Sequence record: OZ035742.1
Origin: Felixounavirus AN17P8
Reading direction: 5' to 3' (one strand)
DNA: 64,000 nucleotides
In this document: piece after piece, positions 1 through 64,000 of the stretch
How the letters are laid out: the number at the start of each line of letters is the position of its first letter
Position numbering within the stretch: the first letter of the stretch is position 1
The notes under the pieces: generated by a model
The model's input: only the letters and a program-made list of their open reading frames with translations
What the model was told of the DNA's origin: nothing
Databases searched by the model: none
Position numbers and translations under genes: made by a program

Positions 1-1296
1 TATATTCCGGCAGCAACATTAAGTACGATTGCAAGAACTAATGCACAAAATACTTTTAATGGTGCGCAAACAGTTGTTAGTGATGGCGAAGGTTTAGTTA
101 TTAAAAACTCTACTCAGAATAGGCCATTGTATATTCGTGGTAAGGACGCTGCCAATGTATCAAGATGGTGGTTAGGTGTTGGTGACCCAAATTCTACTGA
201 TGTAGCCTTAAACAACAGCTTCTCTGGCACTCAGTTAATTTTAGGTAACTCATCTGCAAGTATCAATAAGACATTAACCCTAGCAGGGCAGATTCAACCC
301 TCAGATTTCTCTAACTTAGATGCTAGATATTTTACCCAATCAGCAGCTAATCAGAGATTTATGTATGCAGGCTCTACAGGAACAGCTAGTGAAGTAGGGG
401 ATAGCAAAGGGGTTGCTTGGAATGCTAAAACTGGTCTATATAATGTTATGAGGTCTAATGGAGGCTCAACACTACTTGTTTTTCAAATGTATCAAGGTTC
501 AAGCTCTACTCCTTCTGCTCAATTGAGATTCGACTACCGGAATGGAGGATTTTGGTATAGGTCATCAAGGGACAGTTTTGGTTTTGAAGAGGACTTCACA
601 CAAATTTATACAGAAAAGTATAAACCAACTCCTTCAGCTATCGGTGCATACACTAAAGCAGAAACTGACCAGAAGATTGCACAGGCAGTAAGTGACTCTA
701 CAGACCTTAACAAAATCTACCCTGTTGGTATTGTGACTTGGTTTAACAGTAACGTTAACCCTAATACCGCACTTCCTGGATTAACTTGGACGTACCTGAA
801 CAATGGTGTTGGTAGAACTATCAGGATTGCAGCAGCGAATGGTTCAGATGTTGCTACAACTGGAGGTTCAGATTCTGTTACATTAGCAGTTGGAAACTTG
901 CCTTCACACACTCATAGTTTCTCTGCGACAACCTCTAGCTTTGACTACGGTACTAAGACCACTAATACAACTGGTGCTCACACCCACTCAGTGAGTGGTT
1001 CTACTAACAACACCGGTGCTCATACACATACAGTTGGTGGTCGTTATGGTGGTGACTCTATCGGTGGTAAACAACGTGTTCAGGTATCTGGTACAGAACA
1101 GGTATCTAGCTCTGCTGGTGCTCACGCTCACACTGTATCTGGTACTGCTGCCTCTAACGGAAACCATGCTCACACTGTTGGTATTGGTGCTCACAGTCAT
1201 ACAGTTAGTGGTAACACTGGTGGTACAGGTTCTGGTTCAGCATTTAGTGTAATTAACCAGTTCTATAAGCTGATGGCTTGGGTAAGAACTGCTTAA
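1..1296 (+). CDS. tail fiber protein, 5'-partial (ORF open to window start)
   Basis: Frame 1 has no stop from nt 1; track start 127 is TTG. C-terminal repeats GAHTHSVSG/GAHTHTVGG/GAHAHTVSG/GNHAHTVG/GAHSHTVSG resemble HxH boxes of phage tail fiber tips. Confidence 0.6.
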   Translation, partial: YIPAATLSTIARTNAQNTFNGAQTVVSDGEGLVIKNSTQNRPLYIRGKDAANVSRWWLGVGDPNSTDVALNNSFSGTQLILGNSSASINKTLTLAGQIQPSDFSNLDARYFTQSAANQRFMYAGSTGTASEVGDSKGVAWNAKTGLYNVMRSNGGSTLLVFQMYQGSSSTPSAQLRFDYRNGGFWYRSSRDSFGFEEDFTQIYTEKYKPTPSAIGAYTKAETDQKIAQAVSDSTDLNKIYPVGIVTWFNSNVNPNTALPGLTWTYLNNGVGRTIRIAAANGSDVATTGGSDSVTLAVGNLPSHTHSFSATTSSFDYGTKTTNTTGAHTHSVSGSTNNTGAHTHTVGGRYGGDSIGGKQRVQVSGTEQVSSSAGAHAHTVSGTAASNGNHAHTVGIGAHSHTVSGNTGGTGSGSAFSVINQFYKLMAWVRTA

Positions 1297-1375
1297 TCCC
1301 TTATTGACTGATTGTTAAGATGGTGTTAATATTCTTTATGGGTATTCTCACCATCTTGGCTGATGAGGTGATTAA

Positions 1376-1570
1376 ATGCCTACAATCCTAGCAATTCTTC
1401 TAAAAAATCTAGGTAGCTTCTTCTGGAAACTCATTTTATCCCTTCTGAGTGAATACATGATTGAGAAAGTGTTCTTTAAGCTTGCAAGATACCTTGCGAG
1501 TAAAACAGACACACCTATTGATGATGAGTTCGTAGATAACTTAGAAAAAGCTTTTAAGGGGGAGAAATAA
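1376..1570 (+). CDS. small hydrophobic protein
   Basis: ATG with RBS gaggtg; hydrophobic N-terminus ILAILLKNLGSFFWKLILSLL. Confidence 0.35.
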   Translation: MPTILAILLKNLGSFFWKLILSLLSEYMIEKVFFKLARYLASKTDTPIDDEFVDNLEKAFKGEK

Positions 1571-1942
1571 ATGAAGTGGCTAGAGGAAGCTTTTAAAAAT
1601 AATATTGGTGCAATTGTTGTTGGTATTTTTAGTGTTATTGGGATGTATACCACGATGCAAGTTTCAAGTGGTAAGCAAGAAGTGTCTGTCACAACAAAAT
1701 TACAGCAGCTAGATAATTATAGTAAATCTAATTACTCAGCTATTCGTGATTTGCAGTCTGACATGAGATTGATTCAGCTAGGGATGGAGAACCAGAAAGT
1801 TCAGTTAGAGAATGTTAAGGGTGAAAACGCAAAACTTACCAAAACTCTTGATAAATTCTCTGACAGTGTAAATAATCTGGCTCAATCAGTATCAGCCTTG
1901 CAAGCTATTACTGAAAAGAACACAAAGAATACTGAAAAATAA
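1571..1942 (+). CDS. membrane-anchored coiled-coil protein
   Basis: RBS gggggag; N-terminal TM helix IGAIVVGIFSVIGMY then heptad-like Q/L-rich region; terminator follows. Confidence 0.4.
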   Translation: MKWLEEAFKNNIGAIVVGIFSVIGMYTTMQVSSGKQEVSVTTKLQQLDNYSKSNYSAIRDLQSDMRLIQLGMENQKVQLENVKGENAKLTKTLDKFSDSVNNLAQSVSALQAITEKNTKNTEK

Positions 1943-1950
1943 AATTTTAA

Positions 1951-1976
1951 GGCTCCTTTTTACGGGAGCCTTTTTT
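1951..1976. terminator. bidirectional rho-independent terminator between convergent genes
   Basis: GGCTCC-tttttac-GGGAGCC flanked by A/T runs on both sides. Confidence 0.6.
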
Positions 1977-1980
1977 GTTT

Positions 1981-2880
1981 CTACTTACCTACTGACAAAG
2001 GTGCTTCAATCTTTCCTGCATGTTGGTAATTGTAAATGCCACCAATAAAATCACTTGCAGTGAGATGTTTTAAGTCACTTAAAGTGTTAAGTGGGATACC
2101 AATCTCAAAAGTTGGTGCATGGAACTCTTCATTGTTCATCAGTTCATAAACCTGCTTCATATGATTCTGATAAATCTGAGTATCTCCAAAGACACCTATC
2201 AAGTACCGTGGAGTGTATCCAGTCATCTTACAAAGAACTTCCAGAATAAAACCATAAGATGCAATATTAAACGGGAGTCCTAAAAAGGTGTCTACTGAAC
2301 GCTGATACCATTGTAAGTCAACTTCACCCTCGTTAGTGATATAAATCTGAAACAGAACATGACAAGGTGCTAAAGCCATCGAGTTGGATGCAATATCTGC
2401 TGCATTCCAAGCATTAACAAGCATGTAGCGGTCTGTAATATCACCCTTCATCTTCGTTACTAAGGTCTCTAACTGGTCTACAACACAACCATTATGACCT
2501 TCAAAGTTTCTCCACTGAACCCCGTAGATTCTCCCACCTGCGTCATCTAACCAGTCTTGTTCAGAAGAATAATTAGAGCTTAACCAGCGTTTAAAATCAT
2601 CTGACCAGATAGTCCAGCGTTCTCCATCATTTTCATCCCAAGTGCGGTAACGGAGTTCACCCAGTTTATTCTCACCATTCAGGAACCATAAAGCTTCCCC
2701 AATAACTTGCCGTGTAAACACCTGTTTAGATGTTAAGAGCGGGAAACCAGTTCGCATATCAAAACGAAACTGAGGTGGAGCAAAAGCAGAGATAACATCT
2801 CCAGTTCGTGTAGTACGTAGTTCACCAACGGATAAAACATGGTTCAGTATATTTTTGTAACTCGAATCTGCTTGTGACAT
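1981..2880 (-). CDS. thyA: thymidylate synthase
   Basis: ThyA motifs: active-site LAPCHVLFQIYI, RTGDVISAFAPPQFRFDM, YQRSVDTFLGLPFNIASY. Confidence 0.9.
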   Translation of the reverse strand: MSQADSSYKNILNHVLSVGELRTTRTGDVISAFAPPQFRFDMRTGFPLLTSKQVFTRQVIGEALWFLNGENKLGELRYRTWDENDGERWTIWSDDFKRWLSSNYSSEQDWLDDAGGRIYGVQWRNFEGHNGCVVDQLETLVTKMKGDITDRYMLVNAWNAADIASNSMALAPCHVLFQIYITNEGEVDLQWYQRSVDTFLGLPFNIASYGFILEVLCKMTGYTPRYLIGVFGDTQIYQNHMKQVYELMNNEEFHAPTFEIGIPLNTLSDLKHLTASDFIGGIYNYQHAGKIEAPLSVGK

Positions 2881-2881
2881 A

Positions 2882-3427
2882 TCAAAAGTGTCCTTTTACT
2901 TGTGGAACATAAATTTCAAAAGTTGCTTTACCATCCTCTGATGGTTTTGACTGTACCTTTGTAAATACACGGTTATCATACAGCTTCTCAAAGAAGTTTT
3001 CAAAAGGTAAATGCACAGTGACCTCTTCAGTAACTTTATGGAAAACAGTATGGAACACTACATCAGCATACGGTAAAGCATCGACAAGGACACCTGCGCC
3101 ACCAATTACAAAGACATCTTCATCAATAGAGCTATCAAGATACTTCAAAAATGCTCCAAATGACTCTTTACTGGCTTTAGCATACATTACATCATCTTTG
3201 CCAAAGTCTATGCCTAAGTATGGTACAGAATTTGTTAAGACGAGGTTTGCACGTTCTGGTAAAGGCTTACACCCCAGAGTCTTGAAAGTCTCATTCCCCA
3301 TCACTACTAAGTTATTTTTAGTTAGTCTCTTAAACTCTTGCATATCCTGTTTGTGTCGAGGCCACGGCATACCAGTTGGAGTACCAAACTCCCCATTTTC
3401 ACCACTTGCAAAGATTAACTTAATCAT
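2882..3427 (-). CDS. frd: dihydrofolate reductase
   Basis: DHFR pattern LIFA..G..MPW....D...FKRLT..N.VVMG..TFKTLG.PLP.R.NLVLT and VIGGAGVL; abuts thyA. Confidence 0.85.
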   Translation of the reverse strand: MIKLIFASGENGEFGTPTGMPWPRHKQDMQEFKRLTKNNLVVMGNETFKTLGCKPLPERANLVLTNSVPYLGIDFGKDDVMYAKASKESFGAFLKYLDSSIDEDVFVIGGAGVLVDALPYADVVFHTVFHKVTEEVTVHLPFENFFEKLYDNRVFTKVQSKPSEDGKATFEIYVPQVKGHF

Positions 3428-3684
3428 TTTGTAAATCCTTTCTTAATGAACCAGTTGATAACATTCTTCACAGCTTTATTGCTATGGTAGATTAAGTGCG
3501 GTGTGGGTTGGTATGAACCATAAGCCCAGAATGATAGCTGCTCACCACAACCAACACATGTCGTACTCTCTTCAGATATATGACCATTAACAATCATATG
3601 AACTTCACCTTGTAAATCTGTACACCCACAATGTGGACATCGGATAGGTGTTCCATCAGACTCATAGCAGTGTTCAATTTTCAT
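3424..3684 (-). CDS. small zinc-ribbon protein
   Basis: CPHCGC...CVGCG paired CxxC motifs. Confidence 0.4.
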   Translation of the reverse strand: MKIEHCYESDGTPIRCPHCGCTDLQGEVHMIVNGHISEESTTCVGCGEQLSFWAYGSYQPTPHLIYHSNKAVKNVINWFIKKGFTK

Positions 3685-4200
3685 TTACTTAACCTCAAAA
3701 ACTGGCTCAAGAACCAATATAAAGTCTACACAGTCATCTTCTTCATCCAGAATACCATCAAAGTTCTTAGGAACGAAGTCGAAGAGGCTCATAACAAAAC
3801 AGTCAGAAGTGACCCTGATAGTTCCTCCCATGTTCTCTACAGTTAACACTGTACGACTTTCTTTTACCTCCCTCAGAAGATTACTCACAAAGTCATCTAA
3901 GAAGTACTTCATTAGTGACTTGAAACCTTTAGGGTAATTTGTACCAGAGTATGTTTCAATCTGAGGCACAAGCTTAACATTTATACTAGTCTTTGTTAAG
4001 AATGTGCTAGAGAACATGCTATCAGGTAACTTACAAACAGTCTTTTCAGTACCTTCATGTTCAATCTCAACAAAACCAGCTTCGTCGCCACATGTGACTA
4101 TTTTAAAAGATGCTTCATTCTCATGCTGCGAAGCCATAAACTTTTTAAGCATCACTTTAAGGAAATCTGCATGAGCATCTTGTAAGTAGATATCAATCAT
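3685..4200 (-). CDS. hypothetical protein
   Basis: 171-aa ORF packed in operon; no recognised motif. Confidence 0.4.
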   Translation of the reverse strand: MIDIYLQDAHADFLKVMLKKFMASQHENEASFKIVTCGDEAGFVEIEHEGTEKTVCKLPDSMFSSTFLTKTSINVKLVPQIETYSGTNYPKGFKSLMKYFLDDFVSNLLREVKESRTVLTVENMGGTIRVTSDCFVMSLFDFVPKNFDGILDEEDDCVDFILVLEPVFEVK

Positions 4201-4213
4201 AGTTAATCACCTA

Positions 4214-4573
4214 TTATGGGAACAGACACTTGATGTCATCGTTTTTAAAAACAAAACTTGTGTAGTTATAACCGTCAACATCCAGCCAAACAGCCTGAAC
4301 ATCTACACCATCAAGATTCTGGTAAAGCTCTTTGATGAAGTGGTCTTTTACAATCTGACTGCTAGTTGTTTCCAGCTTAATGTTCGAGATTGCTGAACCT
4401 ACAGCCATATAACCCATGACACGTTTCTTTTCAGTATGCTTAATCTTACCATCTTTGTAAGACATAATGAGATTGGAAAGAATCTTTACACCATAATACT
4501 TTTCAAGGTGAGTAGGTACACCATAAAAGCCTAATGCGAAGTTTTCAGAGTGGATAATGTTTTCACGTTTCAT
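4214..4573 (-). CDS. hypothetical protein
   Basis: 119-aa ORF in operon. Confidence 0.4.
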   Translation of the reverse strand: MKRENIIHSENFALGFYGVPTHLEKYYGVKILSNLIMSYKDGKIKHTEKKRVMGYMAVGSAISNIKLETTSSQIVKDHFIKELYQNLDGVDVQAVWLDVDGYNYTSFVFKNDDIKCLFP

Positions 4574-4574
4574 A

Positions 4575-4904
4575 TTAGTCTGCCAACCTTAAATTGAAAT
4601 TAACACCAAATTTTTCACATACTTCCAACATATACTCAAGGGAGACATTACCAGTGAGGTGGATTATGTTGGATACACGAGCCTGAGAGATACCACAAAT
4701 TTTAGCAACTTGCTCTTGAGAAAGACCTCTGGATTTAATCTCTCTCTTAAAACGATGTGCAACGAAGTCTCTCATTTCGTCTACATCCATTGGACAAATA
4801 TAACTCTCCATTTCAGCCTCTCTATCAGCCTCCCAATCATCTTGTGGAGCATAAGGGTCAAAAACTTCATTCATCTTTCTTCTTCCGTTTGCGTGAAGTG
4901 TCAA
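4575..4904 (-). CDS. HTH DNA-binding protein
   Basis: C-terminal helix-turn-helix-like LSQEQVAKICGISQARVSNI. Confidence 0.45.
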   Translation of the reverse strand: MTLHANGRRKMNEVFDPYAPQDDWEADREAEMESYICPMDVDEMRDFVAHRFKREIKSRGLSQEQVAKICGISQARVSNIIHLTGNVSLEYMLEVCEKFGVNFNLRLAD

Positions 4905-5079
4905 TTAATGAATCTATGTTTGTAGCCCTAACCTTTTCACGTTCATCGTTAAGATAATCATCAAGAGCCTTTTCAATCTGTGAATCATCTTGACAGATAA
5001 CTGTAAAGACTGTAAAGCCGTCTGTATCGTCAATTATCTTACCATAACCGCTTCTGGGATGTAACTTTTTAAGAGCCAT
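4867..5079 (-). CDS. hypothetical small protein
   Basis: 70-aa ORF with basic C-terminus; overlaps neighbour by 38 nt. Confidence 0.3.
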   Translation of the reverse strand: MALKKLHPRSGYGKIIDDTDGFTVFTVICQDDSQIEKALDDYLNDEREKVRATNIDSLIDTSRKRKKKDE

Positions 5080-5080
5080 A

Positions 5081-5464
5081 TCAAATACCTGTGCAGCTTC
5101 TGTTTTCTAAGAAATACTCCACACCATACATAGCTTTTTGCATCAAATCTTCTTTAAACTGGATACGATGGTTGAGCATAGCCTGTACATCAATATCATC
5201 ATGGTGCTTTTCTTTAATATTTGCAGATTGCAGGAAATACTCTGCAAGAACACGATATTGATAGTCAGTTACCTTATCAGTCATCTCTGTTAAAGACTCT
5301 TCAGAGATTGGTTTAAGTAGCTCACCATTCGCTAGAGCAACACCTTTAACAATCTGGCAAGTGTCTTCTGGAACACCTGATAAATCCACATTTGGAAGTT
5401 CTGTTGCACTGACTGGTAAATTCATTGCCATAACCATTGCAGCAGCTAATAAAATCTTTTTCAT
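5081..5464 (-). CDS. secreted/periplasmic protein
   Basis: N-terminal signal peptide MKKILLAAAMVMAMNLPVSA; sigma70-like promoter upstream on minus strand. Confidence 0.5.
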   Translation of the reverse strand: MKKILLAAAMVMAMNLPVSATELPNVDLSGVPEDTCQIVKGVALANGELLKPISEESLTEMTDKVTDYQYRVLAEYFLQSANIKEKHHDDIDVQAMLNHRIQFKEDLMQKAMYGVEYFLENRSCTGI

Positions 5465-5559
5465 AATGACCTCAAAGTTATATTAAATTTTGTATTACAT
5501 TGAGTATAAAAATAAGCTATAACACCTGACTTGTCAACAGATTTTATAGCTTATTTGGC

Positions 5560-5960
5560 AGATTTTTTATAAGGCTACTGCCATCCTTCCATACCAAACC
5601 TCACCTGACCTCGCCTAACCCTACCTTACTCCACCATACAGCACCTTATTAAAACACCCTGTTTAAAGACCTTTTAAAAAGGTAAGTCTCATTTTAATGT
5701 AGCTGAGACTAACTACCCATACCTCACCCTACCAGACCCTACCAGACCAGACCTTACCCTACCAGACCCTACCGAACATCACTTAAAAACCCTCTTAGAA
5801 GACTCTTAAGTGATGTAATCGAATTTTAATGTAGCTCCGATTAACTACCCATACCTCACCTCACCCAACCATACCATGCCTTGCCAGACCGCACCTTACC
5901 TCATTAAAAGACCCTCTTAAAAGACCTTTTAAAAAGGAGCCTCCGAAGAGGCTACCTAGT
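5560..5960. repeat. repeated C/A-rich intergenic elements with covarying hairpins (two copies plus related leader)
   Basis: Hairpin with conserved loop TTTTAATGTAGC and variable stems (AGTCTCA/TGAGACT; AATCG/CGATT), then ACTACCCATACCTCACC and 11-nt CCCTACCAGAC-type repeats. Confidence 0.55.
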
Positions 5961-5975
5961 CAACTTAGAAAGGTT
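5946..5975 (-). terminator. rho-independent terminator (minus strand)
   Basis: Minus-strand reading: AGCCTC-ttcg-GAGGCT then CCTTTTTAAAA. Confidence 0.5.
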
Positions 5976-6405
5976 TTCTACGTTGCTTGTTAATGTTAGC
6001 TTTCATAGCAGCTAAATGGTTTTGCTGTTCAATCAGTCGTGAACGTTCTTGATGACTAAGCGCCATAGTGTTCACATTCTCAATTGCTTGAGTGGCTTGC
6101 TTTAAAGCTCGACCAATCTTACCAGACATTTTGCGTTTTGCAATAGTTGCTTGATGCTTAGGTTCAACCACACGATAACCAACACCCATTGAAGCAACCA
6201 GATAAATCTTCTCTTCTTTAAGAAGCTTTTCAATAAACTTCTCAAGTCGGTTTAGACGTGTAAGTGCATAAGCCTTCATTTCATCTTCGTACTTAACAAT
6301 GTCACCTTGATAAGTTGGCTTCACAATACCTAAGAAGGTGTCCATCTCGGAATGTGATACAGTGTCGCCGTAACTAAACTTTGCTGCTAATGCTTTTGTA
6401 TTCAT
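5965..6405 (-). CDS. hypothetical protein
   Basis: 146-aa ORF followed by minus-strand terminator. Confidence 0.45.
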   Translation of the reverse strand: MNTKALAAKFSYGDTVSHSEMDTFLGIVKPTYQGDIVKYEDEMKAYALTRLNRLEKFIEKLLKEEKIYLVASMGVGYRVVEPKHQATIAKRKMSGKIGRALKQATQAIENVNTMALSHQERSRLIEQQNHLAAMKANINKQRRKPF

Positions 6406-6407
6406 AA

Positions 6408-7013
<606 letters not shown>

Positions 7014-7069
7014 TTAGTTGATTGTTAAGTTGTTTGTAAAGAACCCTCAACAGAAGACTCTTTAGAAAC

Positions 7070-7210
7070 TTGGTAGATTTTTAACGTGGCTACTACCATC
7101 CACCCATACCTCACCTAACAACACCTAACAACACAAAACTACACCCCACACCACCGCACCACACCAAACATCACTTAAAAACCTTCTTAGAAGACTCTTA
7201 AGTGATGCTG
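7070..7210. repeat. third copy of the C/A-rich intergenic element
   Basis: TGGTAG-atttttaacgtggc-CTACCA hairpin, CCACCCATACCTCACC, ACCTAACAAC x2, then CATCACTTAA...TTAAGTGATG inverted repeat shared with 5781-5815. Confidence 0.55.
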
Positions 7211-7272
7211 GTGAGTACCCGTTGGTTTATGCTGCTCAGTATACTCACCAAATTTTCTATGTCAACAACTTT

Positions 7273-8412
7273 TTATTCGTAGTCTCGAATAACTAACCCG
7301 ACAGGGAACTGTAAAGACCCCTTACGAGTCATCTTCTGGAACTGAACCGTTAAAGGCTTCCCGATAAACTCTTCAGGATGCTCAGCAAGATACTGTTTCT
7401 TCTCATGAGTAGTCTTCCATGAGACATCTACAAAGACGTTAGGGAGGGTCTCTACAACGAACTTGCCATGACCACGCTTATCAGTCTTTACACCAGTCAC
7501 TTTAAACTCTTCAGTGTGCATCTTCTTGTGTTTAATCAAGAAGTATGAACGGTGACAACACTCATAGAAGGAGTCTTCAGAGATTGAACGGTACATTGCA
7601 CCTTCAAACTTAGCTTCAACCCACTTATCATGAGCTTCATCAAACTCTTCCCAAGAATTTACACGACGAGATTTAACAGGAACAACTCTACAGCCGTCTC
7701 TAAAGTCATTCAATGGTGAAGTCTCAATAATATCTCTACGCTCAGGCCACGTCTTAGTACTGTCACAGATATCGTACCAGTAAAACTTGAGTAGGTGTCG
7801 GTCAGGATTGTCTTCATTTTTAATCATGGAGACAATATCTTCTAAGTCCTGCCCATGAGCATAAATCTCACCATCAAATTCATCAACATCTTTGTGGAGC
7901 CTTAACATTGCCATAATGTCAGGTATTAGCTCAGTAGGAATTTTATAAACAGTATTCTCACGAGAGTATGCTGTAAATACACTACCGATGCTCAAGTGTC
8001 TTGAAATTCTACAACGGACACCATCAAGTTTTGGTTGAGCATCAGCAGGGAACTTCAGGTACTTCGCATGACTAACCTTTGCAGCATCATGAGCAAGCTG
8101 TACACCTACCTTCTCAGTATTCTGTGCAGACTCTTTTGTGTAAGCATAACCTTTACGGTCAACTTGCTTTTTATACTTAGCAGCAACTTCAAAGAGAGCT
8201 TGCTGTTCAGCGTTACGCTCATTCTTTTTACCGATGTTTTTAGGTTCTGCTGTATACTCTTCAAACATCATCTTGCCATTTTCTTTACCATAGGTTGTAA
8301 TAACTTTGTCACCTACAGCAACGCATGACCAGACGTTGAAAGAGCCATCTTTATTTTGTTTGTATAGGATTGTCATTTTATTCCTCTGAGTGATACCAAG
8401 TGTTGCAAGCAT
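7273..8412 (-). CDS. ATP-dependent DNA ligase
   Basis: Adenylation motif I KLDGVRC; length and later motifs fit a ligase. Confidence 0.8.
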   Translation of the reverse strand: MLATLGITQRNKMTILYKQNKDGSFNVWSCVAVGDKVITTYGKENGKMMFEEYTAEPKNIGKKNERNAEQQALFEVAAKYKKQVDRKGYAYTKESAQNTEKVGVQLAHDAAKVSHAKYLKFPADAQPKLDGVRCRISRHLSIGSVFTAYSRENTVYKIPTELIPDIMAMLRLHKDVDEFDGEIYAHGQDLEDIVSMIKNEDNPDRHLLKFYWYDICDSTKTWPERRDIIETSPLNDFRDGCRVVPVKSRRVNSWEEFDEAHDKWVEAKFEGAMYRSISEDSFYECCHRSYFLIKHKKMHTEEFKVTGVKTDKRGHGKFVVETLPNVFVDVSWKTTHEKKQYLAEHPEEFIGKPLTVQFQKMTRKGSLQFPVGLVIRDYE

Positions 8413-8569
8413 TACATGCGTAAAGCTCTAAGTCATTTTTATCCGGTTTATGAAAACAGTTTGCTCCGCAGTGGCAACGAAATGGCTTTCCACCAACTGT
8501 CAGGACGAAGGACTGAATCTTTCCATCAGGAGTTCGTACAGCATTTTTATGCTTATCTTCTTTGTTCAT
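8378..8569 (-). CDS. small zinc-binding protein
   Basis: Cys cluster CHCGANC...CNAC; overlaps ligase start by 35 nt. Confidence 0.35.
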   Translation of the reverse strand: MNKEDKHKNAVRTPDGKIQSFVLTVGGKPFRCHCGANCFHKPDKNDLELYACNACNTWYHSEE

Positions 8570-8772
8570 TTCCTCTTGCCACCAATTTCTACGTCAATAA
8601 CTTGAACATCACCAGCAACATCAAACTTATGAATGATGCTTTCCACAGTGTAAGTCCAATCCTCAATGCGAACCAACTCACCTTCTCGTGGGACGATTGG
8701 ATTACGTTGAGCTACCGTTGTAGTGGAGTGAACAACATCATAACGATAGATATAGTTTACTAATACTTCCAT
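8566..8772 (-). CDS. hypothetical protein (start trimmed to internal ATG)
   Basis: Internal ATG at 8772 has RBS gaggt and removes overlap with the upstream lipoprotein gene. Confidence 0.35.
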   Translation of the reverse strand: MEVLVNYIYRYDVVHSTTTVAQRNPIVPREGELVRIEDWTYTVESIIHKFDVAGDVQVIDVEIGGKRK

Positions 8773-8782
8773 CGTGAAAACC

Positions 8783-9040
8783 TCACTCAATAACCGTAGT
8801 ATGTGATTGACCATTTTTGCCATAGCTATAAGATGTTGTTGTTTGAGAGTTTGGGCATCTGACAACAACAATATCTCTGCTTATAGCATCACCATTGAGT
8901 TTGTAGATTTTGCAGTCTTGCATCTCTGGAGGGAGGCTGTAAGAAGCATCTTTGTTTTCATAAGATGGGTTGCAGCCAGCCAGAAAAATTACTCCAAGTG
9001 CAACCATTGCTTTCACGCAACTCTTAACCTTATTGTTCAC
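8783..9040 (-). CDS. lipoprotein
   Basis: Signal peptide with lipobox LAGC (MVALGVIFLAGCNPS). Confidence 0.5.
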   Translation of the reverse strand: MNNKVKSCVKAMVALGVIFLAGCNPSYENKDASYSLPPEMQDCKIYKLNGDAISRDIVVVRCPNSQTTTSYSYGKNGQSHTTVIE

Positions 9041-9172
9041 GATAGTCTACCTCTCTGTATGTTTTTAAATAGTGAGTGATGAGTTCTGGTAATTCACTAC
9101 GTTTAACGTTTGAACGAAGAAGTGTCCAGTCAAAACCTTTACCAACCCTTCCCCAGAGACTGTACATTTTCT

Positions 9173-9406
9173 TCATAGCAACTCCAGAATATCAATACGT
9201 TCGCCTTTGAGTACTCCAGTACGGTCTTTTGCAATCTTACCGTCAACGATAAGGATGTGTGTAGACCTTAAAGCATCGTTGTTAAAGGTTTTTACGAACT
9301 TGCTAGGCATGACTACAATGGACATCTCCTGAATTAACTCTGGAGTGTAGCAGTTATCATGAAGTTGCTGAATAACGTCTGCAAGTGTCATTTTTGGTGT
9401 CTCCAA
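9173..9406 (-). CDS. hypothetical protein
   Basis: 77-aa ORF. Confidence 0.35.
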   Translation of the reverse strand: METPKMTLADVIQQLHDNCYTPELIQEMSIVVMPSKFVKTFNNDALRSTHILIVDGKIAKDRTGVLKGERIDILELL

Positions 9407-9597
9407 TACTCAATATCAATAAGTTCTTGTGCAATACTTTTCAGATTACCTTTCAAGAAAACCTTCTCAGAACCTGAAAGAGATGAATTGTCAATTAACC
9501 TGCTCATCCTCTCAAACAACTTCTGTTTACGGTTCTTGATAGTTTCCTTTGAAGCACCTTTCATCATCGCTGCATGGGTTCTTCCACGGTGGCTCAT
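9388..9597 (-). CDS. hypothetical basic protein
   Basis: 69-aa Lys/Arg-rich ORF. Confidence 0.3.
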   Translation of the reverse strand: MSHRGRTHAAMMKGASKETIKNRKQKLFERMSRLIDNSSLSGSEKVFLKGNLKSIAQELIDIEYWRHQK

Positions 9598-9648
9598 AAT
9601 CCCTCCTATATAAGATATTGTATAAGGTACTCTTCCATGAGCACCTTG

Positions 9649-10182
9649 TCAAGATAGTTTTGCAAACTCTCCGTGGAGTTTAATAGCAGCTTCACAGTAA
9701 GCTTTATGGGCTTCTTCTGGTGTGTCATGGTAACCTAAAAACATCTTCTTACCTTTATAACTTATCTGTGCGACCCACTTACCAGACTTCTTTTTAAGAC
9801 TTACACCCTTGTACCCAGATTTATTGGTGACTGGTTTACCTTTATTCCAAGCACTTTGAAAATCATCTGCTTCCCTTAAGTTTACAATCCTGTTGTCAAG
9901 CGAGTCTCCGTTGATATGGTCAATGATACCTTTTGGCATCTTGCCATACACGTAAAGCCATGCGAGTCTGTGTGCTTTATGTGCTTTCTTGTCAAAATAG
10001 ATACTAATCTGTTTATGACCACTTGAATCAGTCTGGATATTACCTGCCACCTTTCCTGCATAATTACTGTTAAAAACACTAACAGCTCTTGATTTACCTT
10101 CTCTACGAAGCCAAGTAAAGACCCCTGTTTCGGGGTCATAGTGCAGCAGCTCCTTTAAACGTTTTTGTAAAATTAAATCCAT
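9649..10182 (-). CDS. HNH homing endonuclease with AP2-like DNA-binding domain
   Basis: HINGDSLDNRIVNLREA (HNH) plus GYKGVSLKKKSGKWVAQISYKGKKMFLGYHDTPEEAHKAY (AP2-like); paralog of 32334-32825. Confidence 0.7.
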   Translation of the reverse strand: MDLILQKRLKELLHYDPETGVFTWLRREGKSRAVSVFNSNYAGKVAGNIQTDSSGHKQISIYFDKKAHKAHRLAWLYVYGKMPKGIIDHINGDSLDNRIVNLREADDFQSAWNKGKPVTNKSGYKGVSLKKKSGKWVAQISYKGKKMFLGYHDTPEEAHKAYCEAAIKLHGEFAKLS

Positions 10183-10185
10183 TAA

Positions 10186-12915
10186 TCAATGTACCTCATA
10201 CCAGCTCTTACCAACCTTTGCTGTACCAGTTACAAGTGTTTCTTTCCTCAAACCTAAGTTTTTTGAAGCTTGTCCATACATCCAGTCAGCAATTGCTTTC
10301 ATATCATGTGTCATACCCTCTGGACATTCCCAACTATTTTCATCGTGATATGCCAGAAGTAACCTTGCTCCGATAGCTGGTTTTCGAGCATTCAGTTTTG
10401 TCAGGCCATCTTCACAGGCTTTTCTTGCTGCTAGGTTGATGGCCTCATTCTGAATCTGTGCTTCCGAACTCATCAGGAGGTAGTTCAGTAGTTTATGTGG
10501 AGATTTGCACCATATCCATGCTCCAGCGACCCTGATATAACCACCTTTAGCAATTGAAGAATTCTTCCCAAAAACCTCTTCCAGAGCCTTTTTAGACGCC
10601 TTAAAATCGGCTTCTAAGCTATCAAGTAACTTCTTAATCTTTGGCAGACGCATATAGTAAGTTTGTTTAGTCAATGCACCTTCTTCCGTAGATGATGCCT
10701 TGATAGTTTTTGCAAACTTCTCGTCTCCGGCTCCAAATAACAGGGCGTAGATGCCATTTTTGCTCTTCTTACGGCCTTTTGTAATCTCGTGAAGAAGTTC
10801 CTCATCCTGTGTCTCCCTACAACGAACAATATCTTCTTCCTTGTTCAGACCAAAGTAAATACTGTTCAGTGTATGCGCATCAGTCCCTGTGTAGACTTCA
10901 TAGAGGTCGTTCTCAGCATCATAACGAAGATACTTGTCAGTTTCTGGATTAAGATACTTATCGAGATGCTTGCAATAGTATCTGCCATCCTCTTGCTTAG
11001 TGAACTCTACTGACTCTTTACCCTCAGTTACTGCTTTAGTGAAGTCTTCATCACCCATAAAGTTACAAAGGAGAACTAGCTGGGCTGAGTTCATATCAAC
11101 GGAGACTACGTTGGTTCCTTCCTCGCAAATCCACACCTCCCTCATAGGCGCTCCATAGACAGCAGCACCAGATGGTACGTTTACAATACCATATTGTGTC
11201 ATACGTCCAGTTGAAGTACCAAACACCATTGCACCAGCACTAAGGCGACCATCAGGACGAATCTGGTTCAACCAACCTTTTTCATCATCTTTTGAGTTCT
11301 CAATAGTTCTGCGTCGGTGCATTAAAGTATAGTACTTAGCAATCTTCTGTCCAAGCTCACCTTCAATCGTATCATAAGATGATTCAGTAAGTTTTGGTGA
11401 AGTACGGATTAAGCAAGGCTCAAGCAAATCTGTGTATTTCTTCACAGACCAGTTATGCTCAATGTACTGTACACCTTCATGTTCAACATAACTCAAACCA
11501 CATCGTTCCACCATTTCCTGCCACTTAGGATGTTTTGTAATCATCTTTTTATTGTCTTTGAAACGACAAACTTTGACAGGGCGACCGTCTGAGTCTTTCT
11601 TGTAGTTCCAGTCATCTGGAATCCAACCAACTGATTTCAAGTAGTCTTTAACAACTGCTACCTGAGTCATACGAGAAACTTCGAACTCAATTGGTGTATA
11701 TGGTGCATCAATCAAACCTGTGTAGCGACTTGACTCAAGTTCAAAGTGGTTAACAACGTGACTGTTATAGTACTTCACAGTTTTGACTGTTTTTACTGGC
11801 TTCCAGTCTTTGCATTTCTTACCAATCTTTGCGTTCAACTCATTGCAAATTGCACGAGCATCCTTCATTGCTACAAAACCTTCCTTGTACTCTTCACCAG
11901 TTACAGTGTTGGTTGGTGTATAGCAATTTCTCTTTTCAATGTTAAAAATCTTTGTAGTTGGCTTACCAAATGGTTTGATTTCGTATGTCTGCATCTCGCC
12001 ATTACGTACCTGCTGACGATACTTTGTCTTAGGGTACTTGGTAATTCTTTTCAGTCCATCTGCATGACCAAATGTTTCAACATACTCATTCCAAGCTTTT
12101 GCAAACTCTTCTCCAGTGACTTTACCTTTGGTCTTAATAGTTGGAGGCAGATGTGGTTCAACCTCTGAAGCAAGCTCATTAGTCAACTTGTCAAGTTCCT
12201 TTACATGGAACTCCATAAGCCCCTTATCAGCTTTCCAACCATTGATAGCTTGTTGACTCATCCAGAAAGATGTTTCTTTAGCTCGCATGTAGGTTTCATA
12301 AGTGTCTATGCCACACTTCTTAAGCTTGAGATACTCATTATCAAGTGCCCGTTTAGTTTTGGCGTTAATACGGATATCTTCTACAACACGAGTGAAGATT
12401 TCTGCATTCCACACACCCCAATGCTCAATCTCTGGCTTACGAACACCAACACGAGCACCCCAAGCAGCCAAGCCATGAGCACCTTTATAACCCTTTGGAG
12501 TTGGTCTATCCATCCACTGAACACGAGACTGGATAAGAGAGTCCTGAAAGAAATTACTCCACGGTTTACACTTTGGATTATCAAAGTTCCATAAATCAGG
12601 TGCAATGTGATTGAAAACCCACCAGTCATAACCGAGACCATTATGGATGCAAAGACGTTTTGCCTTTAACGCAAATTCAACACCTTCACGTAAACCACCC
12701 TTGATGTACTTAGTGTACTTGTGACCGAGGATAGGCTCATCTGTAAAGACCCATACAGGTGGCTCTTCATCGTCAGATTTATAGTCTGCGAAAGCCATTA
12801 CGTGAACTTTAGTGAACTCAAGGAGTAAACCATCAGTTTCTGTATCACCAACCAAATGTAAGTTTTTAAAATCTACGTTTTCCATTTTTACTCCCTCTAA
12901 AATCATTAACCCCAT
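10186..12915 (-). CDS. DNA polymerase, family A, with 3'-5' exonuclease domain
   Basis: Exo motif DTETDGL; pol motif B RKKSKNGIYALLFGAG; motif C YHDE. Confidence 0.9.
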   Translation of the reverse strand: MGLMILEGVKMENVDFKNLHLVGDTETDGLLLEFTKVHVMAFADYKSDDEEPPVWVFTDEPILGHKYTKYIKGGLREGVEFALKAKRLCIHNGLGYDWWVFNHIAPDLWNFDNPKCKPWSNFFQDSLIQSRVQWMDRPTPKGYKGAHGLAAWGARVGVRKPEIEHWGVWNAEIFTRVVEDIRINAKTKRALDNEYLKLKKCGIDTYETYMRAKETSFWMSQQAINGWKADKGLMEFHVKELDKLTNELASEVEPHLPPTIKTKGKVTGEEFAKAWNEYVETFGHADGLKRITKYPKTKYRQQVRNGEMQTYEIKPFGKPTTKIFNIEKRNCYTPTNTVTGEEYKEGFVAMKDARAICNELNAKIGKKCKDWKPVKTVKTVKYYNSHVVNHFELESSRYTGLIDAPYTPIEFEVSRMTQVAVVKDYLKSVGWIPDDWNYKKDSDGRPVKVCRFKDNKKMITKHPKWQEMVERCGLSYVEHEGVQYIEHNWSVKKYTDLLEPCLIRTSPKLTESSYDTIEGELGQKIAKYYTLMHRRRTIENSKDDEKGWLNQIRPDGRLSAGAMVFGTSTGRMTQYGIVNVPSGAAVYGAPMREVWICEEGTNVVSVDMNSAQLVLLCNFMGDEDFTKAVTEGKESVEFTKQEDGRYYCKHLDKYLNPETDKYLRYDAENDLYEVYTGTDAHTLNSIYFGLNKEEDIVRCRETQDEELLHEITKGRKKSKNGIYALLFGAGDEKFAKTIKASSTEEGALTKQTYYMRLPKIKKLLDSLEADFKASKKALEEVFGKNSSIAKGGYIRVAGAWIWCKSPHKLLNYLLMSSEAQIQNEAINLAARKACEDGLTKLNARKPAIGARLLLAYHDENSWECPEGMTHDMKAIADWMYGQASKNLGLRKETLVTGTAKVGKSWYEVH

Positions 12916-12945
12916 ACATTACTGCAAAAAATTATAAAAAGCAAG

Positions 12946-12975
12946 TTGACAATGCACTTGACAAGGTGTTAATCT
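12946..12975 (+). promoter_or_regulatory. sigma70-like promoter in divergent region (tandem TTGACA boxes)
   Basis: gtTGACAatgcacTTGACAaggtg...TAATCT; shares cTTGACAAGGTG with three other promoters. Confidence 0.4.
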
Positions 12976-13142
12976 TTGCGAAGTGGGTTTTTACTTAAAA
13001 GGTTACTTAACAGTTTAGCTATACAGATACTTTAAAACTCTTAAAAGATTATTTAATAGCTTTTAAAAAGCTTTAAAGTATAACGTATAGAATACGTTAA
13101 GATAAAAGATTAAAACTTAATAGTTACTTAAAAGAGGCTTAC

Positions 13143-13565
13143 ATGCAGAAAATGTTTGTTCACCCAGACATAGCTGACTTTGTTAGAGCTTTGCAGAAGT
13201 TGGAAGAACTTGACATTGCTGCTCAACGGGAATATGCTCACCATCACAGGAGAATGGTTGATATACAACATGAAATAGAGTTATCTGAAAACTATGAAGA
13301 TGACTTAAAATGTTCTGTATTTGAGCATATGAAAGATGTTGCTACAGCGAGACGTAAAGCTAAAGACACAGTTGCTTTACTAGATTCTCTTAAAAAGAGG
13401 TTGCAAAGTGGTACAGACCTGTGTAATCTAGCGTCACTGATTAACGATGTTGAAACTTCTTGGGATAGGCACTATTATCCACGTTCTGAAAAGACACTTG
13501 ACTTTTCTTCATCCGAAAACTTAAAATGTTCTAGAAAGAAACTTAACAAACTGAGAGAGAAATAA
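13143..13565 (+). CDS. hypothetical protein
   Basis: First gene of plus-strand block; RBS aagagg. Confidence 0.4.
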   Translation: MQKMFVHPDIADFVRALQKLEELDIAAQREYAHHHRRMVDIQHEIELSENYEDDLKCSVFEHMKDVATARRKAKDTVALLDSLKKRLQSGTDLCNLASLINDVETSWDRHYYPRSEKTLDFSSSENLKCSRKKLNKLREK

Positions 13566-13566
13566 T

Positions 13567-14367
13567 ATGAATATCGATGTAGAAAAGATGCTTGAAGAAA
13601 AAGGTATTGACGAAGCATTTTTAATCAATGCCGTAGAAAGCATGGCTATGATTCTTCGTGGGAACAACTACACAGAACAGTTTATGCCTGCAAGCTATAA
13701 TCTGCCTGAAGACAAGTCTGATAACGGTGCTTTTGCAGAACAGGTTAACATGATGTTGACAGACACTACACTTGCTCTGGCATCTATTGCGGTTGGTGTT
13801 GATGCACTTGCTGAGTTCATTTTTTATGAAATGCAAAAGAATGACTATATCAGGATGTCAGACGAAGATAAGGAACTGTTGCTGACTAAGGACACTGATT
13901 TCATTATTGATACGCTTATCTCATCAACAAGTGCTGTTATGGCTGCTCTTGAGAAGCGTATGGAAGAGAAACTTTCACGATATGAAAAACTTGATTGGGG
14001 TGTAGAAGAACTAAACCAACGAATCAAGGAGATTATCCAGCAAACTAAAGAGTCTTTGGAAGAAGCTGTTGAAAATGACTCTGTAGCTGATATAGAACCA
14101 CTTCAGGTGAAAGTTGCACTGATGATTCCAGCTATCTCTACGATGATGAATATCGTTGCACTAATCCAACTTTCACAGATGATGGGTATGAGTATTGAGT
14201 TCATTGAGGAGATGACTGGTGGTGTTAGTATGCAAACAATCAATGATGTTTTGGTGAATATTGGTGCTTCAATCATTGAAGAGAAACTACGCATTAACTT
14301 CGGTGATGATTTTGTGAAGCAAATCTCAGCTATGGCTGAAAAAGAGTCTGCTGAGCAACTGCACTAA
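13567..14367 (+). CDS. acidic hypothetical protein
   Basis: 266 aa, strongly acidic; terminator follows. Confidence 0.4.
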   Translation: MNIDVEKMLEEKGIDEAFLINAVESMAMILRGNNYTEQFMPASYNLPEDKSDNGAFAEQVNMMLTDTTLALASIAVGVDALAEFIFYEMQKNDYIRMSDEDKELLLTKDTDFIIDTLISSTSAVMAALEKRMEEKLSRYEKLDWGVEELNQRIKEIIQQTKESLEEAVENDSVADIEPLQVKVALMIPAISTMMNIVALIQLSQMMGMSIEFIEEMTGGVSMQTINDVLVNIGASIIEEKLRINFGDDFVKQISAMAEKESAEQLH

Positions 14368-14385
14368 GTCTTTATAAGTCTTACA

Positions 14386-14409
14386 GGCCCCCTTAGTTGG
14401 GGGCTTTTT
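14386..14409 (+). terminator. rho-independent terminator
   Basis: GCCCCC-ttagtt-GGGGGC-TTTTT. Confidence 0.6.
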
Positions 14410-14428
14410 AGTAATTAATGGGGATAAA

Positions 14429-15172
14429 ATGAGTAATATTATCGCATTTACTGGAAAGGCACGTTCTGGAAAAGACACCTCATGTTCTATTGTGAAGAAC
14501 ATCTTAGAGGATGAGTACGGCTACAATGTTGCAGTAATGGCCTATGCAGACAACCTTAAGCTATCTGCATCAAGGATATTTGACCTGACTTGGAATGACC
14601 TGTATGGTGAAACTAAAGAGACTCCACAGGTTTTTGACTTATCATATCCTGGACTAATGTTCAAAGTTACCGAAGCTATGGAGTTCACCTTCAAAGGCGA
14701 ACGTTACCATATGGATTTTAAGCTTATGTCAGAGTTAACCGGACGATTAATCATGGAGCTTAAGAAGGTTGCTAAACCGACTCTATTAACACGTCTGGGA
14801 TTTAGCAAGAAGTATAAATTTTCATCAAGACAAATTCAACAGATTTGGGGCACTGAAGTTATCCGTAAAGTTATGGGTGACAAGTTCTGGGCTAAAGACC
14901 TCGAAAAACGAATGGTAAATTTCTTTGATGTTTGCTCACTTAGAAATCAAGAAGGTGTTGTTTTAATCAGTGATTTAAGATTTGACTCTGAAGCTGAGTG
15001 GCTGAGTAGATTTGCACACCAAACTATTGAAGTAAAAAGAGACAATGTGGACAAAGTTTCATCACATGTTTCAGAAAATGGCATTTCTACAAAATATGAG
15101 CGTGACATTATTCATAATAATGGTACTCTTGCAGACCTTGAGAGCAAACTAAGAGCTATCCTGAAGATTTAA
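14429..15172 (+). CDS. deoxynucleoside monophosphate kinase-like P-loop protein
   Basis: N-terminal Walker A AFTGKARSGKDT as in T4 gp1-type dNMP kinases. Confidence 0.55.
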   Translation: MSNIIAFTGKARSGKDTSCSIVKNILEDEYGYNVAVMAYADNLKLSASRIFDLTWNDLYGETKETPQVFDLSYPGLMFKVTEAMEFTFKGERYHMDFKLMSELTGRLIMELKKVAKPTLLTRLGFSKKYKFSSRQIQQIWGTEVIRKVMGDKFWAKDLEKRMVNFFDVCSLRNQEGVVLISDLRFDSEAEWLSRFAHQTIEVKRDNVDKVSSHVSENGISTKYERDIIHNNGTLADLESKLRAILKI

Positions 15173-15180
15173 AAGAGAGA

Positions 15181-15381
15181 ATGAAGATGAGAGTAAAAGA
15201 TAATTTTAAAGTTATTGACCACCGTTTAGTGGAACTCTCATCTCTTTCCAATGAGGTAATGATTGAACGTCTTAAGAGAGTTGAATCACGAAGGAAAGAG
15301 ATTGCAGATGAAATTCATGAACTGGACAAGATTGAAAATGGATTGAAGGCAGAACTACAACGAAGAGGTGCTAATGTCTAA
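15181..15381 (+). CDS. hypothetical small protein
   Basis: 66-aa coiled-coil-like ORF. Confidence 0.3.
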   Translation: MKMRVKDNFKVIDHRLVELSSLSNEVMIERLKRVESRRKEIADEIHELDKIENGLKAELQRRGANV

Positions 15382-17359
15382 AGGTCGTAAATTGAAAGAG
15401 GCTGGTCAGTTTATTGGTCATTGTGCATGTCCACGTTGTGGTTCATCAGATGCTGGTTCAATCTATCATCATGACGATGATTCTTATTCGATGACTTGCT
15501 TTAGTTGTAACAAAGGTTTCCCAGAGTGGGATTTTGATAAAGGACAAATCGTGAGCACTTATTCTACTGGTTCAGACAATAAAAACCGTACTTTCCGTGG
15601 AATGGATTTAGACGATGTAAAAGAAAACCTAGAAGCAATGGACTTGAAAGACAGGAAGATTCCTGCAAAAGTCCTTGAACGCTTAGGTATAAAGGTTGAC
15701 ATTGACAGTGATGGTGAAATTGATGCGCATTTCTATCCAACTTACAAACGTAATGAAGATGGCAAGCTAGAGCACGTTGGTTACCGTGTACGTCATCGTT
15801 ACCCAGAAGACCATCCAAAAGAACACCTACGAGGTAAGCTAAAAGACTTTTCAGGTGGTGTTGGAGACATTAAAGGTGAACTGGCAATGTTCGGTTCATG
15901 GATTGCTCCAGAAGGTGGTAACCGTCTATTCATCTGGGAAGGTGAGATGGAATGTGCAACAGCAATCTATATGACTTCTCTTGCGATTAAGGACAAGTCT
16001 CGTCGTAAGAATTACTGTCACGTATCTGTTCCATCAGGTGCAAACATTAAGTCTATCAAAGACAACTATCAGTACATTACATCATTTGATGAAATTTACT
16101 TGTGCTTTGATAATGATGAAGCTGGTGCTAAAGCTACTAAAGAGGCTGCTGGTATCCTCCCTATCGAGAAGGTTCGTTTATTCCAGTATCCAGAAGGTGT
16201 AAAAGACCTTAACGAATGGTGGACAAAGTTCTATAAAGAGAAAGATACAGTTCTGGAAGGATTTAAGCAGCGTATCTACAATGCACCTCGTTACTGTCCT
16301 GCTGGTATCAAGAACTTCGCAGATGGTTTTGAGGCAATGAAGAATCGTGGTCAGATTCCATTGATTCCTTTCCCAGAATCTTTCGGAGATTTGAACAGAC
16401 TGACTTATGGTGGTTATGGTCTAGGTGAGATTACAACTCTGGCAGCACCATCTTCAGTGGGTAAATCAGCATACACTCGTGAAATGATTTACACAGCTTG
16501 GAAAGATACCGATTACAATATTGGTGTAATTCCTGTAGAAGATACCTATGAAGAGTTGATGGAGATGCTCTGTGCAATCCACCTAAGCAAGCAGATTTCT
16601 GAGATTCCTTATGACGAACGTGATTGGGATGAATTGAAGGAAGCACACGCAGAACTATCTAAAGGTCGTCGTATCCACATCGTAGACCATCAAGGGGCAA
16701 TTGACCAAGATAACTTGCTGGAGTTTGTTGACTATCTTGTTAATAGTTTAGACTGTAAGATTATTATTCTTGACCCTATTACGTTGGCTCTGTCACGTTC
16801 AGATACGGATGAAGAGGAAGTTTTGTCTGAGCTATTGCGTCGTTGCAAACGCTACCAGTATGCACAGGTAAACGTCTGTCACGTTCGTAAAAGTGCAGGT
16901 GGTCAGAAGGCTAACTCCGAAGGTGGAGATATCTCTGAAGAGGATATTAAAGGTTCTGGTGCGTATTTCCAGATTTCTATGAACAACATCCTGTTAATGC
17001 GTAACAAAGTTGACCCAGACCCTGTTAAGAAAAACTTGACAAAAATCAAGCTAACTAAATGTCGTCGTCACGGTAAGTCAACGGGTATTGCTGGTCATAC
17101 TTGGTACAATCCAGATACAGGACGCCTCATCAAAGCATCTGGTTGCGGAGTTGACATTGATGGTGCAGCAGAAAATATTCGCCAACAGTTTGGTATTGGT
17201 GAAGCTGAAGACCATTACGATGACTCTTTGCCACATTATGAGGATGAAGTGTTTGACCGTGAGACTGGTGAAGTCTATACTGAAGAGCAGCGCCAAAGCT
17301 CAACGATTCCACCTGTATTAAGTGAGGATGCAGATGACTGCCCATTCGAAACTGAGTGA
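15374..17359 (+). CDS. bifunctional primase-helicase (T7 gp4-like)
   Basis: Zinc ribbon CPRCG...CFSCN; TOPRIM EGEMEC...DNDEAG; helicase Walker A APSSVGKS and Walker B IIILDP. Start moved from GTG 15368 to ATG 15374. Confidence 0.8.
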   Translation: MSKGRKLKEAGQFIGHCACPRCGSSDAGSIYHHDDDSYSMTCFSCNKGFPEWDFDKGQIVSTYSTGSDNKNRTFRGMDLDDVKENLEAMDLKDRKIPAKVLERLGIKVDIDSDGEIDAHFYPTYKRNEDGKLEHVGYRVRHRYPEDHPKEHLRGKLKDFSGGVGDIKGELAMFGSWIAPEGGNRLFIWEGEMECATAIYMTSLAIKDKSRRKNYCHVSVPSGANIKSIKDNYQYITSFDEIYLCFDNDEAGAKATKEAAGILPIEKVRLFQYPEGVKDLNEWWTKFYKEKDTVLEGFKQRIYNAPRYCPAGIKNFADGFEAMKNRGQIPLIPFPESFGDLNRLTYGGYGLGEITTLAAPSSVGKSAYTREMIYTAWKDTDYNIGVIPVEDTYEELMEMLCAIHLSKQISEIPYDERDWDELKEAHAELSKGRRIHIVDHQGAIDQDNLLEFVDYLVNSLDCKIIILDPITLALSRSDTDEEEVLSELLRRCKRYQYAQVNVCHVRKSAGGQKANSEGGDISEEDIKGSGAYFQISMNNILLMRNKVDPDPVKKNLTKIKLTKCRRHGKSTGIAGHTWYNPDTGRLIKASGCGVDIDGAAENIRQQFGIGEAEDHYDDSLPHYEDEVFDRETGEVYTEEQRQSSTIPPVLSEDADDCPFETE

Positions 17360-17611
17360 TAGTTATAAAAGAGAGGGGTTCACACCCTTCTTTGAAGAAA
17401 AAAGTTTAAATAAATTTCAGGAAGAGTGTTTGACAAAGATTGATAGGTTCTATAGAATGCTCCTTATGAAATGCGATGGGGAAGTTGAGATAAAAGAAGA
17501 TTTCCACCAAAGCATGATTACAGTCATCATTGCGCTGCCTCAGCATAATATTAGCTGGCTGTTTATAATTAAAGAAAATGTGTTTGAATATCAAGTATAT
17601 CGGAGAATATC

Positions 17612-17761
17612 ATGAAACACTCTAAAGCATTTGAAAAAGTTTTTGGGGATTCCTTAAAAGCCACTGCTGGAAAACCAGCAAAATACTATGAAGAGAAACG
17701 TGTAAGAACTGGAAAAACTGCACGTAAAGCAGCTTCTAAAGATAAGCACAACTTCCAGTAA
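17612..17761 (+). CDS. small basic protein (49 aa, below track cutoff)
   Basis: ATG with RBS ggag; MKHSKAFEKVFGDSLKATAGKPAKYYEEKRVRTGKTARKAASKDKHNFQ. Confidence 0.3.
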   Translation: MKHSKAFEKVFGDSLKATAGKPAKYYEEKRVRTGKTARKAASKDKHNFQ

Positions 17762-17768
17762 TTAGTAT

Positions 17769-17798
17769 TTGACAATAGAGTATCAACAAATTAGAATT
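17769..17798 (+). promoter_or_regulatory. sigma70-like promoter for putative SSB gene
   Basis: TTGACA-N18-TAGAAT about 36 nt upstream of ATG 17834. Confidence 0.55.
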
Positions 17799-17833
17799 GG
17801 TACTCTTCATAAATTGAGATAGAGGTTTAAATA

Positions 17834-18691
17834 ATGTCTAAAGTTGTTAAAATGAAAGCTCCGGTAGAGAAGTACAACGGTACTGAACGTCAAACTCTGC
17901 GTTACCTGCTGAAAGACGTCTGGTTTTATTACCTGAACACTTCACCACGTCCGGGGAAAGGTAAGTCTATTGATAAAAAATTCCCAGGAAAAGATTGTAA
18001 CTACAGCGTATCAATTCTGGCAGAGGATGGTAACAAACTGTTTAAAGAGTTTACTAAGTCTAAGAAAAATCCAGAAGGCTGGGATAAAGTTACTACTGAA
18101 GCAGTTGATGCAGATGACTTCGAAGAGAAGTTTGGTTGTAAACCACCTTTTGAAGCAGATACTTACTACATCTTGAAAGTAAGTCGTGCAGCAGCTTATA
18201 AAGATGGTGCTGTATGGACAGCTAAACAGTCATTCCCTGTAATGCTGATTGAAGAAGTAAATGGTAAGCGTGTAGCTGTTAAGCAGCCGATGAAGAAAAT
18301 CAAAGCTCAAGCATCTGATAAACATGAAGATGACAAGAACTATGACGTAATTCATCCAGATATCGCAGTTGGTAACGGTTCTTTTGGTAGTGTGATTCTT
18401 TCTACTCACTTCTACACTTTTGAGAACAATGTTCTGACAAAACCTATTCAGGAACAGTTTATCATTGATACTCTTGTACCTTACACTGGTGGCAACGGTG
18501 CTAACGGTGAGCCTGAACTGGATGAAGATGAACTGGCTATGCTTGGTCTTGATGGTGTTGAAGATAACGGTGAAATCACTGAAGAAGACGCAACAGACCA
18601 TAAATCTTCGAATGCTTCTGATGATGGTGATGATGAAGATTTGCCAGACCCAGATGACGAAGAAGATGAAGACTTCGATACAGAAGACTAA
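17834..18691 (+). CDS. putative ssDNA-binding protein
   Basis: Strong promoter upstream; extremely acidic C-terminal tail ending DEEDEDFDTED, as in T7 gp2.5-type SSBs. Confidence 0.45.
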   Translation: MSKVVKMKAPVEKYNGTERQTLRYLLKDVWFYYLNTSPRPGKGKSIDKKFPGKDCNYSVSILAEDGNKLFKEFTKSKKNPEGWDKVTTEAVDADDFEEKFGCKPPFEADTYYILKVSRAAAYKDGAVWTAKQSFPVMLIEEVNGKRVAVKQPMKKIKAQASDKHEDDKNYDVIHPDIAVGNGSFGSVILSTHFYTFENNVLTKPIQEQFIIDTLVPYTGGNGANGEPELDEDELAMLGLDGVEDNGEITEEDATDHKSSNASDDGDDEDLPDPDDEEDEDFDTED

Positions 18692-18709
18692 TCTCTAAAA
18701 GTTACTTTA

Positions 18710-18737
18710 AAGCCCTGTACTTAGTATGGGGCTTTTT
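18710..18737 (+). terminator. rho-independent terminator
   Basis: AGCCC-(loop)-GGGGCT-TTTTT after SSB-like gene. Confidence 0.5.
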
Positions 18738-18753
18738 CATATGGAGAGCCATA

Positions 18754-19794
18754 ATGGAGAAGTACACATTAACAAAACTTCCCGATTCAGTTACACATGT
18801 TTTTATTGACTCTGACAGCATTGCCTATAAAGGTGCTTGTGTAGTTGAGAAAGCAAAATATAAATATGTCAATAAACTCACAGCAGAAGAATCTGATTCG
18901 TTTGATAATGCAAAAGATGCTGCAAGATGGTTAGCAGACCAGAGAATCCTTGTGGAAGAGCTTGGTCTGACATTTGATGAAGATGAATGGGAAAGACAGA
19001 CTTGGAAAGAAGCTAAGAGTGAAAAAGAAGCTATCATGGCTACTCAACAGGTGCTTCAGGAATGGCTTAAGGTTGTTGGTAAAGAAAGAACTTGGGTAGG
19101 TTATTTAACAGAGAAAGGTGTGCATAAACATAAAGACGTTAAAGGTCTTGAGCACCAATATCAAGGCAACCGTAAAGATGCTGTCACACCAACACACCTA
19201 GTTGCTTGTCGTGAGTATCTTCTGTCAAGACCAGAGTTCAAACTCTTAAAGGGTGGCTTCGAAGCTGATTCAATCGTAATTGCTAAAGCTGAAAAGATGG
19301 GTAAGAAAGCCGCTCTTATGAGTATTGACAAAGACCTTCGACAAGCTGAAGGGACTTATTGTATTGATATGACTTATGAAAAATCACCACTAATTTTTAT
19401 TGCTGACAATAATGTTGGTGATATCTGGGATTGTCCTATCAAATCAAAACCAAAAGCTGCAAAAACAGTTGGTGTAGGTTTTAAATTCTTGTGTTATCAG
19501 GCTGTTGCTGGAGATAATGCAGACAACTACTTCGGCCTTAAGGGTGCTGGTAAAGTAGCTGTGATGAATGCTTTAGATGGTAAAGAGACCTATAAAGAGT
19601 GTCTTGACGCTATCTATGAACTCTATGCTAAAAAAGACTCTTATACCTATGTGTCATGGGATGGACAGACTGTTACAAAGACACCGTTAGAGTTAATGGA
19701 ACAGCATTTCTGGATAGCATATCAAGAGAGAAATCCAAAAGATAATTTCTCTTTCAAGAAATATAATTGGGAGCCGTGTATGAATGAAGATTAA
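18754..19794 (+). CDS. 5'-3' exonuclease / flap endonuclease
   Basis: N-terminal VFIDSDSIAYKGA and H3TH-like AGDNADNYFGLKGAGKVAVMNAL. Confidence 0.6.
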   Translation: MEKYTLTKLPDSVTHVFIDSDSIAYKGACVVEKAKYKYVNKLTAEESDSFDNAKDAARWLADQRILVEELGLTFDEDEWERQTWKEAKSEKEAIMATQQVLQEWLKVVGKERTWVGYLTEKGVHKHKDVKGLEHQYQGNRKDAVTPTHLVACREYLLSRPEFKLLKGGFEADSIVIAKAEKMGKKAALMSIDKDLRQAEGTYCIDMTYEKSPLIFIADNNVGDIWDCPIKSKPKAAKTVGVGFKFLCYQAVAGDNADNYFGLKGAGKVAVMNALDGKETYKECLDAIYELYAKKDSYTYVSWDGQTVTKTPLELMEQHFWIAYQERNPKDNFSFKKYNWEPCMNED

Positions 19795-20281
19795 AGGATT
19801 TGGCAATTGTCCCACCTATGGTCATTGGGTATCTTTATGTGGGGAAGTTGACCCCACTAAACATTTTGGCTTTGTCTATTTAGTACACTGTAAGAAGACT
19901 GGACAATATTATATCGGAAAGAAACAGCTTAACAGTGTGACCAAAAGAAAAGTTGCTGGGAAGACTCGGAAGAAGGTAGTCACTAAGGAAAGTGATTGGA
20001 TGACTTACGAGACTTCTTCTGAGTATATTAAAAAAGATATTGAGAGCTTTGGAAAAGAATTTTTTGACTTTTACATTATCCAAACCTACTACACAAAAGG
20101 TGGCCTAGTTTATGGTGAAGCAAACCTTCAACATAAGTTCGATGTAATGACAAAAAGGATTGACTCGAAGCTCAGACTCTTCTACAATGCCAATATTGCA
20201 GCAATTAAGTTTATTACTAAAGAAACTTATGAAGATGCTGAAAAAAGAATCCATAAGGTAATGAAAGTAAATTGTGCTTGA
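19784..20281 (+). CDS. GIY-YIG family endonuclease
   Basis: N-terminal FVYLVHCKKTGQYYIGKK matches GIY-(10)-YIG spacing. Confidence 0.5.
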   Translation: MKIKGFGNCPTYGHWVSLCGEVDPTKHFGFVYLVHCKKTGQYYIGKKQLNSVTKRKVAGKTRKKVVTKESDWMTYETSSEYIKKDIESFGKEFFDFYIIQTYYTKGGLVYGEANLQHKFDVMTKRIDSKLRLFYNANIAAIKFITKETYEDAEKRIHKVMKVNCA

Positions 20282-20302
20282 TAACTATTGAGAGAGAATA
20301 AA

Positions 20303-20551
20303 ATGTTTAACAAAAGTAAAGCTGTAAGTCATGTAGCAAAAGTTGACAGCAAGATTGAAGAACTTGAGCGCATTCTTGCAAATGCTAAAGAGTCAATCAT
20401 TAAAGAAGTTGAAGCTGTTGAATCTCAAATGCAGCACCTGATGCTTAAACGTCAAGAGCTACGTGAGCACCTAGAATATATTGAAACACGAGAGCTAAAG
20501 GTTAACAAATATTTTAAGGAGTCCGAATGTTTAACTCAAGAGAATCAGTAA
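20303..20551 (+). CDS. hypothetical coiled-coil protein
   Basis: Start moved to ATG with RBS gagagag. Confidence 0.3.
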   Translation: MFNKSKAVSHVAKVDSKIEELERILANAKESIIKEVEAVESQMQHLMLKRQELREHLEYIETRELKVNKYFKESECLTQENQ

Positions 20552-21282
20552 AAAACTGGAACCTTCGTTGTGGGAACACTCAAAAGCAACCTTACAGCAA
20601 TGAGTATTGGGAATCTTTAAAATCTCAATCTCTGTGTATGCTTGAAGAAGCAAAAGAGCTTGTAAAAGCAATTGAAGAGAAAGACCCCATTGAGACACTG
20701 GATGCTCAGGCAGATTTGCAATATGTTCTTGACGGATTGATTTATCTGTCACAACATGACCATAACGGCGCTATGAAAGCTGTTTGCCATAATAATGACC
20801 TGAAGTACACAGATGACTATGAAGAAGCTTTAAAACGTCTTGCAGACATTGAAAAGCGTACTGGTCAAGAGTGTATTATCAGAATGTCAGTAGTTGATGG
20901 TAAAGAGTGGTATGCGATTGTTCGTGCAGCAGATGGGAAGATTATGAAGCAATCAAATATCCCTAAAGTACAGCTTGGTGAATACATTGTAGAACTTGAA
21001 AGCCAAGAACTTTTTGTGGTAGTATCTGAGACATGCGTTATCTGCAAAGGTATTGTAGGTAGCTTAAAGGATTTGGGTGTAGATGGTTTTGTAGAAGTTA
21101 ATCCAATTACCTCTAAAGCAGATAAAGACTTCTGTAAAGAGAATGGACTATGGATTGCAGATATTGTCTACTATGATGGTGAGCAGTTCCATGTAACCTC
21201 ATACCCGAAACTGAATTATGATGCTAATAACCTGAAGTGCTGGTTAAAAGGGGTTGGTTATAATGGATTCACAGAACATTAA
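20527..21282 (+). CDS. MazG-like NTP pyrophosphohydrolase domain protein
   Basis: EEAKELVKAIEEKD...ETLDAQADLQYVLDGL resembles MazG/HisE EExxE...ExxD motifs. Confidence 0.45.
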   Translation: MFNSRESVKNWNLRCGNTQKQPYSNEYWESLKSQSLCMLEEAKELVKAIEEKDPIETLDAQADLQYVLDGLIYLSQHDHNGAMKAVCHNNDLKYTDDYEEALKRLADIEKRTGQECIIRMSVVDGKEWYAIVRAADGKIMKQSNIPKVQLGEYIVELESQELFVVVSETCVICKGIVGSLKDLGVDGFVEVNPITSKADKDFCKENGLWIADIVYYDGEQFHVTSYPKLNYDANNLKCWLKGVGYNGFTEH

Positions 21283-21586
21283 TAAAGAGGGTGTGGCTCA
21301 GAAGAGCCACTTCTCAAACTACAATATTTCTATGACGGTGTTTATGAATGACCCGTTACTAGAAAAATATGGTGAGACTCCAGATACACTTCTGGACAAT
21401 GAACAAGTTTTAAAAGCAGTCCTGTACAAATACGGGATTGATATTGAGAAAGAATATTCCTTTGAAATCTGCCAACACAGGAACACTTTCGGTAAAGTTG
21501 TGATGGCTCCACTCTTTATGGGTGTAGAAAGAACTGACTATGGTTGGTTGTATCTAAAAAGAAACTTGGAGAAATACCGTGTCTAA
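21263..21586 (+). CDS. hypothetical protein
   Basis: Start trimmed to ATG with RBS aagggg. Confidence 0.35.
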   Translation: MDSQNINKEGVAQKSHFSNYNISMTVFMNDPLLEKYGETPDTLLDNEQVLKAVLYKYGIDIEKEYSFEICQHRNTFGKVVMAPLFMGVERTDYGWLYLKRNLEKYRV

Positions 21587-21914
21587 AGCAAAAAAGCTAT
21601 CTTATGATGACATCATCTCAGGTGCTAAGTTAGGTGTTGACAGTATCGGACAAGATATCAAGCACGGAGACACAGTTATGTACTGTGATGACCGAAGAGG
21701 TAGAAGTGCAATCTTGTTTGGAAGAATTGTTTGCAAGATGAGAGGTAATTACGTTGTTGCAGACATGGATGTGAACGTTACACAAAAACTTGAAACAATT
21801 ATAGATACTAGCGCACAATCATGGTTCCTAAATTGTATGCACACCTCGTCAGTCACAAAAGTAAGTGATAAGTTTTACGATATGTGGCAGAATGAGCAAA
21901 TTTTCAAGATTTAA
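21579..21914 (+). CDS. hypothetical protein
   Basis: GTG start with RBS ggag; terminator follows. Confidence 0.35.
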   Translation: MSKAKKLSYDDIISGAKLGVDSIGQDIKHGDTVMYCDDRRGRSAILFGRIVCKMRGNYVVADMDVNVTQKLETIIDTSAQSWFLNCMHTSSVTKVSDKFYDMWQNEQIFKI

Positions 21915-21920
21915 ACTATG

Positions 21921-21943
21921 GAGCCTCTTTGGAGGCTCTTTTC
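21921..21943 (+). terminator. rho-independent terminator
   Basis: GAGCCTC-tttg-GAGGCTC-TTTT before nrdA. Confidence 0.6.
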
Positions 21944-21960
21944 ATCTGTAGGATTCAAAA

Positions 21961-24195
21961 ATGATTAAGACAATTAAAAAATCAAACGGTACAGTAGTAA
22001 GCTTTGACCCAGAAAGACTGAACAAGTGGGCATCATGGGCAGATAAGCGTGGAATTATCTGGTCAGAAGTCACTATGGAAGCCATGAAACGTGTCTATGA
22101 AGGATGCACTACAAAAGAGATGCACCAAGCCATGATTGATGTTTGTGTTGATAAACAAACTCAAGAGTACTCAGACATGGCTGGACGGCTACTTTTGGGT
22201 ATTATCTACAAAGAAGCCTTTGGAGGCTTTACTAAGGTTCCTACGCTGGTTACATTCGTTAAAAATATGGAGAGAGCAGGACTTTGGGAGAAGATGGATT
22301 ATTCACAGGAAGAGCTTGAATACCTGCAAGGTTACATCGTACACTCAAAAGATATCTCTTACGGCTATGCAGTATTGAAACAGTTCAGAGACAAGTATGG
22401 TATCCGTGATATTAAAACTGGAAGACTTTTTGAGTCACCACAATTTATGTTTATGGGTATGGCTATGAAAGCCTTTGAGAAGCAACCAAAGCACCGTAGA
22501 CTGCAAGATGTTATCAAGCTGTACACTTACCTATCTGACCTGAAGATTAACGCTCCTACGCCTTATTTAAACGGTTTAAGAGCAACTAAATCAGGCTATG
22601 CGTCATGCTGTTTGATTAAGGCAAATGATACTGCTGAATCACTTGGTATTGCTGCAAAGGTTGCTTATGATATGACTACAAAGCAAGCTGGTATTGGGAT
22701 GCTGATGGAGACTCGCACTATTGGTGATGGTATCCGTCAAAATACTATTGAGCACATGGGTAAGCTACCTTATTACAAGCTTGTACGTTCATCTGTAGAG
22801 GCAAATAAACAGAAGAGTCGTGGTGGTTCAGCTAATAACTTCTACACTGCTCTAGACCCGCAGATTGAAGATTTACTGCGTTTGAAGCACCCTACAACGG
22901 TTCCTTCTAAACGTATTAATGAGATGGACTACTCATTCGGCACAAACGATTATTTCTGGCAGTGTGTTCAGTATGATACAGATTGGTTGCTATTCTCTTA
23001 CAAAGATGCACCAAAACTCTATGACATGTTCTACACAGCATCTGCTGATGAGTTTGCTATGGCAGTTGGTCATGCAGTACATTCAGGTGTTAAGCACAGA
23101 CGGGTAAAAGCTCGTGAAATTGCTAAGCTGTTTATTCAACAGCGTTATGCTACAGGCCGTGTGTATCCATTCTTCACTAACAATGCAAACACACATACAC
23201 CATTTAAAGAACCATTGAAGATGTCAAATCTTTGTATGGAAATTGTGTTGCCAGTGTATGGTTTTGAGAAAGAGACAGACCTTTACAGAGACGATGCTGT
23301 GAAAGAGGATGGTGAGGTAGCTCTTTGCTTCCTAGCTAGTTTGGTTGCAGGGAGAATTTCAGAAGATGAATACGCTGACGTTGCTTATTATGCTCTTGCA
23401 ATGGTTGACTCCGTTATTGACCTTATGGATTATCCGTATCCGTCGATGCGTAACCATGTTCAGAAGCGTCGTTCTGTTGGGATTGGCCTTACAAATGTGG
23501 CTCATTACCTTGCGAAGAACTACGTGAACTACTCTTCACGAGCAGGTAAAACGAAACTTCATGAACTTGCAGAGATGCACTCTTACTATCTGCATGAAGC
23601 CTCTCTGAGACTTGCTAAAGAGCGTGGTGTTCCAGAGTACATGAAGTTTACTAAGTATCCTGAAGGCTGGGTTCCTCCAAAGACAGCCAACAAGAAGATT
23701 GATGAAAAGCATGATGCAAAACTACGATATGATTGGGATGACTTAGCACAACGTATCAAAGAAAATGGTGGAATCCGAAACTCTGTATTAGAAGCTTACA
23801 TGCCTAATGAGAGTTCTTCACTGGCAACTAATACGACAAATGGCCTGTACCCAATTCGTGACTTTATTTTAACTAAAAAGTCTGCAACTGGTAACGTGTT
23901 GTTTATTGTTCCAGATTATGAAGAGTTGAAGTATGTATATGAAATTGCTTGGGGTATTGACACCTTTGACCTGATTGATTGTTATGCAATTGTTCAAAAG
24001 TTCACTGGTCAAGCTATCTCTTCAGATTTCTATGTTGACTACGCAAAAGCTAAGAAGGTATCATTGGCTCAAGCTTTGAAGTACATGATTTATGCCAACT
24101 CGGTAGGTATGAAAACCATGTACTACCTTAACAGTCGCATTGGTGTAGGTAAATCTGCACTGCAAGATGCTTATTGCGAGGGCTGCGGTGTTTAG
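21961..24195 (+). CDS. nrdA: ribonucleotide reductase class Ia large subunit
   Basis: N-terminal ATP cone; active site SNLCMEI; C-terminal CEGCGV. Confidence 0.9.
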   Translation: MIKTIKKSNGTVVSFDPERLNKWASWADKRGIIWSEVTMEAMKRVYEGCTTKEMHQAMIDVCVDKQTQEYSDMAGRLLLGIIYKEAFGGFTKVPTLVTFVKNMERAGLWEKMDYSQEELEYLQGYIVHSKDISYGYAVLKQFRDKYGIRDIKTGRLFESPQFMFMGMAMKAFEKQPKHRRLQDVIKLYTYLSDLKINAPTPYLNGLRATKSGYASCCLIKANDTAESLGIAAKVAYDMTTKQAGIGMLMETRTIGDGIRQNTIEHMGKLPYYKLVRSSVEANKQKSRGGSANNFYTALDPQIEDLLRLKHPTTVPSKRINEMDYSFGTNDYFWQCVQYDTDWLLFSYKDAPKLYDMFYTASADEFAMAVGHAVHSGVKHRRVKAREIAKLFIQQRYATGRVYPFFTNNANTHTPFKEPLKMSNLCMEIVLPVYGFEKETDLYRDDAVKEDGEVALCFLASLVAGRISEDEYADVAYYALAMVDSVIDLMDYPYPSMRNHVQKRRSVGIGLTNVAHYLAKNYVNYSSRAGKTKLHELAEMHSYYLHEASLRLAKERGVPEYMKFTKYPEGWVPPKTANKKIDEKHDAKLRYDWDDLAQRIKENGGIRNSVLEAYMPNESSSLATNTTNGLYPIRDFILTKKSATGNVLFIVPDYEELKYVYEIAWGIDTFDLIDCYAIVQKFTGQAISSDFYVDYAKAKKVSLAQALKYMIYANSVGMKTMYYLNSRIGVGKSALQDAYCEGCGV

Positions 24196-24250
24196 TTTTA
24201 ACAACTATGAGGGTCGTAAAAGACCCTCTAAAAATAACTTTGGAGAGAGT

Positions 24251-24508
24251 ATGAAGGACTTAATAGCAAATCATGAGTGGCCAATTTATCTGCTCTACAA
24301 ACCTCGGAAAACGTTGTACTATGTAAGTAGCACAGATATGATGATAAAACAAAATGATGACTCATGGGTCGATGGTGTGTCATACATCTCTACAGCAGAT
24401 GGTAAAATCTATGCAAGACCATATGAAATGTTCAATGAAGAAAATTGGGAAGTTCTAGACCGAAAACAAGCCTTAGAAATGATAAAGAAAGGAGAAATCA
24501 CACTATGA
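24251..24508 (+). CDS. hypothetical protein between nrdA and nrdB
   Basis: ATG with RBS ggagagag; stop overlaps nrdB start (ATGA). Confidence 0.3.
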   Translation: MKDLIANHEWPIYLLYKPRKTLYYVSSTDMMIKQNDDSWVDGVSYISTADGKIYARPYEMFNEENWEVLDRKQALEMIKKGEITL

Positions 24509-25578
24509 TTAACCAACACCCAATCTTTTTAGGTGGTGAGAGAAAGACATTTGACTCACTTAATAAACACTACCCAAAAATCTTTGAGCTATATAAACAA
24601 CAAAAAGCGCAAGACTGGTCAGAAGATGAGTTTCCTTTTGAACAATCACGTCTTGATTTTGAGAGTGTGCCAGCATCAATGTCAGGTGTAATGCTTGAGA
24701 TTCTTAAGTGGCAGTGGGAAGCAGATACCCAAGTTGCTAAGAGCTTGGCATTCGCCTTTGCACCATTCATCTCTGATGACATCTATGCAACTGCAATTAT
24801 GAAGCAGTCTGAGATTGAAAACCTACATGCTCTTACTTACTCAGAGATTGTAAGGCAATGTATTAAAAACCCTGAAACAATCTTAGATGAGATTAACCAG
24901 AATGTTGCTGTACAAGACCGATTAAAAACTGTGAATCGTGTTCTTGAAGAATTACTGGATGAAGGTATAAACTATCGCCTGAGTTATGTCCGTGATTCAC
25001 TTCTGGACAAAGACCATTTACACTTCCATAAAGTGATTCTGAAAGGGCTGTTTGCAGTGACTGCACTTGAAGGTATATCTTTTATGGCATCCTTTGCATG
25101 TACTTTTGCACTTGATGCTCAAGATAAATTTCAGGGTATTGCTCAAGCTGTACAGAAAATTATGCTTGACGAAATCCTTCACACTAAAATTGATATTGAA
25201 GTTTTAAAAGAAACTTTAAGAGATGATGAGTGGCAGAAAGCTTTTCAACAAATTCTTCCAGAGATTAAAGTAATCTTAGATGAAGTAGTTGAAAGTGAAG
25301 AGAGATGGTCGTATTATATCTTCTCCGAAGGACGTGCTGTAGTTGGCTTAAATACAAAGCTTCTTCATGAGTGGGTTTACTATAATGCTGCCCCACTGTA
25401 TGATATGTTTGGCATTCCCAGAGATTTTGTAGCTCCTAAAGAACCACCTTTGAAGTATATGATTAAGAAGATGGAAATTGATAAAGAGCAGAATGCTAAT
25501 CAGGAGCAACAGAACGGTGCGTACCTGTTGAATACTGTTGTAGATGATTTGAATAGTGGATTTTTAGAGGTTCCTTAA
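24505..25578 (+). CDS. nrdB: ribonucleotide reductase class Ia small subunit
   Basis: Di-iron/tyrosyl-radical fold features; start set at ATG 24505 with RBS aaaggag rather than track start 24445. Confidence 0.85.
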   Translation: MINQHPIFLGGERKTFDSLNKHYPKIFELYKQQKAQDWSEDEFPFEQSRLDFESVPASMSGVMLEILKWQWEADTQVAKSLAFAFAPFISDDIYATAIMKQSEIENLHALTYSEIVRQCIKNPETILDEINQNVAVQDRLKTVNRVLEELLDEGINYRLSYVRDSLLDKDHLHFHKVILKGLFAVTALEGISFMASFACTFALDAQDKFQGIAQAVQKIMLDEILHTKIDIEVLKETLRDDEWQKAFQQILPEIKVILDEVVESEERWSYYIFSEGRAVVGLNTKLLHEWVYYNAAPLYDMFGIPRDFVAPKEPPLKYMIKKMEIDKEQNANQEQQNGAYLLNTVVDDLNSGFLEVP

Positions 25579-25820
25579 TGACTTATGTAATTTACTCCAA
25601 AACTGGATGCCCTCAGTGCGAGACCGCAAAGAATTTTGCAAAAGCTCTTGGTATTGACCATGTTGTGAGAATGTTAGGGCAGGATTATGAGCTATCAGAA
25701 CTAATGGATATTGCACAGATGCCAGTTCGTCAGATGCCATTCATCATGAAAACTGATGGACAAAACCTAAAACCTGTTGGGACGCTACAGAATTTTATGG
25801 CAGAGGTGAATAATGCTTAA
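25578..25820 (+). CDS. glutaredoxin/NrdH-like redoxin
   Basis: 80 aa with CPQC active-site motif; sits between nrdB and nrdD. Confidence 0.7.
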   Translation: MTYVIYSKTGCPQCETAKNFAKALGIDHVVRMLGQDYELSELMDIAQMPVRQMPFIMKTDGQNLKPVGTLQNFMAEVNNA

Positions 25821-26019
25821 ACGCCTTTGGGAAGGTTTGGTTGTTGATGCACCAGCTATTGTGATTGGTATGCTTATTGTTAACCTATTTACTGACTTTG
25901 AACAAGGTTCGTTGTTTGGAGCCATGTTACTATGGGTTATCTTTGAAATATTAGAGATACAGTTAGGTATCACTGAAAAACTAAGAGAACTCTTTTCGAA
26001 GTTTTCTAAAAAGATTTAA
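25813..26019 (+). CDS. small membrane protein
   Basis: Two hydrophobic segments; terminator follows. Confidence 0.3.
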   Translation: MLKRLWEGLVVDAPAIVIGMLIVNLFTDFEQGSLFGAMLLWVIFEILEIQLGITEKLRELFSKFSKKI

Positions 26020-26036
26020 AATGAAAGGGTCTCTTC

Positions 26037-26057
26037 GGAGGCCTTTTTAGCATGTAA
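26037..26057 (+). terminator. rho-independent terminator
   Basis: GGTCTC-ttcg-GAGGCC (one G.U) then TTTTT before nrdD. Confidence 0.5.
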
Positions 26058-26067
26058 AGGGGCAATA

Positions 26068-28212
26068 ATGAACAAAGTACAAATTATTAAAAAGAATGGC
26101 TCACTTGAAGAACCTGATATCAAAAAAGTTTTAGCAGCCGTCACAAAGTCGGCTAATAGGGTTGGTTATAAAGAGCTTCCACCAGATGTTACTCAAGCTC
26201 TTGAGTCAGCATTTATGAGGATTCTGGTAAAGTCCACTAAGCAGAATAATTTGCTAATTTCTGTAAATGATATTCACAGTATTGTTGAGGGTGCTTTGGC
26301 AGAAGTCAATCACGAGATTTATGAGTCTTACTCAACATATAGAAATTACCGTAAAGAAGTTGCTCAAAATTGGGATGAACTCTACCAGAAGACCAAAGAT
26401 ACACTCTTCTTAGGTGACCGAGAAAACGCTAATTTTGACAGCAGTTTAATTTCTACAAAAGGTTCAATTATTCGTGGTTATCTGACTAAAGAAATCTTTA
26501 AACAGTACCATTTAACACCAGAGGAACTTGAAGCCATTGAAAAAGGGTTTATCTATATCCATGATTTAAGAGACCTAATTTTTGGTGGTATCAACTGTTG
26601 CCTGTTTGACATTGGTAAAGTCCTGAAAGGTGGCTTTGAAATGTCTGGCATCGAATATTGTGAACCAAAGTCTGTGCTGTCGGCCTTACAGGTTATTGGT
26701 GACGTAGTTCTTTCAGCAACTGCACAGCAATTTGGTGGCTTTACTTTAGCAGAGATTGATAAGGTACTTGTGCCGTATGCTAAGAAGTCTCTACGCTATC
26801 ATGCTGAGAAAGCAGCATCTTATGGTATTCCTAAAGAACATTACCACAATTATGTCATGGAGCAGCTACAGATTGAACTGACTCAAGGTTTCCAGTCACT
26901 TGAAATGAAACTAAACACTGTACCTTGTAGCCGTGGGGATTTTGCATTCACAACTTTGACATTCGGGTTACTTGACTCAGATATGTCCAATGAAGATAAC
27001 CGACTGCAATATATGATTGCAAGTACTCTCCTAGATGTTCGTATGAATGGACAAGGTAAGAGCAAGAAGCCTGTTGTATTTCCTAAACTGGTTTATATTT
27101 ATGACCAGAAGAGACATGATGAGAATATCTGTCAAGGCCACCTGTACAGTAAAGCTGTTGAGTGTTGCTCTAAAGCTATGTATCCAGATTTCTTAAGTGT
27201 GTCTGGACATGGTGCTGTAGCAGAGGCTTTTGAGCGTTCTGGTAAGGTAATTTCCCCGATGGGTTGCAGAGCTTTCTTATCTCCATATTTTAACGAGAAT
27301 GGGGAAGAGTTCTACGTTGGTCGTGCTAACATTGGTGCTGTATCTTTGAACTTGCCAATGATTTACCAGTATTCTAAAGAGAATGGCTTAGATTTCTGGA
27401 AAGAGCTTGATAAGTACCTAGAAATGATTCGCAGCTTCCACAAGAAACGTTACGAAATGATTGCTAATATGCCAGCAAGTTCTAATCCTCTTGCATTCAC
27501 ACAAGGTGGTCTGTACAAAGGGAATAAGAAACCTACCGACAAGGTTGGCTGGGGTATCGTGAAGTCCTTCACAGCTTCTTTTGGGGTTACTGCGCTTGAT
27601 GAGCTATCTGTTCTTGCTGAAGGTAAACGACTTCATGAAGTTGGAAGCTGTAGTTTTGCATATGATGTTCTAGAATATATCAACATGAAGACTGAAGAGT
27701 TTAAAAATGAAGACGGCTTCTTATATGCAGTCTATGGCACTCCAGCAGAATCACTTTGTGGAACTCAGCTAAAACAGTTCAGAGATATGTTTGGCGTTAT
27801 CAAAGGCGTTTCTGACAAGGAATACTTTACAAATAGTTTCCATATGAATGTTGCAGCAGACATCACACCATTTGAGAAGCAGGACTTAGAAGAACCTTTC
27901 TTTCATATCTGTAGAGGCGGAAGAATCCAGTATGTAAGAGTAGCTAACCCAGAAAACTTATCAGCACTTAAGAGTTGTATTACAAGAGGGATGTTGAAGG
28001 GTTTTTATCAGGGGCTTAACTTTGACTTAGCAATCTGTGAACATTGTGGTAACAGACCAAAGGCTGATGTTGAAGAATGTGAGGTTTGCCATTCACATGA
28101 CATCTCTGTGATTAACAGGGTGTGTGGGTATCTTGGATGGACTAAGATTAAAGGTGAATCCCGAATGAACGATGCAAAAATCGCTGAGATTCGTGACAGG
28201 ATTTCTATGTAA
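26068..28212 (+). CDS. nrdD: anaerobic ribonucleoside-triphosphate reductase (class III)
   Basis: C-terminal glycyl-radical motif RVCGYLG, Cys cluster CEHCG...CEVC, N-terminal ATP cone. Confidence 0.9.
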   Translation: MNKVQIIKKNGSLEEPDIKKVLAAVTKSANRVGYKELPPDVTQALESAFMRILVKSTKQNNLLISVNDIHSIVEGALAEVNHEIYESYSTYRNYRKEVAQNWDELYQKTKDTLFLGDRENANFDSSLISTKGSIIRGYLTKEIFKQYHLTPEELEAIEKGFIYIHDLRDLIFGGINCCLFDIGKVLKGGFEMSGIEYCEPKSVLSALQVIGDVVLSATAQQFGGFTLAEIDKVLVPYAKKSLRYHAEKAASYGIPKEHYHNYVMEQLQIELTQGFQSLEMKLNTVPCSRGDFAFTTLTFGLLDSDMSNEDNRLQYMIASTLLDVRMNGQGKSKKPVVFPKLVYIYDQKRHDENICQGHLYSKAVECCSKAMYPDFLSVSGHGAVAEAFERSGKVISPMGCRAFLSPYFNENGEEFYVGRANIGAVSLNLPMIYQYSKENGLDFWKELDKYLEMIRSFHKKRYEMIANMPASSNPLAFTQGGLYKGNKKPTDKVGWGIVKSFTASFGVTALDELSVLAEGKRLHEVGSCSFAYDVLEYINMKTEEFKNEDGFLYAVYGTPAESLCGTQLKQFRDMFGVIKGVSDKEYFTNSFHMNVAADITPFEKQDLEEPFFHICRGGRIQYVRVANPENLSALKSCITRGMLKGFYQGLNFDLAICEHCGNRPKADVEECEVCHSHDISVINRVCGYLGWTKIKGESRMNDAKIAEIRDRISM

Positions 28213-28215
28213 AAC

Positions 28216-28245
28216 TTGACAAGGTGGTGTGGGTGTTGATAGGCT
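28216..28245 (+). promoter_or_regulatory. sigma70-like promoter downstream of nrdD
   Basis: acTTGACAaggtg...N18...TAGGCT (TAnnnT). Confidence 0.4.
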
Positions 28246-28367
28246 TACATCACCTTTTTTTATTGGGTGTTAGATATGGCAGAGAATATTATTGGGTTGT
28301 TCATAGGTTCTGTCTTACTAGGGTTCTTTTTAGGACTCTCTTATTGTGAATTGAGAGATAAGTTAAA

Positions 28368-28568
28368 ATGTTTAAAATATCAAAAACGTTGATACCCATA
28401 CTCCGCATACTAGCCTTCTTCTTTGGGGTTAGTGTTATGGTATGGGGTTTTTCTGACCCACAATGGGGTTTCTCATATCATGGTCAGATGGATTTATGGT
28501 CATGCTTCAAACCATTTTTAGGTTTAGTTATAGCATTCAGTGCATTACCAGCTAAGGTGAAATTATGA
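28368..28568 (+). CDS. small membrane protein
   Basis: 66 aa, two TM segments. Confidence 0.3.
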   Translation: MFKISKTLIPILRILAFFFGVSVMVWGFSDPQWGFSYHGQMDLWSCFKPFLGLVIAFSALPAKVKL

Positions 28569-28960
28569 TTAAGTTGAACCAAAAACAGTTAGAGTGGATT
28601 AAAGATTACGCCTCAGAGTGTGGCTCTTGCGAAAAGAATCACGTAAGATACTCAACATTCCATACGGTATTTACATTGTACATCAGTGATAACGTTCTAA
28701 GTGATTCCGTAGAAGATGGTATAGCATTACCTAATGAATTGCTTGACAAATTAGCTGTAGTCACTGGAACTTGGTCTGAAGAAGATGGTCATGAATTATC
28801 TGATGATGTTGTCTTCTACACCCTTGAAAACATCATGAATCCAGAGTACATTATGCTAATGACTTGCGCGCAAGACTGTGTTCCATTACAAAACTTTATT
28901 AAAGAGCACTGTGAAGAGTTTATTACTAAACAGGTTCCTTGTCAGGTGGTATTTGAATGA
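28565..28960 (+). CDS. hypothetical protein
   Basis: 131 aa, Cys-containing, translationally coupled. Confidence 0.4.
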   Translation: MIKLNQKQLEWIKDYASECGSCEKNHVRYSTFHTVFTLYISDNVLSDSVEDGIALPNELLDKLAVVTGTWSEEDGHELSDDVVFYTLENIMNPEYIMLMTCAQDCVPLQNFIKEHCEEFITKQVPCQVVFE

Positions 28961-29256
28961 GCAAAACAATTCGAAGAAAAGGTTTAAAGAACGTTCATGG
29001 ACTTTATGAGTGGAGAAATGAGGTACGTAACAGAGAAAATGCTTCAGAGGTCTACTACCACTCTGATATGATATCTAGAAAAGGTGGCTCTTACGACTTC
29101 ACAAGCCAGCCTTGTAGAGAGATTAAGAAGGCTACTAAACGTCTTACAAGAACACAAATAAGGCAGCTTTCTAAGACATCCTTCTTAGATGAAGACTTTG
29201 ACATTGATAGTAAGTCCCCAAAGAAAGCTGCTAAGAACACTTATATGTATTGGTGA
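28957..29256 (+). CDS. hypothetical protein
   Basis: 99 aa, coupled to neighbours. Confidence 0.4.
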   Translation: MSKTIRRKGLKNVHGLYEWRNEVRNRENASEVYYHSDMISRKGGSYDFTSQPCREIKKATKRLTRTQIRQLSKTSFLDEDFDIDSKSPKKAAKNTYMYW

Positions 29257-29265
29257 GGTAACTAG

Positions 29266-29751
29266 ATGAATTACATGGAGATTAGACCATTTGATACAGC
29301 TAATGGTGAAGGGGTTCGTGTAAGCCTCTTCGTAGCTGGTTGTAAGCATCACTGTGAAGGCTGCTTTAACAGGGAGTCTTGGAAGTTTAATGCTGGTAAA
29401 GAGTTTACTTATGCAAACCTTTACGGCATCATTAAGTTAATGGATGATGAGGCCATCAGTGGGCTGTCAATACTTGGTGGGGAGCCTCTGGATGATAGAA
29501 ACATTCAAGAGGTCACCAACATATGCAAGCGTATTAAAACTGTTTATCCAGAAAAGTCTATATGGCTTTGGACAGGTTTTCAACTGCACGAAAAAATCCA
29601 CTTAGATGTGATGAAATATGTTGACGTGGTGATTGATGGTAAGTATGATTCATCTAAACCAACAGTTAAACCATATCGTGGTTCTGATAACCAAAACCTC
29701 TGGAGAAAAGAGTATGGGTGGCAAGGCGATTGCCAATGGCGAGCAGAATGA
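29266..29751 (+). CDS. nrdG: anaerobic RNR activating protein (radical SAM)
   Basis: CKHHCEGC radical-SAM cluster motif; downstream of nrdD. Confidence 0.8.
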   Translation: MNYMEIRPFDTANGEGVRVSLFVAGCKHHCEGCFNRESWKFNAGKEFTYANLYGIIKLMDDEAISGLSILGGEPLDDRNIQEVTNICKRIKTVYPEKSIWLWTGFQLHEKIHLDVMKYVDVVIDGKYDSSKPTVKPYRGSDNQNLWRKEYGWQGDCQWRAE

Positions 29752-29989
29752 TTATTCTGGTAAGTGGACTTATGACATCAACAAGTTAGATGCCTGGATG
29801 ATTTATACGAGAGAAAAATTTGGTACACATTCATTATGTGCTCTTGCAACTATGGTGAAGAACGTTACCTTTGAAATTCATGAATCAGATAAGTTTGGAG
29901 ACTTCTACAGGATTCAAAACATCAGAGAAGGTATAACTCCAATCGGTATCACTGAAGAAGAACTTCATAAGTTCTGTATTAAACTTTAA
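29714..29989 (+). CDS. hypothetical protein
   Basis: Track ORF 29633-29989 overlaps nrdG; internal ATG 29714 proposed; start uncertain. Confidence 0.3.
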   Translation: MGGKAIANGEQNDYSGKWTYDINKLDAWMIYTREKFGTHSLCALATMVKNVTFEIHESDKFGDFYRIQNIREGITPIGITEEELHKFCIKL

Positions 29990-30003
29990 TGAGAGAGACT
30001 AAA

Positions 30004-30270
30004 ATGGGAATTTTAGGTAATATTAAAGCTGGCTTTTTGAAGGCACTGGCAAAAGCAGCAGCAATCATTTCTATGACTGGGGAGCAGGTTGGTGTAGATG
30101 CTTCAGCAATTGCACAGGTTCTTGCAAGCCAAATTGAACAGCAGCCTTACATCCACGTTGGACGTGGTAAAGGTGGTAAAAAACAAGCACATCGACCAAC
30201 TGGTGCAGCAGCAATTAAACGTGCAGCTAAGAAAGCTCGTAACCGTAAACGTAATAAGAAGGCTAAATAA
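30004..30270 (+). CDS. small basic protein
   Basis: ATG with RBS gagag; C-terminus KRAAKKARNRKRNKKAK. Confidence 0.35.
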   Translation: MGILGNIKAGFLKALAKAAAIISMTGEQVGVDASAIAQVLASQIEQQPYIHVGRGKGGKKQAHRPTGAAAIKRAAKKARNRKRNKKAK

Positions 30271-30272
30271 TC

Positions 30273-30593
30273 ATGAGCAAAGTTTATAACACTCGCAAAT
30301 TACAGATTTTCGTACTGTGTCAGTTTATGGCTAAAGAATACAATTTCTACTATTGTGGCACAGGTTTCATTAGCGACGATGATGGCTCATACCTCCCATT
30401 TAAAGAAGCTGTGAAGCTCTTCAATGAAGAGGAAAGCTCTAAGAAAGATATTGAAAAGGTTAAGCTAACCTACAGCAAGAAAGATAAGAAGATAATCTGC
30501 CTAGATAACTTTGTAAAAGTTACTGGAGAAGCAAAAGAGTTTATGGATGAGAGTGAGATTTCATTCACAAGCATCTTGAAAGTGGCTCAGTAA
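30273..30593 (+). CDS. hypothetical protein
   Basis: 106 aa; terminator follows. Confidence 0.4.
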   Translation: MSKVYNTRKLQIFVLCQFMAKEYNFYYCGTGFISDDDGSYLPFKEAVKLFNEEESSKKDIEKVKLTYSKKDKKIICLDNFVKVTGEAKEFMDESEISFTSILKVAQ

Positions 30594-30606
30594 ACAGATA
30601 CTATAA

Positions 30607-30635
30607 GGGAACTGTAAAGGTTCCCTTTTTATTTT
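30607..30635 (+). terminator. rho-independent terminator
   Basis: GGGAAC-tgtaaag-GTTCCC-TTTTTATTTTT. Confidence 0.6.
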
Positions 30636-30645
30636 TGGAGATAAA

Positions 30646-31161
30646 ATGTATCTGTCAAACCTGAAACGTTCGGCTGCAATGTCAGTTCTAAGACTCAGCT
30701 TTGAGGAACGTCAAGAGTTCATTGACTCCCACCAATACGACCCTTCTAACTCGAATCACATGGTTCTTTGGAATCGTGATAACTTCCGTGAAAGAGCACT
30801 TGTCCGTTATTACCCACACTACACAATAGATAACCTGTATGAATGGTGTGTTGTGAAGAACACTATTGCAACACTGAACAATCTTTGCAGGTATACAGGT
30901 AAGCAAGCATTTACATTAGGCCACCACAAACCTGTTACAAAGGGTGGTGAGCATCACTGCGCAAACTGGTTTATCCAGACTAAACTTGATAACCAGAAGC
31001 AAGGGGATAACCTTCTAAGCACACCTAAGATGACCTATGAAGAGCAAGAGAAATATGTCAAAAATAATATGCCAGATGTGCTTGACAACAACTATACAGA
31101 TTTGGCAATATCTCTCCTGTTGAAGTTCGAGACAGTTTATAGGGCAACTTACAATGGCTAA
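30646..31161 (+). CDS. HNH endonuclease
   Basis: LGHHKPVTKGGEHHCANWFIQTKLDNQKQGD resembles HNH catalytic core. Confidence 0.5.
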   Translation: MYLSNLKRSAAMSVLRLSFEERQEFIDSHQYDPSNSNHMVLWNRDNFRERALVRYYPHYTIDNLYEWCVVKNTIATLNNLCRYTGKQAFTLGHHKPVTKGGEHHCANWFIQTKLDNQKQGDNLLSTPKMTYEEQEKYVKNNMPDVLDNNYTDLAISLLLKFETVYRATYNG

Positions 31162-31432
31162 AGAGAAGTGGGAGATTTTACCATTAGTCAGTGAAGGCGG
31201 TAATGGTTGTGAAATGTACATGATACGTGGTCATGTTCCAGAACCAATTGCACTTGAGATGGTAAACAACTTTACAGATGGCTCTTACAAAGACTTAGGG
31301 GAGCCAACTATAAAGCAGCAATGGGTAAAGCCTGTACCAGACAGCACAGGTAACTGTAGTGTACTTTATCACGTTGTAGACCCTGTAAAATGCAAATCTG
31401 CAATGGCAGTAACAAATGTAACTTTTGATTGA
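31154..31432 (+). CDS. hypothetical protein
   Basis: 92 aa, coupled to neighbours. Confidence 0.35.
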   Translation: MAKEKWEILPLVSEGGNGCEMYMIRGHVPEPIALEMVNNFTDGSYKDLGEPTIKQQWVKPVPDSTGNCSVLYHVVDPVKCKSAMAVTNVTFD

Positions 31433-31443
31433 GAGAGAAAACT

Positions 31444-32325
31444 ATGAAAACATCTATCCGTGTTACAGTTCATTCACCAACTAAAGGGACTCATGAAGAA
31501 GAGTTTAACATCGTCCAATTTCCTTCTGGTGAGATTGGTGGACATTTTTCACCAGAGTTTGTTGACTTTACTGCTTATGCTGCATCATCCATCAACAACG
31601 TGATTATGATTGTAAAGGGTTATGACAAAGACACATTATTTGCTGTGGCACTTGCTAAAGAGGCAATTGATGATTTAGTACCTCATAAGTTTGCTATGAA
31701 GACTGCTATCTTTTACTATTTGCCAAATGCACGTTACGACCGTCACATGTTTAAAGGTGATGCAGCAGCTTTGAAAGTGTTTGCACAACAGGTTAATGCA
31801 ATGGGTTTTGATGCAGTCTGTGCAGTTGACCCTCACAGTTGCGTTCCAGATAACCTGTTTAACTGCTTCCAGAGTATTCCTCAAAAGGAGATTGCAGTTC
31901 ACTATGCAAATGACCCTCTGATTGATTACTTAGTAGCCCCAGATGCAGGTGCAGCTAAGAAGATTGCAGAGACTGCTAAAGAGGTGGATAAACCATATAT
32001 CACAATGTCTAAAGTGCGTAACCTTAAGACTGGTGAGATTACGGGTATGCGAATCCTTGATGATGTTGATTTGACAGATAAAACCGTCATGATTCTGGAT
32101 GATATCTGTGATGGTGGTCGAACCTTCGTAGAAGCAGCAAAACATCTTCGTGAAGCAGGTGCAAAACGTGTGGAACTTTATGTAACACATGGTATCTTCT
32201 CTAAAGATGTTGAAAACCTTCTTGACAATGGTATTGACCATATCTACACTACAAACTCTTTAGGGGAAGCTAAAGACCGTGGATTAGCACATTATGCCCA
32301 AGTTACTGTAGCAAACCTTGATTAG
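31444..32325 (+). CDS. ribose-phosphate pyrophosphokinase (Prs)-like enzyme; candidate ADPR-PP synthetase (Adps-like)
   Basis: Prs-family motifs VDPHS, LVAPDAGAAKKIAE, PRPP-binding loop ILDDICDGGRTFVEAAKHLREAGAKRV; start at ATG 31444 with RBS gagagag. Confidence 0.75.
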   Translation: MKTSIRVTVHSPTKGTHEEEFNIVQFPSGEIGGHFSPEFVDFTAYAASSINNVIMIVKGYDKDTLFAVALAKEAIDDLVPHKFAMKTAIFYYLPNARYDRHMFKGDAAALKVFAQQVNAMGFDAVCAVDPHSCVPDNLFNCFQSIPQKEIAVHYANDPLIDYLVAPDAGAAKKIAETAKEVDKPYITMSKVRNLKTGEITGMRILDDVDLTDKTVMILDDICDGGRTFVEAAKHLREAGAKRVELYVTHGIFSKDVENLLDNGIDHIYTTNSLGEAKDRGLAHYAQVTVANLD

Positions 32326-32333
32326 GTAATAGT

Positions 32334-32825
32334 GTGAATAAGGGTTATTTTGAAAAATACCTAATATATGAACCAGATACAGGTTTATTAATTTGGAGAG
32401 TAACCCTTTGCAGTACCGCTATTGCTGGTAATGTGGCTGGCACAAGGTCTAAGAAGGGTTATATCCAAGTCCAGATAAATAAGAAGAGGTACTATGCACA
32501 TAATATTGCATGGATTATGTCTGGAGGTGAGATACCAAGTGGATATGAGGTAGACCACATAGACCTTGATAAAGCTAATAATAAGTTGGAGAATTTAAGA
32601 CTTAGCACAAAGTCACAAAATCAGAGAAATAGGGGTATACACAAGAATAATAAAACTGGTGTGAAGGGTGTAAGTTTTTGTAAACAAACAGGTCTTTACA
32701 AAGCAAGAGTCATGCTTTACTATAAAGAATACTTTTGTGGAAGATTTAAAACGGTAGAAGAAGCAAAAGAAGCTGTAATTAAAAAGCGAATAGAACTTCA
32801 TGGTGAGTTTGCAAGACATAACTAA
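32334..32825 (+). CDS. HNH homing endonuclease with AP2-like domain
   Basis: GTG start; HIDLDKANNKLENLRL (HNH) plus GVKGVSFCKQTGLYKARV (AP2-like); sits between the two NAD+ salvage genes. Confidence 0.7.
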   Translation: MNKGYFEKYLIYEPDTGLLIWRVTLCSTAIAGNVAGTRSKKGYIQVQINKKRYYAHNIAWIMSGGEIPSGYEVDHIDLDKANNKLENLRLSTKSQNQRNRGIHKNNKTGVKGVSFCKQTGLYKARVMLYYKEYFCGRFKTVEEAKEAVIKKRIELHGEFARHN

Positions 32826-32839
32826 GAGAGAGATAAAAT

Positions 32840-34621
32840 ATGAGTAAGTCACTTTACGCAGTACCAGCAGGTCTTAATGCAGATGCTTACAAGGCATCAC
32901 ATATATATCAGTATCCAGATGCTACGCAATATCTTATGTTGAACCTAACACCACGTAGCGACAAATGGTTTAACAGTCCTTTAGCAATTGATGGTGTAGT
33001 GGCTTTTGGTATTCAACGTTTTGTTAAAGATTACTTGATAGACCACTGGAACGCCACTTTCTTTGAACGTGATAAAAAAGAAGCAATTGACGAAATCTTA
33101 GAAGTTATGAATGGTGTTCTGGGTAAAGATGCTATCGGTCGAGAGCATTGGGAAGCACTTCACGACTTAGGCTATCTACCAGTTGAAGTGTACGCTGTAG
33201 AAGAAGGTACAGTTGTTCCTATGCGTGTCCCAATGATTGTCTTCCAGAACACTGTTTCAGGTTTCCATTGGGTAGCAGGTTATCTGGAAGACGCTTTCTC
33301 TGCTGAGATTTGGAAGGCTTGCACCATTGCAACTATTGCATTGCACTACAAACGTATCTGTAAGAAGTGGGCTGACCTCACTTGCGACAACGACTTGCAT
33401 TTACCTTATCAGTGCCATGACTTTGCTATGCGTGGTATGTCCGGCTTTACTGATGACGCATTCAACGCTGTAGGACACTTAACCAGCTTTAAAGGGACTG
33501 ATAGCTTCCCTGCTGTATACACGGCTAAACGTATCTATGGGCAGACCTATCCAATCTCTGATATTGGAAGCTCTGTACCAGCCACTGAACACTCTGTAAT
33601 GTGTGCAAACATTGCTTGGGAAGGTGGTAACGAGTTGGTTGAAGAAGAAAGACGATTTAAAGGTGAGTTGCAAACCTTCCGTCGTTTCTTAACAGAAACT
33701 TACCCAACTGGTATTGCAAGTATTGTTTCAGATACTTATAACTTCTGGAGAACTGTGTCAGAAATCTTACCAGCACTTCGTAAAGAAATTATGGAACGTG
33801 ACGGTAAGCTGGTAATTCGCCCTGACTCTGGAGACCCTGTACACATTGTCACAGGTTATAAAGCAATCCACTTAGAGTGTGCTAAGAAGGCTTATTATGA
33901 GCACCTAAGCAAGCTGGAAGCTAGTGACACAATGTTGAATGCTGTTCTGAACATGAAGCTTGAAAACATCAACTATGGTATTGCTGGATGGCTACTGTCA
34001 GAAGGCTACGAAATGGTTGTTGACAGAGAAGACTTTGAAGTTGCTGATACAGTGATGTTGAAAAATGCTTATATGGTCGGTTCTGCAAACGTTGTAACAC
34101 GTCCTGTAGCTGAAATTGATGGAGCTATTAAGACACTGTACAACATCTTTGGGGGAACTATTAACTCTAAAGGGTTTAAGGTACTGGATGAACATATCGG
34201 CCTTATCTATGGTGACTCTATCACGCTGGAACGTGCAAACGAAATCCTGAAGCGTCTGTATGAAATGGGTTTTGCAAGCTCTAACGTAGTGTTTGGTGTA
34301 GGCTCTTACACTTACCAGTACATGACTCGTGACACCTTTGCATTTGCTGTCAAAGCAACTCTTGCAAGCATTGGTGGTAAAGAGATTATGCTTGCAAAAG
34401 ACCCTAAAACAGATAGTGGTGTTAAGAAGTCTGCCTTTGGTGGTGTAGCACCTATGTGGGACGGTGATAAGCTGAAAGCTGTAGATGGATATGGATTCCA
34501 GAGTTTTGCAGATGTACTTGACCACCCAGCCTGTGCTTTACGTTTAGTCTTTAGTGACTCTGAGCAGTTCGGTTACACGACTCTTGGTGATATTCGAAAT
34601 AATATTGACAAGCAGCTTTAA
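32840..34621 (+). CDS. nicotinamide phosphoribosyltransferase (NAMPT)-like enzyme; candidate nicotinamide ADPR transferase
   Basis: 593-aa NAMPT-family protein: N-terminal YKASHIYQYP, VFGVGSYTYQYMTRDT region; terminator follows. Confidence 0.8.
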   Translation: MSKSLYAVPAGLNADAYKASHIYQYPDATQYLMLNLTPRSDKWFNSPLAIDGVVAFGIQRFVKDYLIDHWNATFFERDKKEAIDEILEVMNGVLGKDAIGREHWEALHDLGYLPVEVYAVEEGTVVPMRVPMIVFQNTVSGFHWVAGYLEDAFSAEIWKACTIATIALHYKRICKKWADLTCDNDLHLPYQCHDFAMRGMSGFTDDAFNAVGHLTSFKGTDSFPAVYTAKRIYGQTYPISDIGSSVPATEHSVMCANIAWEGGNELVEEERRFKGELQTFRRFLTETYPTGIASIVSDTYNFWRTVSEILPALRKEIMERDGKLVIRPDSGDPVHIVTGYKAIHLECAKKAYYEHLSKLEASDTMLNAVLNMKLENINYGIAGWLLSEGYEMVVDREDFEVADTVMLKNAYMVGSANVVTRPVAEIDGAIKTLYNIFGGTINSKGFKVLDEHIGLIYGDSITLERANEILKRLYEMGFASSNVVFGVGSYTYQYMTRDTFAFAVKATLASIGGKEIMLAKDPKTDSGVKKSAFGGVAPMWDGDKLKAVDGYGFQSFADVLDHPACALRLVFSDSEQFGYTTLGDIRNNIDKQL

Positions 34622-34636
34622 AAGTATATGATAAGA

Positions 34637-34658
34637 GGCTCCTACGGGAGCCTTTTTA
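34637..34658 (+). terminator. rho-independent terminator
   Basis: GGCTCC-tacg-GGAGCC-TTTTT after NAMPT-like gene. Confidence 0.6.
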
Positions 34659-34674
34659 ATTTCTGGAGAAAGAC

Positions 34675-35010
34675 ATGAAAATCAAAGAGATGAATATTAA
34701 CGTTGTCTTGGAAGAACGCTGGGAAAACATTAAGAAACCTGAAGATGGTAAAAAGTTTCTTAACAAAATTTTAGTAGCGGCTAAAGAAGAACTGACGGGT
34801 AAGGTTGCAGCAGCAATCACAATAAAGGTTTGTGTAAAAGGTCTTCCACAACATCACCAATTTGCACTTGACGAGTTTAAAGAAAGCTTCTACAATCCAA
34901 ACAAACAGATGCTTGAAAGTAACTTTGCAGTATCTACAAGTATCGTCCATGACAGAAGCTTTATCCTTTACAAAAACATGAGAGGTGAGTCATGCAAGCA
35001 TATTGGATAG
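34675..35010 (+). CDS. hypothetical protein
   Basis: 111 aa, RBS ggag. Confidence 0.4.
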   Translation: MKIKEMNINVVLEERWENIKKPEDGKKFLNKILVAAKEELTGKVAAAITIKVCVKGLPQHHQFALDEFKESFYNPNKQMLESNFAVSTSIVHDRSFILYKNMRGESCKHIG

Positions 35011-35168
35011 AAATTTTACTGTCACTTGGTAGTGTAGCAGTATTTGTTTACCTTCTTTGCAAGTACTATGCAGAGCACAAGAAGTGTGACTACTGTAACG
35101 GAGAAGGGTACACAAGAGCAGGCTGTTGCCCTATGTGTGGTGGTTCTGGTAAAATGTTTAATAAGTAA
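34992..35168 (+). CDS. small membrane-anchored protein with DnaJ-type zinc finger (58 aa, below track cutoff)
   Basis: RBS gagaggtgag; TM helix ILLSLGSVAVFVYLL then CDYCNGEGY...CPMCGGSG (two CxxCxGxG repeats). Confidence 0.4.
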   Translation: MQAYWIEILLSLGSVAVFVYLLCKYYAEHKKCDYCNGEGYTRAGCCPMCGGSGKMFNK

Positions 35169-35196
35169 TTTAACAGTAAACTAAGAGGAAAGTATT

Positions 35197-37563
35197 ATGC
35201 GCATGGTAAACGACCACGCAGAAGTGATTAAGAGTTCAACTTCTTTGGAGACATCTCAAGCACAGATTACAATGACACCTGAAATGTTTAGCCTTCTGAG
35301 TTCTGGTGTATACACGTTTAAAGAGCGAGCAGTGATTCGTGAACTGTCATGTAACGCAGTAGATGCTCAGAAAGAAGCTGGAAAAGAAAACATCCCATTC
35401 CATGTGCATTTACCTACTCGATTTGAGCCTTACTTTGAAGTCCGTGACTTTGGAACTGGTTTAACCCACGACAAAGTAATGAGTTTGTATCTGAACTACG
35501 GGGCTTCTACGAAGAATGACTCTAATGATTACATTGGTGCAATGGGTATCGGCTCAAAATCCCCATTTGCAATTGCTCAGTCATTCACAGTATCTAGCTA
35601 TGTTGATGGTGTTGTTAATAAGTACTCTGTTTACCTTGAGAATGGTATCCCTCAAGTGACTAAGCTTACTACTAACCCAACAAATGAACCTAATGGCTTA
35701 GCTGTACGTGTGGCAGTTGCTGACCACCGTATTTCAAAGTTCTTTGAAGAGGCTGGTCACGTATATTCATACTTTGCTGTAAAACCAGAAAGTAACATTG
35801 TATATGATGACGTGTTAGCAGATATGAACGTCATTGCTCGTGAAGAAGGTGTTTATGACGCTATGATTCATAAGCAAAGCTGGCGTTCTAGTGGTAACAG
35901 GACAGAGTTTAATGTGGTGATGGGTAATATTGCCTATCCAGTGAACATGGAAGCATTACTTGGTGATGATTTCTTCAAAGTCTTGCCAGAGTTTTTCCGT
36001 AGGAGCGTAGACCTTGTAAACATCTACATGCCTATTGGTTCAGTTGCTATAGCAGCTTCTCGTGAAGCATTGCAGATGAATGATACGACAAAAAATGTTA
36101 TCATTGAGGCAACTAAAAAGATAACTGAAGCAATTACAAAGGATGTTATCAAGAAAGTTAATAGTCAACCTACACTCATGGATGCTGCACAGGCTTATGC
36201 TGAGTTACGTTTGAACTCACGAGAAATGTTTAATGCTGTGTGTCCAAAGCTAGAGTGGGGAGGTGTTAAGCTTGATTCTCTGGAAGAAGAATTGCTAAAC
36301 ATTCGTCGTGGGATTATCTACGCAGAAGACGGCTCAGTCATTTATGAACGTGACGGTAAAGGCAATATTAAGGTTGATAGGAACGGAAACAACATCCCTA
36401 AAGTAGATTATCTTTATAACCCAGTTGCTTATGTCAAGTTCAACTCTTTAGAGAGTAAGGTTCGTGCAACAGCACTTTCCTACACTCAAGAGGCAAGTAT
36501 GTTCAATATCTTTGGTGCAATGCGTAAGAGCCAAATTGAACAGTTTTTGTTCGTGATTAATGACCGCCGCAATAAAAACGGTACTGAGAAGACTGTAGGC
36601 CGCAATCAGATTCTGCGTGGTGCATGTCGAGACTATGCCAGTGAGTCAAGTCTGTTTCACAGATACAATGGTATTGTGTTTGTATTCTCGACTGAAAAAG
36701 AGTTAGATGATTTAATCAATCTACACAAACTTGATAAAAGCTTGTTAAAGATTGTGAAAATGTCTGATAAGGAACACCATTACCAGCGCAAAGAAGCTGT
36801 AAGAGGTGTTGTAAAACTCTGGAAAGCAGTTCCAGCAGAATCTGTAGCTTCATACACAGAGGTGTCAGAAGACTTAGACACAATTGAAGAGCCTCAGCTT
36901 TACATTAAGGCAGTAGGTGACACAGTTGATGGCAAATGCTTTTGCTCATCTCCAGAAGATGTAGCTAAGTCAGTTGCTAATGTTATAGGGAAGACAGTCT
37001 ATGTTTTCCGAAAAGCAAATTGGAAAAAGATACCAGAAGACTGGATTGAAGTAGATGAGAAGCTCTTGAACGACAGCTTAACTGATGTTCACTGGATTAA
37101 TCATAACAGGTATATGACACGCATCTACATGAATGGTGTTCTTGACCTTACAAGCAGTTGGATTATTGCCAGAAACTTTACATTCAATAACAGGAAGATT
37201 TCTCGTGGTTATTGCTACTCACGAGATACTAGCAAAACTATCTTCCTAGAAGGTAACGAAGAGGCTGTAGAGGCAATTTTCGGTAAAATCCAGTATGTTG
37301 CTGCACCGTTTGCATACACTTACACTATTAGTGTGTTGAAGACTTTGAAAGAATGTCTTGACAATGATACAAAGCTTTACAAGAAAATTAAGAAAGCTGG
37401 CGACCGCATGGTTATTAAGTTGGCAAACTACCTTTCAAAAAGAAAACAAGAAAACTTCTTGCTTTCCCATTTAGATTGGAATAAAGTGTCACCTATTGAA
37501 GTGAGTAAGTTTTTGGGCTTTAATGTGAAATGTGTTCCAGAAGGTACAACAGTTTACGATTAA
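35197..37563 (+). CDS. rIIA-like protein with N-terminal GHKL ATPase fold
   Basis: GHKL boxes ELSCNAVDA, VRDFGTGL, GAMGIGSKSPF; ~790 aa; followed by an rIIB-sized gene. Confidence 0.55.
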   Translation: MRMVNDHAEVIKSSTSLETSQAQITMTPEMFSLLSSGVYTFKERAVIRELSCNAVDAQKEAGKENIPFHVHLPTRFEPYFEVRDFGTGLTHDKVMSLYLNYGASTKNDSNDYIGAMGIGSKSPFAIAQSFTVSSYVDGVVNKYSVYLENGIPQVTKLTTNPTNEPNGLAVRVAVADHRISKFFEEAGHVYSYFAVKPESNIVYDDVLADMNVIAREEGVYDAMIHKQSWRSSGNRTEFNVVMGNIAYPVNMEALLGDDFFKVLPEFFRRSVDLVNIYMPIGSVAIAASREALQMNDTTKNVIIEATKKITEAITKDVIKKVNSQPTLMDAAQAYAELRLNSREMFNAVCPKLEWGGVKLDSLEEELLNIRRGIIYAEDGSVIYERDGKGNIKVDRNGNNIPKVDYLYNPVAYVKFNSLESKVRATALSYTQEASMFNIFGAMRKSQIEQFLFVINDRRNKNGTEKTVGRNQILRGACRDYASESSLFHRYNGIVFVFSTEKELDDLINLHKLDKSLLKIVKMSDKEHHYQRKEAVRGVVKLWKAVPAESVASYTEVSEDLDTIEEPQLYIKAVGDTVDGKCFCSSPEDVAKSVANVIGKTVYVFRKANWKKIPEDWIEVDEKLLNDSLTDVHWINHNRYMTRIYMNGVLDLTSSWIIARNFTFNNRKISRGYCYSRDTSKTIFLEGNEEAVEAIFGKIQYVAAPFAYTYTISVLKTLKECLDNDTKLYKKIKKAGDRMVIKLANYLSKRKQENFLLSHLDWNKVSPIEVSKFLGFNVKCVPEGTTVYD

Positions 37564-37567
37564 GTGC

Positions 37568-37597
37568 TTGACAAGGGGCTTCAAAGCCCCTTAGAAT
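37568..37597 (+). promoter_or_regulatory. sigma70-like promoter for rIIB-like gene, hairpin in spacer
   Basis: gcTTGACAagGGGCTTCAAAGCCCCtTAGAAT; spacer holds a perfect GGGGCTT/AAGCCCC stem. Confidence 0.5.
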
Positions 37598-37641
37598 AGC
37601 CTCACAAAATGAGTTATTAACTAACAAGAGAGAGTAATAAG

Positions 37642-38751
37642 ATGACTACTAAAACTAAAGCACAGATTGACGCAGAAATTTACAAACTGGTTAAAGAGGG
37701 TAAGCTGACTAAAACAGCTATTGCACAGAAATTTAACACCTCAACACGTTCAGTTGGTCGTGCTGTAGAGCGTCATGAAGCAACCTTAAAAGGTAAGAAA
37801 AAGGTAGCTTCTAAACCAGCTACGAAGACTTTGAAGCAAGTTGCTAAATCAGTTAAAAAGAAAGCTGGAAAACCAGTTGAAAATGTTGTTAAAGAGACTG
37901 TACAAAAGGCTCCGGTAAATAAACTACACGAAGCTATGCAGAATGGTAACCAGATTGAGTATATGATTACTGGCGATTCTATTATCATGACTTTTGGTGC
38001 AGATTCTGAAATCGTTGAATCTACCCATCCGAACTACAAAGAAATCGTAATGGCTGTTGTATCCGGTGAGTATAAGAAAGCTTTCGAACTGATGAACATT
38101 CGTAAGTCTATCGAAAACTTCACTCAGGGTGCTATCACCATCAAAGGTGACAAGTTATTCTATGGTGCTGTTGAGATGCGTTCTACTCTGGTTGACCGTA
38201 TTCTTCACATGATGAAGACTGGAGATAAGGGTTTTGAACGCCTTGTGATGTTCTTCGAAAAACTGATGGAAAACCCATCTAAAGATTCTGTAGAACAACT
38301 TTGGGGATTCGTATCTCACCTTGATGTTGAAATTGATGAAGAAGGCTACATCATTGGTTGGAAGAAAGTCTCTACTCGTGAAGGCAAGCTGGTTGACTCC
38401 CACACCTACAGAGTTCCTAATGATTTGGGTAACATTGTAGAAATGCCACGTTGGATGGTTGATAATAACCGTAACGTGACTTGCTCTCAAGGTCTTCACG
38501 TTGGTGCTTGGGATTACGTTCGTTGCTTCTCAGGCGACACAATCCTGAAGGTTCGTGTCCATCCACGAGACGTTGTATCCGTACCAACTGATTACAACGA
38601 TATGAAGATGCGCTCGTCTCGTTATGAAGTTGCAGCAATCGTTGATAATCAACGTAAAGTGCTGAAAGCATGGGATGGCAAGACTGAAGCTTTACATGTC
38701 ATCGTCGGTACTGCTGGAGAACTTATCTCCCAACGTAAACGTGAAATCTAA
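37642..38751 (+). CDS. rIIB-like protein
   Basis: Position after rIIA-like gene; N-terminal HTH-like LTKTAIAQKFNTSTRSVGRAV; own promoter. Confidence 0.45.
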   Translation: MTTKTKAQIDAEIYKLVKEGKLTKTAIAQKFNTSTRSVGRAVERHEATLKGKKKVASKPATKTLKQVAKSVKKKAGKPVENVVKETVQKAPVNKLHEAMQNGNQIEYMITGDSIIMTFGADSEIVESTHPNYKEIVMAVVSGEYKKAFELMNIRKSIENFTQGAITIKGDKLFYGAVEMRSTLVDRILHMMKTGDKGFERLVMFFEKLMENPSKDSVEQLWGFVSHLDVEIDEEGYIIGWKKVSTREGKLVDSHTYRVPNDLGNIVEMPRWMVDNNRNVTCSQGLHVGAWDYVRCFSGDTILKVRVHPRDVVSVPTDYNDMKMRSSRYEVAAIVDNQRKVLKAWDGKTEALHVIVGTAGELISQRKREI

Positions 38752-38768
38752 TAAGTAATTTCTTAAAA

Positions 38769-38791
38769 GGCTGCTTCGGCGGCCTTTTTTA
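38769..38791 (+). terminator. rho-independent terminator
   Basis: GGCTGC-ttcg-GCGGCC-TTTTTT after rIIB-like gene. Confidence 0.6.
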
Positions 38792-38851
38792 TTTGTATTT
38801 TGTGCAGAGTGCTGTATAATTGTTGTCACGATAAACTAAACAGGAGAACCA

Positions 38852-39400
38852 ATGAAGAAATTGATTCTAGGTTTGTGCTTAATGTTTACAGCACACTTAT
38901 CTTATGCAGTTGACTGCCCAGAGCTATCAATTAGCCAAAAAGTAAACATGTTAAAAGCTTACCAGTATGGTGAGAATAACATGGGTAAAGGTTGGGGTAT
39001 CACTCTAGCTGCTATAGCCTTACAAGAGTCAGAGTTAGGTCTAAAGGTAGAGAATAAAAAGACCCATGACTATGGTATTTTCCAGAATCACTTGAAGACT
39101 GTTGTAAAGCGTAACAAAATCAGTCCTAATGTGGCTAAAAAGAAACTCTTAAAAGACTTTGACTATGCTGCGAAGGAAACGCACAAAGAACTTGAGTTTT
39201 GGACAAAGGTACATGGTCAGCCAAAGTCAAAGAAGACTTTACAAAAAGTTTTAGCGTCATATAATGCTGGGTATTCGTACAGAATCCCTAAAGCTAAGAA
39301 ATATTCTCAAGATGTTTATAACAATATGAAAGTAATTGCTCAATGTGAATTTGCAACAAACATTTCTAAGGTAAACCATGAAAAAATTAAGAAAGTCTGA
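38852..39400 (+). CDS. secreted lysozyme-like / lytic transglycosylase-like protein
   Basis: Signal peptide MKKLILGLCLMFTAHLSYA; ALQESELG...DYGIFQ resembles ES/GxxQ catalytic motifs. Confidence 0.4.
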   Translation: MKKLILGLCLMFTAHLSYAVDCPELSISQKVNMLKAYQYGENNMGKGWGITLAAIALQESELGLKVENKKTHDYGIFQNHLKTVVKRNKISPNVAKKKLLKDFDYAAKETHKELEFWTKVHGQPKSKKTLQKVLASYNAGYSYRIPKAKKYSQDVYNNMKVIAQCEFATNISKVNHEKIKKV

Positions 39401-40073
39401 TGTAGTATTGTGCCATGCTTATGACTTACATCCTCATGAGTTAGGTCTTGATTCCTGTGTATGGACTCCAGAACAGTGCAGGGATTTTGAAGACACCGCA
39501 AGAGAAGTTGTATGTTCACTTGAAGAGTTCCACACATCAGAACCAATTGTGAACGTTGTGGACAAAGAGACTGGACAATCCATAGGTGTAAGACGTGATA
39601 GTTTAGTCATAGTTAATAAAGACCTTATAGAAAAAGGGAATCTCATCTTAGCAGATATTGATGGTGTTCTTACAAATTTTAATCACGAAGATTGTTCAAC
39701 GGAATTGACTGATGGTTCATTTTCACAGTACACTAATCTTCTTGATTCTGTAAGAGCAAAACCAACGTATGTTTTCAATATCATTGATGCAATTGCTAAT
39801 CATGCTGCCGTTGGACTCTTGACAGCGAGAGGTGAATCTCAGAGAATACCCACTGAGATGTTTTTAAGGCATAACACGGAGCATGACTACATGCTTTTTA
39901 TGCGTGGTTTTGGGACTAACTCTATAAGTGCAGAAAGTTTGAAAGTGAGGATGATTCAGTCTTGCATTCTGCCTTACTTTAATATAGTATGTTTTATAGA
40001 AGACACAGAGAAGAATGTGCAGAAGGTGAACAGAATCCTTCCACACATCAAAACCATGTTAGTTAAACATTGA
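39378..40073 (+). CDS. HAD-like hydrolase domain protein
   Basis: HAD motif I ILADIDGVLT and motif II GLLTARGE in C-terminal half. Confidence 0.45.
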   Translation: MKKLRKSDVVLCHAYDLHPHELGLDSCVWTPEQCRDFEDTAREVVCSLEEFHTSEPIVNVVDKETGQSIGVRRDSLVIVNKDLIEKGNLILADIDGVLTNFNHEDCSTELTDGSFSQYTNLLDSVRAKPTYVFNIIDAIANHAAVGLLTARGESQRIPTEMFLRHNTEHDYMLFMRGFGTNSISAESLKVRMIQSCILPYFNIVCFIEDTEKNVQKVNRILPHIKTMLVKH

Positions 40074-40083
40074 GAGAAAACTT

Positions 40084-40548
40084 ATGAACAATATCATTAC
40101 GGTAGCACTGGACGTTACGGCAAACAAATCTGAAGTAGTTCGTAACATTATCAAGAGCAACTTTGAGGGTAAAATCTTCCGTGCTGTCAATGTAAAAGCA
40201 GACGGTAACATTCGGGAGTATCGTGCCCTTTTGAATGTTAAGAAACACGTCAAAGGTGCTGGTTCAACGACTGCACACAAAGAAAACCTGATGACCATCT
40301 ATGATATGGGGATGGCTTCAGAATTAGGTGCTGAAGGTATCGTTAAAGAAGGTGCTCCGTATCGCTCTTTCAATCTGGAAACTGCTCTCATGCTTTCCTT
40401 TACAAGTGGTTCTAAAACAACTACTTATCTCTTTACTGATGCTGCAACGGTATCTGCTATCAAGGATAGCACTGTCAAAGCTGGGGTAGCTGCTGCTGCA
40501 AAAGCTTCTTCGATGGCTGCAAATGTCCTTGCTAAAGTCCTCGGTTAA
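40084..40548 (+). CDS. hypothetical protein
   Basis: 154 aa; terminator follows. Confidence 0.4.
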   Translation: MNNIITVALDVTANKSEVVRNIIKSNFEGKIFRAVNVKADGNIREYRALLNVKKHVKGAGSTTAHKENLMTIYDMGMASELGAEGIVKEGAPYRSFNLETALMLSFTSGSKTTTYLFTDAATVSAIKDSTVKAGVAAAAKASSMAANVLAKVLG

Positions 40549-40560
40549 GGTTAAGATACA

Positions 40561-40582
40561 GGCTCCTTCGGGAGCCTTTTTC
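40561..40582 (+). terminator. rho-independent terminator
   Basis: GGCTCC-ttcg-GGAGCC-TTTTT. Confidence 0.6.
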
Positions 40583-40600
40583 ATTTCAGGAGATTGTTAA

Positions 40601-40948
40601 ATGACATTTAAAGAGTTCTGTCAAGCTACTTTCATAATTGTTTTCTTAGTTGGTGCAGGTGTCTGGGGAGGATACTCTTACAGAGACTATCAAGTTGCTG
40701 AAACTGAGCTAAACAATCAAAAGCTCATAAGTGTTGCTAAAGATGCTTATCAGGAAGGATTAGTCACACTGAGCACCAATTACAAGAATGATTTGAAAGA
40801 TGTGCTTGCTAAGAATAAGCATACAAAAGAGGTACTAACATATGAAAAAACTAAGCCAGAGTTTTATAATGTTTGTGTTACTGATAACTATGTCAGGGTG
40901 TTCAACGAACAAAGTGAACAGTACATTCAAAAACTCCCAAGTAAGTGA
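40601..40948 (+). CDS. N-terminal TM protein (i-spanin-like architecture)
   Basis: RBS ggag; TM helix FIIVFLVGAGVWGG; 3' end overlaps a lipoprotein gene in another frame. Confidence 0.3.
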   Translation: MTFKEFCQATFIIVFLVGAGVWGGYSYRDYQVAETELNNQKLISVAKDAYQEGLVTLSTNYKNDLKDVLAKNKHTKEVLTYEKTKPEFYNVCVTDNYVRVFNEQSEQYIQKLPSK

Positions 40949-41111
40949 GAGTGATAAGTACACTCAAGAAGAATCACGGTATATCATCAAAGGTAACACA
41001 GGCGGTGATGTAGCAGCAGCCCTTGAGTTCTATCGTGATGGATTTTACCAGTGTACACTCAAAGCTAATAACCTTATTGACATGATTTTATTAGGGAATA
41101 AGCAGCAATGA
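40842..41111 (+). CDS. lipoprotein (o-spanin-like position)
   Basis: RBS agagg; signal peptide with lipobox ITMSGC; starts inside the previous ORF and runs past its stop. Confidence 0.35.
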   Translation: MKKLSQSFIMFVLLITMSGCSTNKVNSTFKNSQVSESDKYTQEESRYIIKGNTGGDVAAALEFYRDGFYQCTLKANNLIDMILLGNKQQ

Positions 41112-41377
41112 CAGAGAATCAAGATACTTTCTATGTAGAGGGCTACTTACTGTTACCACGACCAAAAGAAACTTATATGCGAATTGATTTCTCACCAACC
41201 ATCATGGATAATGTGATGTGCCATATCTTTATGCAAGGTGTCACAGCACAACTTAAGCATGTTGGCAAAGAGTGCAAAATAAAGGTTGACACTCATCCAG
41301 AAATCAAAGAAAATCACTACACATGGTTCTTACCAGACTCTAAAGAAATCTTAGCAGTTCTTAAAACGAGGAAATGA
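41108..41377 (+). CDS. hypothetical protein
   Basis: 89 aa, coupled. Confidence 0.35.
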   Translation: MTENQDTFYVEGYLLLPRPKETYMRIDFSPTIMDNVMCHIFMQGVTAQLKHVGKECKIKVDTHPEIKENHYTWFLPDSKEILAVLKTRK

Positions 41378-41688
41378 TTATGCAATTCCAGCCAACAAAT
41401 CGTGGATTTTCTTATGCAGAATTTAAAGATGCTAAAGGGGAAATTTGTACTTTACAAGAGAGTTCATCATACGAACCATGTATCTGGTTAGGTGCTAAAG
41501 AGGTCTCTGTTCAGTACCTAGACAATGGCTGGAAAACACTTGATATCCCAGCATTAGTTGGTAAAGATTTTGTAGGTAATCAAAGAATGAAGCTCAATCA
41601 AGAACAGGTAAAAGAGTTGTTGCCGTACCTCCAATACTTTGCTGAAAATGGTGAATTACCAACAGAGGAACTTACAAATGCAGATTAA
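41374..41688 (+). CDS. hypothetical protein
   Basis: 104 aa, coupled. Confidence 0.35.
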   Translation: MIMQFQPTNRGFSYAEFKDAKGEICTLQESSSYEPCIWLGAKEVSVQYLDNGWKTLDIPALVGKDFVGNQRMKLNQEQVKELLPYLQYFAENGELPTEELTNAD

Positions 41689-42004
41689 TGGAAGAGACTT
41701 TGTAGCCGTTTACTACGAGAAAGGTAAAGAGGTTGGTGTAGCACAAGTAACTTATGGCAATGGTAAGTGGCTATATGGAACAATCGCAGTAGTAGGAACA
41801 AGAAGTGATACAAAAACTTTTAAAGATTGTGTTGACCTTCTTGAAGAATCCATCCAGAATCATTGGTGTCTGATATGGATGACTGATAACGAAGTGATGG
41901 AGCGTTTCAAAAAGATTGATATCAACATTGACAGTATTGAGCATGTTGATTTATATGAGCTAACTGAGAAGGTAAACTATGAAAGTAATACTAGCCAGAG
42001 ATAA
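41678..42004 (+). CDS. hypothetical protein
   Basis: Start trimmed to ATG 41678 with RBS gagg. Confidence 0.35.
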   Translation: MQINGRDFVAVYYEKGKEVGVAQVTYGNGKWLYGTIAVVGTRSDTKTFKDCVDLLEESIQNHWCLIWMTDNEVMERFKKIDINIDSIEHVDLYELTEKVNYESNTSQR

Positions 42005-42206
42005 AAAGACACGAAAACTTATCAGGTCAGCAGTGTTCATTGGACGAAATGAGGTCATCCCATTTACAGCAAATGATGTGATAGCTTACAGGAAGAACTT
42101 AGTATTCACTGACTGCTTACGTGGCTTCATCTCTGAACCATTGGAAGACTTTAAAAGTCGTTGTGGTAAAGGTATCATCATTCAAGAGGCAATTATTCAT
42201 GGCTGA
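41979..42206 (+). CDS. hypothetical protein
   Basis: 75 aa, RBS gaagg. Confidence 0.3.
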   Translation: MKVILARDKKTRKLIRSAVFIGRNEVIPFTANDVIAYRKNLVFTDCLRGFISEPLEDFKSRCGKGIIIQEAIIHG

Positions 42207-42399
42207 CTTCTGTAAAGACTGTTCTATCGAAATGTTCGGACGTGATACAGGTGACTTAAAAGGTCTTATCACTGAAGAGGACTTTAAATATGGCTATGCA
42301 ATGCCAGTAATCTGTGAAGGTTGTGGGTGCATCTGGGTAGACCACGAAGGGCAGCGTGTAAAACCTTCAGAAGATAAAGAATCTTGGGAGAGATGTTAA
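42199..42399 (+). CDS. small zinc-ribbon protein
   Basis: Start trimmed to ATG 42199 with RBS agagg; CKDC...CEGCGC. Confidence 0.3.
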   Translation: MADFCKDCSIEMFGRDTGDLKGLITEEDFKYGYAMPVICEGCGCIWVDHEGQRVKPSEDKESWERC

Positions 42400-43185
42400 A
42401 TGGGTATTGTAAAAATCATCAATGGCGATATCTTTGCCGCATTTGATAAAGGTAAGTTTGACATTATTGGTCACGGTTGCAACTGTATGAATTTAATGGG
42501 TGCAGGTATCGCTGACAAGATTTCTAAACTTTACCCAAAAGCATATGAGACAGATACAGAAGTCTATCTATATGCAGGTGGCATAGGCCACAAACCCTGT
42601 GAAAATTTACTGGGTAATTTCTCTGTAGCACGTTTAAAACAAGGTCGTATAGCTAACCTTTACACTCAGCTTAAGACTGGTAAAGATGCCCGATACAGTG
42701 CTTTAGAGTCATCTTTGAAACAGCTTAACAGATACTGTGAAGTTAACCAGTTGAAGAAGGTTGGTCTACCTATGATTGGTGCAGGTATCGGTGGACTTGA
42801 CCCCCAAGCTGTCACAGTCATCATCAATCAGGTGATGAAGAGTGTAGACGTTTATCTATATGTCTATGAAGGAGAGATGTACCACAAGTTACGCTCAGGT
42901 TGGAAGAACTACTGTGAACCAGAATACTTTGCAGGTGTAGCAGTGTTCACGGATAACGCAGTTACCCTCTTCAGACGAAGAAAAGGTAAGATACATCAAA
43001 GTAACCCTCCGGTTGAAAGGATGTCTCTAAGTAACGCTCTAGTTACCCACCTGTCGAAGAGCAATCACAGAATAGCTGTGACATTTGGTAGTGATGCAGA
43101 TGCTTACATCTATGCAAGAACTGATGAGGATATCGAGGCAATTTTCTCATCACCGGAAGTTACCTTCTTAGACGCAAAGAACTAA
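42400..43185 (+). CDS. macro domain protein (TARG1/DarG-like ADP-ribose hydrolase fold)
   Basis: NGDIF...DIIGHGCNCMNLMGAGIA matches TARG1-type HCISEDCRMGAGIA; second glycine loop GLPMIGAGIGGL; C-terminal ~110-aa extension. Confidence 0.65.
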   Translation: MGIVKIINGDIFAAFDKGKFDIIGHGCNCMNLMGAGIADKISKLYPKAYETDTEVYLYAGGIGHKPCENLLGNFSVARLKQGRIANLYTQLKTGKDARYSALESSLKQLNRYCEVNQLKKVGLPMIGAGIGGLDPQAVTVIINQVMKSVDVYLYVYEGEMYHKLRSGWKNYCEPEYFAGVAVFTDNAVTLFRRRKGKIHQSNPPVERMSLSNALVTHLSKSNHRIAVTFGSDADAYIYARTDEDIEAIFSSPEVTFLDAKN

Positions 43186-43253
43186 GAAACTCTGTAGAAT
43201 ATTCACAATAGACTAAGCCTTTCTTATCTGGTAAATTTTTCAGGTAAGGGGGC

Positions 43254-43438
43254 TTTTTCATTTCAGGATTGTGCAGGTAGAGTTCTGTATAGAAATCTGT
43301 AGAGAAAATTTTGAACTCCAAAGGGAAAATTCATTTTCAAGCTGTGCAGGTAATCTCCAAAGAGCTTTTTCATTTTCAAAACGTGCAGACCCCGCTCAGG
43401 TCGGGCAAGAAAAATCATTTTAGAATCGTGCAGGTAGG
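43254..43438. repeat. four direct repeats TCATTTYnnnnnnGTGCAGGTA
   Basis: Copies at ~43258, 43330, 43368, 43413 with irregular 39-73 bp spacing; between macro-domain gene and cassette. Confidence 0.6.
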
Positions 43439-43621
43439 TGGATGCAGGTGGGGATGTCGCCATTTCTCACAAGGCTACCACATCTGGAAATAAAAGTCAA
43501 CATAAAACTTTGTAGCGGATTGAAAAATAATTCTTGATTGTAGTTCTGTTTTGTGGTAGTCGCGCGCACCCGTTTCATTACAATTTTTGCAAAAAAAAAA
43601 AAAATATTTTTAAAATTCCTA

Positions 43622-43650
43622 TTGACTCTTTGAGTATGGTTATCTAATAT
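43622..43650 (+). promoter_or_regulatory. strong sigma70-like promoter, cassette gene 1
   Basis: TTGACT-N17-TAATAT preceded by a 14-A tract (43591-43604); conserved leader hairpin 43661-43681 follows. Confidence 0.55.
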
Positions 43651-43713
43651 TTGCATCAACGGGGAGGGAATGACCTTCCCCACTAAGTAAAGTCCTAAAC
43701 TGGAGATTCTAAA

Positions 43714-44094
43714 ATGGCATACCGTGCACCTAAATTCATCAATAAAGACAACTTTCGCAACGCACTGGAGAAGTCACTTGATGAGAATTTTAAAGGTAAC
43801 GTTATCGTTGTTCACTCTTTCAATTTCAAGTATGATATCAACGGGAATAAAATCAATCATTACACGGCAACCATGATAGATGGTGCGCTATCAAGTGAAA
43901 AAGCTGTACTAAATGCACTGGCAGGACGTGGAAAGGTTTTAGTAAGATGTGATAAGCGACGTTATCAGGGCGGTGCATATGGTTATGACGATGCTATCTA
44001 TCATCTGGAAAATATGGGCTATCAAGTAGAAAAAGCTGGGGTATCACAAATCATCGGCAGTGATGGCTACGTGACAATCTTCAAAATTAAATAA
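43714..44094 (+). CDS. small protein 1 of promoter-cassette cluster
   Basis: Own promoter TTGACT-N17-TAATAT, 5'UTR hairpin, RBS ggag; 126 aa. Confidence 0.5.
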   Translation: MAYRAPKFINKDNFRNALEKSLDENFKGNVIVVHSFNFKYDINGNKINHYTATMIDGALSSEKAVLNALAGRGKVLVRCDKRRYQGGAYGYDDAIYHLENMGYQVEKAGVSQIIGSDGYVTIFKIK

Positions 44095-44182
44095 AAAGTA
44101 CTTTACAAGGGGCTTATAGTTCGATAAAGTAAGCCCCAGATAAAGAGCTTTACCACTAAATCCTAAATTGGAGAACTTAAAA

Positions 44183-44473
44183 ATGGCTATTATCAAAAAC
44201 GTTGTAATTCCTGCAAAAACTCGTGATGACGCTCGCAACGTGGCTAAAAAGTTATGCGGAAAAGTTGTTGACAACGGGAAGCAATCCGCTGTAAGATGGG
44301 GTGTGAAGGCTGATAAACAGTTGAAGTTAAAAAATTCACCAATAAATCTTTTTACATGTGTAAACACTATCGGGAAGACAAATGTATACACGAAAAAGGC
44401 ATATATTAGATGCGTAGCCTTAACATCTCCAATTCGTACAATGAGAGGTTATGCAAAGCTGAAAATTAACTGA
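44183..44473 (+). CDS. small basic protein 2 of cassette cluster
   Basis: Conserved leader (GGGGCTTA hairpin plus ggag RBS); start moved from TTG 44168 to ATG 44183. Confidence 0.45.
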   Translation: MAIIKNVVIPAKTRDDARNVAKKLCGKVVDNGKQSAVRWGVKADKQLKLKNSPINLFTCVNTIGKTNVYTKKAYIRCVALTSPIRTMRGYAKLKIN

Positions 44474-44561
44474 TAAAGTACTTTACAGGGGGCTTAAAAG
44501 TTGATATCTTAAGCCCCAGATAAAGAGCTTTACCACTAAATCCTAAACTGGAGATTCAAAA

Positions 44562-45125
44562 ATGAAATGCTATCACGGAACTACCCTCAAAAACTTTGTA
44601 AACCTGCTGAATGGTGGCGACAAGCCGGAAGGAATCTGGAACTGCTCATACATGGATGATTGTTTCTACGTTTACCCAATGAACAAGATTATCAAAACGG
44701 AATGTCTGGAAGATGAGGAAGATTCTTACATTCGTGAACGCTGCATTCAAAACGCTTTAGAATCTGGGCTTATTACGGCAGCTTTCCAAATGGAAACGCA
44801 GGACGTAATTGTCATTGAGATGGATATCCCAGAGGAAGAGCTAGAGGATGATTATTCTTGTGACAACATGAGCGATATCGCCAGCTTTACCGGACACTTT
44901 GATAAAAATTGGATTATTGGCCTTCACTCGACGAAATTTAGTGCGATGTATGCACCTTTCTTTGTACCAGATGCAACTAACCGCAATTTAGGCTATGTTG
45001 ACGATGATTTGTTAAGTATGGCGAAAATTGTACAGAATAGCGGTGATAGCTCCGTGTTTTGTGACTTGCTGGATAAAATCACGGCAAACATCACAGAGCG
45101 CAATTTAAAAGACTTTTTAGGTTAA
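44562..45125 (+). CDS. acidic protein 3 of cassette cluster
   Basis: Same conserved leader; 187 aa with D/E-rich patches (EDEEDSY, DIPEEELEDDYSCDNMSD). Confidence 0.5.
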   Translation: MKCYHGTTLKNFVNLLNGGDKPEGIWNCSYMDDCFYVYPMNKIIKTECLEDEEDSYIRERCIQNALESGLITAAFQMETQDVIVIEMDIPEEELEDDYSCDNMSDIASFTGHFDKNWIIGLHSTKFSAMYAPFFVPDATNRNLGYVDDDLLSMAKIVQNSGDSSVFCDLLDKITANITERNLKDFLG

Positions 45126-45188
45126 TCAGTACAAAGACACCAACTTCCAACTTAAGGCCCATACAGGGCCATTTAAAGGGCTTAAATC

Positions 45189-45422
45189 ATGCTTACAACC
45201 ATTTATCTTATCCTTTCTATTTGTAATGGTCATTTATGTGATTTTAAAGGGCTTGAGGAGTTTACAGGGAGTAAAGAAAATGCTATTCAAGTTTGCCAGA
45301 TAGCAAGACAAGACTATCCCGCCAGTGATGATATTCAATGCTACTTTAAGACAGAAGATGAAGACGGCATTTATTTTGATAGTGTTGACGGTCAATATGA
45401 AATTATCATTGAAAAAGACTAG
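45189..45422 (+). CDS. small protein 4 of cassette cluster
   Basis: 77 aa, hydrophobic N-terminus MLTTIYLILSICNGHLC. Confidence 0.4.
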   Translation: MLTTIYLILSICNGHLCDFKGLEEFTGSKENAIQVCQIARQDYPASDDIQCYFKTEDEDGIYFDSVDGQYEIIIEKD

Positions 45423-45448
45423 ACAAACCTGATAAAAGCTTGTAAATT
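45420..45448 (+). promoter_or_regulatory. sigma70-like promoter, cassette gene 5
   Basis: TAGACA-N17-TAAATT followed by leader gtcaatcaacGGGGAGGGaatgaCCTTCCCC. Confidence 0.5.
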
Positions 45449-45512
45449 GTCAATCAACGGGGAGGGAATGACCTTCCCCACTAAATAAAGTCCTTAAACT
45501 AGGAGATTCAAA

Positions 45513-45854
45513 ATGGCTTATGTAACCGTAATTACCGATAAAGCTGACTCATCTTGGTCAACTCAAGTAAGTGACAAGATGTCACCTATGCAGTGCCTAA
45601 AATACTTTGAGCAGTGGAACAAAGGCGAGGATGTAAGCCCCTTTCAGGTAATGCAAATCATCCATGTAGATAATGAAGGCAATAAAACGGTTTTAAATAG
45701 TGAGTACTACGCAAACCGTTTTGAAACTAGAAGTAAAACAATGAAGCTTTTACGTGAATCCGGTTACTCCCATATCGCCGCGCTAATCTGGGATGACCTG
45801 CTAAAAAGTCAGCGTATCAGCTATGTAAAACCTGAAAAAATATTCATCAGTTAA
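45513..45854 (+). CDS. small protein 5 of cassette cluster
   Basis: Own promoter TAGACA-N17-TAAATT, 5'UTR hairpin, RBS ggag. Confidence 0.5.
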   Translation: MAYVTVITDKADSSWSTQVSDKMSPMQCLKYFEQWNKGEDVSPFQVMQIIHVDNEGNKTVLNSEYYANRFETRSKTMKLLRESGYSHIAALIWDDLLKSQRISYVKPEKIFIS

Positions 45855-45984
45855 TCAATAACTTACAAAAAACTTTTAAAAAAGTGTTGACAATACCCCT
45901 TGACATTGGTAACTTTGTTCGAGGGGGTTTATCTAAAAGGGATTCACTTAAAAGATTCTTTATAGATAAGCTTAAAAAATTGCT

Positions 45985-46013
45985 TGCAATCAGATATCAA
46001 AACAAGTAAATTA
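45985..46013 (+). promoter_or_regulatory. sigma70-like promoter, cassette gene 6
   Basis: TTGCAA-N17-TAAATT followed by covarying leader hairpin GGGAGGTaatgACCTCCC. Confidence 0.5.
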
Positions 46014-46073
46014 CTAATCAACGGGAGGTAATGACCTCCCCACTAAATAAAGTCCTAAACTGGAGATTCTAAA

Positions 46074-46604
46074 ATGAACAAGTTCAAAGCTATCAACTAT
46101 ATTCGTTCAAATGCTGTAATGTCAAAGCCTGTAAAAGACACATACGAATTTCGTTGCAATGGGGTACACTTTGCAACCATCACTAAGTCAGAAAACGGGG
46201 CTTATTACGTACATCGTCGTAATGTTGCAACCGTTGTAGTCTCTCACTTTATGCAAGCTGTAGCGGAGTTATTACCGTTATTCTTAGAGATTTATCTAGG
46301 TGAGTGTAAAAACGTTCGTAACCACGTTAAAAACCTTTTAAACGGTTATAAAATGGCTTATGAACGTTCTATCAAGTCCTTAAACAAGTTTTATAAAGCT
46401 CCTGTAAACACTGTTTCAATGGCTTACAGTGTAAGCGGTGAGTTGGTTAGTCTCTTCGAAGTGGAAGAAATCGAACTATATAACTCACGTCCTAGCGGTT
46501 ACTCTAAGACACTAGGAGAGGGCTTATCTTTCAATATCAAGAACTTAGAAAAAACTTTAAAAGATATTGAAAAAGATATTGACGAGACAATCAAAAATCT
46601 GTAA
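46074..46604 (+). CDS. protein 6 of cassette cluster
   Basis: Own promoter TTGCAA-N17-TAAATT, covarying 5'UTR hairpin, RBS ggag. Confidence 0.5.
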   Translation: MNKFKAINYIRSNAVMSKPVKDTYEFRCNGVHFATITKSENGAYYVHRRNVATVVVSHFMQAVAELLPLFLEIYLGECKNVRNHVKNLLNGYKMAYERSIKSLNKFYKAPVNTVSMAYSVSGELVSLFEVEEIELYNSRPSGYSKTLGEGLSFNIKNLEKTLKDIEKDIDETIKNL

Positions 46605-46607
46605 ATT
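46579..46607 (+). promoter_or_regulatory. sigma70-like promoter, cassette gene 7
   Basis: TTGACG-N17-TAAATT embedded in 3' end of gene 6; same leader hairpin. Confidence 0.5.
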
Positions 46608-46683
46608 ACTAATCAACGGGGAGGGAATGACCTTCCCCACTAAATAAAACCCTTAATCAACTTCCTAAACTGGAGATTCTAAA

Positions 46684-46932
46684 ATGGCTACTATCCGCGC
46701 TACTGTTAACGAATTTGGTTTTTACTCTCTGGATGTTAAATTTGACCTTGTAGGCACTGATAACGCCTTTGAAATGGTGAAAGGCCTTATCAGCCAGACC
46801 ATCAGCGATTACAATCCTTCTGATGAATTCTGGAAAGAAACAAAAGAGGAAGTTCTCAAAGAGGGTTACACTTATCACTATTGGGGTGAAAAAATTGTAT
46901 CCCTGTACTACGACAAAGAAGGCACTAACTAA
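46684..46932 (+). CDS. small protein 7 of cassette cluster
   Basis: Own promoter TTGACG-N17-TAAATT (inside 3' end of previous gene), 5'UTR hairpin, RBS; terminator follows. Confidence 0.5.
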   Translation: MATIRATVNEFGFYSLDVKFDLVGTDNAFEMVKGLISQTISDYNPSDEFWKETKEEVLKEGYTYHYWGEKIVSLYYDKEGTN

Positions 46933-46942
46933 ACGCCGCAAC

Positions 46943-46993
46943 GGGGCTAAATAGCCCCAGATACCTTTGCAGCCCCTTAAATGGGGCTTTTTT
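46943..46993 (+). terminator. double hairpin terminator ending the small-gene cassette
   Basis: GGGGCTaaatAGCCCC then AGCCCC-ttaaat-GGGGCT-TTTTTT. Confidence 0.6.
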
Positions 46994-46995
46994 AC

Positions 46996-48600
46996 GTCTA
47001 TCGAATCCTTATACAAACCCTTTCCTTCTCCTTTCTAGAATCTTATCAGACCTTAAAAAGCAATAACTCTATAGCCTACTCTATAGCCTTTTATCAAATC
47101 AGTTTAAATATAAGCCCATAACCCGAAAGGGAAGGGCAACCACTATAACGCTCTATAACGCTCTATAACAGCCTTATCAACCTAACTTAAGCAATCATAT
47201 TAACCCACTCTAAAAAGCCCTTTATAGAGCTTCTTAGAGCCTTAAAAGAATCTTATAAGTGTGTAAGCTTTATCATCTCGTTAGTTATCTTGTGAACTAC
47301 TAAAAAGGGCTTGTTATTGTCTTAAAAGTATGTTATAGGGGCTATGAAGTTACTTTGAAGTAGCTTAAAAGTTACGTAAATGCTAGCCCCCTTAACATTT
47401 TCTTAACAATTTCTTAACAAATTCTACATAGTTATGCTTGTTAGAGACTTGTTAGCCTCTTGTTAAATCTCTGTTAAGACCACGTAAAAGCCTTGTAAGA
47501 GTCTTTGGCATAGCCTTCAAAGCTCCTGTAAAGCCCTATAAAGAGCTATCCGTACAGTTGAGGGGTAAATACTAGGGAGAGACTTAAAAGAGCCTATAAA
47601 GAGCTATAGAGAGCTTTTAAAAGGTATGTTTAAAGAATCACTAAGAAAGGAAAGGGAATGATAAGAAAGAAGAGTTGTGTTTGTAAACAACCACTGTGAC
47701 CATGTTAATAGCTTGTTAAAAAGATTAAACACTTGTTAGAAACTTGTTAATTATCTTAACAAAATAACTTTTTAAAATTAACTATATAACTCTTGTTAGT
47801 CATCTGTTAAGCATCTGTAAAGACTATTCAGCACTTGTTAGAAAACTGTTAAGCTCTTGTTAGTTCTGTTAAGAATCTGCTAAGACCTTTGAAGAGTTGT
47901 TAAGAAGATGTGAGAACTGTTAAGAGATTGTTAAGGATATTTTAAAATTCTGCAAAGTACTTGTAAGGGAGCTGTTAAGGGCTACCAAGCAGATATACAT
48001 CTTCTACAGATATTTTTCAGTTCCTTCAAAGACCCTAAAAAATGACTTGATAGTCCTATTTTATAAAAATTTTAAAATTCTGAATAATTACCTATACAGT
48101 CTTTTAAAAATACAGGTAGAAACAGGCTTATAAGATACCTTGTTAGTACCGTGTTAGACCTTGTGAGATAAGGTCTGTAAAGATATTCCTGTTAAGTTTG
48201 TTAAAACAGTCTATATAGAGGCTTAGTAATACCTAGTGAACACCTATAGAGGGTGTCATAGCTGACATAATGGGTTACTGTTAAGTAACACAGATAACCT
48301 AGAGATTAAGAGGTGTATAGGGGCTTCTAAGAGTGTGTAGAGAGATGGTTAAGGTGATTGTATAGGCTGTTAAGAAGGCTTGTTAGAAGAGTGTTTAGAA
48401 GGTTTGTTAGAGGGCTAGTTAGAAGGGTTATACAGAGGGGCTATTAAGACCACTAGATAATTACTAAGATACTATATAGTACTATATAACTATATAGAGA
48501 GTAAGATTAAGAAGGTTGTTAAGAAGGGTAGATATTTTATTCACATATGATGGTGACCCAGAGGTTGGGACAACCGATAAAATTTTATAAAAATTAAAAA
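46996..48600. repeat. non-coding iteron-rich region (YTTGTTAR/CTGTTAAG, ~12-bp phasing)
   Basis: More than 30 copies of TTGTTAG/TTGTTAA/CTGTTAAG, several runs at 11-12 bp periodicity; also CTCTATAACG x3 and TATAAAGAGCT repeats; no ORF over 60 aa. Confidence 0.7.
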
Positions 48601-48630
48601 GCCCCCAATTAAGGAGGCTCTTAAGATATT

Positions 48631-49236
48631 TTAAATCAGTGTTTCCAGAACTGTTTTTAATGATGACTTGGTTGTCTGATAAAAATGAGTGAATCTATTG
48701 TTGTTATCAAATATCTGCATCATAACAGCATCTCCCTTGATTGGGTACACTCGGATATCATAGTGAAACCCATTAAAGACAGCAGAACCGTTACAGAACA
48801 CACTAAAATCATCCACTGAGATATACTCTTCATGCCCTGTGATTTTTATACAGACACCTTTGCTCGGTCTCTTAGGGTTGATATCTTCCATCACAGACAT
48901 ATTCTGTCCACCAAGAGATACCATAGTGACCACTTTACGGTTCTTCTGTTTAAAGTACATCTTAACTTTCTGTAAAGTGTCTTCATAGAACGGATAAGAC
49001 TTCTCTACAAAGATTCCTTCTAATGGCTCTTTACCATTTTCAACTTCTCTGTTATGCCGTACTGCAAAGATAATTTGTTCGAACCAGTCAAGATTTTCTT
49101 CGGAGAGTGCTTCTCGAATATCACTCCAGTCAAGGACTAGGTAGTTACCTTCAACTTCTTTTAAGTTATCTTTTTCCATAGCTATCACACCATTATCGTA
49201 AAACTTGGTAATCTGGTACTGCAAACTTGTTGTCAT
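48631..49236 (-). CDS. hypothetical protein
   Basis: 201 aa; internal ATG at 49179 is an alternative start. Confidence 0.4.
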   Translation of the reverse strand: MTTSLQYQITKFYDNGVIAMEKDNLKEVEGNYLVLDWSDIREALSEENLDWFEQIIFAVRHNREVENGKEPLEGIFVEKSYPFYEDTLQKVKMYFKQKNRKVVTMVSLGGQNMSVMEDINPKRPSKGVCIKITGHEEYISVDDFSVFCNGSAVFNGFHYDIRVYPIKGDAVMMQIFDNNNRFTHFYQTTKSSLKTVLETLI

Positions 49237-49657
49237 TGTTTTTAATGAGGTCTTCTTCTGTTACTAAGAATGTAAGACCACACAAGTGTGTATATCGGCT
49301 ATCATACTCAAATATTTTAAGTAAGTATTTACCATCATGATAGACAGATTCTACTACACCTTTTGCAACAATCTTCCCAGTCTTGAAGTCTTTAAGACGG
49401 TATACATTACCAACTTTAGGGACTGTTTTCACTTCAGGTTCTTTTAGCTTCTCACCAGCTTCTACATCACCTAGTAAGTGAGAACTTTCAAACGCTACAT
49501 ATTGCATATAAGCTTCTGAGCATTCCCAGATAAAACAATGTACAAGCACCTTAGCAGCATGTCTTGAGCAATTCAGCTTATCACAAATGTCATTGTACAT
49601 TTCATCTTTAGTTGAGTTGTCAAGCATTGCTTTTTGAACGACTTCTTTAATTTTCAT
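49193..49657 (-). CDS. hypothetical protein
   Basis: 154 aa. Confidence 0.4.
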   Translation of the reverse strand: MKIKEVVQKAMLDNSTKDEMYNDICDKLNCSRHAAKVLVHCFIWECSEAYMQYVAFESSHLLGDVEAGEKLKEPEVKTVPKVGNVYRLKDFKTGKIVAKGVVESVYHDGKYLLKIFEYDSRYTHLCGLTFLVTEEDLIKNNDNKFAVPDYQVLR

Positions 49658-49710
49658 TTCGCTACCTTCTAAGTTTCTACAAAGGGGCTATCAAGTAACC
49701 CCTCAAGCTA

Positions 49711-49935
49711 TTACTCAGACTTTTCAGTCTTCTTATCGGATTTCTTACTAGTCTTCTTCTCACCTTTCTGCTCAGGTTCCTTCTCAGAAGTTGCCTTGAT
49801 AACCATATCAAGAAGCTCTGATAAGTCACTCTTCAGCAAAGTAACAGGCTGCTCATTGTAGAAGTTTTTGTCAAGATAAACTTTGAACTCTTCTATAGAA
49901 GGAAATCCAAAAATTGGTACAGGTGTCTTAATCAT
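49711..49935 (-). CDS. hypothetical protein
   Basis: 74 aa with Lys/Glu-rich tail. Confidence 0.35.
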   Translation of the reverse strand: MIKTPVPIFGFPSIEEFKVYLDKNFYNEQPVTLLKSDLSELLDMVIKATSEKEPEQKGEKKTSKKSDKKTEKSE

Positions 49936-50011
49936 TACTTAGTCTCTCCATAGGCATCTTTCAAGATTGCCTTGTTAATCATTTCAGCGATTGCAAAACG
50001 AACACATACAG

Positions 50012-50515
50012 CTATAATTGTAGGTTGCATTCTTTACTTACCTCTTCAAGTTTAATCTCCGAGTCCTTAAGTCGTTTCTTATGAACTCTGAATCTCATTA
50101 GTGAGATGATGATACCAACTAAAGGGACAACATACAAGTACCAAACATCATATACCTTTGCAGTAATCTGTGTAATGGTCAAGTCTTGAGCTATGTAGCT
50201 GATTGCTGAGACGGCTAGTAATGTTGCTAAGAAGAAAACCAGTATCATAACAATATTCAGACAACCTCTGGCATGGTATTCATGCTTAATGCACTTATTC
50301 TTCTCTTCAACAACCCTGTTGTAGTCATTTGTAAAGTCTCTGTAGAAAGCTTTCAAGTATTCTTGACTATAGCCTTCAAAGCAACCTGTACCGTACCAAT
50401 AATCACCACCGAAATGTGCTATGATACCAGTATCTCCATTTGGTTTGGTTACTTTCAAAGAAGTATGATGGTGAGTGTCCTGATAATCTATCTTATATCT
50501 TTCTTCGTAAATCAT
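50012..50515 (-). CDS. membrane protein
   Basis: Two predicted TM helices (IVMILVFFLATLLAVSAISYI; LYVVPLVGIIISL). Confidence 0.4.
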   Translation of the reverse strand: MIYEERYKIDYQDTHHHTSLKVTKPNGDTGIIAHFGGDYWYGTGCFEGYSQEYLKAFYRDFTNDYNRVVEEKNKCIKHEYHARGCLNIVMILVFFLATLLAVSAISYIAQDLTITQITAKVYDVWYLYVVPLVGIIISLMRFRVHKKRLKDSEIKLEEVSKECNLQL

Positions 50516-50730
50516 TTTTCAATCCCTCTCAATCGTTTGTTCCACTCAAGGTCAACAAGTCTTTGCAGGACTTTCCCTCTAGGTGTTACACCTTTTAAAT
50601 CTGCATCGTAACAATGGTAAAAATCACCTTCAGCATGTCTACCATAGCATTTTCTGATGTTCTGACTTCTACGATACTGCTCTAATAGGGACAGTTTGTA
50701 GTAATCTTCAACTGTAGTTAGTTTTTTCAT
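50512..50730 (-). CDS. hypothetical protein
   Basis: 72 aa, coupled. Confidence 0.35.
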   Translation of the reverse strand: MKKLTTVEDYYKLSLLEQYRRSQNIRKCYGRHAEGDFYHCYDADLKGVTPRGKVLQRLVDLEWNKRLRGIEK

Positions 50731-50813
50731 TCTTTCACCACGTATCTTCTCAAGAAACTAAAAAGGGAACTACCTCTCGATAGCTCCCATCATAGTTAAT
50801 GTTGTATATTCGG

Positions 50814-51395
50814 TCAAGAGTATTTTTTAGGCAGTAATGCACTGCGCTTGTTGCTCTCTTCACTCAATAGTGCGATAAATTCATCACCTTTACCCTTCCA
50901 CGGGCTGAATGTCGGAATGTGCTCTCTGATAGCATCAATCACTGTTTTCAGGGCGTTGTTCTTTAACCACCAATCAGACACTGCCGAAGCTACAATGTAA
51001 TAAGCACCATCATCTGTGAAGATTGGCTCGGAGATACATGGTGAAATCATGGTAGTAATGATAGAACCATTATTCATGTAGTATGTTCTTTTTTCAACCT
51101 TGTCAAGAAGCTTATGAAGGTCTGCAAAGAGACTCACAACCTCTTTATGGTCAATATCTTTTTCAAGATTTGCTCTATATTTCAATAGTGCAGCATCGAC
51201 CTCTTTGTCATTGAATTTGAAGTATTGAACTTCTTCATTCACACATACACTGATGTTGTTGGTGTTTATCGTCAATTTGCACAGTTTGACTGGAGAGTTA
51301 ATGTTGGTCTGAAAAAGTGCTACACAGCCTTCTACATTCCCGAAATGTTTGACTAATGTAACTTCTGGTTGGATGTGCTCATGTTCTTCTGACAT
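50814..51395 (-). CDS. hypothetical protein
   Basis: 193 aa. Confidence 0.4.
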   Translation of the reverse strand: MSEEHEHIQPEVTLVKHFGNVEGCVALFQTNINSPVKLCKLTINTNNISVCVNEEVQYFKFNDKEVDAALLKYRANLEKDIDHKEVVSLFADLHKLLDKVEKRTYYMNNGSIITTMISPCISEPIFTDDGAYYIVASAVSDWWLKNNALKTVIDAIREHIPTFSPWKGKGDEFIALLSEESNKRSALLPKKYS

Positions 51396-51739
51396 TATAG
51401 TTTCCTCATTAAATACTTTTTAAGTTGTGTGTTAGGTTTCTCAAAAACTTCTATAGAAGATATCTTGACAGACTCACCACGCATACCTGTATGTTTAAAT
51501 ATATAGTACTCTAACATCCCTATGTACTTTGCTGGTAAGTCGTGTTTGACATACACTGTTACAGAATCTTCAAATTCAACAACCTTTGTACCATCTTTGT
51601 AGTTAAACTCTTTAGGATGGTTGTAGTTGTCGATATCGTACATTAAAAAGAGTCTTTTCCGTTGCATGTCAAGCTTATTGGTTAAAGACTCTTTAATATC
51701 TGAGAAGTTTTTGTACACTGTGACATGGAGCTTACTCAT
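51395..51739 (-). CDS. hypothetical protein
   Basis: 114 aa. Confidence 0.4.
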   Translation of the reverse strand: MSKLHVTVYKNFSDIKESLTNKLDMQRKRLFLMYDIDNYNHPKEFNYKDGTKVVEFEDSVTVYVKHDLPAKYIGMLEYYIFKHTGMRGESVKISSIEVFEKPNTQLKKYLMRKL

Positions 51740-52025
51740 CGTTAAACTCTCTGACGAAGAAATAGTTGACTTTATTATTACCTACCATAAGGTCAAAGCA
51801 GGTATTCTCAAAAGGTTTGTTGTAGGCATCGTATGAAGTGTACGTATCAGCTACTTGTTTAGTATTGAGCTTTTTACTTGATGGGTTTAAGAGGCCACCA
51901 TACAGTTTCTTGATAGCCTCTTCTACAACAGACCAGATGATTTCGTCAGTAATTTCTTCGTACAGGTCAAGTTCACGCTCTAGTGAGAAGTCACAAATAG
52001 GGAAGATAACCTGTACTTTGCTCAT
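51732..52025 (-). CDS. hypothetical protein
   Basis: 97 aa. Confidence 0.4.
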   Translation of the reverse strand: MSKVQVIFPICDFSLERELDLYEEITDEIIWSVVEEAIKKLYGGLLNPSSKKLNTKQVADTYTSYDAYNKPFENTCFDLMVGNNKVNYFFVREFNDE

Positions 52026-52420
52026 TAACGAATAACCTGTGAAACTTGAATTGCTTCAGTTACAGACAAATCACCAACTTTCTCTTCTTTGATGAAAGTA
52101 AAGGTGAGTTCAACAGGTTCTTGCTCTTCTTGCTCAACTGGAATACCGTTAAGCTCATCAAAGATTGATTGGGTAGTCCAGTCTTCTCCACCATCTGGAT
52201 AGTGGATGGCATAAAGAGGAAACTCTAAATTATACCAAGCAAAAACAGGACAACCGTCTGCATCATCTCGGCATCTGTGGAGGTACGTATTTGTACCTTC
52301 AAAATGCAAATGAAGATTGCCATTCTTCTCAAATAGAAGAGCATCTCGCAGGTCTAGTTCCTCATTTTCGCTGTAACGACTGACATCAACTTTAACGTGG
52401 ATATGACTGTTATTATTCAT
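52025..52420 (-). CDS. hypothetical protein
   Basis: 131 aa, acidic. Confidence 0.4.
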   Translation of the reverse strand: MNNNSHIHVKVDVSRYSENEELDLRDALLFEKNGNLHLHFEGTNTYLHRCRDDADGCPVFAWYNLEFPLYAIHYPDGGEDWTTQSIFDELNGIPVEQEEQEPVELTFTFIKEEKVGDLSVTEAIQVSQVIR

Positions 52421-52811
52421 AAAAACCTCTCTCTGCTTGTTCGATTTTTGCTCTTAAAGTTTCGCAATGCTGTAAATGGTAGTTAGCTTCTTGTTCATGT
52501 GTTGCTAACTGCCTTTCAAGAACAGTTTTATAGTAACCTGCAAGTTGCTCTTTTGTCAATGGGTGCTCTGAAATAATATCAAGTCCACTTTCACCAAGAG
52601 GGTTGAATTGTCCATGTTCATTGACATTGTAAGTCTCAAACTTGAACAGGCCATTGTTCACAGACTCAATAGGTGACAGTTCAACAAGTTCTACAGTAAA
52701 CCGTGTATACACCTTGTCACCTCTTGAAACCACATTGCTTCCAATGATGCGTACAAGTGAACCATTACGAGTGTATTTAAAAGTCCCAAAATCACTAGCC
52801 CAAAGCTTCAT
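52413..52811 (-). CDS. hypothetical protein
   Basis: 132 aa; minus-strand terminator upstream. Confidence 0.4.
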   Translation of the reverse strand: MKLWASDFGTFKYTRNGSLVRIIGSNVVSRGDKVYTRFTVELVELSPIESVNNGLFKFETYNVNEHGQFNPLGESGLDIISEHPLTKEQLAGYYKTVLERQLATHEQEANYHLQHCETLRAKIEQAERGFYE

Positions 52812-52824
52812 AGTTTTCTCCTTA

Positions 52825-52852
52825 GAAAATAAAAAAGGCTCCCGAAGGAGCC
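52825..52852 (-). terminator. rho-independent terminator (minus strand) after endolysin
   Basis: Minus-strand reading: GGCTCC-ttcg-GGAGCC-TTTTTTATTTT. Confidence 0.6.
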
Positions 52853-52862
52853 TATGAAGATA

Positions 52863-53327
52863 TTACTTTGGATATACACTGTCAAGATAAATGTCAGCTT
52901 CCATTCTACGTCTATTTTTCAAGCCGTTTGAAGTTACCTTCTTACCTTTGACTGTAATCTTGTTCCACCACTGCATAGCTTCTGCACAACCTACCTTATT
53001 ACCAGCATTGTGGCGCTTGATAAATGTAGAGTCCTGCATAGCTGTGATACCGATGTTATATGTTTCACTTACAAGTGCATCAAACTCGTTCTGAGAAGTT
53101 GGAACCTTGATGGATTTGTTCACTGCTGCAACGAACTTTTCAACATCTGCGAGAAGATACTGTTCAGCTTGTTCAGCGGTAATCTTCATACCCATCTTAA
53201 CAGGCTTACCAGCAATACGGATAGTCCCATACCCAATTGTGGGGATTCCAGCAGAATCTTCGTAAGCCTCTAACTTAAGACCTTCAAAGAACTTAATAGC
53301 TTCTAAACCTTTCTGTGAGAGTTGCAT
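52863..53327 (-). CDS. endolysin, T4-type lysozyme (GH24-like)
   Basis: LEAIKFFEGLKLEAYEDSAGIPTIGYGT aligns with T4 lysozyme catalytic region (Glu, Asp, Thr triad). Confidence 0.85.
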   Translation of the reverse strand: MQLSQKGLEAIKFFEGLKLEAYEDSAGIPTIGYGTIRIAGKPVKMGMKITAEQAEQYLLADVEKFVAAVNKSIKVPTSQNEFDALVSETYNIGITAMQDSTFIKRHNAGNKVGCAEAMQWWNKITVKGKKVTSNGLKNRRRMEADIYLDSVYPK

Positions 53328-54712
53328 TATGCCTCCCCTGCTGGGTTAACTGTAACTGTTGCCGCATTAGATGTTACAGAGCCACCTGCGCCAGTCACTA
53401 CACAAGTGTAGCTTCCCGCATCAGCAGTGGTTGCACCTTCTTTGGTGTAAGTTGCAGTAGTTGCATCGAGGATGTCTTCCTCACCTTTCTTCCACTGGTA
53501 ACCTGTCGCACCTGTTGCCACAACATTCAGCGTTAATGTTTCACCTTCACTGATTTCTTGATTGGTTGGCTGTTGAGTGATTACCGGAAGTGCATTCACA
53601 GTAACTGTTGCTGCATTAGATGTGACTGTTGTGCCACCTGCACCAGTAACTACACAGGTGTATGAACCAGCATCGGCAGGAGCTACACTAGCTTTCGTGT
53701 AAGTCGCACCAGTTGCACTAGGGATGTTCACATTGTCCTTTTTCCATTGGTAACCTTCTGCGCCTGTAGCCTCAACACTCAGTGTCAAAGAGTTCCCCTC
53801 ATTAACTACCTGATTGGTTGGCTGCTTGGTAATAACTGGTAAAGCATTTACCGTGACAGTTGCAGGGCTAGAAGTAACAGAACCACCTGCACCTGTTACG
53901 ACGCAAGTGTATGAACCTGCATCTGCTGGCAGAGCGCCAGACTTGCTATAGATAGCCTCTGTAGCCGAAGGAATGTCAGAGCCATCTTTCTTCCACTGGT
54001 AACCCGTTGCACCCGTTGCAGTCACTTCCAAGCTGATGTTTCCACCCTCATTGATGGTCTGGCTAGAAGGTTGCTGTGTAATCACAGGTAGTGCATTAAC
54101 AGTAACTGTTGCCGCATCTGAGGTAACGCTTGTCCCAGCCTCTCCAGATACAACACAAGTGTATGAACCAGCATCAGAAGGGGCTACAGACTGTTTTGTG
54201 TAGGTTGCAGATGTGGCGCTAGTGATATCCTCACCATCTTTTTTCCATTGATATCCAGTGGCATTAGTTGCAATAACGCTTAGGTTAAGTGTACCACCTT
54301 CATTTACTGTTTGATTGGTTGGTTGCTGAGTGATTGATGGTGGCTTGATAGCGTCCTTCAACTTAGCATTCAACATTGAGAATGGTTTAACTCTTGCCAG
54401 CCACTCACAATAAACTGTATCAACGTCTTTACCATTGATAATTGCATATTGTAAGTCCATGAAGAAGTCAGAAGTTCTCATTTGAGCACCAACGCTGTAA
54501 AGCAACTCATCACTAAATGGGACTTTGTAGTCCGGTTTGTAGTCAAACTTCTCAACTTCTGCAATATCAGCTTCAGGCCAATACGAACTATAGGTGAGTG
54601 GTAAAATAGCCTCTTGATATGTTCTAAAATCATATCTCTTACCAGCCTTTACATTTGCAATGAAGCCCTTCACAAACTCTTTGAAGTCTGGGTAAGTCTT
54701 TGCTTTAATCAT
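53327..54712 (-). CDS. protein with N-terminal domain plus four tandem Ig-like repeats
   Basis: Four ~83-aa repeats each with QWKKDG and DAGSYTCVVTGAGG (Ig-like Gly-x-Tyr-x-Cys); N-terminal ~125 aa paralogous to adjacent gene. Confidence 0.6.
   Translation of the reverse strand: MIKAKTYPDFKEFVKGFIANVKAGKRYDFRTYQEAILPLTYSSYWPEADIAEVEKFDYKPDYKVPFSDELLYSVGAQMRTSDFFMDLQYAIINGKDVDTVYCEWLARVKPFSMLNAKLKDAIKPPSITQQPTNQTVNEGGTLNLSVIATNATGYQWKKDGEDITSATSATYTKQSVAPSDAGSYTCVVSGEAGTSVTSDAATVTVNALPVITQQPSSQTINEGGNISLEVTATGATGYQWKKDGSDIPSATEAIYSKSGALPADAGSYTCVVTGAGGSVTSSPATVTVNALPVITKQPTNQVVNEGNSLTLSVEATGAEGYQWKKDNVNIPSATGATYTKASVAPADAGSYTCVVTGAGGTTVTSNAATVTVNALPVITQQPTNQEISEGETLTLNVVATGATGYQWKKGEEDILDATTATYTKEGATTADAGSYTCVVTGAGGSVTSNAATVTVNPAGEA
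53346..54340. repeat. four tandem ~249-bp coding repeats (Ig-like domains)
   Basis: Units start near 53346, 53594, 53843, 54094 with shared GTAACTGTTGC...CACCTGCACC strings. Confidence 0.75.
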
Positions 54713-55080
54713 TTCTTTTTAGCCTCTAAATGTGCGTTTAGTCTAAAATAACCTTTGTGATGCGGAGATACATCACCAACAACGATACCTTTAACCTTAT
54801 AACCTTTACCAATTACATACTGGATATCCATAAGGAATCTTCCAAGACCAACAATATGGAACATTGGATATAATAGATTCTCAGAGTCTGGAATATTGAT
54901 TTCAGGTTTGTAGGTGCGTTGTTCGCTTGTTGGTGTAATATCTTCTTCAGGCCATTTACTGAGTCTCCATGTCAAAGGTGTTGGGATAACATCATTAAGG
55001 TTGTACCTTTCACCATTTTGCACGGAATTGATATAGGATTGTAGGAAGCAATAAAAGTCTTTTGCACTCTTAGCTTTCAT
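54709..55080 (-). CDS. paralog of the N-terminal domain of the Ig-repeat protein
   Basis: MKAKSAKDFYCFLQSYINSVQNGERY and FLMDIQYVIGKG align with MIKAKTYPDFKEFVKGFIANVKAGKRY and FFMDLQYAIINGKD. Confidence 0.5.
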   Translation of the reverse strand: MKAKSAKDFYCFLQSYINSVQNGERYNLNDVIPTPLTWRLSKWPEEDITPTSEQRTYKPEINIPDSENLLYPMFHIVGLGRFLMDIQYVIGKGYKVKGIVVGDVSPHHKGYFRLNAHLEAKKK

Positions 55081-55127
55081 TAAATATCCTTATAAGTAGT
55101 TAAAGGGGCATTAGCCCCTATTCACAC

Positions 55128-55718
55128 TTAAGCTTTGGTCTTAAGTAGGTTCTTAAGTTTTTTAAGATTCATACTCTCATCAAACTTAAAACCAAATCCA
55201 TTGACATAATCAATGAACTCGGATTTCTTACTGAGTGACAATGCGTAACTCATATCAAAGTTCTTACTTGTTTCTGCGTCTGGACTAGAGTTCACATCAA
55301 ATGAAATTTCTGTAGGCTCTTGTTTACTTTTTCTCATGTTATCAACCAACAAACATGTATAGTTTGCTGGATAGAAATTTACACTACCATCAACGTAGCT
55401 GTATTTATTATTATGGATAAGGTTGGAAAATACCTTAAGAAATGTTTCTGAGTCGTGGCAAACAAGTTTGAATTGGCTGCTCTCTCCAAGCGCAACTAAT
55501 GAGTACGGACTTTCACTATCAAAGTCATAATTTGGATTCGATGCCGTTACTGTTACACGCATCAAGTTATTAGCAATAGTCTTCTGTTTAAAAGAATTTT
55601 GAACATAGTGAAGACCTCTCTCACACTGATTGACTAGCTCTTTAAGTAGGTCATTTGCATATGGTGAATTAATTGATACAGAACCATCACTATTGTAATT
55701 AAAACTTACTGTTAACAT
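55128..55718 (-). CDS. hypothetical protein
   Basis: 196 aa. Confidence 0.4.
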   Translation of the reverse strand: MLTVSFNYNSDGSVSINSPYANDLLKELVNQCERGLHYVQNSFKQKTIANNLMRVTVTASNPNYDFDSESPYSLVALGESSQFKLVCHDSETFLKVFSNLIHNNKYSYVDGSVNFYPANYTCLLVDNMRKSKQEPTEISFDVNSSPDAETSKNFDMSYALSLSKKSEFIDYVNGFGFKFDESMNLKKLKNLLKTKA

Positions 55719-55945
55719 TTTTCAGTTCTCCTGCGATTTATAATTTTGCTGCAATAGAGAAACGAAGTAAACTCACTGGAAGAAACCATTAAGTGTTGTT
55801 CACTAGATTGAGCCATTGCCCTGAAATACATTCCAGTCAAAGCATCATAGTGACTATTCTTTCCAATTGAGGTTATATAGCCATGACTCTTTGCAGTTTG
55901 ATATAAATCTATAATATCTGCGATTTCTAATTGGGAACTACACAT
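55712..55945 (-). CDS. hypothetical protein
   Basis: 77 aa. Confidence 0.3.
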   Translation of the reverse strand: MCSSQLEIADIIDLYQTAKSHGYITSIGKNSHYDALTGMYFRAMAQSSEQHLMVSSSEFTSFLYCSKIINRRRTEKC

Positions 55946-56109
55946 AGATAATCCTCTTGTCTTCTGTAATTTTGAAAGAACAGGTACAGACCAATTTCAG
56001 AGGATGAATAGTAGATTAACTCTACCCTTTTTGATTCCTTACAGTGATTGGTATTCTTACCTTTCTTCGGTTTATTTGATTTTCTCATTAAGTCTCCTTT
56101 GTAGAACAA
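55927..56109 (-). CDS. hypothetical basic protein
   Basis: 60 aa, first gene after divergent promoter region. Confidence 0.3.
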   Translation of the reverse strand: MFYKGDLMRKSNKPKKGKNTNHCKESKRVELIYYSSSEIGLYLFFQNYRRQEDYLCVVPN

Positions 56110-56187
56110 GGCAGACCTACAGCTTTAAGTAAGATGGTACAGTAATCCATACAACAAGTCAAGAACTATTGCAAGTTAAAAAAGTTG

Positions 56188-56216
56188 TTGACAAAGTACT
56201 TGACAAGGTGTAGGCT
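56188..56216 (+). promoter_or_regulatory. sigma70-like promoter in divergent region (tandem TTGACA boxes)
   Basis: gtTGACAaagtacTTGACAaggtgTAGGCT; near-identical to 12946 element. Confidence 0.4.
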
Positions 56217-56337
56217 TATAAATACTTAGAAGATAACTTAAAAGGTTCCTCTAAAAAGGCTATTTAAACAGATATCTTTCTGGATATCTATCTTTTATCT
56301 TAAAAGCCTTTTAAGAGGTCTTATAAGAGGCATACCA

Positions 56338-56709
56338 ATGAAAAACAGAACAAACAAAGGCCAGTTTAAAAAAGGCCAGTCTGGAAACCCATCTGGAAGA
56401 CCAAAAGGCTCTCGTAACAAAAGCTCACTTGTAAAAGCTCAACTGACCATTGATAATTCTGCTGAGTTTGCTGCAAAGTTGTTTGAAGCGATTGTTACAA
56501 GGGACGCTGCTAAGCTTGCAGAGTTCGGGTTAAACACAGACGACGTAACCATCAAGAGCATGATTGAGGTCGGTAAAACTATCATGACTCACTCAGCGGG
56601 TGAGATGAAAGCAATTGCAGCAGACACTAAGAAGACCCCTGATAACGGTGGTCAGTCTCAGACAGATAACAAACCAACGTTCTCTGCTGTTGCAACCCTC
56701 AAAAAATAA
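56338..56709 (+). CDS. protein with GNPSGRPKG motif
   Basis: N-terminal KKGQSGNPSGRPKGSRNK motif of a recurrent phage protein family; function unknown. Confidence 0.45.
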   Translation: MKNRTNKGQFKKGQSGNPSGRPKGSRNKSSLVKAQLTIDNSAEFAAKLFEAIVTRDAAKLAEFGLNTDDVTIKSMIEVGKTIMTHSAGEMKAIAADTKKTPDNGGQSQTDNKPTFSAVATLKK

Positions 56710-56790
56710 TTTTAAAAGGTGTTGACAGACTCTACAAAGTTGCTCTAAAGTCTGTCACATCAAACAACAAATGAGAGAAGAGAGTAAAAT

Positions 56791-58206
56791 ATGAGCGAGT
56801 TATTTAAACATGCGCACCTTCATGCAGGTCGAACTGAAAATGGTGCTGTAAACCATACTTCATCAATGTCTGCTCTGGTAGACTTTTACAAAGCCGCTGG
56901 CTCAAGCCGTAGCAATGTAGAAATCTTACCAGACCTGTTCTACAAAGCTTTGCATGAGGATGTTGATGTTGCAGTTCGTATTTTGCTTCATATGCGAGAT
57001 GTACGAGAAGGTATGGGTGAGCGTAAAGCCTTCAGAACTGTTTTGCTTCAAGCAATTGAAGACAAAGTTTTAGAGTCTACGCAGGTTCTTCGCATTATGG
57101 ATAAGATTGCAGAACTTGGTCGTTTTGATGACTTCAAAATCTTCGTAGGTACTCGTTTCGAGACAGATGCCTTCAAACATTTAGAAGCAGCATTACTAGA
57201 CCCTGCAACAGCAGGTTTGGCGGCTAAGTGGTTACCACGAGTCAAACCACGTCATAAGCAGTTTGTAAAACGTTTCTGCAAGTTTGCCAACTTGAGTGAG
57301 AAAGAGTACCGCACACTGTTGTCTGCACTATCTGATACAGTTGAGCAAAAAATCTCTGCTAATGAGTTTGGTAAGATTGACTACAGCAAGATTCCTTCAC
57401 TTGCTGCTGCACGTTACCAAAAACTGTTTAACCGTAAAGATGGAGAACGCTACAAAGCTTACATCGAGTCCTTATCAAAGGGTGAGACTAAGATTAATGC
57501 TGGTGCTGTTTACCCATACGATGTGATTAAATCTGTTAAGTATGGTAATGCAGATGTTGCCAATGAGCAGTGGAAAGCACTACCAAACTGGATGGCAGAA
57601 GGTGAAAACATCTTGTGTATGACTGATGTTTCAAGCTCAATGTCTTGGGTGAATCTTGGCTCAATCACCGCCCTTGATATTGGTGTATCGCTTGCCTTGT
57701 ATGTAGCAGAACGCAATACAGGCTGCTTTAAGAATGAGTTAATGGTTTATTCAACAAACCCTCACTTCATTGAACTGAGTGGTGATTTACGAAACCGTCA
57801 TCGTCAGGTGATGCGACACGTTGAATATGGTTCAACTAACTTACAAGCAGCTTTCGACCGCATTCTTGAGACAGGTAAAAGAAACAACTTGACTCAGAAA
57901 GATATGCCAAGTAAGCTTATCATATTCTCTGATATGGAGTTCAATCAGGTTGATGGAGCTAACGGTCGTACAAACTTTGAAGCAATTCAGAGCAAGTACA
58001 AAAAAGCTGGATATGAGATGCCACAACTGGTATTCTGGTACTTAGCAAACCGTAATGGTACTTGCGAAGTGTCCGTTAAGGATAACGGTGTAGCAATGGT
58101 ATCTGGTTTCTCTCCAGCCACTTTAAAAGCTCTGCTTGGTGGTGAGAAGTTTGACCCAATCAGCGTAATGCTCAAAGCAGTAATGATTGACCGTTATATC
58201 TGGTAA
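56791..58206 (+). CDS. vWA-domain protein (MIDAS motif)
   Basis: C-terminal half has DxSxS (TDVSSSM), conserved Thr and acidic residues spaced as in vWA folds; ~220-aa alpha-rich N-terminal domain. Confidence 0.5.
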   Translation: MSELFKHAHLHAGRTENGAVNHTSSMSALVDFYKAAGSSRSNVEILPDLFYKALHEDVDVAVRILLHMRDVREGMGERKAFRTVLLQAIEDKVLESTQVLRIMDKIAELGRFDDFKIFVGTRFETDAFKHLEAALLDPATAGLAAKWLPRVKPRHKQFVKRFCKFANLSEKEYRTLLSALSDTVEQKISANEFGKIDYSKIPSLAAARYQKLFNRKDGERYKAYIESLSKGETKINAGAVYPYDVIKSVKYGNADVANEQWKALPNWMAEGENILCMTDVSSSMSWVNLGSITALDIGVSLALYVAERNTGCFKNELMVYSTNPHFIELSGDLRNRHRQVMRHVEYGSTNLQAAFDRILETGKRNNLTQKDMPSKLIIFSDMEFNQVDGANGRTNFEAIQSKYKKAGYEMPQLVFWYLANRNGTCEVSVKDNGVAMVSGFSPATLKALLGGEKFDPISVMLKAVMIDRYIW

Positions 58207-58225
58207 AAAAGTTTTAAAAAGGGTA

Positions 58226-64000: not shown

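Follow-up and report, generated by a model that had tools for sequence, protein, structure and literature searches.

The locus at 35197–38751 of Felixounavirus AN17P8 (sequence record OZ035742.1) raises the question of whether its two adjacent open reading frames (ORFs) are rIIA and rIIB genes like those of phage T4, and whether they were imported into this genome or inherited with it. We analysed the locus within a window of 64,000 nucleotides, the whole stretch of DNA under study. The original prediction had named the pair from a ∼790-aa protein with an N-terminal GHKL ATPase fold, followed by a ∼370-aa protein with an N-terminal HTH-like segment, and had regarded it as a T-even-like module acquired by a T5-like genome. 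The ORFs have the expected sizes and order, rIIA coming first and rIIB following it on the same strand after a gap of 78 nt (ORF list):

35197–37563, plus strand: rIIA orthologue, ORF of 788 aa
37642–38751, plus strand: rIIB orthologue, ORF of 369 aa

The comparison with rIIA/rIIB had been named beforehand as the refuting test, and the similarity was significant for both genes. In BLASTP, T4 rIIA aligned with the N-terminal part only of the window protein (32% identity over 306 aa, E = 1e-37), and T4 rIIB aligned with residues 11–339 of the downstream protein (35% identity over 331 aa, E = 6e-61). In a PHROG profile search, phrog_612 (RIIA) matched rIIA residues 1–771 (E = 8.7e-189) and phrog_609 (RIIB) matched rIIB (E = 2e-88). 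The naming of the pair is borne out by these BLASTP and PHROG matches and, judged by their sequences, the Felix O1-type genes are true relatives of T4 rIIA/rIIB. Among closer phages, rIIA shares 97–99% identity with its counterparts in Barry, tootiki and Bas63, and the region 35197–38751 has 96.8% nucleotide identity to phage Barry, whose genes are annotated as RIIA/RIIB. A nucleotide search returned 210 records covering at least 80% of this region. The dN/dS values from 12 pairwise comparisons were 0–0.08 for rIIA and 0–0.19 for rIIB; therefore, we concluded that both genes are functional and under purifying selection.

Fold comparison confirmed the GHKL ATPase fold at the N-terminus of rIIA. 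Residues ∼19–325 (∼35251–36171) form a GHL-type ATPase module, consisting of the Bergerat ATP-binding fold and a transducer-like domain, in which the ATP-binding and catalytic motifs are all intact and invariant; its structural neighbours are TRAP1, MORC, topo II and MutL. The C-terminal part (residues ∼330–788) is variable between lineages. rIIA has earlier been described as a GHKL protein with a variable C-terminus (PMC7824862). At default stringency, rIIA had no match in Pfam (HATPase_c reached only E = 0.077), and the PDB sequence and profile searches found no solved relative of it beyond a weak TRAP1 match. PADLOC TmtA gave a weak GHKL-domain match (E = 7.8e-9, residues 20–134 only), which tells nothing beyond the fold.

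In rIIB, the HTH-like segment proved to be an HTH domain (residues 5–50), whose geometry resembles that of DeoR, DnaA domain IV and sigma factors (fold comparison). It is followed by a lysine-rich disordered linker (residues 50–93) and a conserved body (residues ∼100–369) with four invariant residues (R270, C281, G284 and H286). Conservation is highest in this C-terminal body, not in the HTH. No structural relative of the body has been solved, and the PDB sequence and profile searches found no solved rIIB relative beyond weak HTH matches. Pfam at default stringency gave sub-threshold HTH matches only, with a model set that did not contain PF26926; the latter is a precomputed match on cluster P0121, which is 95% identical to rIIB. 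No transmembrane segment was predicted in either rIIA (KD19 maximum 1.29) or rIIB (KD19 maximum 0.79).

The following elements flank or separate the two genes:

34605–34632, plus strand: promoter-like site TTGACA-16-TATGAT (11/12 consensus match), overlapping the end of nadV
34633–34656, plus strand: intrinsic-terminator-like hairpin (10-bp stem and T-run), closing the upstream nadV unit
34675–35010, plus strand: 111-aa ORF, phrog_4262, annotated as bas63_0082 in Bas63
34992–35168, plus strand: 58-aa ORF, phrog_3931, bas63_0083 'putative membrane protein'
37568–37597, plus strand: sigma-70-type promoter-like site for rIIB, TTGACA - 18 nt - TAGAAT
37573–37592, plus strand: GC-rich hairpin with an 8-bp stem, AAGGGGCU-UCAA-AGCCCCUU
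38765–38788, plus strand: canonical intrinsic terminator (GC-rich 10-bp stem, T6 tail), ending the rII unit

The site at 34605–34632 is the likely start of a transcription unit comprising the two small ORFs and rIIA. The rII unit would thus be read from this putative promoter at the nadV end and would finish at the canonical terminator; in phage Barry, a terminator is annotated at the position matching 38765–38788. The 111-aa ORF is conserved in the Felixounavirus and Suspvirus-like loci. The 58-aa ORF, directly upstream of rIIA, is confined to these loci; the Erwinia-phage and T4-type loci lack it. It encodes one predicted transmembrane helix (KD19 maximum 2.11) and two CxxCxGxG (DnaJ-type zinc-finger-like) motifs. 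We also considered whether it corresponds to T4 rIIA.1, and found no resemblance on comparison. Its membership of the rII module is only conjecture.

Published experiments in near relatives support the predicted anti-exclusion role. Knock-down of rII in SUSP1 makes this phage sensitive to lambda RexAB (PMC11879866), and deletion of either rIIA or rIIB in Bas63 lowers the plating efficiency 1e4–1e5-fold on QatABCD, which is restored upon complementation (bioRxiv 10.1101/2024.10.10.617714, a preprint whose >80% homology to T4 conflicts with the 32–35% measured here). By analogy, a function of AN17P8 rIIA/rIIB as an anti-abortive-infection module is supported. In the relatives, both genes are dispensable on naive hosts and needed on abortive-infection hosts carrying lambda RexAB (SUSP1, T4 and N4) or QatABCD (Bas63). 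From homology and fold, both proteins are predicted to be soluble, rIIA having a GHL-type (Hsp90/MORC/topo II/MutL-like) ATPase in its first ∼325 residues and rIIB a conserved C-terminal body joined by a lysine-rich linker to an N-terminal HTH. As rII biochemistry has stayed unsolved for ∼70 years, we infer the molecular steps, including those of transcription. rIIA may be an ATP-driven dimerising clamp, and rIIA and rIIB together may remodel or mask an infection-specific, probably nucleic-acid–protein, signal that triggers the RexAB/QatABCD-type systems. They would do so from the cytoplasm or the inner membrane face, without membrane insertion.

The rII proteins might instead be 'membrane integrity protectors' that reside at the inner membrane and directly counteract the depolarisation caused by RexB- or QatB-type membrane effectors; we consider this possible but doubtful. 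T4 rII proteins were found in the membrane fraction in classical work, and the historical name would favour action at the membrane; this classical T4 view also stands in the annotation of the T4 and Bas63 records. The 58-aa transmembrane ORF could provide an anchor, and RexAB indeed kills via membrane depolarisation (PMC11879866). However, neither rII protein has a hydrophobic segment, as judged from the KD19 maxima, and their recognisable domains are an HTH and a GHL ATPase, the neighbours of which act on DNA or protein clients. Moreover, the candidate anchor is missing from the Erwinia-phage and T4-type loci.

The intergenic region bears on how rIIB is expressed. The hexamers TTGACA (37568–37573) and TAGAAT (37592–37597) match the consensus at 11 of 12 positions; the rIIB promoter with a hairpin in its spacer, as originally proposed, is therefore present as a predicted site. 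The window contains the strict promoter pattern three times, compared with an expected 0.7. The stem arms (37573–37580 and 37585–37592) fill the promoter spacer, 10 nt past the rIIA stop codon, and only one of the 143 relaxed promoter-like sites in the window, that of rIIB, contains a stem of >6 bp. The promoter-like site and its stem are kept in 15 related loci, with a loop of variable sequence; close relatives show no variation in the stem, which is unalignable in distant ones. This putative promoter is absent from those given in the 2010 Felix O1 genome paper (PMC3185647).

The hairpin is not followed by a U-tract, which makes termination at this position doubtful. A GGGGCT-N4-AGCCCC hairpin is also present after the stop codon of another gene (46943), and a copy with a single mismatch follows a tRNA (59112); such a location at gene and tRNA 3′ ends fits an RNA 3′-end element and not a promoter operator. 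A search of Rfam gave no match in the rII region, its matches within the window being confined to the tRNA cluster. From its sequence, the hairpin is likely to be a 3′-end element of the rIIA transcript, either a weak terminator or a stabiliser. The rIIA message would then end or pause at the hairpin, and rIIB would receive extra, independent transcription from the putative sigma-70 promoter, the hexamers of which bracket it.

Alternatively, rIIB could be a transcription factor that recognises specific sequences and rIIA its ATP-dependent partner, the anti-defence effect being indirect. The geometry of the HTH and the classification of rIIB as a specific HTH transcription factor by Iyer et al. 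2021 (PMC7824862) speak for this, as do the palindrome arms of the rIIB promoter, which are spaced by roughly one helical turn and do not change between Felixounavirus and Suspvirus, with a variable loop between them. We nevertheless regard it as unlikely. The same palindrome recurs at 46943 and, less one matching position, at 59112, the Erwinia relatives retain a hairpin between rIIA and rIIB and have no promoter there, the hairpins of two further loci (L020 and L021) are of unrelated sequence, and it is the C-terminal body of rIIB, not the HTH, that is most conserved. A regulator of this kind would tune phage or host transcription and might repress its own promoter via the spacer palindrome. 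The palindrome as an autoregulatory operator of rIIB was ranked low, given its recurrence at 3′ ends and the promoterless hairpin of the Erwinia relatives.

We attach a similarly small likelihood to the proposal that the promoter, its spacer wholly taken up by the hairpin, is a combined attenuator and re-initiation device and that the 58-aa ORF encodes a lineage-specific third rII partner. Such a device would set the dosage and timing of rIIB independently of rIIA, which could be of consequence, given that RIIB is toxic on its own and is the trigger sensed by CARD-gasdermin defences (bioRxiv 10.1101/2023.05.28.542683). The 58-aa transmembrane mini-protein, as a third partner, could tether the soluble rII proteins to the membrane.

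As to the origin of the pair, the best matches of 1–25000, 35197–38751 and 39001–64000 are all Felixounavirus (92–97% nucleotide identity), and the record itself is assigned to Ounavirinae; Felixounavirus. The DNA polymerase of the window gave 413 tblastn matches at E ≤ 1e-20. No T5-like phage was present among the best 30 of these 413, and the matches listed, as well as the organism and identity-band counts, were from Ounavirinae, Vibrio or Pseudomonas phages. The predicted T5-like context is thus replaced by a Felix O1-like one. The order prs - nadV - small ORFs - rIIA - rIIB - SLT-like gene - polynucleotide kinase is common to three Ounavirinae lineages (Felixounavirus, Suspvirus and the Erwinia-phage relatives), and rIIA is directly upstream of rIIB on one strand in 67 of the 68 informative related loci. 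The GC content of the pair (0.39–0.40) equals that of its flanks, and rII and the DNA polymerase are ranked alike by their identity to SUSP1 and the Erwinia phages. The synteny, local GC content and purifying selection argue for vertical inheritance and against the mosaic acquisition that had been suggested; the sole mosaic sign found was an intragenic allele swap at the rIIB C-terminus of Bas63. The best explanation, with a probability of roughly 0.88, is that the locus carries the orthologous rIIA–rIIB pair of a Felix O1-like myovirus (Ounavirinae, Felixounavirus), a vertically inherited, syntenic core feature. The likeness to T-even rII stood as far as homology, gene order and the GHKL and HTH domains are concerned, and failed as a mark of T-even phages, since rII pairs are not specific to them: rIIB homologues were found in 2907 phage records from many families.

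Horizontal acquisition of a T-even-type exclusion-counter module by a T5-like genome is very improbable, and on a recent time scale it is already refuted by the Felixounavirus identity of the whole window, the lack of T5-like phages among the polymerase matches listed and in the organism counts, and the shared synteny, GC content and divergence order. The presence of rII pairs in many unrelated phage families does imply transfers at some deep time, and rIIA evolves faster than the replication genes (62% identity to SUSP1, compared with 89% for the DNA polymerase). The family-A polymerase, 5′–3′ exonuclease and 26-tRNA cluster in the window may also superficially recall T5. That the pair is a different GHKL family member (a MORC, Hsp90, topoisomerase or MutL homologue) with an unrelated downstream gene has a negligible chance and was rejected, as the fold neighbours and the weak TmtA match that suggest it are outweighed by the PHROG RIIA and RIIB matches, the former spanning nearly the whole of rIIA, by the direct similarity of both proteins to T4 rIIA and rIIB, and by the absence from rIIA of Toprim, CW, MutL C-terminal and Hsp90 middle/C-terminal domains.

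rIIA/rIIB in Felix O1-like phages are already known and have been annotated since the 2010 genome paper; the naming of the pair was correct, but the finding is ordinary, the genes being in their usual conserved place. The anti-defence role has already been tested in near-identical phages, which leaves little value as a discovery. What the analysis adds is the corrected context, a vertically inherited pair in a Felixounavirus with no mosaic import, together with sharper targets for the rII mechanism, namely the complete GHL-type ATPase module of rIIA and the rIIB body, which has no solved relative. The predicted rIIB promoter with its nested hairpin is conserved, missing from the list in the Felix O1 paper and cheap to map.

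Compared with the known GHL ATPases (Hsp90/TRAP1, MORC2/3, SMCHD1, topo II/VI-B/ParE and MutL), rIIA has 11–16% sequence identity and is without Toprim, CW, endonuclease or Hsp90 middle/C-terminal domains. Its 450 C-terminal residues have no recognised relative, and its partner rIIB is phage-only. The T4 pair (NP_049616 and NP_049889), which counters lambda RexAB, has the same order and strand. Its rIIA shares the GHKL N-terminus (with a HATPase_c_3 match at 1.6e-4) and its rIIB shares the N-terminal HTH and a TCSxGLHV motif. However, only the N-terminal ∼300 residues of rIIA align, the C-terminal ∼450 not being detectably similar, and rIIB is 369 aa here against 312 aa in T4, with a longer lysine-rich linker. 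The gap is 78 nt with a predicted promoter and hairpin in the window, and 11 nt across the conventional genome start in T4; the upstream neighbours (the 58-aa ORF and rIIA.1) are unrelated.

Within the same subfamily, rIIa/rIIb of phiSUSP1 (Suspvirus) share the synteny and the promoter–hairpin arms, but the proteins are only 62% (rIIA) and 82% (rIIB) identical to those of the window. Bas63 (JohannRWettstein) gp84/gp85 are closer (98% for rIIA and 87% for rIIB) and have the same neighbours (g79–g87). Bas63 rIIB diverges mainly after residue 240, where the C-terminal ∼130 residues and the tail differ; from this sequence difference, the defence specificity of the window rIIB could differ from that of the Bas63 allele. 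Felix O1, whose genome by convention starts at rIIA (PMC3185647), has the pair as gp1/gp2 (rIIA NP_944777 and rIIB NP_944778). These genes and their orthologues in ∼210 Felixounavirus records (Barry, tootiki, FO1a and others) have 92–97% nucleotide identity to those of the window, the same synteny, promoter–hairpin and terminator, and allelic differences only.

Two consecutive ORFs on the plus strand, separated by 78 nt, are at the centre of this region:

35197-37563, plus strand, rIIA, 788 aa, ATG start with GAGGA in front
37642-38751, plus strand, rIIB, 369 aa

Strand and coordinates in the ORF list are exactly those of the pair in the original prediction. Pairwise dN/dS values (Nei-Gojobori; 12 related loci) were 0-0.19 in every segment of rIIA and rIIB, and therefore these are real genes under purifying selection. 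In PHROGs, the rIIA product matched 'RIIA lysis inhibitor' (phrog_612, E=8.7e-189, residues 1-771) and the rIIB product 'RIIB lysis inhibitor' (phrog_609, E=2e-88). Identity to T4 rIIA was 32% across the N-terminal 306 residues (E=1e-37), the remainder being unalignable, while T4 rIIB was 35% identical over 331 residues, essentially its full length (E=6e-61). These T4 and PHROG matches agree with the proposed rIIA/rIIB identity and speak against an unrelated GHKL ATPase followed by an unrelated gene. All the defining features of the two families open to an in silico test were found, and the identity of the pair is well supported. In our Pfam-A scan rIIB seemingly belonged to no family; this is wrong, because the copy scanned lacked the PF26926 model, which is precomputed on nearly all of the rIIB homologues P0121-P0240.

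The N-terminal GHKL fold proposed for rIIA was recovered by several routes. The Pfam HATPase_c match was weak (E=0.077; T4 rIIA matches HATPase_c_3 at 1.6e-4). In NCBIfam, residues 30-134 matched the HSP90 family (3e-11) and the sacsin ATP-binding domain (4.8e-7), TRAP1 was found independently by a profile search of PDB sequences (E=3.4e-5), and many database homologues carry a precomputed PF13589 match. In an alignment of 44 homologues, with identity down to 20%, the Bergerat motifs E49-x3-N53-x2-D56, D84-x-G86(-x-G88) and G114-x2-G117-x-G119-x-K121 were invariant, as were R289/E290 of the second domain. The AlphaFold2 model built from this alignment had a mean pLDDT of 86.1. The GHKL fold is thereby confirmed, in line with the literature, where rIIA is described as GHKL with a highly variable C-terminus (PMC7824862).

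The HTH-like segment expected at the N-terminus of rIIB was also observed. In the predicted model (pLDDT 86.2), three N-terminal helices (residues 6-49, pLDDT >90) resemble a DeoR DNA-binding domain (Foldseek probability 0.99); next come a disordered linker with 15 Lys/Arg among residues 46-95 and an alpha/beta body modelled with confidence. This body holds the columns that vary least across the family (F204, N211, G235, K241, R270, C281, G284, H286 and P308). Relative to Bas63 (phage JohannRWettstein), rIIA is 98% identical and rIIB just 87%; in rIIB the changes cluster past residue ~240, and the C-terminal tails differ. The loci of SUSP1 type are 62-68% identical in rIIA, yet 82-86% in rIIB. 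The divergent part, compared with a related locus (L086:18827-19933), is:

38362-38751, residues ~241-369 of rIIB

This pattern suggests that rIIB is mosaic between close relatives, probably by allele exchange inside the gene.

The rII unit is bracketed by predicted terminators, and a promoter-like site with a hairpin in its spacer precedes rIIB:

34633-34656, upstream terminator
37568-37573 and 37592-37597, plus strand, TTGACA and TAGAAT spaced by 18 nt, promoter-like site of rIIB
37573-37592, spacer hairpin, AAGGGGCU-UCAA-AGCCCCUU
38765-38788, canonical terminator closing the unit

TTGACA begins five bases past the rIIA stop codon. The predicted promoter of rIIB is a consensus match (11/12), together with its hairpin, which was found in the centroid fold. 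The 64-kb window has three copies of the strict pattern TTGACA-N15-19-TANAAT where 0.7 would be expected, and of its 143 relaxed promoter-like sites no other has a spacer stem >6 bp. Hexamers and arms alike are conserved in 15 related Felixounavirus/Suspvirus loci, two of which depart by a single base, in the -10 hexamer or in the 3' arm; the loop varies (TCAA, TTGA, GCAA, GAAA). The Erwinia-phage relatives have a hairpin at the same place without TTGACA, and in two loci further removed TTGACA is present, but the hairpin is an unrelated one with the -10 element inside its loop.

The hairpin GGGGCT-N4-AGCCCC recurs past the stop codon of another gene (46943-46958), where a second canonical terminator follows, and, with one mismatch, directly past tRNA-Asp (59112-59127); in total, the window has five matches with at most two mismatches against 0.45 expected. 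It resembles a dispersed 3'-end hairpin motif. Because the motif recurs past a stop codon and past tRNA-Asp, we read the rIIA-rIIB hairpin as a putative RNA 3'-end element nested in a re-initiation promoter; lacking a U-tract, it would be a weak terminator or a stabiliser. An operator function was set aside in view of the same recurrence. The intergenic rIIB promoter is not in the list of the Felix O1 paper. A second promoter/terminator overlap was observed at 34605-34656, where TTGACA-16-TATGAT runs across the nadV stop codon right up to the terminator hairpin, so that its predicted transcripts would begin within the hairpin.

The genomic context had been taken as T5-like, and here our results differ. 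The record is classified as Caudoviricetes; Ounavirinae; Felixounavirus, and genomes of that genus match the outermost 25 kb on either side of the window at 92-95%. For the rII region, identity to Escherichia phage Barry is 96.8%, and at least 80% of the region is covered by 210 phage records; of all matching records, the great majority come from Felix O1-like phages of Escherichia, Salmonella, Shigella and Citrobacter. The replication genes correspond to the Felix O1 set (family-A polymerase, primase-helicase, ligase, exonuclease and NrdA/B/D). The polymerase had 413 matching records at E<=1e-20; the matches listed and the organism and identity-band counts comprise Ounavirinae, then Vibrio and Pseudomonas phages, with no T5-like phage among them. 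The T5-like impression may be explained by the family-A polymerase and the following cluster, of a kind typical of Felix O1-like phages:

58373-63585, plus strand, 26 tRNA genes (ARAGORN), 24 of which reach the Rfam gathering score

One and the same gene order, prs - (HNH) - nadV - small ORFs - rIIA - rIIB - SLT-like gene - polynucleotide kinase, is found in tootiki (a Felixounavirus phage), Bas63 and phiSUSP1, the last belonging to a different genus, and rIIA-rIIB is also retained in Erwinia-phage loci. We fetched 84 rIIB loci, 68 of them with upstream sequence long enough to judge; in 67/68 the gene immediately upstream, in the same orientation, is rIIA. The sole exception, L055 (IMGVR_UViG_3300024260_000002), has rIIA downstream (rIIB 4001-4714; rIIA match 4843-5901). 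GC across rIIA-rIIB is 0.39-0.40, the same as in the flanks. Identities of rIIA, rIIB and polymerase are 62%, 82% and 89% to SUSP1, and 35%, 57% and 62% to Erwinia phages, the same rank order of divergence, with rIIA evolving fastest. Shared synteny, flank-like GC and this rank order all speak for vertical descent of the pair, and against the mosaic acquisition that had been suggested. rIIB homologues are spread over 2907 phage records, T-even, rV5-like, N4-like, Vibrio, Streptomyces and Rhodococcus phages among them; therefore, the pair is not T-even-specific either. Overall, the gene identity and the features within the coordinates of the original prediction held, while its genomic context and origin did not.

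Several neighbouring genes were also noted:

31429-32325, ribose-phosphate pyrophosphokinase
32334-32825, HNH endonuclease ORF (Pfam HNH_3, 3.7e-19)
32840-34621, nicotinamide phosphoribosyltransferase
34992-35168, plus strand, 58-aa ORF directly upstream of rIIA (phrog_3931)
38852-39400, plus strand, 182-aa protein gene just past the rII terminator
56791-58206, plus strand, 471-aa DUF2828 + DUF7788 protein just upstream of the tRNA cluster

The first and third form a NAD-salvage pair (31429-34621), whose Bas63 counterparts, g79/g80, are reported to counter Sir2-HerA; phiSUSP1 shares the HNH insertion between them, whereas tootiki and Bas63 lack it. The 58-aa product has one predicted transmembrane helix and two DnaJ-type zinc-finger-like CxxCxGxG motifs (CDYCNGEG and CPMCGGSG). 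Felixounavirus (91-100% identity) and Suspvirus-like loci (46%) keep it in place, Erwinia-phage and T4-type loci do not; Bas63 annotates it as g83, whereas some records, such as that of tootiki, leave it unannotated. By eye, the 182-aa protein seems to carry an N-terminal signal sequence, and it has a sub-threshold SLT transglycosylase match (E=9e-4); tootiki annotates its counterpart as 'putative lysin', separate from the endolysin elsewhere in the genome. Bas63 g130, 98% identical to the 471-aa protein, is described as Ro60-like and a counter to the ppl defence (PhageMaP preprint).

The proposed anti-exclusion role has been demonstrated by others in relatives. CRISPRi-ART knock-down of RIIA or RIIB in T4, MM02, EdH4, SUSP1 and N4 had no effect without Rex and lowered EOP on lambda RexAB (PMC11879866). 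Deletion of Bas63 g84 or g85, its rIIA and rIIB, reduced EOP 1e4-1e5-fold on QatABCD, and complementation restored plating (bioRxiv 10.1101/2024.10.10.617714). By analogy with RexAB (SUSP1) and QatABCD (Bas63, 98%/87% identical), an anti-defence role of the present pair is well supported. T6 RIIB alone is toxic and triggers a CARD-gasdermin system (bioRxiv 10.1101/2023.05.28.542683), and no transmembrane segment was predicted in either window protein. Combining the published phenotypes, the T6 RIIB effects and the absence of transmembrane segments, we propose that rIIA would be an ATP-dependent dimerising clamp partnered by the HTH-bearing rIIB, and that the two would act in the cytoplasm or at the inner membrane face, where they might conceal or reshape the signal of infection by which depolarising abortive-infection systems are set off. 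Direct action of the rII proteins at the membrane is a less probable alternative, and a transcription-factor role one of low probability.

The preprint on QatABCD (bioRxiv 10.1101/2024.10.10.617714, section 7) gives '>80%' homology of Bas63 g84/g85 to T4 RIIA/B, whereas for the window proteins, 98%/87% identical to those of Bas63, we measured 32% (N-terminal 306 aa only) and 35%. Annotation is lacking for two details alone, the nested promoter-hairpin and, in some records, the small ORF upstream of rIIA. The pair itself is already known in such phages, Felix O1 gp1/gp2 being the orthologues of the rIIA and rIIB described here.

Follow-up and report, generated by a model that had tools for sequence, protein, structure and literature searches.

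What does the macrodomain protein of a Felix O1-type phage act on, and which host defense would it answer? The gene in question lies in a 64,000-nucleotide stretch of Felixounavirus AN17P8 (OZ035742.1), referred to here as the window. The gene, its two domains and its flanking signals are, in window coordinates:

42400..43185, + strand: coding sequence of 261 aa, ATG to stop (ORF list).
42400..42870, + strand: macro domain, aa 1-157 (Pfam, AlphaFold2, Foldseek, invariant columns and identity to T4 Tk.4).
42871..43182, + strand: C-terminal domain, aa 158-261 (104 aa; one helix, six β-strands, one helix).
42386..42392, + strand: Shine-Dalgarno-like GGGAGAG, 7 nt before the ATG (sequence context).
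43219..43262, + strand: terminator-like hairpin, then a T-run (consensus scan, pattern match only).

A total of 202 phage records match the 786-bp stretch, with nucleotide identities of 90-97%; almost all belong to Felixounavirus-like phages of Escherichia, Salmonella and Shigella. Across Felixounavirus loci, dN/dS is 0-0.10 for the macro domain versus 0.07-0.28 for the C-terminal domain, and nonsynonymous change is nearly absent from the macro domain, though dS reaches 0.16-0.38. The gene is real, conserved and under strong purifying selection, far beyond chance, as follows from its domain and profile matches, its conservation in the 202 records and the selection itself. The ortholog is ORF13 of Felix O1 (Felix01p025; 96% nucleotide identity to Felix O1 7130-7915), with the product name "phosphatase" and a record note that refers to the T4 "17.5 kDa protein in the tk-vs region." The long-standing label of the gene is "phosphatase / A1pp," and some ortholog records carry O-acetyl-ADP-ribose deacetylase instead. 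Because the macro/A1pp phosphatase label is as old as the published Felix O1 genome, the gene is unsurprising in kind and a largely expected feature.

The TAA stop of an upstream 66-aa ORF (42199..42399) directly abuts the ATG of the macro gene, which suggests that the two are translationally coupled. The terminator-like hairpin, at 43219..43252, begins 34 nt past the stop codon; its stem is G+C-weak (4/13 pairs GC), and it is the probable end of a rightward early transcription unit. An Rfam scan of the ORF-free gap downstream of the macro gene returned no match.

Pfam Macro (PF01661) matches residues 25-141 (E = 1e-7; 32.3 bits versus a gathering score of 22), and PHROG 335 matches residues 1-260 (E = 7e-113). 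Structure prediction, proposed as a check in the sequence-only reading of this locus, yields a confident macro fold: the AlphaFold2 model, built on a 30-sequence alignment, has a pLDDT of 90.5 and a pTM of 0.89, with the macro fold spanning approximately residues 1-157 and a second, separate β-rich domain at approximately residues 158-255. Foldseek identifies TARG1 as the best PDB match (4j5q; E = 5e-10, TM 0.81 on target), followed by the DarG proteins of T. aquaticus (5m3e) and M. tuberculosis, with target TM values of 0.75-0.85 for the top three. Alphavirus and coronavirus macrodomains and Poa1p appear at lower ranks, and 240 PDB macro-domain matches were recovered at E<=0.001. When the family profile is compared with PDB sequences, TARG1 (E = 4e-17), SCO6735 (5e3b; E = 2.6e-15) and BT1257 (3e-14) are found, and the top 14 distinct PDB sequences comprise TARG1, M. 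tuberculosis DarG, SCO6735, Poa1p, 2afc, BT1257 and T. aquaticus DarG. Since the nearest structural and sequence neighbors are TARG1, DarG, SCO6735 and Poa1p, the modeled domain is assigned to the ALC1-like/TARG1-like macrodomain class, and not to the MacroD, PARG or macroH2A type. The earlier assignment of the N-terminal ~150 residues to a macro domain of the TARG1/DarG type is thus right as to fold class, TARG1 and DarG being the nearest structures. The strings quoted in its support (GDIF, HGCNCMNLMGAGIA and GLPMIGAGIGGL) all occur in the translation of 42400..43185, and the C-terminal extension, put at ~110 aa, measures 104 aa.

Among characterized phage proteins, the macro domain can be compared over its full length with T4 Tk.4. 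BLASTP aligns residues 3-157 with residues 2-152 of Tk.4 at 34% identity over all 155 aa (E = 3e-24), and the Tk.4 family signature (PHROG 335), HGCNC...NLYTQ...IGAGIG, is present. Of the T4 genes, tk.4, named adfM, alone was found to be conditionally needed on hosts with DarTG2, which a clean knockout confirmed; enzymatic removal of ADP-ribose (ADPr) from DNA by Tk.4 was deduced from genetics rather than assayed, and the HIDEN-SEQ phages of that study were T4, Bas37 and Bas54 only (preprint 10.1101/2025.11.20.689424). The macrodomains of chimalliviruses, such as PhiKZ gp104, are also named AdfM, and they remove ADPr from DNA according to a 2026 Cell Reports paper (PMC13309987). The macro family is widespread, with tblastn matches in 2,856/50,697 phage records. 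For a wider sample, ORFs were extracted from 79 IMG/VR loci with 6-kb flanks and their motifs tabulated, giving 45 dereplicated members.

Residues invariant among 30 homologs are H25, G26, N28, C29, M33, G36, A38, P46, G72, N86, L87, T89, Q90, P124, G127 and G129. Most conspicuous are the motifs HGCNC, MGAGIA, NLYTQ and PMIGAGIGG, of which NLYTQ is the family signature. In the profile alignment Q90 falls on TARG1 K84 and G131 on TARG1 D125, and the same pairing is obtained from single sequences; the Lys84/Asp125 dyad of TARG1 is therefore missing. BLASTP against PhiKZ gp104 places N28 on N23 and Q90 on K78, the two residues named as the active site of that enzyme (PMC13309987). Alignment of gp104 to both DarG structures gives the DarG motifs VN(22)xVGVMGKG and FPTK(80), and the FPTK/FPTK/MFPTK motifs of the DarG and PhiKZ proteins align to NLYTQ, in which the lysine corresponding to DarG Lys80 is absent. 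DarG Asn22 is retained, as N28 corresponds to both DarG N22 and PhiKZ N23 and is invariant in the family; a Gln occupies the Q90 position in 44/45 dereplicated members. The proposal of a TARG1/DarG catalytic signature does not hold in this respect: mapped against those enzymes, the asparagine is kept (N28), but the lysine (K84/K80/K78) is the invariant Q90 and Asp125 is G131.

Loss of the lysine does not make a dead enzyme, because SCO6735 is active with Gln85 at the TARG1 K84/DarG K80 position. SCO6735 cleaves DarT-made thymidine-ADPr on single-stranded DNA with a processivity above that of DarG or TARG1; the Q85A variant has no activity left and N27S hardly any, and catalysis was proposed to proceed through a water molecule (PMC9411070). 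The counterparts of Asn27, Gln85 and Gly128 are the invariant N28, Q90 and G129, an equivalence that is transitive via TARG1 and DarG (Gln85 = TARG1 K84 = DarG K80) and that draws on the 5e3b match coordinates with an assumed 20-residue tag offset. Two elements appear to deviate. The DNA-positioning Lys34 of SCO6735, which is the lysine of DarG MGKG, is Ala35 here (MGAG), and the loop after Q90 is of a short, 7-residue type (QLKTGKD, with K92 and K95), compared with the longer, mobile loop that carries Lys89 in SCO6735. Judged from these alignments, the putative active site is of the Asn+Gln type seen in SCO6735, the lysine of TARG1 and DarG being replaced by an invariant glutamine, and the macro domain is almost certainly a catalytically competent hydrolase of the phage Tk.4 family.

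As to the substrate, the reading that we favor, and to which we would give an even chance, is that of an early-expressed anti-DarT2 hydrolase that takes thymidine-linked ADP-ribose off phage DNA with a lysine-independent Asn/Gln site. The glycine-rich loops MGAGIA and PMIGAGIGG would hold the ADP-ribose moiety, and N28 would keep Q90 in place to position the distal ribose. A water molecule would then cleave the bond at C1'', in a lysine-independent manner like that proposed for SCO6735. The likeliest substrate would be the thymidine-linked ADP-ribose set by DarT2-type toxins on the single-stranded DNA of the replicating phage, and its removal would restore replication, as proposed for T4 Tk.4/AdfM. 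The freed ADP-ribose could be turned into NAD+ by the NARP1 enzymes of the phage itself. The basis in hand consists of the fold, the conserved residues, purifying selection, and homology to Tk.4, to Adpp and to proteins of the SCO6735 type; catalytic activity, substrate, the defense countered and the NARP1 link are what we infer. Counting against the favored reading are the existence of a proven ADP-ribose-1''-phosphate (ADPR-1''-P) phosphatase in the same family, Ala35 in place of SCO6735 Lys34, the split in the neighbor-joining (NJ) tree described below and the unexplained C-terminal domain. A literature search found nothing linking Felix-like phages to DarTG. The sequence-only reading had proposed a counter-defense enzyme that reverses ADP-ribosylation; experiments on homologs support a counter-defense role (Tk.4 against DarTG2, Adpp against aRES), but the ADPR-1''-P phosphatase alternative, from which the present "phosphatase" label stems, had been overlooked.

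That alternative derives from Vibrio phage Gary, which encodes a Poa1p-like macro protein, Adpp (KNV71_gp137), between Adps and Namat. Gary Adpp dephosphorylates ADPR-1''-phosphate to ADP-ribose, by which NARP1 overcomes aRES, and many macro domains show ADPR-1''-P phosphatase activity in vitro (January 2026 preprint, 10.64898/2026.01.28.702374). Applied to the Felix-like protein, ADPR-1''-P from NAD+ phosphorolysis by a RES-domain protein (aRES) would be dephosphorylated to ADP-ribose, from which Adps and Namat rebuild NAD+, in a split NARP1-AP pathway. We regard this Adpp-type phosphatase as a tentative second choice. The protein belongs to the same family as Gary Adpp, whose activity is shown biochemically and needed against aRES; its N-terminal half has yeast Poa1p, an ADPR-1''-P phosphatase, as its best PDB match (E = 2e-9); and the gene already bears the phosphatase label. 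The phage also encodes NARP1:

31429..32325, + strand: Adps-like gene of the NARP1 pair, PRPP-synthetase-like (Pfam Pribosyltran/Pribosyl_synth); context, outside the macro gene.
32840..34621, + strand: Namat-like gene of the NARP1 pair, NAMPT-like (Pfam NAPRTase/NAMPT_N); context, outside the macro gene.

What had been described as an NAD+ salvage pair is thus the two NARP1 enzymes, not classical salvage; genes 79-80 of Bas63, itself a Felixounavirus, served to demonstrate NARP1. The location argues against the phosphatase. Adpp proteins that have been characterized, or that share the synteny, are encoded between Adps and Namat, as in Gary and Hades, whereas the macro gene stands apart at 42400; the pair ends 7.8 kb upstream, with rIIA, rIIB and ~10 other genes between. 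The picture of a pair only "a few kb" away, and of NAD/ADP-ribose functions concentrated here, has to be given up, as the distance is 7.8-11 kb and the pair belongs to a different gene block. Nor do the neighbors form a counter-defense island: the ten that were scanned all fall into function-unknown PHROGs, except for one Rz-like spanin. The NARP1 pair is kept in 256 records of the Felix-like phage groups and the C-terminal domain of the macro protein in 242, with a nearly equal breakdown by organism. This near-equal spread speaks for the phosphatase, but co-occurrence at the level of the lineage is inseparable from shared ancestry. The macro gene and NARP1 are co-inherited in the lineage without forming an operon; that they are functionally linked, with released ADP-ribose feeding NARP1, is plausible.

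The sequence features of the family bear on the same choice. The protein is 27% identical to Gary Adpp (E = 5e-14) and 30% identical to the Hades ortholog (E = 1e-16), which are 79% identical to one another and share the operon position between Adps and Namat; both are 34% identical to Tk.4. By bit score Tk.4 is ahead, with 82 versus 52-59 for the Adpp proteins. The Adpp-type features, which were drawn from few sequences in this analysis and have no established definition, are NVYGQ, a 14-residue loop, MGRGIA and GCGLAGG, as against NLYTQ, a 7-residue loop, MGAGIA and GAGIGG here. Most family members, including this protein and Tk.4 (both G-A-G-I-G), have a 7-residue loop after the Gln together with G-x-G-I, and a minority have a loop of 10-15 residues, mostly with G-x-G-L. 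Three loci have NARP1 within 6 kb. Two of them (L067/L069 and L080) belong with Adpp to the long-loop group, and these share a 13-14-residue loop and G-x-G-L-A-G; the third (L060) is short-loop and 3.5 kb from NARP1, so that the correlation between loop and NARP1 rests on few cases. Phylogeny does not decide between Tk.4-like and Adpp-like: in an NJ tree with 200 bootstraps, this protein pairs with Tk.4 in 46%, Tk.4 with Adpp in 44% and this protein with Adpp in 10%, giving no robust sister pair. The charge and pI of the macro domain are equally uninformative as a substrate discriminator, Tk.4 and PhiKZ AdfM, taken as DNA-acting, being acidic and Adpp neutral to basic. We note that the anti-DarT2 and phosphatase readings could both hold, since either reaction would cleave a substituent from the distal ribose C1''.

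Other ADP-ribose linkages have also to be considered, namely uracil-linked ADPr on RNA, ADP-ribosylated phage or host proteins, and O-acetyl-ADP-ribose from sirtuin-type defenses. TARG1-class enzymes have a broad C1'' substrate range, and the deacetylase label on some ortholog records points in the same direction. TARG1, DarG and SCO6735 also remove uracil-linked ADPr from single-stranded RNA (PMC13036486). Within the Tk.4 phage family no homolog is tied to such a substrate, both experimentally tested members (Tk.4 and Adpp) point elsewhere, and the neighbors examined include no ADP-ribosyltransferase gene. We consider a substrate of this kind improbable.

A role as a binder or degrader of immune signals is less probable still, to the point of being very doubtful: the protein would act as a non-catalytic sponge, or as a degrader, of ADP-ribose-derived signals such as the Thoeris signals gcADPR and His-ADPR, with the C-terminal domain serving oligomerization. 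The macro domain of the type II Thoeris protein ThsA does bind His-ADPR, a part in assembly is conceivable for the orphan C-terminal domain, and degradation of a signal was among the functions proposed earlier from the sequence. Against this, no family member is known to have such an activity, and the invariant residues are those that SCO6735 needs for catalysis (the Asn/Gln pair). The known anti-Thoeris sponges have unrelated folds. A connection to Thoeris through a 2026 preprint on macrodomains was dismissed, as the macrodomain concerned is that of the host effector ThsA and not of a phage protein.

The second domain is the more distinctive part of the protein. Its conserved residues are P174, G179 and Y236, and it has been met in Ounavirinae-type phages alone, always joined to a macro domain of this family; the domains of Felix/Moogle-type proteins and of more distant 250-aa homologs are homologous (hhalign 96.5%, E = 8e-10). 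A word-index protein search found no relatives. Besides the fusion family itself, an exhaustive HMMER search over 1.84e9 representatives returned just truncated fragments (P0032, P0036) and repeat/β-propeller noise (P0033-34, P0037-39). Pfam at E<=10 gave scattered single-member matches only, a sequence profile against the PDB gave nothing below E = 0.15, and the single match in BFVD is the identical fusion in phage SUSP2. The net charge ranges from -5 to +4 among homologs, and a nucleic-acid binder or DNA mimic is not indicated. The domain is an Ounavirinae-type accessory module kept by selection; that it targets the enzyme or binds a partner is no more than a guess.

Two further proposals would extend the function beyond a single hydrolase, and we hold them together to be unlikely. 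Either the C-terminal domain provides a second, non-enzymatic mode, by capturing and neutralizing DarT2 or another defense protein or by tethering the hydrolase to the phage replisome, or the macro domain is a dual-substrate C1'' hydrolase, acting on both thymidine-ADPr DNA and ADPR-1''-P and feeding NARP1. If the dual-substrate proposal were true, one gene would join the anti-DarTG and anti-NAD-depletion layers. For the binding mode, the DarT-binding C-terminal domain of DarG offers an analogy only, being unrelated in sequence to the domain found here.

Phage macrodomains have been tied to counter-defense only recently (2025-2026), and two different demonstrated roles already fall within one sequence family: protection of T4 from DarTG2, and dephosphorylation of ADPR-1''-P on behalf of NARP1 in Vibrio phages. 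Felix O1-type phages are in heavy use for therapy and diagnostics. Their NARP1 pair and Tk.4-like macro gene, at separate loci, make them a natural system in which to ask which of these activities is at work, or whether both are. What is new here is the fusion of an orphan C-terminal domain to a recently recognized kind of counter-defense protein; kept by selection and without detectable relatives, this domain is small and well defined.

Compared with known systems, the protein is by bit score closer to T4 Tk.4 than to Adpp. The two share PHROG 335, identical HGCNC/NLYTQ/IGAGIG motifs and equal loop lengths, with no indel after the Gln, and both are orphan genes without a toxin partner in early regions; Tk.4 is macro-only (155 aa), whereas an extra 104-aa domain is present here. 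Gary Adpp is likewise macro-only (158 aa) and has the H-x-C-N-C, N-x-Y-x-Q and P-x-I-G-x-G motifs, and both phages encode NARP1; Adpp differs in its NVYGQ, MGRGIA and GCGLAGG motifs and in a loop that is 7 residues longer. PhiKZ gp104 and DarG share the fold class, the Asn and the proposed task of taking DarT2-made ADPr off DNA, but have a catalytic Lys (K78/K80) where Gln is found here. PhiKZ gp104 is only 23% identical to this protein (E = 2e-4), and in the tree both it and DarG fall outside the Tk.4 family. The Lys versus Gln difference means that PhiKZ gp104 and T4 Tk.4, although both are called AdfM, are mechanistically different lineages. The NCBIfam equivalog model for DarG scores 48 bits versus a cutoff of 250, over the macro half only, and the DarT-binding C-terminal domain of DarG is absent from this protein. 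Human TARG1 (OARD1), a single-domain protein, ranks first among structural and profile matches alike, with K84/D125 corresponding to Q90/G131. Yeast Poa1p, also single-domain, shares the His-x-Cys-Asn-Cys...Gly-Gly-Ile-Ala pattern but carries Ser in place of the Gln, and L32 is found here where Poa1p has S30. SCO6735 of Streptomyces coelicolor (PDB 5E3B), a bacterial and distantly related protein without a C-terminal domain of this kind, provides the model for the predicted Asn/Gln active site.

Three features upstream or downstream of the macro gene are considered here:

31429..34621, + strand: the NARP1 pair, PRPP-synthetase-like and NAMPT-like genes
42199..42399, + strand: 66-aa ORF corresponding to Felix O1 ORF12 (PHROG 2210, unknown function)
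43255..43437, + strand: about four copies of a direct repeat with the unit TCATTT(T)xxx...GTGCAG(GTA)

The stop codon of the 66-aa ORF abuts the ATG of the macro gene, and the two may be translationally coupled. The encoded protein is rich in Cys residues, whose C-x-x-C and C-x-x-C-x-C spacing suggests a small zinc-binding protein. On the other side, the repeats lie directly 3' of the terminator-like hairpin of the macro gene, where the copies are spaced 39-84 bp apart within an ORF-free gap (43186..43713). A stricter version of the pattern yields two matches against 0.01 expected, and within the window it is confined to the repeat region. An Rfam search with the gap returned no match; the equivalent Felix O1 gap (7916-8422) likewise carries no annotated gene.

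The PRPP-synthetase-like and NAMPT-like genes encode Adps and Namat, the enzymes of the NARP1 pathway for NAD+ reconstitution, which was first demonstrated in Felixounavirus Bas63. The Adps-like and Namat-like genes are separated by about 514 bp; in related records, this region bears the annotation of an HNH homing endonuclease.

Farther downstream, the window encodes a 460-aa protein with at least four immunoglobulin-like domains (53327..54712, - strand; Ig_3, E = 4e-44). A 471-aa DUF2828/DUF7788 protein (56791..58206, + strand) is found just upstream of an array of 26 tRNA genes (58373..63585, + strand), which covers most amino acids and is interrupted by a few small ORFs.

The macro family itself varies in architecture and motif. 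P0026, a 339-aa homolog, fuses the Gln-type macro domain to cREC_REC (PF20274, "cyclic-phosphate processing receiver"), an arrangement that differs from the fusion in the window protein, hinting that part of the family could act in ADP-ribose cyclic- or 1''-phosphate metabolism. In L037 and in the Erwinia-phage-like loci L028 and L029 (260 aa), Gln replaces the His of HGCNC, which is otherwise invariant and common to Poa1p (H23) and TARG1 (H32). Since these homologs carry QGCNC, the His is not an absolute requirement within this family.

Finally, the name AdfM covers two macrodomain lineages, PhiKZ gp104 (PMC13309987) and T4 Tk.4 (10.1101/2025.11.20.689424), compared here through loci L003:12518-13003 and L002:6923-7390. 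The two stand apart in the tree, with only ~23% identity to the window protein or to each other's class. PhiKZ gp104 is DarG-like and has the catalytic Lys, whereas T4 Tk.4 has Gln at that position.

Follow-up and report, generated by a model that had tools for sequence, protein, structure and literature searches.

A deeply conserved array of four direct repeats, putative protein-binding sites, upstream of the early-gene cassette of a Felix O1-like phage

Locus organization

The array of direct repeats described here is located in a non-coding gap of the genome of a Felix O1-like myophage (Felixounavirus), such phages having Escherichia and Salmonella as hosts. Within the window, i.e. the whole stretch of 64,000 nucleotides (64 kb) that was analyzed, this gap separates a macro-domain gene and its strong terminator from a series of small genes. 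Felix O1 is a classic phage of diagnostics and biocontrol; among coliphages and Salmonella phages, its relatives belong to those isolated most often. The 2.1 kb surrounding the array matched 232 phage records at 90-95 % identity, nearly all of them Felixounavirus. GATC is completely absent from the window (0 sites in 1-64000 vs 184 expected from dinucleotide-preserving shuffles), reflecting a striking avoidance of Dam/MboI/Sau3AI sites. The main features of the locus are as follows.

42400-43185, macro-domain 'phosphatase' gene (Pfam Macro), upstream of the gap
43186-43713, non-coding gap of 528 bp, bounded by the macro-domain gene (with strong terminator) and by the first of the small early genes
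43219-43258, + strand, intrinsic terminator of the macro-domain gene (13-pair hairpin at 43219-43252 plus CTTTTT tail; terminator scan)
43714 onward, first small cassette gene, downstream of the gap, heading a series of small genes without known function
43622-43713, 44100-44182, 44480-44561, 45420-45512, 46000-46073 and 46600-46683, cassette modules of promoter, hairpin and ribosome site

The terminator at 43219-43258 is t13 of Felix O1, with a dG of -21.8 kcal/mol the most stable in Table 2 of that study (PMC3185647). Its T tail overlaps the first repeat and doubles as the A/T flank of the latter. The array occupies the inner border of the small early-gene block, between the main genome and a terminal cassette of 4-6 kb (4.0 kb in the window, 6.2 kb in phage E9). 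Each of the cassette genes is preceded by one of two promoter/hairpin/ribosome-site modules, e.g. ATCAACGGGGAGGGAATGACCTTCCCCACTAAATAAAGTCCTAAACTGGAGATTCTAAA.

The direct-repeat array

The repeated unit comprises about 26 bases and is present in four same-direction copies within 43254-43437.

43254-43280, + strand, repeat 1, TTTTT-TCATTTC-AGGATT-GTGCAGGTAG, position kept in all aligned relatives
43326-43353, + strand, repeat 2, AAAAT-TCATTTT-CAAGCT-GTGCAGGTAA
43366-43391, + strand, repeat 3, TTTT-TCATTTT-CAAAAC-GTGCAGACC, variant 3' end
43410-43437, + strand, repeat 4, AAAAA-TCATTTT-AGAATC-GTGCAGGTAG

Matches to TCATTTYN6GTGCAG were detected at 43258, 43331, 43370 and 43415, all on the + strand (4 observed vs 0.27 expected), a count reached in none of 100 shuffles. 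No further copy was detected in the 64-kb window, even with one mismatch, and a tighter version of the repeat motif, allowing up to three mismatches, yielded background matches only outside the array; a dispersed promoter motif was rejected, as the genome holds no additional motif copies. The preliminary description of this DNA had listed four copies of TCATTTYnnnnnnGTGCAGGTA. Four cores in one direction are indeed present, but copy 3 ends in GTGCAGACC instead of the GTGCAGGTA found in copies 1, 2 and 4. The extra GGTGGATGCAGGTGGGG reported 3' of the last copy was likewise recovered (43437-43453) and includes one more 3' half-site, ATGCAGGTGGGG.

A logo of 156 repeat units reads [A5 or T5]-TCATTTY-(c/a)AAntY-GTGCAGgta, with two near-invariant half-sites and variable bases between them, the cores CATTT and TGCA having been preset by the search pattern that gathered these units. 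5' of the first half-site, units have A5 or T5; on duplex DNA, unlike on RNA, these two flanks are equivalent. Start-to-start spacing amounts to 73/39/45 bp in Felixounavirus, 75/41/45 bp in Mooglevirus and 37/37/39 bp in Kolesnikvirus, and these distances do not keep the copies on one face of the helix; copies 1, 2 and 4 alone are roughly in phase.

Conservation among relatives

In 15 aligned gaps of Felixounavirus and Mooglevirus, the latter represented by Citrobacter and Shigella phages, the four repeats occupy identical offsets. Column conservation in this alignment ranges from 0.96 to 0.99 for the repeat cores and from 0.66 to 0.8 for the spacers. Repeat 2 is absent from pSJ21 and phiWec174 and mutated in VpaE1. 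For Erwinia phage phiEa104 (Kolesnikvirus), an unbiased repeat search retrieved four copies of TTTTTCATTTTCAATTTGTGCATAG at the syntenic spot (spacing 37, 37 and 39 bp), 3' of the macro gene and its terminator. The macro protein of this phage is just 45 % identical to that of the window, and the array is the sole part of its gap with nucleotide similarity to Felixounavirus.

Scanning IMG/VR with the repeat pattern added about 35 further Ounavirinae arrays as well as one in the divergent 88-kb contig L042 (IMGVR_UViG_3300045988_063805), the proteins of which are 40-58 % identical to those of the window. There the array is again located 3' of the macro gene, with about five copies of AAAATTCATTTTAAAAACGTGCATAGG on the minus strand at 600-1010, about 0.8-1.0 kb from the contig end, and is directly followed by about 170 bp dense in TTAACA motifs, like the terminal repeat of Felixounavirus. 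The repeats had been expected to recur in relatives if they were relevant, and they are retained in Felixounavirus, Mooglevirus, Kolesnikvirus and L042. A scan of 185,579 bacterial genomes retrieved no such array and only unrelated repeats (including a coding repeat of Pantoea), and the idea that the phage had copied a regulatory site from a host chromosome was rejected on these grounds; a metagenome scan yielded only further Felixounavirus copies and unrelated repeats. No description of the array was found in the Felix O1, wV8 and UAB_Phi87 papers or in the literature on iterons or the origin in Felix O1, and nothing on the gap at 43186-43713 was found in the Bas63 knockout study.

Identities rejected for the array

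The array is not the terminal repeat of the genome. The 608-bp terminal repeat of UAB_Phi87 was mapped experimentally (PMC4837284, Fig. S1) and aligns at 47394-47988 (77.6 % identity), 4.0 kb downstream of the array in the window, not at the array itself. In phage E9, an exact repeat of 580 bp closes both ends of the record, with the array 6.2 kb from the right copy. The segment at 47394-47988 holds 16 of the 106 TTAACA/TGTTAA sites of the window and lies in its lowest-GC kilobase (0.336).

A small protein gene was rejected as well, since none of the four overlapping ORFs keeps frame, start codon and length in relatives. The short 'hypothetical proteins' placed over the array in public records differ in strand and position between records, and none of them is conserved. 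The annotated ORFs in question are listed below by record.

L001, 3373-3537, wV8 gp13
L004, 1616-1840, annotated ORF over the array
L011, 960-1238, annotated ORF over the array
L015, 1079-1234, annotated ORF over the array

Several of the 'hypothetical protein' genes annotated over the array, among them wV8 gp13, Moogle gp115 and Sf13 gp58, are thus probably spurious, i.e. mis-annotations rather than genes.

A structured RNA is not indicated, the folding z-score of 0.26 being no better than that of shuffles. Alifold consensus structures are weak on both strands (covariation terms of -1.19 and -0.23 kcal/mol), and an Rfam search of the region matched no family. Curvature by phased A-tracts was rejected in view of an AA/TT periodicity that ranks at the window's 65th and 32nd percentiles. 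Consensus sites for DnaA (TTWTNCACA), IHF (WATCAANNNNTTR) and Fis gave no match in 43186-43713, DnaA and IHF having been searched on both strands; comparison by eye with the marbox, sigma-54, sigma-E, Fur and CRP consensus suggested no consistent fit. Chi-like protection from RecBCD was also dismissed: the conserved core is not Chi-like, GCAGGTGG in one allele of the adjoining segment (allele A, see below) is one base off Chi, and the window contains no true Chi site.

Remainder of the gap and the first cassette promoter

Downstream of repeat 4, the gap continues with the following elements.

43438-43488, + strand, variable segment, allele A, G-rich, with the extra half-site ATGCAGGTGGGG at 43442-43453 (alignment and allele survey)
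43489-43557, + strand, A/T-rich block, AAAAGTCAA...TTGAAAAATAATTCTTGAYT...CTGTTTT, column conservation 0.89-0.96 in Felixounavirus and Mooglevirus
43500-43495 (TTGACT), N17, 43477-43472 (TAGCCT), - strand, promoter-like site, allele A only, by eye
43534-43539 (TTGATT), N17, 43557-43562 (TAGTCG), + strand, weak promoter-like site in the A/T block, by eye
43561-43572, + strand, GC-rich 12-mer CGCGCGCACCCG, including CGCGCGCA
43591-43604, + strand, A14 homopolymer, the only A/T run of at least 10 in the window
43600-43621, + strand, UP-element-like A/T stretch AAAAATATTTTTAAAATTCCTA, directly upstream of the -35 box
43622-43650, + strand, sigma-70-type promoter of the first cassette gene, TTGACT (43622)-17-TAATAT (43645)

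The survey of the variable segment covered 36 distinct arrays and distinguished two unrelated alleles. Allele A, which is G-rich and carries the GTGCAGGTGG half-site, is found in the window genome and about 15 others, and allele B, a C-rich polypyrimidine tract (CCCCTCTCCCCCTCTTACTCCCCC), in the other relatives. Allele B is probably ancestral, because all Mooglevirus and Kolesnikvirus carry it. The segment thus represents a recombination mosaic inside a conserved non-coding region. Neither of the two promoter-like sites noted by eye at the A/T block was reported by the promoter scan.

The octamer CGCGCGCA (43561-43568) had been regarded as highly atypical for this AT-rich genome and as a possible nicking or recognition site. 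It does contain the sole CGCGCG of the 64 kb, but at least one CGCGCG occurs in 41 of 100 dinucleotide-preserving shuffles, so that a single occurrence is within chance. At the same position, relatives have CGTGTGCG, TGCGTACA, CGCATACG and others, and the homologous 12-mer reads CGTGTGCGCACG, TGCGTACACGCG, CGCATACGTGCG, CTTGCGCACCCG and others, remaining GC-rich with mostly transitions and being less conserved than its flanks. With this variability and the chance-level count, a nick or recognition site is not supported; CGCGCGCA is one variant of a loosely conserved GC-rich 12-mer and a minor feature.

The A14 tract is uninterrupted, as previously stated, but does not abut the -35 box TTGACT (43622-43627), from which it is separated by the 17 nt TATTTTTAAAATTCCTA. 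It is confined to the window genome; at least 35 relatives have A4-A6 and one outlier has A1. Compared with the A5 of relatives, A14 is an expansion by nine bases, which shifts the upstream DNA by nearly one helical turn and creates a promoter-like TTGCAA (43587)-N18-TAAAAT (43616). Any function of A14 would be strain-specific, and a sequencing artefact could be the alternative.

The UP-element consensus is reportedly NNAAAWWTWTTTTNNNAAANNN, as given by Estrem et al. in 1998. In the form AAAWWTWTTTTNNNAAA, the UP consensus is matched with a single mismatch by AAAAATATTTTTAAAAT at 43600-43616, within a stretch that is A/T-rich, lies at about -59 to -38 and directly adjoins the -35 box. AAAAATATTTTTAAAA, TTGAC and the TATTTGCATC start region are kept in Felixounavirus and Mooglevirus, and the promoter is followed by the invariant TATTTGCATC, a hairpin in the 5'UTR (43661-43681) and the start codon at 43714. 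The conserved AAAAATATTTTTAAAA is a predicted UP-element-like stretch serving the TTGACT-17-TAATAT early promoter, separate from the repeats, and A14 is a minor, strain-specific extension of its upstream edge. The likeness to an UP element of the rrnB P1 type consists in the conserved one-mismatch consensus directly upstream of the TTGACT -35 box, and the difference in the nine extra bases at the upstream edge, which are particular to this genome. With regard to the UP-element-like A tract formerly proposed, the A/T stretch next to the -35 box matches the consensus, and A14 itself is not a conserved feature. The more general proposal of a regulatory region agrees well with the present data: the region is a control region that is non-coding, conserved and placed shortly before the first cassette promoter.

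Possible function of the array

The repeats are no product of chance, are confined to one locus of the genome, neither code for protein nor show structure as RNA, and keep their sequence, number, order and direction across the phage subfamily. Their interpretation as repeated, putative protein-binding sites, already put forward in the preliminary description, gains from this deep conservation. Invariant half-sites, an A5/T5 flank, confinement to a single locus and the kept copy number, order and direction argue for recognition of duplex DNA by a protein, and we infer binding of such a protein at the repeats. On balance, we regard it as somewhat probable that the four repeats constitute a cis-acting, iteron-like recognition array on duplex DNA for a sequence-specific, putative protein.

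The cognate binding protein would probably be phage-encoded. Each site is asymmetric and of two parts, consisting of five A or T, TCATTTY, about six loosely constrained bases and GTGCAGGTA; with its half-sites about one helical turn apart, it covers two successive major grooves. As all sites point in one direction, the bound proteins would form a polar nucleoprotein complex, which would sit directly past the strongest terminator of the long rightward operon, at the inner border of the small early-gene block occupying the final 4-6 kb up to the right terminal repeat. Our leading guess, itself tentative, is that this complex, like one formed on iterons, may mark an origin of replication or some other organising site proximal to the genome end. 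Slightly more doubtful still is the specific proposal that the array is the site of an Ounavirinae DNA-binding protein and defines either a replication origin or a checkpoint on use of the leading end at the border of the early block. If true, the array would define the origin of replication in Felix O1-like phages, an origin never mapped so far, or a border checkpoint controlling the use of the leading end of the genome after entry.

An origin is consistent with direct asymmetric repeats at one locus only and with an A/T-rich block and promoters close by. Against it stand the spacing of the array, which is not in helical register, the lack of matches to DnaA, IHF and Fis consensus sites in the gap, and the dispensability of repeat 2 in natural isolates. 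As to an A/T-rich DNA-unwinding element beside the repeats, the DNA directly adjoining the array is G-rich (allele A) or C-rich (allele B), and the least stable stretch of the gap (43572-43650, 99.7th percentile) is located at least 135 bp from repeat 4 and is inflated by A14. Replication of T7 starts from promoters, not from iterons. The replisome of Felix O1 is T7-like (PMC3185647). Also contrary to an origin at the array, the GC-skew minimum and the least stable DNA coincide with a divergent region at about 13.0 kb, beside the DNA polymerase gene. This intergenic region (12890-13144), which contains the least stable DNA of the window and the cumulative GC-skew minimum, carries repeats of the CTTAAAAG type and a 27-nt near-palindrome, and is a candidate origin by classical criteria.

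With respect to the binding protein, Pfam and PHROG searches of the ten flanking ORFs revealed no DNA-binding domain (including Rep/O-like ones), and the annotation of the complete phage E9 genome likewise lists no initiator of the Rep/O type, which counts against an origin. The sole transcriptional regulator annotated in relatives is an XRE-type helix-turn-helix ORF, the product of which is a candidate binder for the array.

4575-4904, - strand, ORF of 109 aa, C-terminal part (…LSQEQVAKICGISQARVSNIIHLTG…) resembling an XRE/Cro-type helix-turn-helix

XRE-type regulators usually bind palindromes.

The main rival to a replication or organising site, which we hold to be unlikely, is a transcription boundary or operator, where a phage regulator acts on four sites past t13. 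Such a regulator could stop or modulate transcripts reading through from the long upstream operon to the early cassette, or act by looping on the first early promoter, as a repressor or an activator, and would help to turn early genes off or on. The array indeed has the strongest terminator on one side and the first cassette promoter on the other, repeat 1 overlaps the T tail of the terminator, the phage encodes an XRE-type regulator, and on the + strand the probably ancestral allele B beside the array is rich in C and poor in G. A C-rich, G-poor tract has the look of a Rho loading site. Furthermore, the mechanism of transcription timing in Felix O1 has not been established (PMC3185647). However, 185-365 bp separate the sites from the -35 box downstream, helix-turn-helix dimers seldom recognize direct asymmetric repeats, and the other five or six cassette promoters are devoid of such sites, the motif being found nowhere else in the window. 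Since several targets would be expected of a regulator of early transcription, this restriction to a single locus counts against an operator. A function at the genome end, namely a packaging landmark recognized by terminase or a pause or anchor of DNA entry comparable to the injection stop signal of T5, tied to the right terminal repeat, is improbable. It would accord with the mapped UAB_Phi87 terminal repeat falling 4.0 kb downstream (47394-47988), with the 6.2 kb between the array of phage E9 and the right copy of the exact 580-bp end repeat, and with the array of L042 abutting a stretch rich in TTAACA, a motif concentrated in the terminal repeat of the window. No small terminase subunit was recognized in Felix O1 (PMC3185647), and T5, too, possesses highly conserved untranslated repeats beside poorly conserved early ORFs (bioRxiv 10.1101/866236). 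The distance between array and terminal repeat, which varies between 4.0 and 6.2 kb, nevertheless misfits precise end cutting, the terminal repeat has dense repeats of its own, and the gap contains no DnaA boxes. For Felix O1-like phages, no report of two-step DNA entry was found in the searchable literature.

Very improbable is an evolutionary relic, in which the units would be decayed duplications of a terminator tail and an intercistronic junction with no present function. The 5' half TTTTTCATTT also forms the tail of the terminator at 40577, where 15 bases (TTTTTCATTTCAGGA) are identical to repeat 1, and ctttttcattt forms the end of both t5 and t13 in Felix O1 (PMC3185647). The terminator at 40577 extends over 40560-40603 (GGCTCCTTCGGGAGCC) and the bases shared with repeat 1 belong to its tail, TTTTTCATTTCAGGAGATTGTTAAATG. 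A terminator tail may have given rise to the 5' half of the motif; yet half-sites, copy number, order and direction are kept across lineages with 40-58 % protein identity, while the spacers drift. We give least credence to an RNA-level element on either strand, such as a small RNA, a sponge or a leader structure. By eye, allele A offers a promoter-like TTGACT-N17-TGgTAGCCT on the minus strand, directed leftward through the array, but its -10 is not kept in allele B. The z-score of 0.26, the weak consensus structures with almost no covariation and the lack of an Rfam match speak against RNA as well, and an alternation of A5 and T5 flanks would make no sense for RNA. Be it as the favoured protein-recognition array or in another role, the locus provides a cheap and concrete handle on the origin, the packaging signal and small terminase, or the transcription timing of Felix O1.

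Comparison with known systems

Promoter-early stem-loop (PeSL) modules are said to have been described for T4-type phages by Arbiol et al. in 2010. PeSL units shuffle early genes in these phages. The cassette downstream of the array resembles them in its repeated promoter/hairpin/ribosome-site modules between small variable genes; the likeness concerns the cassette and not the four-repeat array, which itself is devoid of promoter and hairpin. The R-sites of lambda cosB and the pac boxes of SPP1 share with the array several short repeated protein-binding sites (putative ones in the present case) near a genome end. Those sites are within about 200 bp of the cut, in contrast to the 4-6 kb and variable distance observed here, but the array of L042 nonetheless abuts a terminal-repeat-like stretch.

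The injection stop region of T5 is similar with regard to its non-coding repeats at the inner edge of a terminal block, its small early genes with strong host-type promoters, and the far better conservation of these repeats compared with the adjacent ORFs. The untranslated repeats forming the T5 stop signal comprise inverted repeats, palindromes and eight DnaA boxes inside a terminal repeat of about 10 kb (bioRxiv 10.1101/866236). Conserved non-coding repeats at the inner edge of a terminal early block are a property of the array, too, whereas paired DnaA boxes in inverted repeats within a long terminal repeat are not: the array is made up of direct repeats, no DnaA box is present, and the terminal repeat, of about 0.6 kb, lies 4 kb away. 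The likeness to T5 covers position and pattern of conservation only, and entry control by the array is speculation.

From lambda ori and plasmid iterons (R6K, pSC101, P1, F), the array differs by irregular rather than regular helical spacing, by G- or C-rich adjoining DNA, and in that neither a cognate initiator gene nor DnaA/IHF boxes were found. The resemblance to these systems resides in the direct repeats of about 20 bp (three to five in the known systems) in one orientation at one locus, matching the iteron pattern of at least three such repeats of about 17-22 bp, in the two conserved halves per repeat about one helical turn apart, and in the nearby A/T-rich region and promoters. The array is a real, deeply conserved cis element of a familiar kind, and it is novel with respect to the searchable literature.

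Follow-up and report, generated by a model that had tools for sequence, protein, structure and literature searches.

The window, a 64-kb stretch of DNA analysed as one piece, belongs to a Felix O1-like myovirus (Ounavirinae, Felixounavirus). The 254 phage records that match it are nearly all Felixounavirus or Mooglevirus, with coverage of at most 76%, which in sequence comparison has the look of mosaic genomes. An earlier note on this DNA had drawn an analogy with the pre-early region of T5-like phages, which fails since the phage is a Felixounavirus; the block considered here is the variable small-gene array of Felix O1, bounded by t13 and t23, the only two candidates to pass a terminator scan of the region. 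The t13 sequence is identical to a terminator listed for Felix O1 (Whichard et al. 2010, PMC3185647). Seven plus-strand open reading frames of 77–187 aa lie between the two:

43219..43252, plus strand: intrinsic terminator t13, 13-bp stem and T run, ending the upstream operon; left array boundary
43714..44094, plus strand: gene 1, 126 aa, phrog_4495
44183..44473, plus strand: gene 2, 96 aa, very basic (pI 10.4), phrog_5089
44562..45125, plus strand: gene 3, 187 aa, acidic, candidate ADP-ribosyltransferase-fold (Tpt1/toxin-like) protein
45156..45170, plus strand: small 5-bp hairpin GGCCCauacaGGGCC between genes 3 and 4, then a weak SD
45189..45422, plus strand: gene 4, 77 aa, acidic, N-terminus hydrophobic, phrog_4640
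45513..45854, plus strand: gene 5, 113 aa, phrog_4318, homologue of Felix O1 gene 21
46074..46604, plus strand: gene 6, 176 aa, phrog_4725, homologue of Felix O1 gene 22
46684..46932, plus strand: gene 7, 82 aa, phrog_4559, homologue of Felix O1 gene 23
46971..46994, plus strand: intrinsic terminator, Felix O1 t23, terminator-scan hit 46971–46988; right array boundary

PHROGs gives no function for any protein downstream of the cassettes described below. The gene 3 product is as acidic as the earlier note had it (pI 4.2, net charge −20), but the DNA mimicry suggested there is unlikely: the best fold matches of its structure model, weak ones, are ADP-ribosyltransferase-fold proteins, and a published note on the homologous Bas63 gp107 agrees. 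With conserved H5, F35-Y36-V37-Y38-P39 and E86, it is a candidate ADP-ribosyltransferase-fold-like protein. The hydrophobic N-terminus ascribed to gene 4 is there, its protein beginning MLTTIYLILSIC.

Six cassettes of about 90 nt, each made up of a putative host-type promoter, a G/C-clamped hairpin and a fixed ribosome-binding site, are found within 3.3 kb of the window, upstream of six of the seven genes. Their repetition, already spotted by the earlier note, is real and far beyond chance. The 30-nt leader core CAACGGGGAGGGAATGACCTTCCCCACTAA occurs three times exactly (none expected from 100 shuffles), the ribosome-binding context CCTAAACTGGAGATTCTAAAATG four times with at most one mismatch and the GGGGCTTA...TAAGCCCCAGATAAAGAGC element of a second family twice, again with none expected for either, and there are no copies of any of the three elsewhere in the 64-kb window. 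The four −35/N17/−10 pairs quoted at the outset are also where they were placed, though the private, near-identical promoter claimed for every gene is found for genes 1, 5, 6 and 7 (type A), while genes 2 and 3 differ and gene 4 has none. Taken alone, a generic promoter scan finds no significant excess in the region (38 sites versus 26.7 ± 5.7 expected), and single-site scores of 8–9 out of 12 amount to weak-to-moderate consensus matches; the promoter case rests on positional conservation among relatives, and a putative private sigma70-type promoter before six of the seven genes is supported at the level of sequence. Across 54 related loci both cassette layouts are rigidly kept while the hairpin sequences vary; some promoters in relatives are without any hairpin. 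The cassettes end in a common translation-initiation module, CCTAAACTGGAGAWTCTAAAATG; 166 distinct leaders carry CCTAAACTGGAG and 120 carry CCTTAAACTAGGAG, 7–10 nt before the ATG.

Type A has the order −35, 17 nt, TAAATT/TAATAT, 10 nt ending ATCAAC, a hairpin of 18–21 nt and CCTAAACTGGAG..ATG:

43622..43713, plus strand: type A cassette 1 (gene 1); −35 TTGACT 43622–43627, −10 TAATAT 43645–43650, ..ATCAAC, hairpin 43661–43681, SD GGAG 43702–43705
45420..45512, plus strand: type A cassette 2 (gene 5); −35 TAGACA 45420–45425, −10 TAAATT 45443–45448, hairpin 45459–45479, variant SD module CCTTAAACTAGGAG
45984..46073, plus strand: type A cassette 3 (gene 6); −35 TTGCAA 45984–45989, −10 TAAATT 46007–46012, variant hairpin GGGAGGTaatgACCTCCC 46023–46040
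46579..46683, plus strand: type A cassette 4 (gene 7); −35 TTGACG 46579–46584, −10 TAAATT 46602–46607, hairpin 46618–46638, 12-nt hybrid insertion ahead of the SD module

The array's first promoter (43622–43650) is conserved in Bas63, SSBS18, LF82P3 and LF110P2. The −35 of cassette 2 includes the gene 4 stop TAG; that of cassette 4 is inside the end of gene 6, whose stop TAA is included in the −10. Among 85 distinct cores the −35 is TTGCAA, TTGACA, TTGACG, TAGACA or TTGACT and the −10 is TAAATT, TAAAGT or TAATAT, with a 17-nt spacer in 83 and a −10-to-stem distance of exactly 10 nt in 80; T1, A2 and T6 of the −10, plus AAC, are the invariant columns of the type A alignment (A1). This geometry is kept even where the −35 and spacer overlap different upstream coding sequences. 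The hairpins come in at least 49 distinct forms, mostly of −9 to −15 kcal/mol, with ACTAAATA directly 3′ of the stems. So placed, a type A stem would start 2–4 nt from the transcript 5′ end, the geometry of a stabilising stem-loop, and to this type the 5′UTR hairpin of the earlier note would apply (80 of 85 copies).

Type B can also be read, from its sequence, as a promoter: TTTACA and TAnnnT stand 17 nt apart as −35 and −10, and the stem lies between these two hexamers, overlapping the second:

44095..44182, plus strand: type B cassette 1 (gene 2); −35 TTTACA 44102–44107, −10 TAAAGT 44125–44130, inner stem 44109–44137, extended helix 44095–44151, SD GGAG
44474..44561, plus strand: type B cassette 2 (gene 3); −35 TTTACA 44482–44487, TGn-extended −10 TATCTT 44505–44510, inner stem 44489–44517, extended helix about 44471–44535

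TTTACA is invariant in type B, but since it is also part of the outer helix this is not independent evidence for a −35. TAnnnT follows 17 or 18 nt later in 60 of 61 cores, its three middle bases varying freely and a TGn extension preceding it in 37 of the 60. There are 57 stem variants, with AGATAAAG directly 3′ of them. Because the hairpin overlaps the promoter it is not a 5′UTR hairpin of its own transcript, contrary to the earlier note; on read-through RNA the stem folds further, into an interrupted helix of 18–19 bp. In IMG/VR the type B core is seen only on contigs of 53–94 kb of the Ounavirinae lineage. Gene 4, with just the small promoterless hairpin upstream and neither cassette family, is on sequence grounds probably co-transcribed with gene 3; Bas63 and Michonne carry GCCCC/GGGGC, a flipped pair, at that hairpin.

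Stem stabilities overall are −9 to −16 kcal/mol versus about −3 to −4 for shuffles (type A, −10.1 versus −2.9; type B, −12.0 versus −3.9), and native stems are more stable than chimeric arms and than the antisense strand. Across 129 distinct copies, pairing in the outer type B helix amounts to 97.7%; G-C (102) and U-A (15) alternate there, a result reached by none of 2000 permutations, and one type B pair alternates between C-G (28 sequences) and U-G (27). Column-wise covariation is nearly absent from the inner type B stem and weak in type A stems (84.5% paired versus 82.9% in shuffles), so the compensatory change by which the earlier note had argued for selection on RNA structure before gene 6 is suggestive rather than proof, although the variant hairpin is real and folds as 7 bp. 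Stem conservation could reflect DNA-level inheritance, the copies being paralogues that recombination has probably homogenised; some have mismatches in the stem, e.g. GGGGCGGG and GGTGAGGG. Type A and B hairpins have no U-tract directly after the G+C-rich stem, as an intrinsic terminator does, and classical termination at them is therefore unlikely.

The arrays of relatives hold 7–19 genes and up to about 18 cassette copies. One gene family follows type A in one phage and type B in another, as with gene 1, which is behind type A in the window and LF110P2 and behind type B in Bas63, Michonne, Mordin, Sf13, LF82P3 and SSBS18. No fewer than 150 of 187 internal BLAST alignment ends (80%) fall inside cassettes versus 16% expected; type B cassette 2 is a major synteny breakpoint (about 60 HSP ends at 44460–44580) and a further cluster, at 46600–46690, is at type A cassette 4. 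Where 1.8 kb is missing between HSPs, the flanking HSPs overlap by one leader. Tandem-leader scars are present in relatives, and near the right end of the array stands

46943..46958, plus strand: geneless cassette remnant CAAC-GGGGCTAaataTAGCCCC-AGATA, a type A start context fused to a type B stem and flank.

Comparison of these genomes suggests that the repeated cassettes are sites where genes swap in and out between related phages. Their role in recombination and the precedent discussed next were absent from the earlier note.

Pieces of the cassettes had been noticed earlier: ‘direct repeats’ in Felix O1 and, in Mordin, a ‘SAS-like’ repeat. The Felix O1 57-bp direct repeat is the type B core and the 39-bp one, TTGACACTGGTTTTTAGATAGATTAAATTACACATCAAC, a type A promoter and start region; the direct repeats were outside the promoters identified there, and temporal regulation of transcription was called unknown (Whichard et al. 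2010, PMC3185647). The Mordin annotators compared a 26-bp sequence, CCAACAATCCTAAACTGGAGAATCTA, to SAS, the start-associated sequences which, with ESAS, were described in cluster K mycobacteriophages (Pope et al. 2011, PMC3203893). There is likeness in an asymmetric conserved motif with an SD, in one orientation before unrelated gene families, 3–7 nt from the ATG of non-structural genes and sometimes with inverted repeats ahead. The cluster K consensus GGGATAGGAGCCC is, however, not matched here, and with sequence and host differing this is analogy only; SAS/ESAS have no promoter association and ESAS repeats did not support RNA hairpins (PMC3203893), whereas the module here is the 3′ part of a promoter-hairpin cassette. 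Closer in design are the promoter-early stem-loop cassettes (PeSLs) of T4-like myoviruses (Arbiol et al. 2010, PMC2839356; Comeau et al. 2014, PMC4122927): intergenic units of roughly 100 nt with a sigma70-like early promoter (putative in the cassettes here), a GGGG...CCCC stem-loop, SD and start codon, the stem being either between −35 and −10 (type B here) or just past −10 (type A here), in many copies in hyperplastic regions before small ORFans and at the junctions where close relatives differ by an insertion, deletion or replacement. PeSL promoter and terminator activity and mini-circles have been shown experimentally (PMC2839356; PMC4122927). No sequence homology was seen between the two; PeSLs are defined in T4-like myoviruses whereas the elements here are limited to Ounavirinae, the translation-initiation module is kept with far greater rigidity here, and in type B the helix reaches 18–19 bp. 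Since the phage is a Felixounavirus and its elements are so limited, they are filed by analogy as PeSL-like in functional design, not as homologous PeSL members.

The array is, we think it likely, one of hyperplastic accessory genes in standardised PeSL-like cassettes of about 90 nt that serve for both expression and recombination. The cassette DNA would supply a host sigma70 promoter to each gene, with early transcription of each by unmodified host RNA polymerase therefore possible, and would encode a G4/C4-clamped stem-loop. A 5′ stem-loop close to the transcript end, of the ompA type, blocks 5′-end-dependent decay; a type A stem, at about +3/+4 of its own mRNA and 10 nt past the −10, most likely acts by analogy (though not membership) as a shield of the 5′ end against such decay (RppH/RNase E). 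The type B stem, lying between −35 and −10, would be absent from its own mRNA, and its helix on read-through RNA most likely acts as an insulator between units, whether by attenuation, by stabilising 3′ ends or possibly as an RNase III site; the T7 early RNase III processing sites, which leave a protective 3′ hairpin, are the likeness for this intergenic helix, again by analogy and not membership. The common module may give uniform translation and possibly one shared post-transcriptional control point. Cassettes near-identical to one another over 60–100 nt would be substrates for homologous recombination, which presumably deletes, inserts and re-pairs genes and leaders to give the 7–19-gene diversity, the diversity and breakpoints themselves being what sequence comparison shows.

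Does every gene have early expression, as the earlier note supposed? With Felix O1 ORF numbers mapped onto the window genes via homologues, published RT-PCR supports this in part: ORFs 16, 20, 21 and 22 peak at 5 min, among them the homologues of genes 5 and 6 (21 and 22), but ORFs 17, 19 and 23 peak at 25 min, 23 being the gene 7 homologue, with half of the array ORFs late.

Might there instead be a single early operon, in which only the 43622–43650 promoter fires, the polycistronic RNA is cleaved to give stable single-gene mRNAs in the manner of the T7 early region, the hairpins are RNase III/RNase E processing and stabiliser sites and the hexamers are incidental? In favour of this, the extended type B helix shows conservation, with covariation at one pair, and at 9 + 5 + 5 bp with internal loops is within the range of phage RNase III sites, as known from T7 R sites; just two canonical terminators bound the array, and a hairpin is upstream of every gene, promoterless gene 4 included. 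We nevertheless consider it improbable, as a processing site leaves unexplained why 60 of 61 type B loops keep T1, A2 and T6 of the putative −10, often with TGn, when neighbouring loop bases vary; the type A promoter geometry persists even inside different upstream coding sequences, and type A stems of 6–8 bp are too short for RNase III. Less credible again is that inverted repeats and SD module are binding sites of a phage regulator shutting off the whole array, be it at a DNA operator at +4..+24 or at the RNA target of a RegA-like repressor or GGAG-cutting RegB-like nuclease. Two genera share the outer GGGG/CCCC and the 20-nt SD module almost unchanged, every SD is GGAG with an A-rich tract partly like the T4 RegB site GGAGRAYARAA, and the SAS to which the Mordin annotators likened the module are suspected factor-binding sites; but that RegB match is only partial, no regulator was identified, and the stems differ from copy to copy in interior and loop, by sequence as well as length, and are strand-specific owing to G-U wobbles, which fits structure better than a sequence-specific DNA operator. 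A selfish or neutral origin of the repeats, with recombination or homing spreading them and no regulatory role of their own, is very hard to credit: the copies are near-identical, mark indel junctions and include geneless scars, but without exception they point the same way and lead into the SD and ATG of a real ORF, and two genera with flanks about 70% identical have both retained the promoter geometry and the hairpin stability.

The reading of the array as PeSL-like cassettes has a bolder form, unlikely but worth stating, in which type B is bifunctional: a promoter as DNA, while on RNA coming from upstream its −35 and −10 are locked in the 18–19-bp helix, there to be cleaved by RNase III or a phage nuclease or to block RNA polymerase. 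If so, each gene would be insulated and re-initiated at one compact site, and type A, type B and the universal SD module would together make up an integron-like, plug-and-play system of gene capture, with exchange targeted to the hairpins or SD module and possibly involving a dedicated phage factor and mini-circle intermediates.

The repeated leaders before the small genes of the array (genes 1-7, about 43.6-47.0 kb) are real and strongly non-random. All seven ORFs described in the earlier note are present. A 30-mer, CAACGGGGAGGGAATGACCTTCCCCACTAA, is identical before genes 1, 5 and 7 (3 matches versus 0 expected), its place before gene 6 being taken by the variant GGGAGGTaatgACCTCCC; genes 2 and 3 have GGGGCTTA..TAAGCCCCAGATAAAGAGC in common, and six genes are preceded by the SD context CCTAAA(C/T)TGGAG or CCTTAAACTAGGAG, the SD module (also written CCUAAACUGGAGAAUCUAAAAUG) being the part of the cassette next to the start. 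The uniform cassette envisaged in that note is not borne out: there are two architectures, type A (genes 1, 5, 6 and 7: -35, spacer, -10, hairpin, SD module, ATG) and type B (genes 2 and 3, with a stem between -35 and -10), plus one gene without a promoter, gene 4, upstream of which there are none of the shared elements, just a 5-bp hairpin and then a weak SD. The rest of the 64-kb window is free of cassette elements.

When 43500-47000 was used as a megablast query, Felixounavirus matches (Escherichia, Salmonella and Shigella hosts) dominated the 254 phage records, with Citrobacter Mooglevirus also represented; the best identity is about 90%, coverage is at most 76% of the query in any record and the matches are split into 2-7 pieces. 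This places the window in Felixounavirus, and an analogy with the pre-early region of T5-like phages does not hold. The terminators at 43219-43252 and 46971-46988 are those named 't13' and 't23' in the Felix O1 paper; the array is bounded by them and the block is therefore the counterpart of Felix O1 genes 14-23, with a macro-domain 'phosphatase' gene (42400-43185) upstream. All 44 IMG/VR stretches with the type B core are on contigs of 53-94 kb. The 147-kb record of Staphylococcus phage SA1 (GU169904.1) has Felix O1-type cassettes at 4 places in 134430-135110 (94% identity), and is probably a chimera or contamination.

Scanned for generic promoters, the region gave 38 sites versus 26.7 +/- 5.7 in shuffles, which is not an enrichment, and the promoter claim therefore requires comparative support. 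Homologous arrays of AYO145A, Felix O1, Bas63, Michonne, Mordin, Sf13, LF82P3, GLBO_sp7, SSBS18 and LF110P2 were compared together with the 44 IMG/VR stretches, anchored on the SD module, yielding 339 distinct leaders. Among 85 distinct type A cores the -35 hexamer is TTGCAA, TTGACA, TTGACG, TAGACA or TTGACT, 83 have a 17-nt spacer, and the -10 is TAAATT (64), TAAAGT (9) or TAATAT (6); in 80 of the 85 the gap from the -10 to the stem is exactly 10 nt and ends in ATCAAC. The alignment columns without any variation are T1, A2 and T6 within the -10, plus the AAC preceding the stem; judged from sequence conservation, information is distributed as in a sigma70 -10 element. Several copies have their -35 and spacer within the 3' end of the upstream gene, with stop codons inside the hexamers (the TAG of TAGACA at 45420 and the TAA of TAAATT at 46602). 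At least 49 distinct type A stem-loops are present, almost all of -9 to -15 kcal/mol, and there are shorter variants such as GGGCaagcaaGCCC and GGGAaacaTCCC. A third leader class in relatives has promoter and SD module with no hairpin.

For type B, 57 distinct stems and 61 cores were compared. TTTACA is invariant, and 60 of the 61 cores have TAnnnT at 17 nt (54) or 18 nt (6) past it, with the middle three bases free to vary (TATCTT, TAAGAT, TAAAGT, TAGTAT and others) and a TGn extension in 37 of the 60. On these grounds we read type B as a putative promoter with a stem-loop occupying the spacer and -10, which is also the commonest layout in PeSLs, the promoter-early stem-loop cassettes of T4-like phages. 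Private promoters, here predicted from comparison among relatives, and a conserved hairpin had both been called correctly in the earlier note.

Are the hairpins themselves selected? All window copies adopt the predicted fold (z-scores from -2.7 to -3.5), and nothing relevant came up when 43.0-48.7 kb was scanned against Rfam by E-value. Column covariation was assessed with a MAFFT alignment, pair counts per column and RNAalifold. For type A, whose columns are spoiled by indels in G/C runs, it is weak: 84.5% paired versus 82.9% in shuffles, 11 double-change cells versus 6.0 +/- 2.1, and one truly covarying pair (AU 27, GC 5, CG 4, GU 3). The compensatory change in the stem before gene 6, which had been taken to argue for selection on RNA structure, is real; as a single case among weakly covarying type A stems it is not decisive. 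Pairing is 97% in the inner type B stem, which is nearly invariant except for C-G (28) alternating with U-G (27). Given such weak or invariant columns, alignment-free tests and an anchor-based count of the outer type B helix were added.

Mean folding energies of cassette stems and their controls (kcal/mol)
Native stem: type A -10.1; type B -12.0
Mononucleotide shuffles: type A -2.9; type B -3.9
Chimeric 5'/3' arms: type A -8.35; type B -10.3
Antisense strand: type A -8.9; type B -10.7

The stems are strand-specific because of G-U wobbles, which favours a role in sense RNA over a palindrome in duplex DNA. On RNA, type B extends to AAAGU.CUUUA...stem...UAAAG.GCUUU, and this outer helix is 97.7% paired among 129 distinct copies, with one pair G-C (102) versus U-A (15) across several inner-stem types; the observed pairing was matched by 0 of 2000 permutations. 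For type B, selection of the hairpin as structure has good support, and for type A it is probable; family evidence is mixed, and the grades reflect that the copies are paralogous and that recombination has probably homogenised them. The SD module has linked T...A insertions (CCTAAACTGGAG versus CCTTAAACTAGGAG, with 0 intermediates among the 339 leaders) that would give a 3-bp SD-sequestering mini-hairpin one more U-A pair; they were set aside as evidence of structure since 6 nt separate the two sites and common descent suffices to explain the linkage.

What might the two layouts do? Intrinsic termination at the cassette stems was considered and rejected, and classical termination there is unlikely, because no stem has a U-tract. 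A type A mRNA starting about 7 nt past the -10 would have (C)AAC as its 5' end, then the stem directly. This is the classic arrangement of 5'-terminal stabilising stem-loops of the ompA type. A type B mRNA would start just beyond the 3' arm, near CAGAUAAAG, and so would not include the stem. Only read-through RNA would fold into the 18-19-bp helix, which may there attenuate transcription, shield the upstream 3' end or be a substrate for RNase III. As to timing, in published RT-PCR on Felix O1 the peak is at 5 min for ORFs 16, 20, 21 and 22, as against 25 min for ORFs 14, 17, 19 and 23. Genes 5, 6 and 7 are the homologues of ORFs 21, 22 and 23 (from that paper's repeat positions and the locus map), so the early expression proposed for the array is partly supported, with the homologues of genes 5 and 6 peaking at 5 min and that of gene 7 at 25 min.

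The cassettes also have a probable role in recombination, which the earlier note missed. Gene counts per array are 7 here, 8 in LF82P3, 9-10 in Felix O1, 14 in Bas63 and 19 in Michonne and Sf13. The gene 1 family is preceded by type A in the window and in LF110P2 but by type B in six other phages, and the gene 5 family has type A in Felixounavirus and type B in Mooglevirus. Scars are to be seen: in Michonne (about 2860-2950 of its locus) a full type B leader with its ATG is directly followed by another type B leader, in Mordin (about 2400-2474) two type B elements are joined at a common CTTTAC, and a geneless A/B hybrid hairpin closes the window array (46943-46958). The gene 7 leader has a hybrid insertion of about 12 nt (46644-46663, ..AAAACCCTTAATCAACTTCCTAAACTGGAG) that looks like a joint of a CCCTTAAAC-type SD module and an ATCAA..CTTCCTAAACTGGAG leader, the latter being found at hairpin-less promoters of relatives. 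A BLAST comparison of 43200-47100 with the whole set of loci placed 150 of its 187 internal alignment ends within the six cassette intervals (16% of the length), a concentration that is unambiguous, the binomial p-value overstating independence since the genomes are related; neighbouring HSPs overlap by one leader at sites of missing cassettes.

The non-coding sequence around and within the array has features of its own. Between t13 and the first array promoter (43258-43437) there are 3-4 irregularly spaced direct repeats of about 23 nt, TCATTTYnnnnnYGTGCAGGTA, with 86-94% conservation in Felixounavirus and about 70% in Mooglevirus; they could be sites for a regulator or replication protein, and small minus-strand ORFs are annotated there in some records. 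Just 5' of the first promoter an A14 homopolymer (43591-43604) is in an A/T-rich tract at an UP-element-like position; the matching tract varies, the A runs of Bas63 and LF82P3 being shorter and SSBS18 having T14 a few bases upstream. A conserved non-coding block (45885-45975, ..ACCCCTtgacattggtaactttgttcgAGGGGTTTATCTAAAAGGGATTCACTTAAAAGATTCTTTATAGATAAGC) separates genes 5 and 6, and in Mooglevirus is followed by an extra promoter and a gene for a 46-aa predicted membrane protein, missing in the window. Between the array terminator and a converging minus-strand unit, 1.6 kb (47000-48600) is ORF-free and A+T-rich (GC 0.32-0.35), with dense degenerate 10-12-nt repeats (CTTGTTAG, CTGTTAAG, CTATAAAGAGCT) in either orientation and a GC skew that switches sign, and could serve as replication origin or packaging region.

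All seven proteins are in PHROG families of 'unknown function', and none has a Pfam match at or above curated cut-offs. When PDB sequences were searched with a profile of the acidic gene 3 protein (187 aa, 44562-45125), homologues of which are restricted to this phage lineage, no match was obtained; the AF2 model of the protein is of mediocre quality (pLDDT 62, pTM 0.65), with weak fold matches to ART-fold enzymes. H5 is conserved in at least 90% of sequences, and F35-Y36-V37-Y38-P39 and E86 are invariant. The PhageMaP authors independently reported Tpt1-like similarity for its Bas63 homologue, gp107, and found gp107 more important on E. coli S17-1. The fold matches and the Tpt1-like report weaken the idea that gene 3 is a DNA mimic, which is not supported and probably wrong; the evidence would be compatible with a host-modifying early function. 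The macro-domain gene (Pfam Macro; PHROG 'phosphatase') is 1.4 kb upstream of this candidate Tpt1/ART-fold gene, and 26 tRNA genes are clustered at 58373-63585 on the + strand. Processing of Tpt1 products yields ADP-ribose-1''-phosphate, the substrate of macro-domain phosphatases. The macro-domain gene, gene 3 and the 26 tRNAs may be linked to tRNA repair or NAD metabolism.

Parts of the cassettes have been seen before. In the Felix O1 paper the type B core is a 57-bp 'direct repeat' and a type A promoter is a 39-bp 'direct repeat', neither being among the promoters identified there; according to its authors, early promoters could not be found and temporal control was unknown. The Mordin announcement reported a 26-bp SD module and likened it to the start-associated sequence (SAS) of mycobacteriophages. 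Literature searches found no Felixounavirus or Ounavirinae transcriptome, transcription starts or description of a promoter-hairpin cassette. PeSLs of T4-like phages are an established concept, promoter and terminator activity and mini-circles having been shown for them by experiment, and the repeats are best explained as PeSL-like promoter/hairpin/SD cassettes through which accessory early genes are driven, insulated and shuffled.

For a phage group in wide use for Salmonella and E. coli typing and biocontrol, this provides concrete predictions of promoters and RNA elements; among the accessory genes is one for a candidate NAD-using ART-fold protein, the Bas63 homologue of which is conditionally important on one host. 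As compact, natural and standardised expression units the cassettes may serve phage engineering. The PeSL idea, of regulatory cassettes doubling as recombination linkers, is extended past T4-like phages, which suggests a convergent, general way to keep a fast-evolving 'toolbox' of accessory genes expressed.
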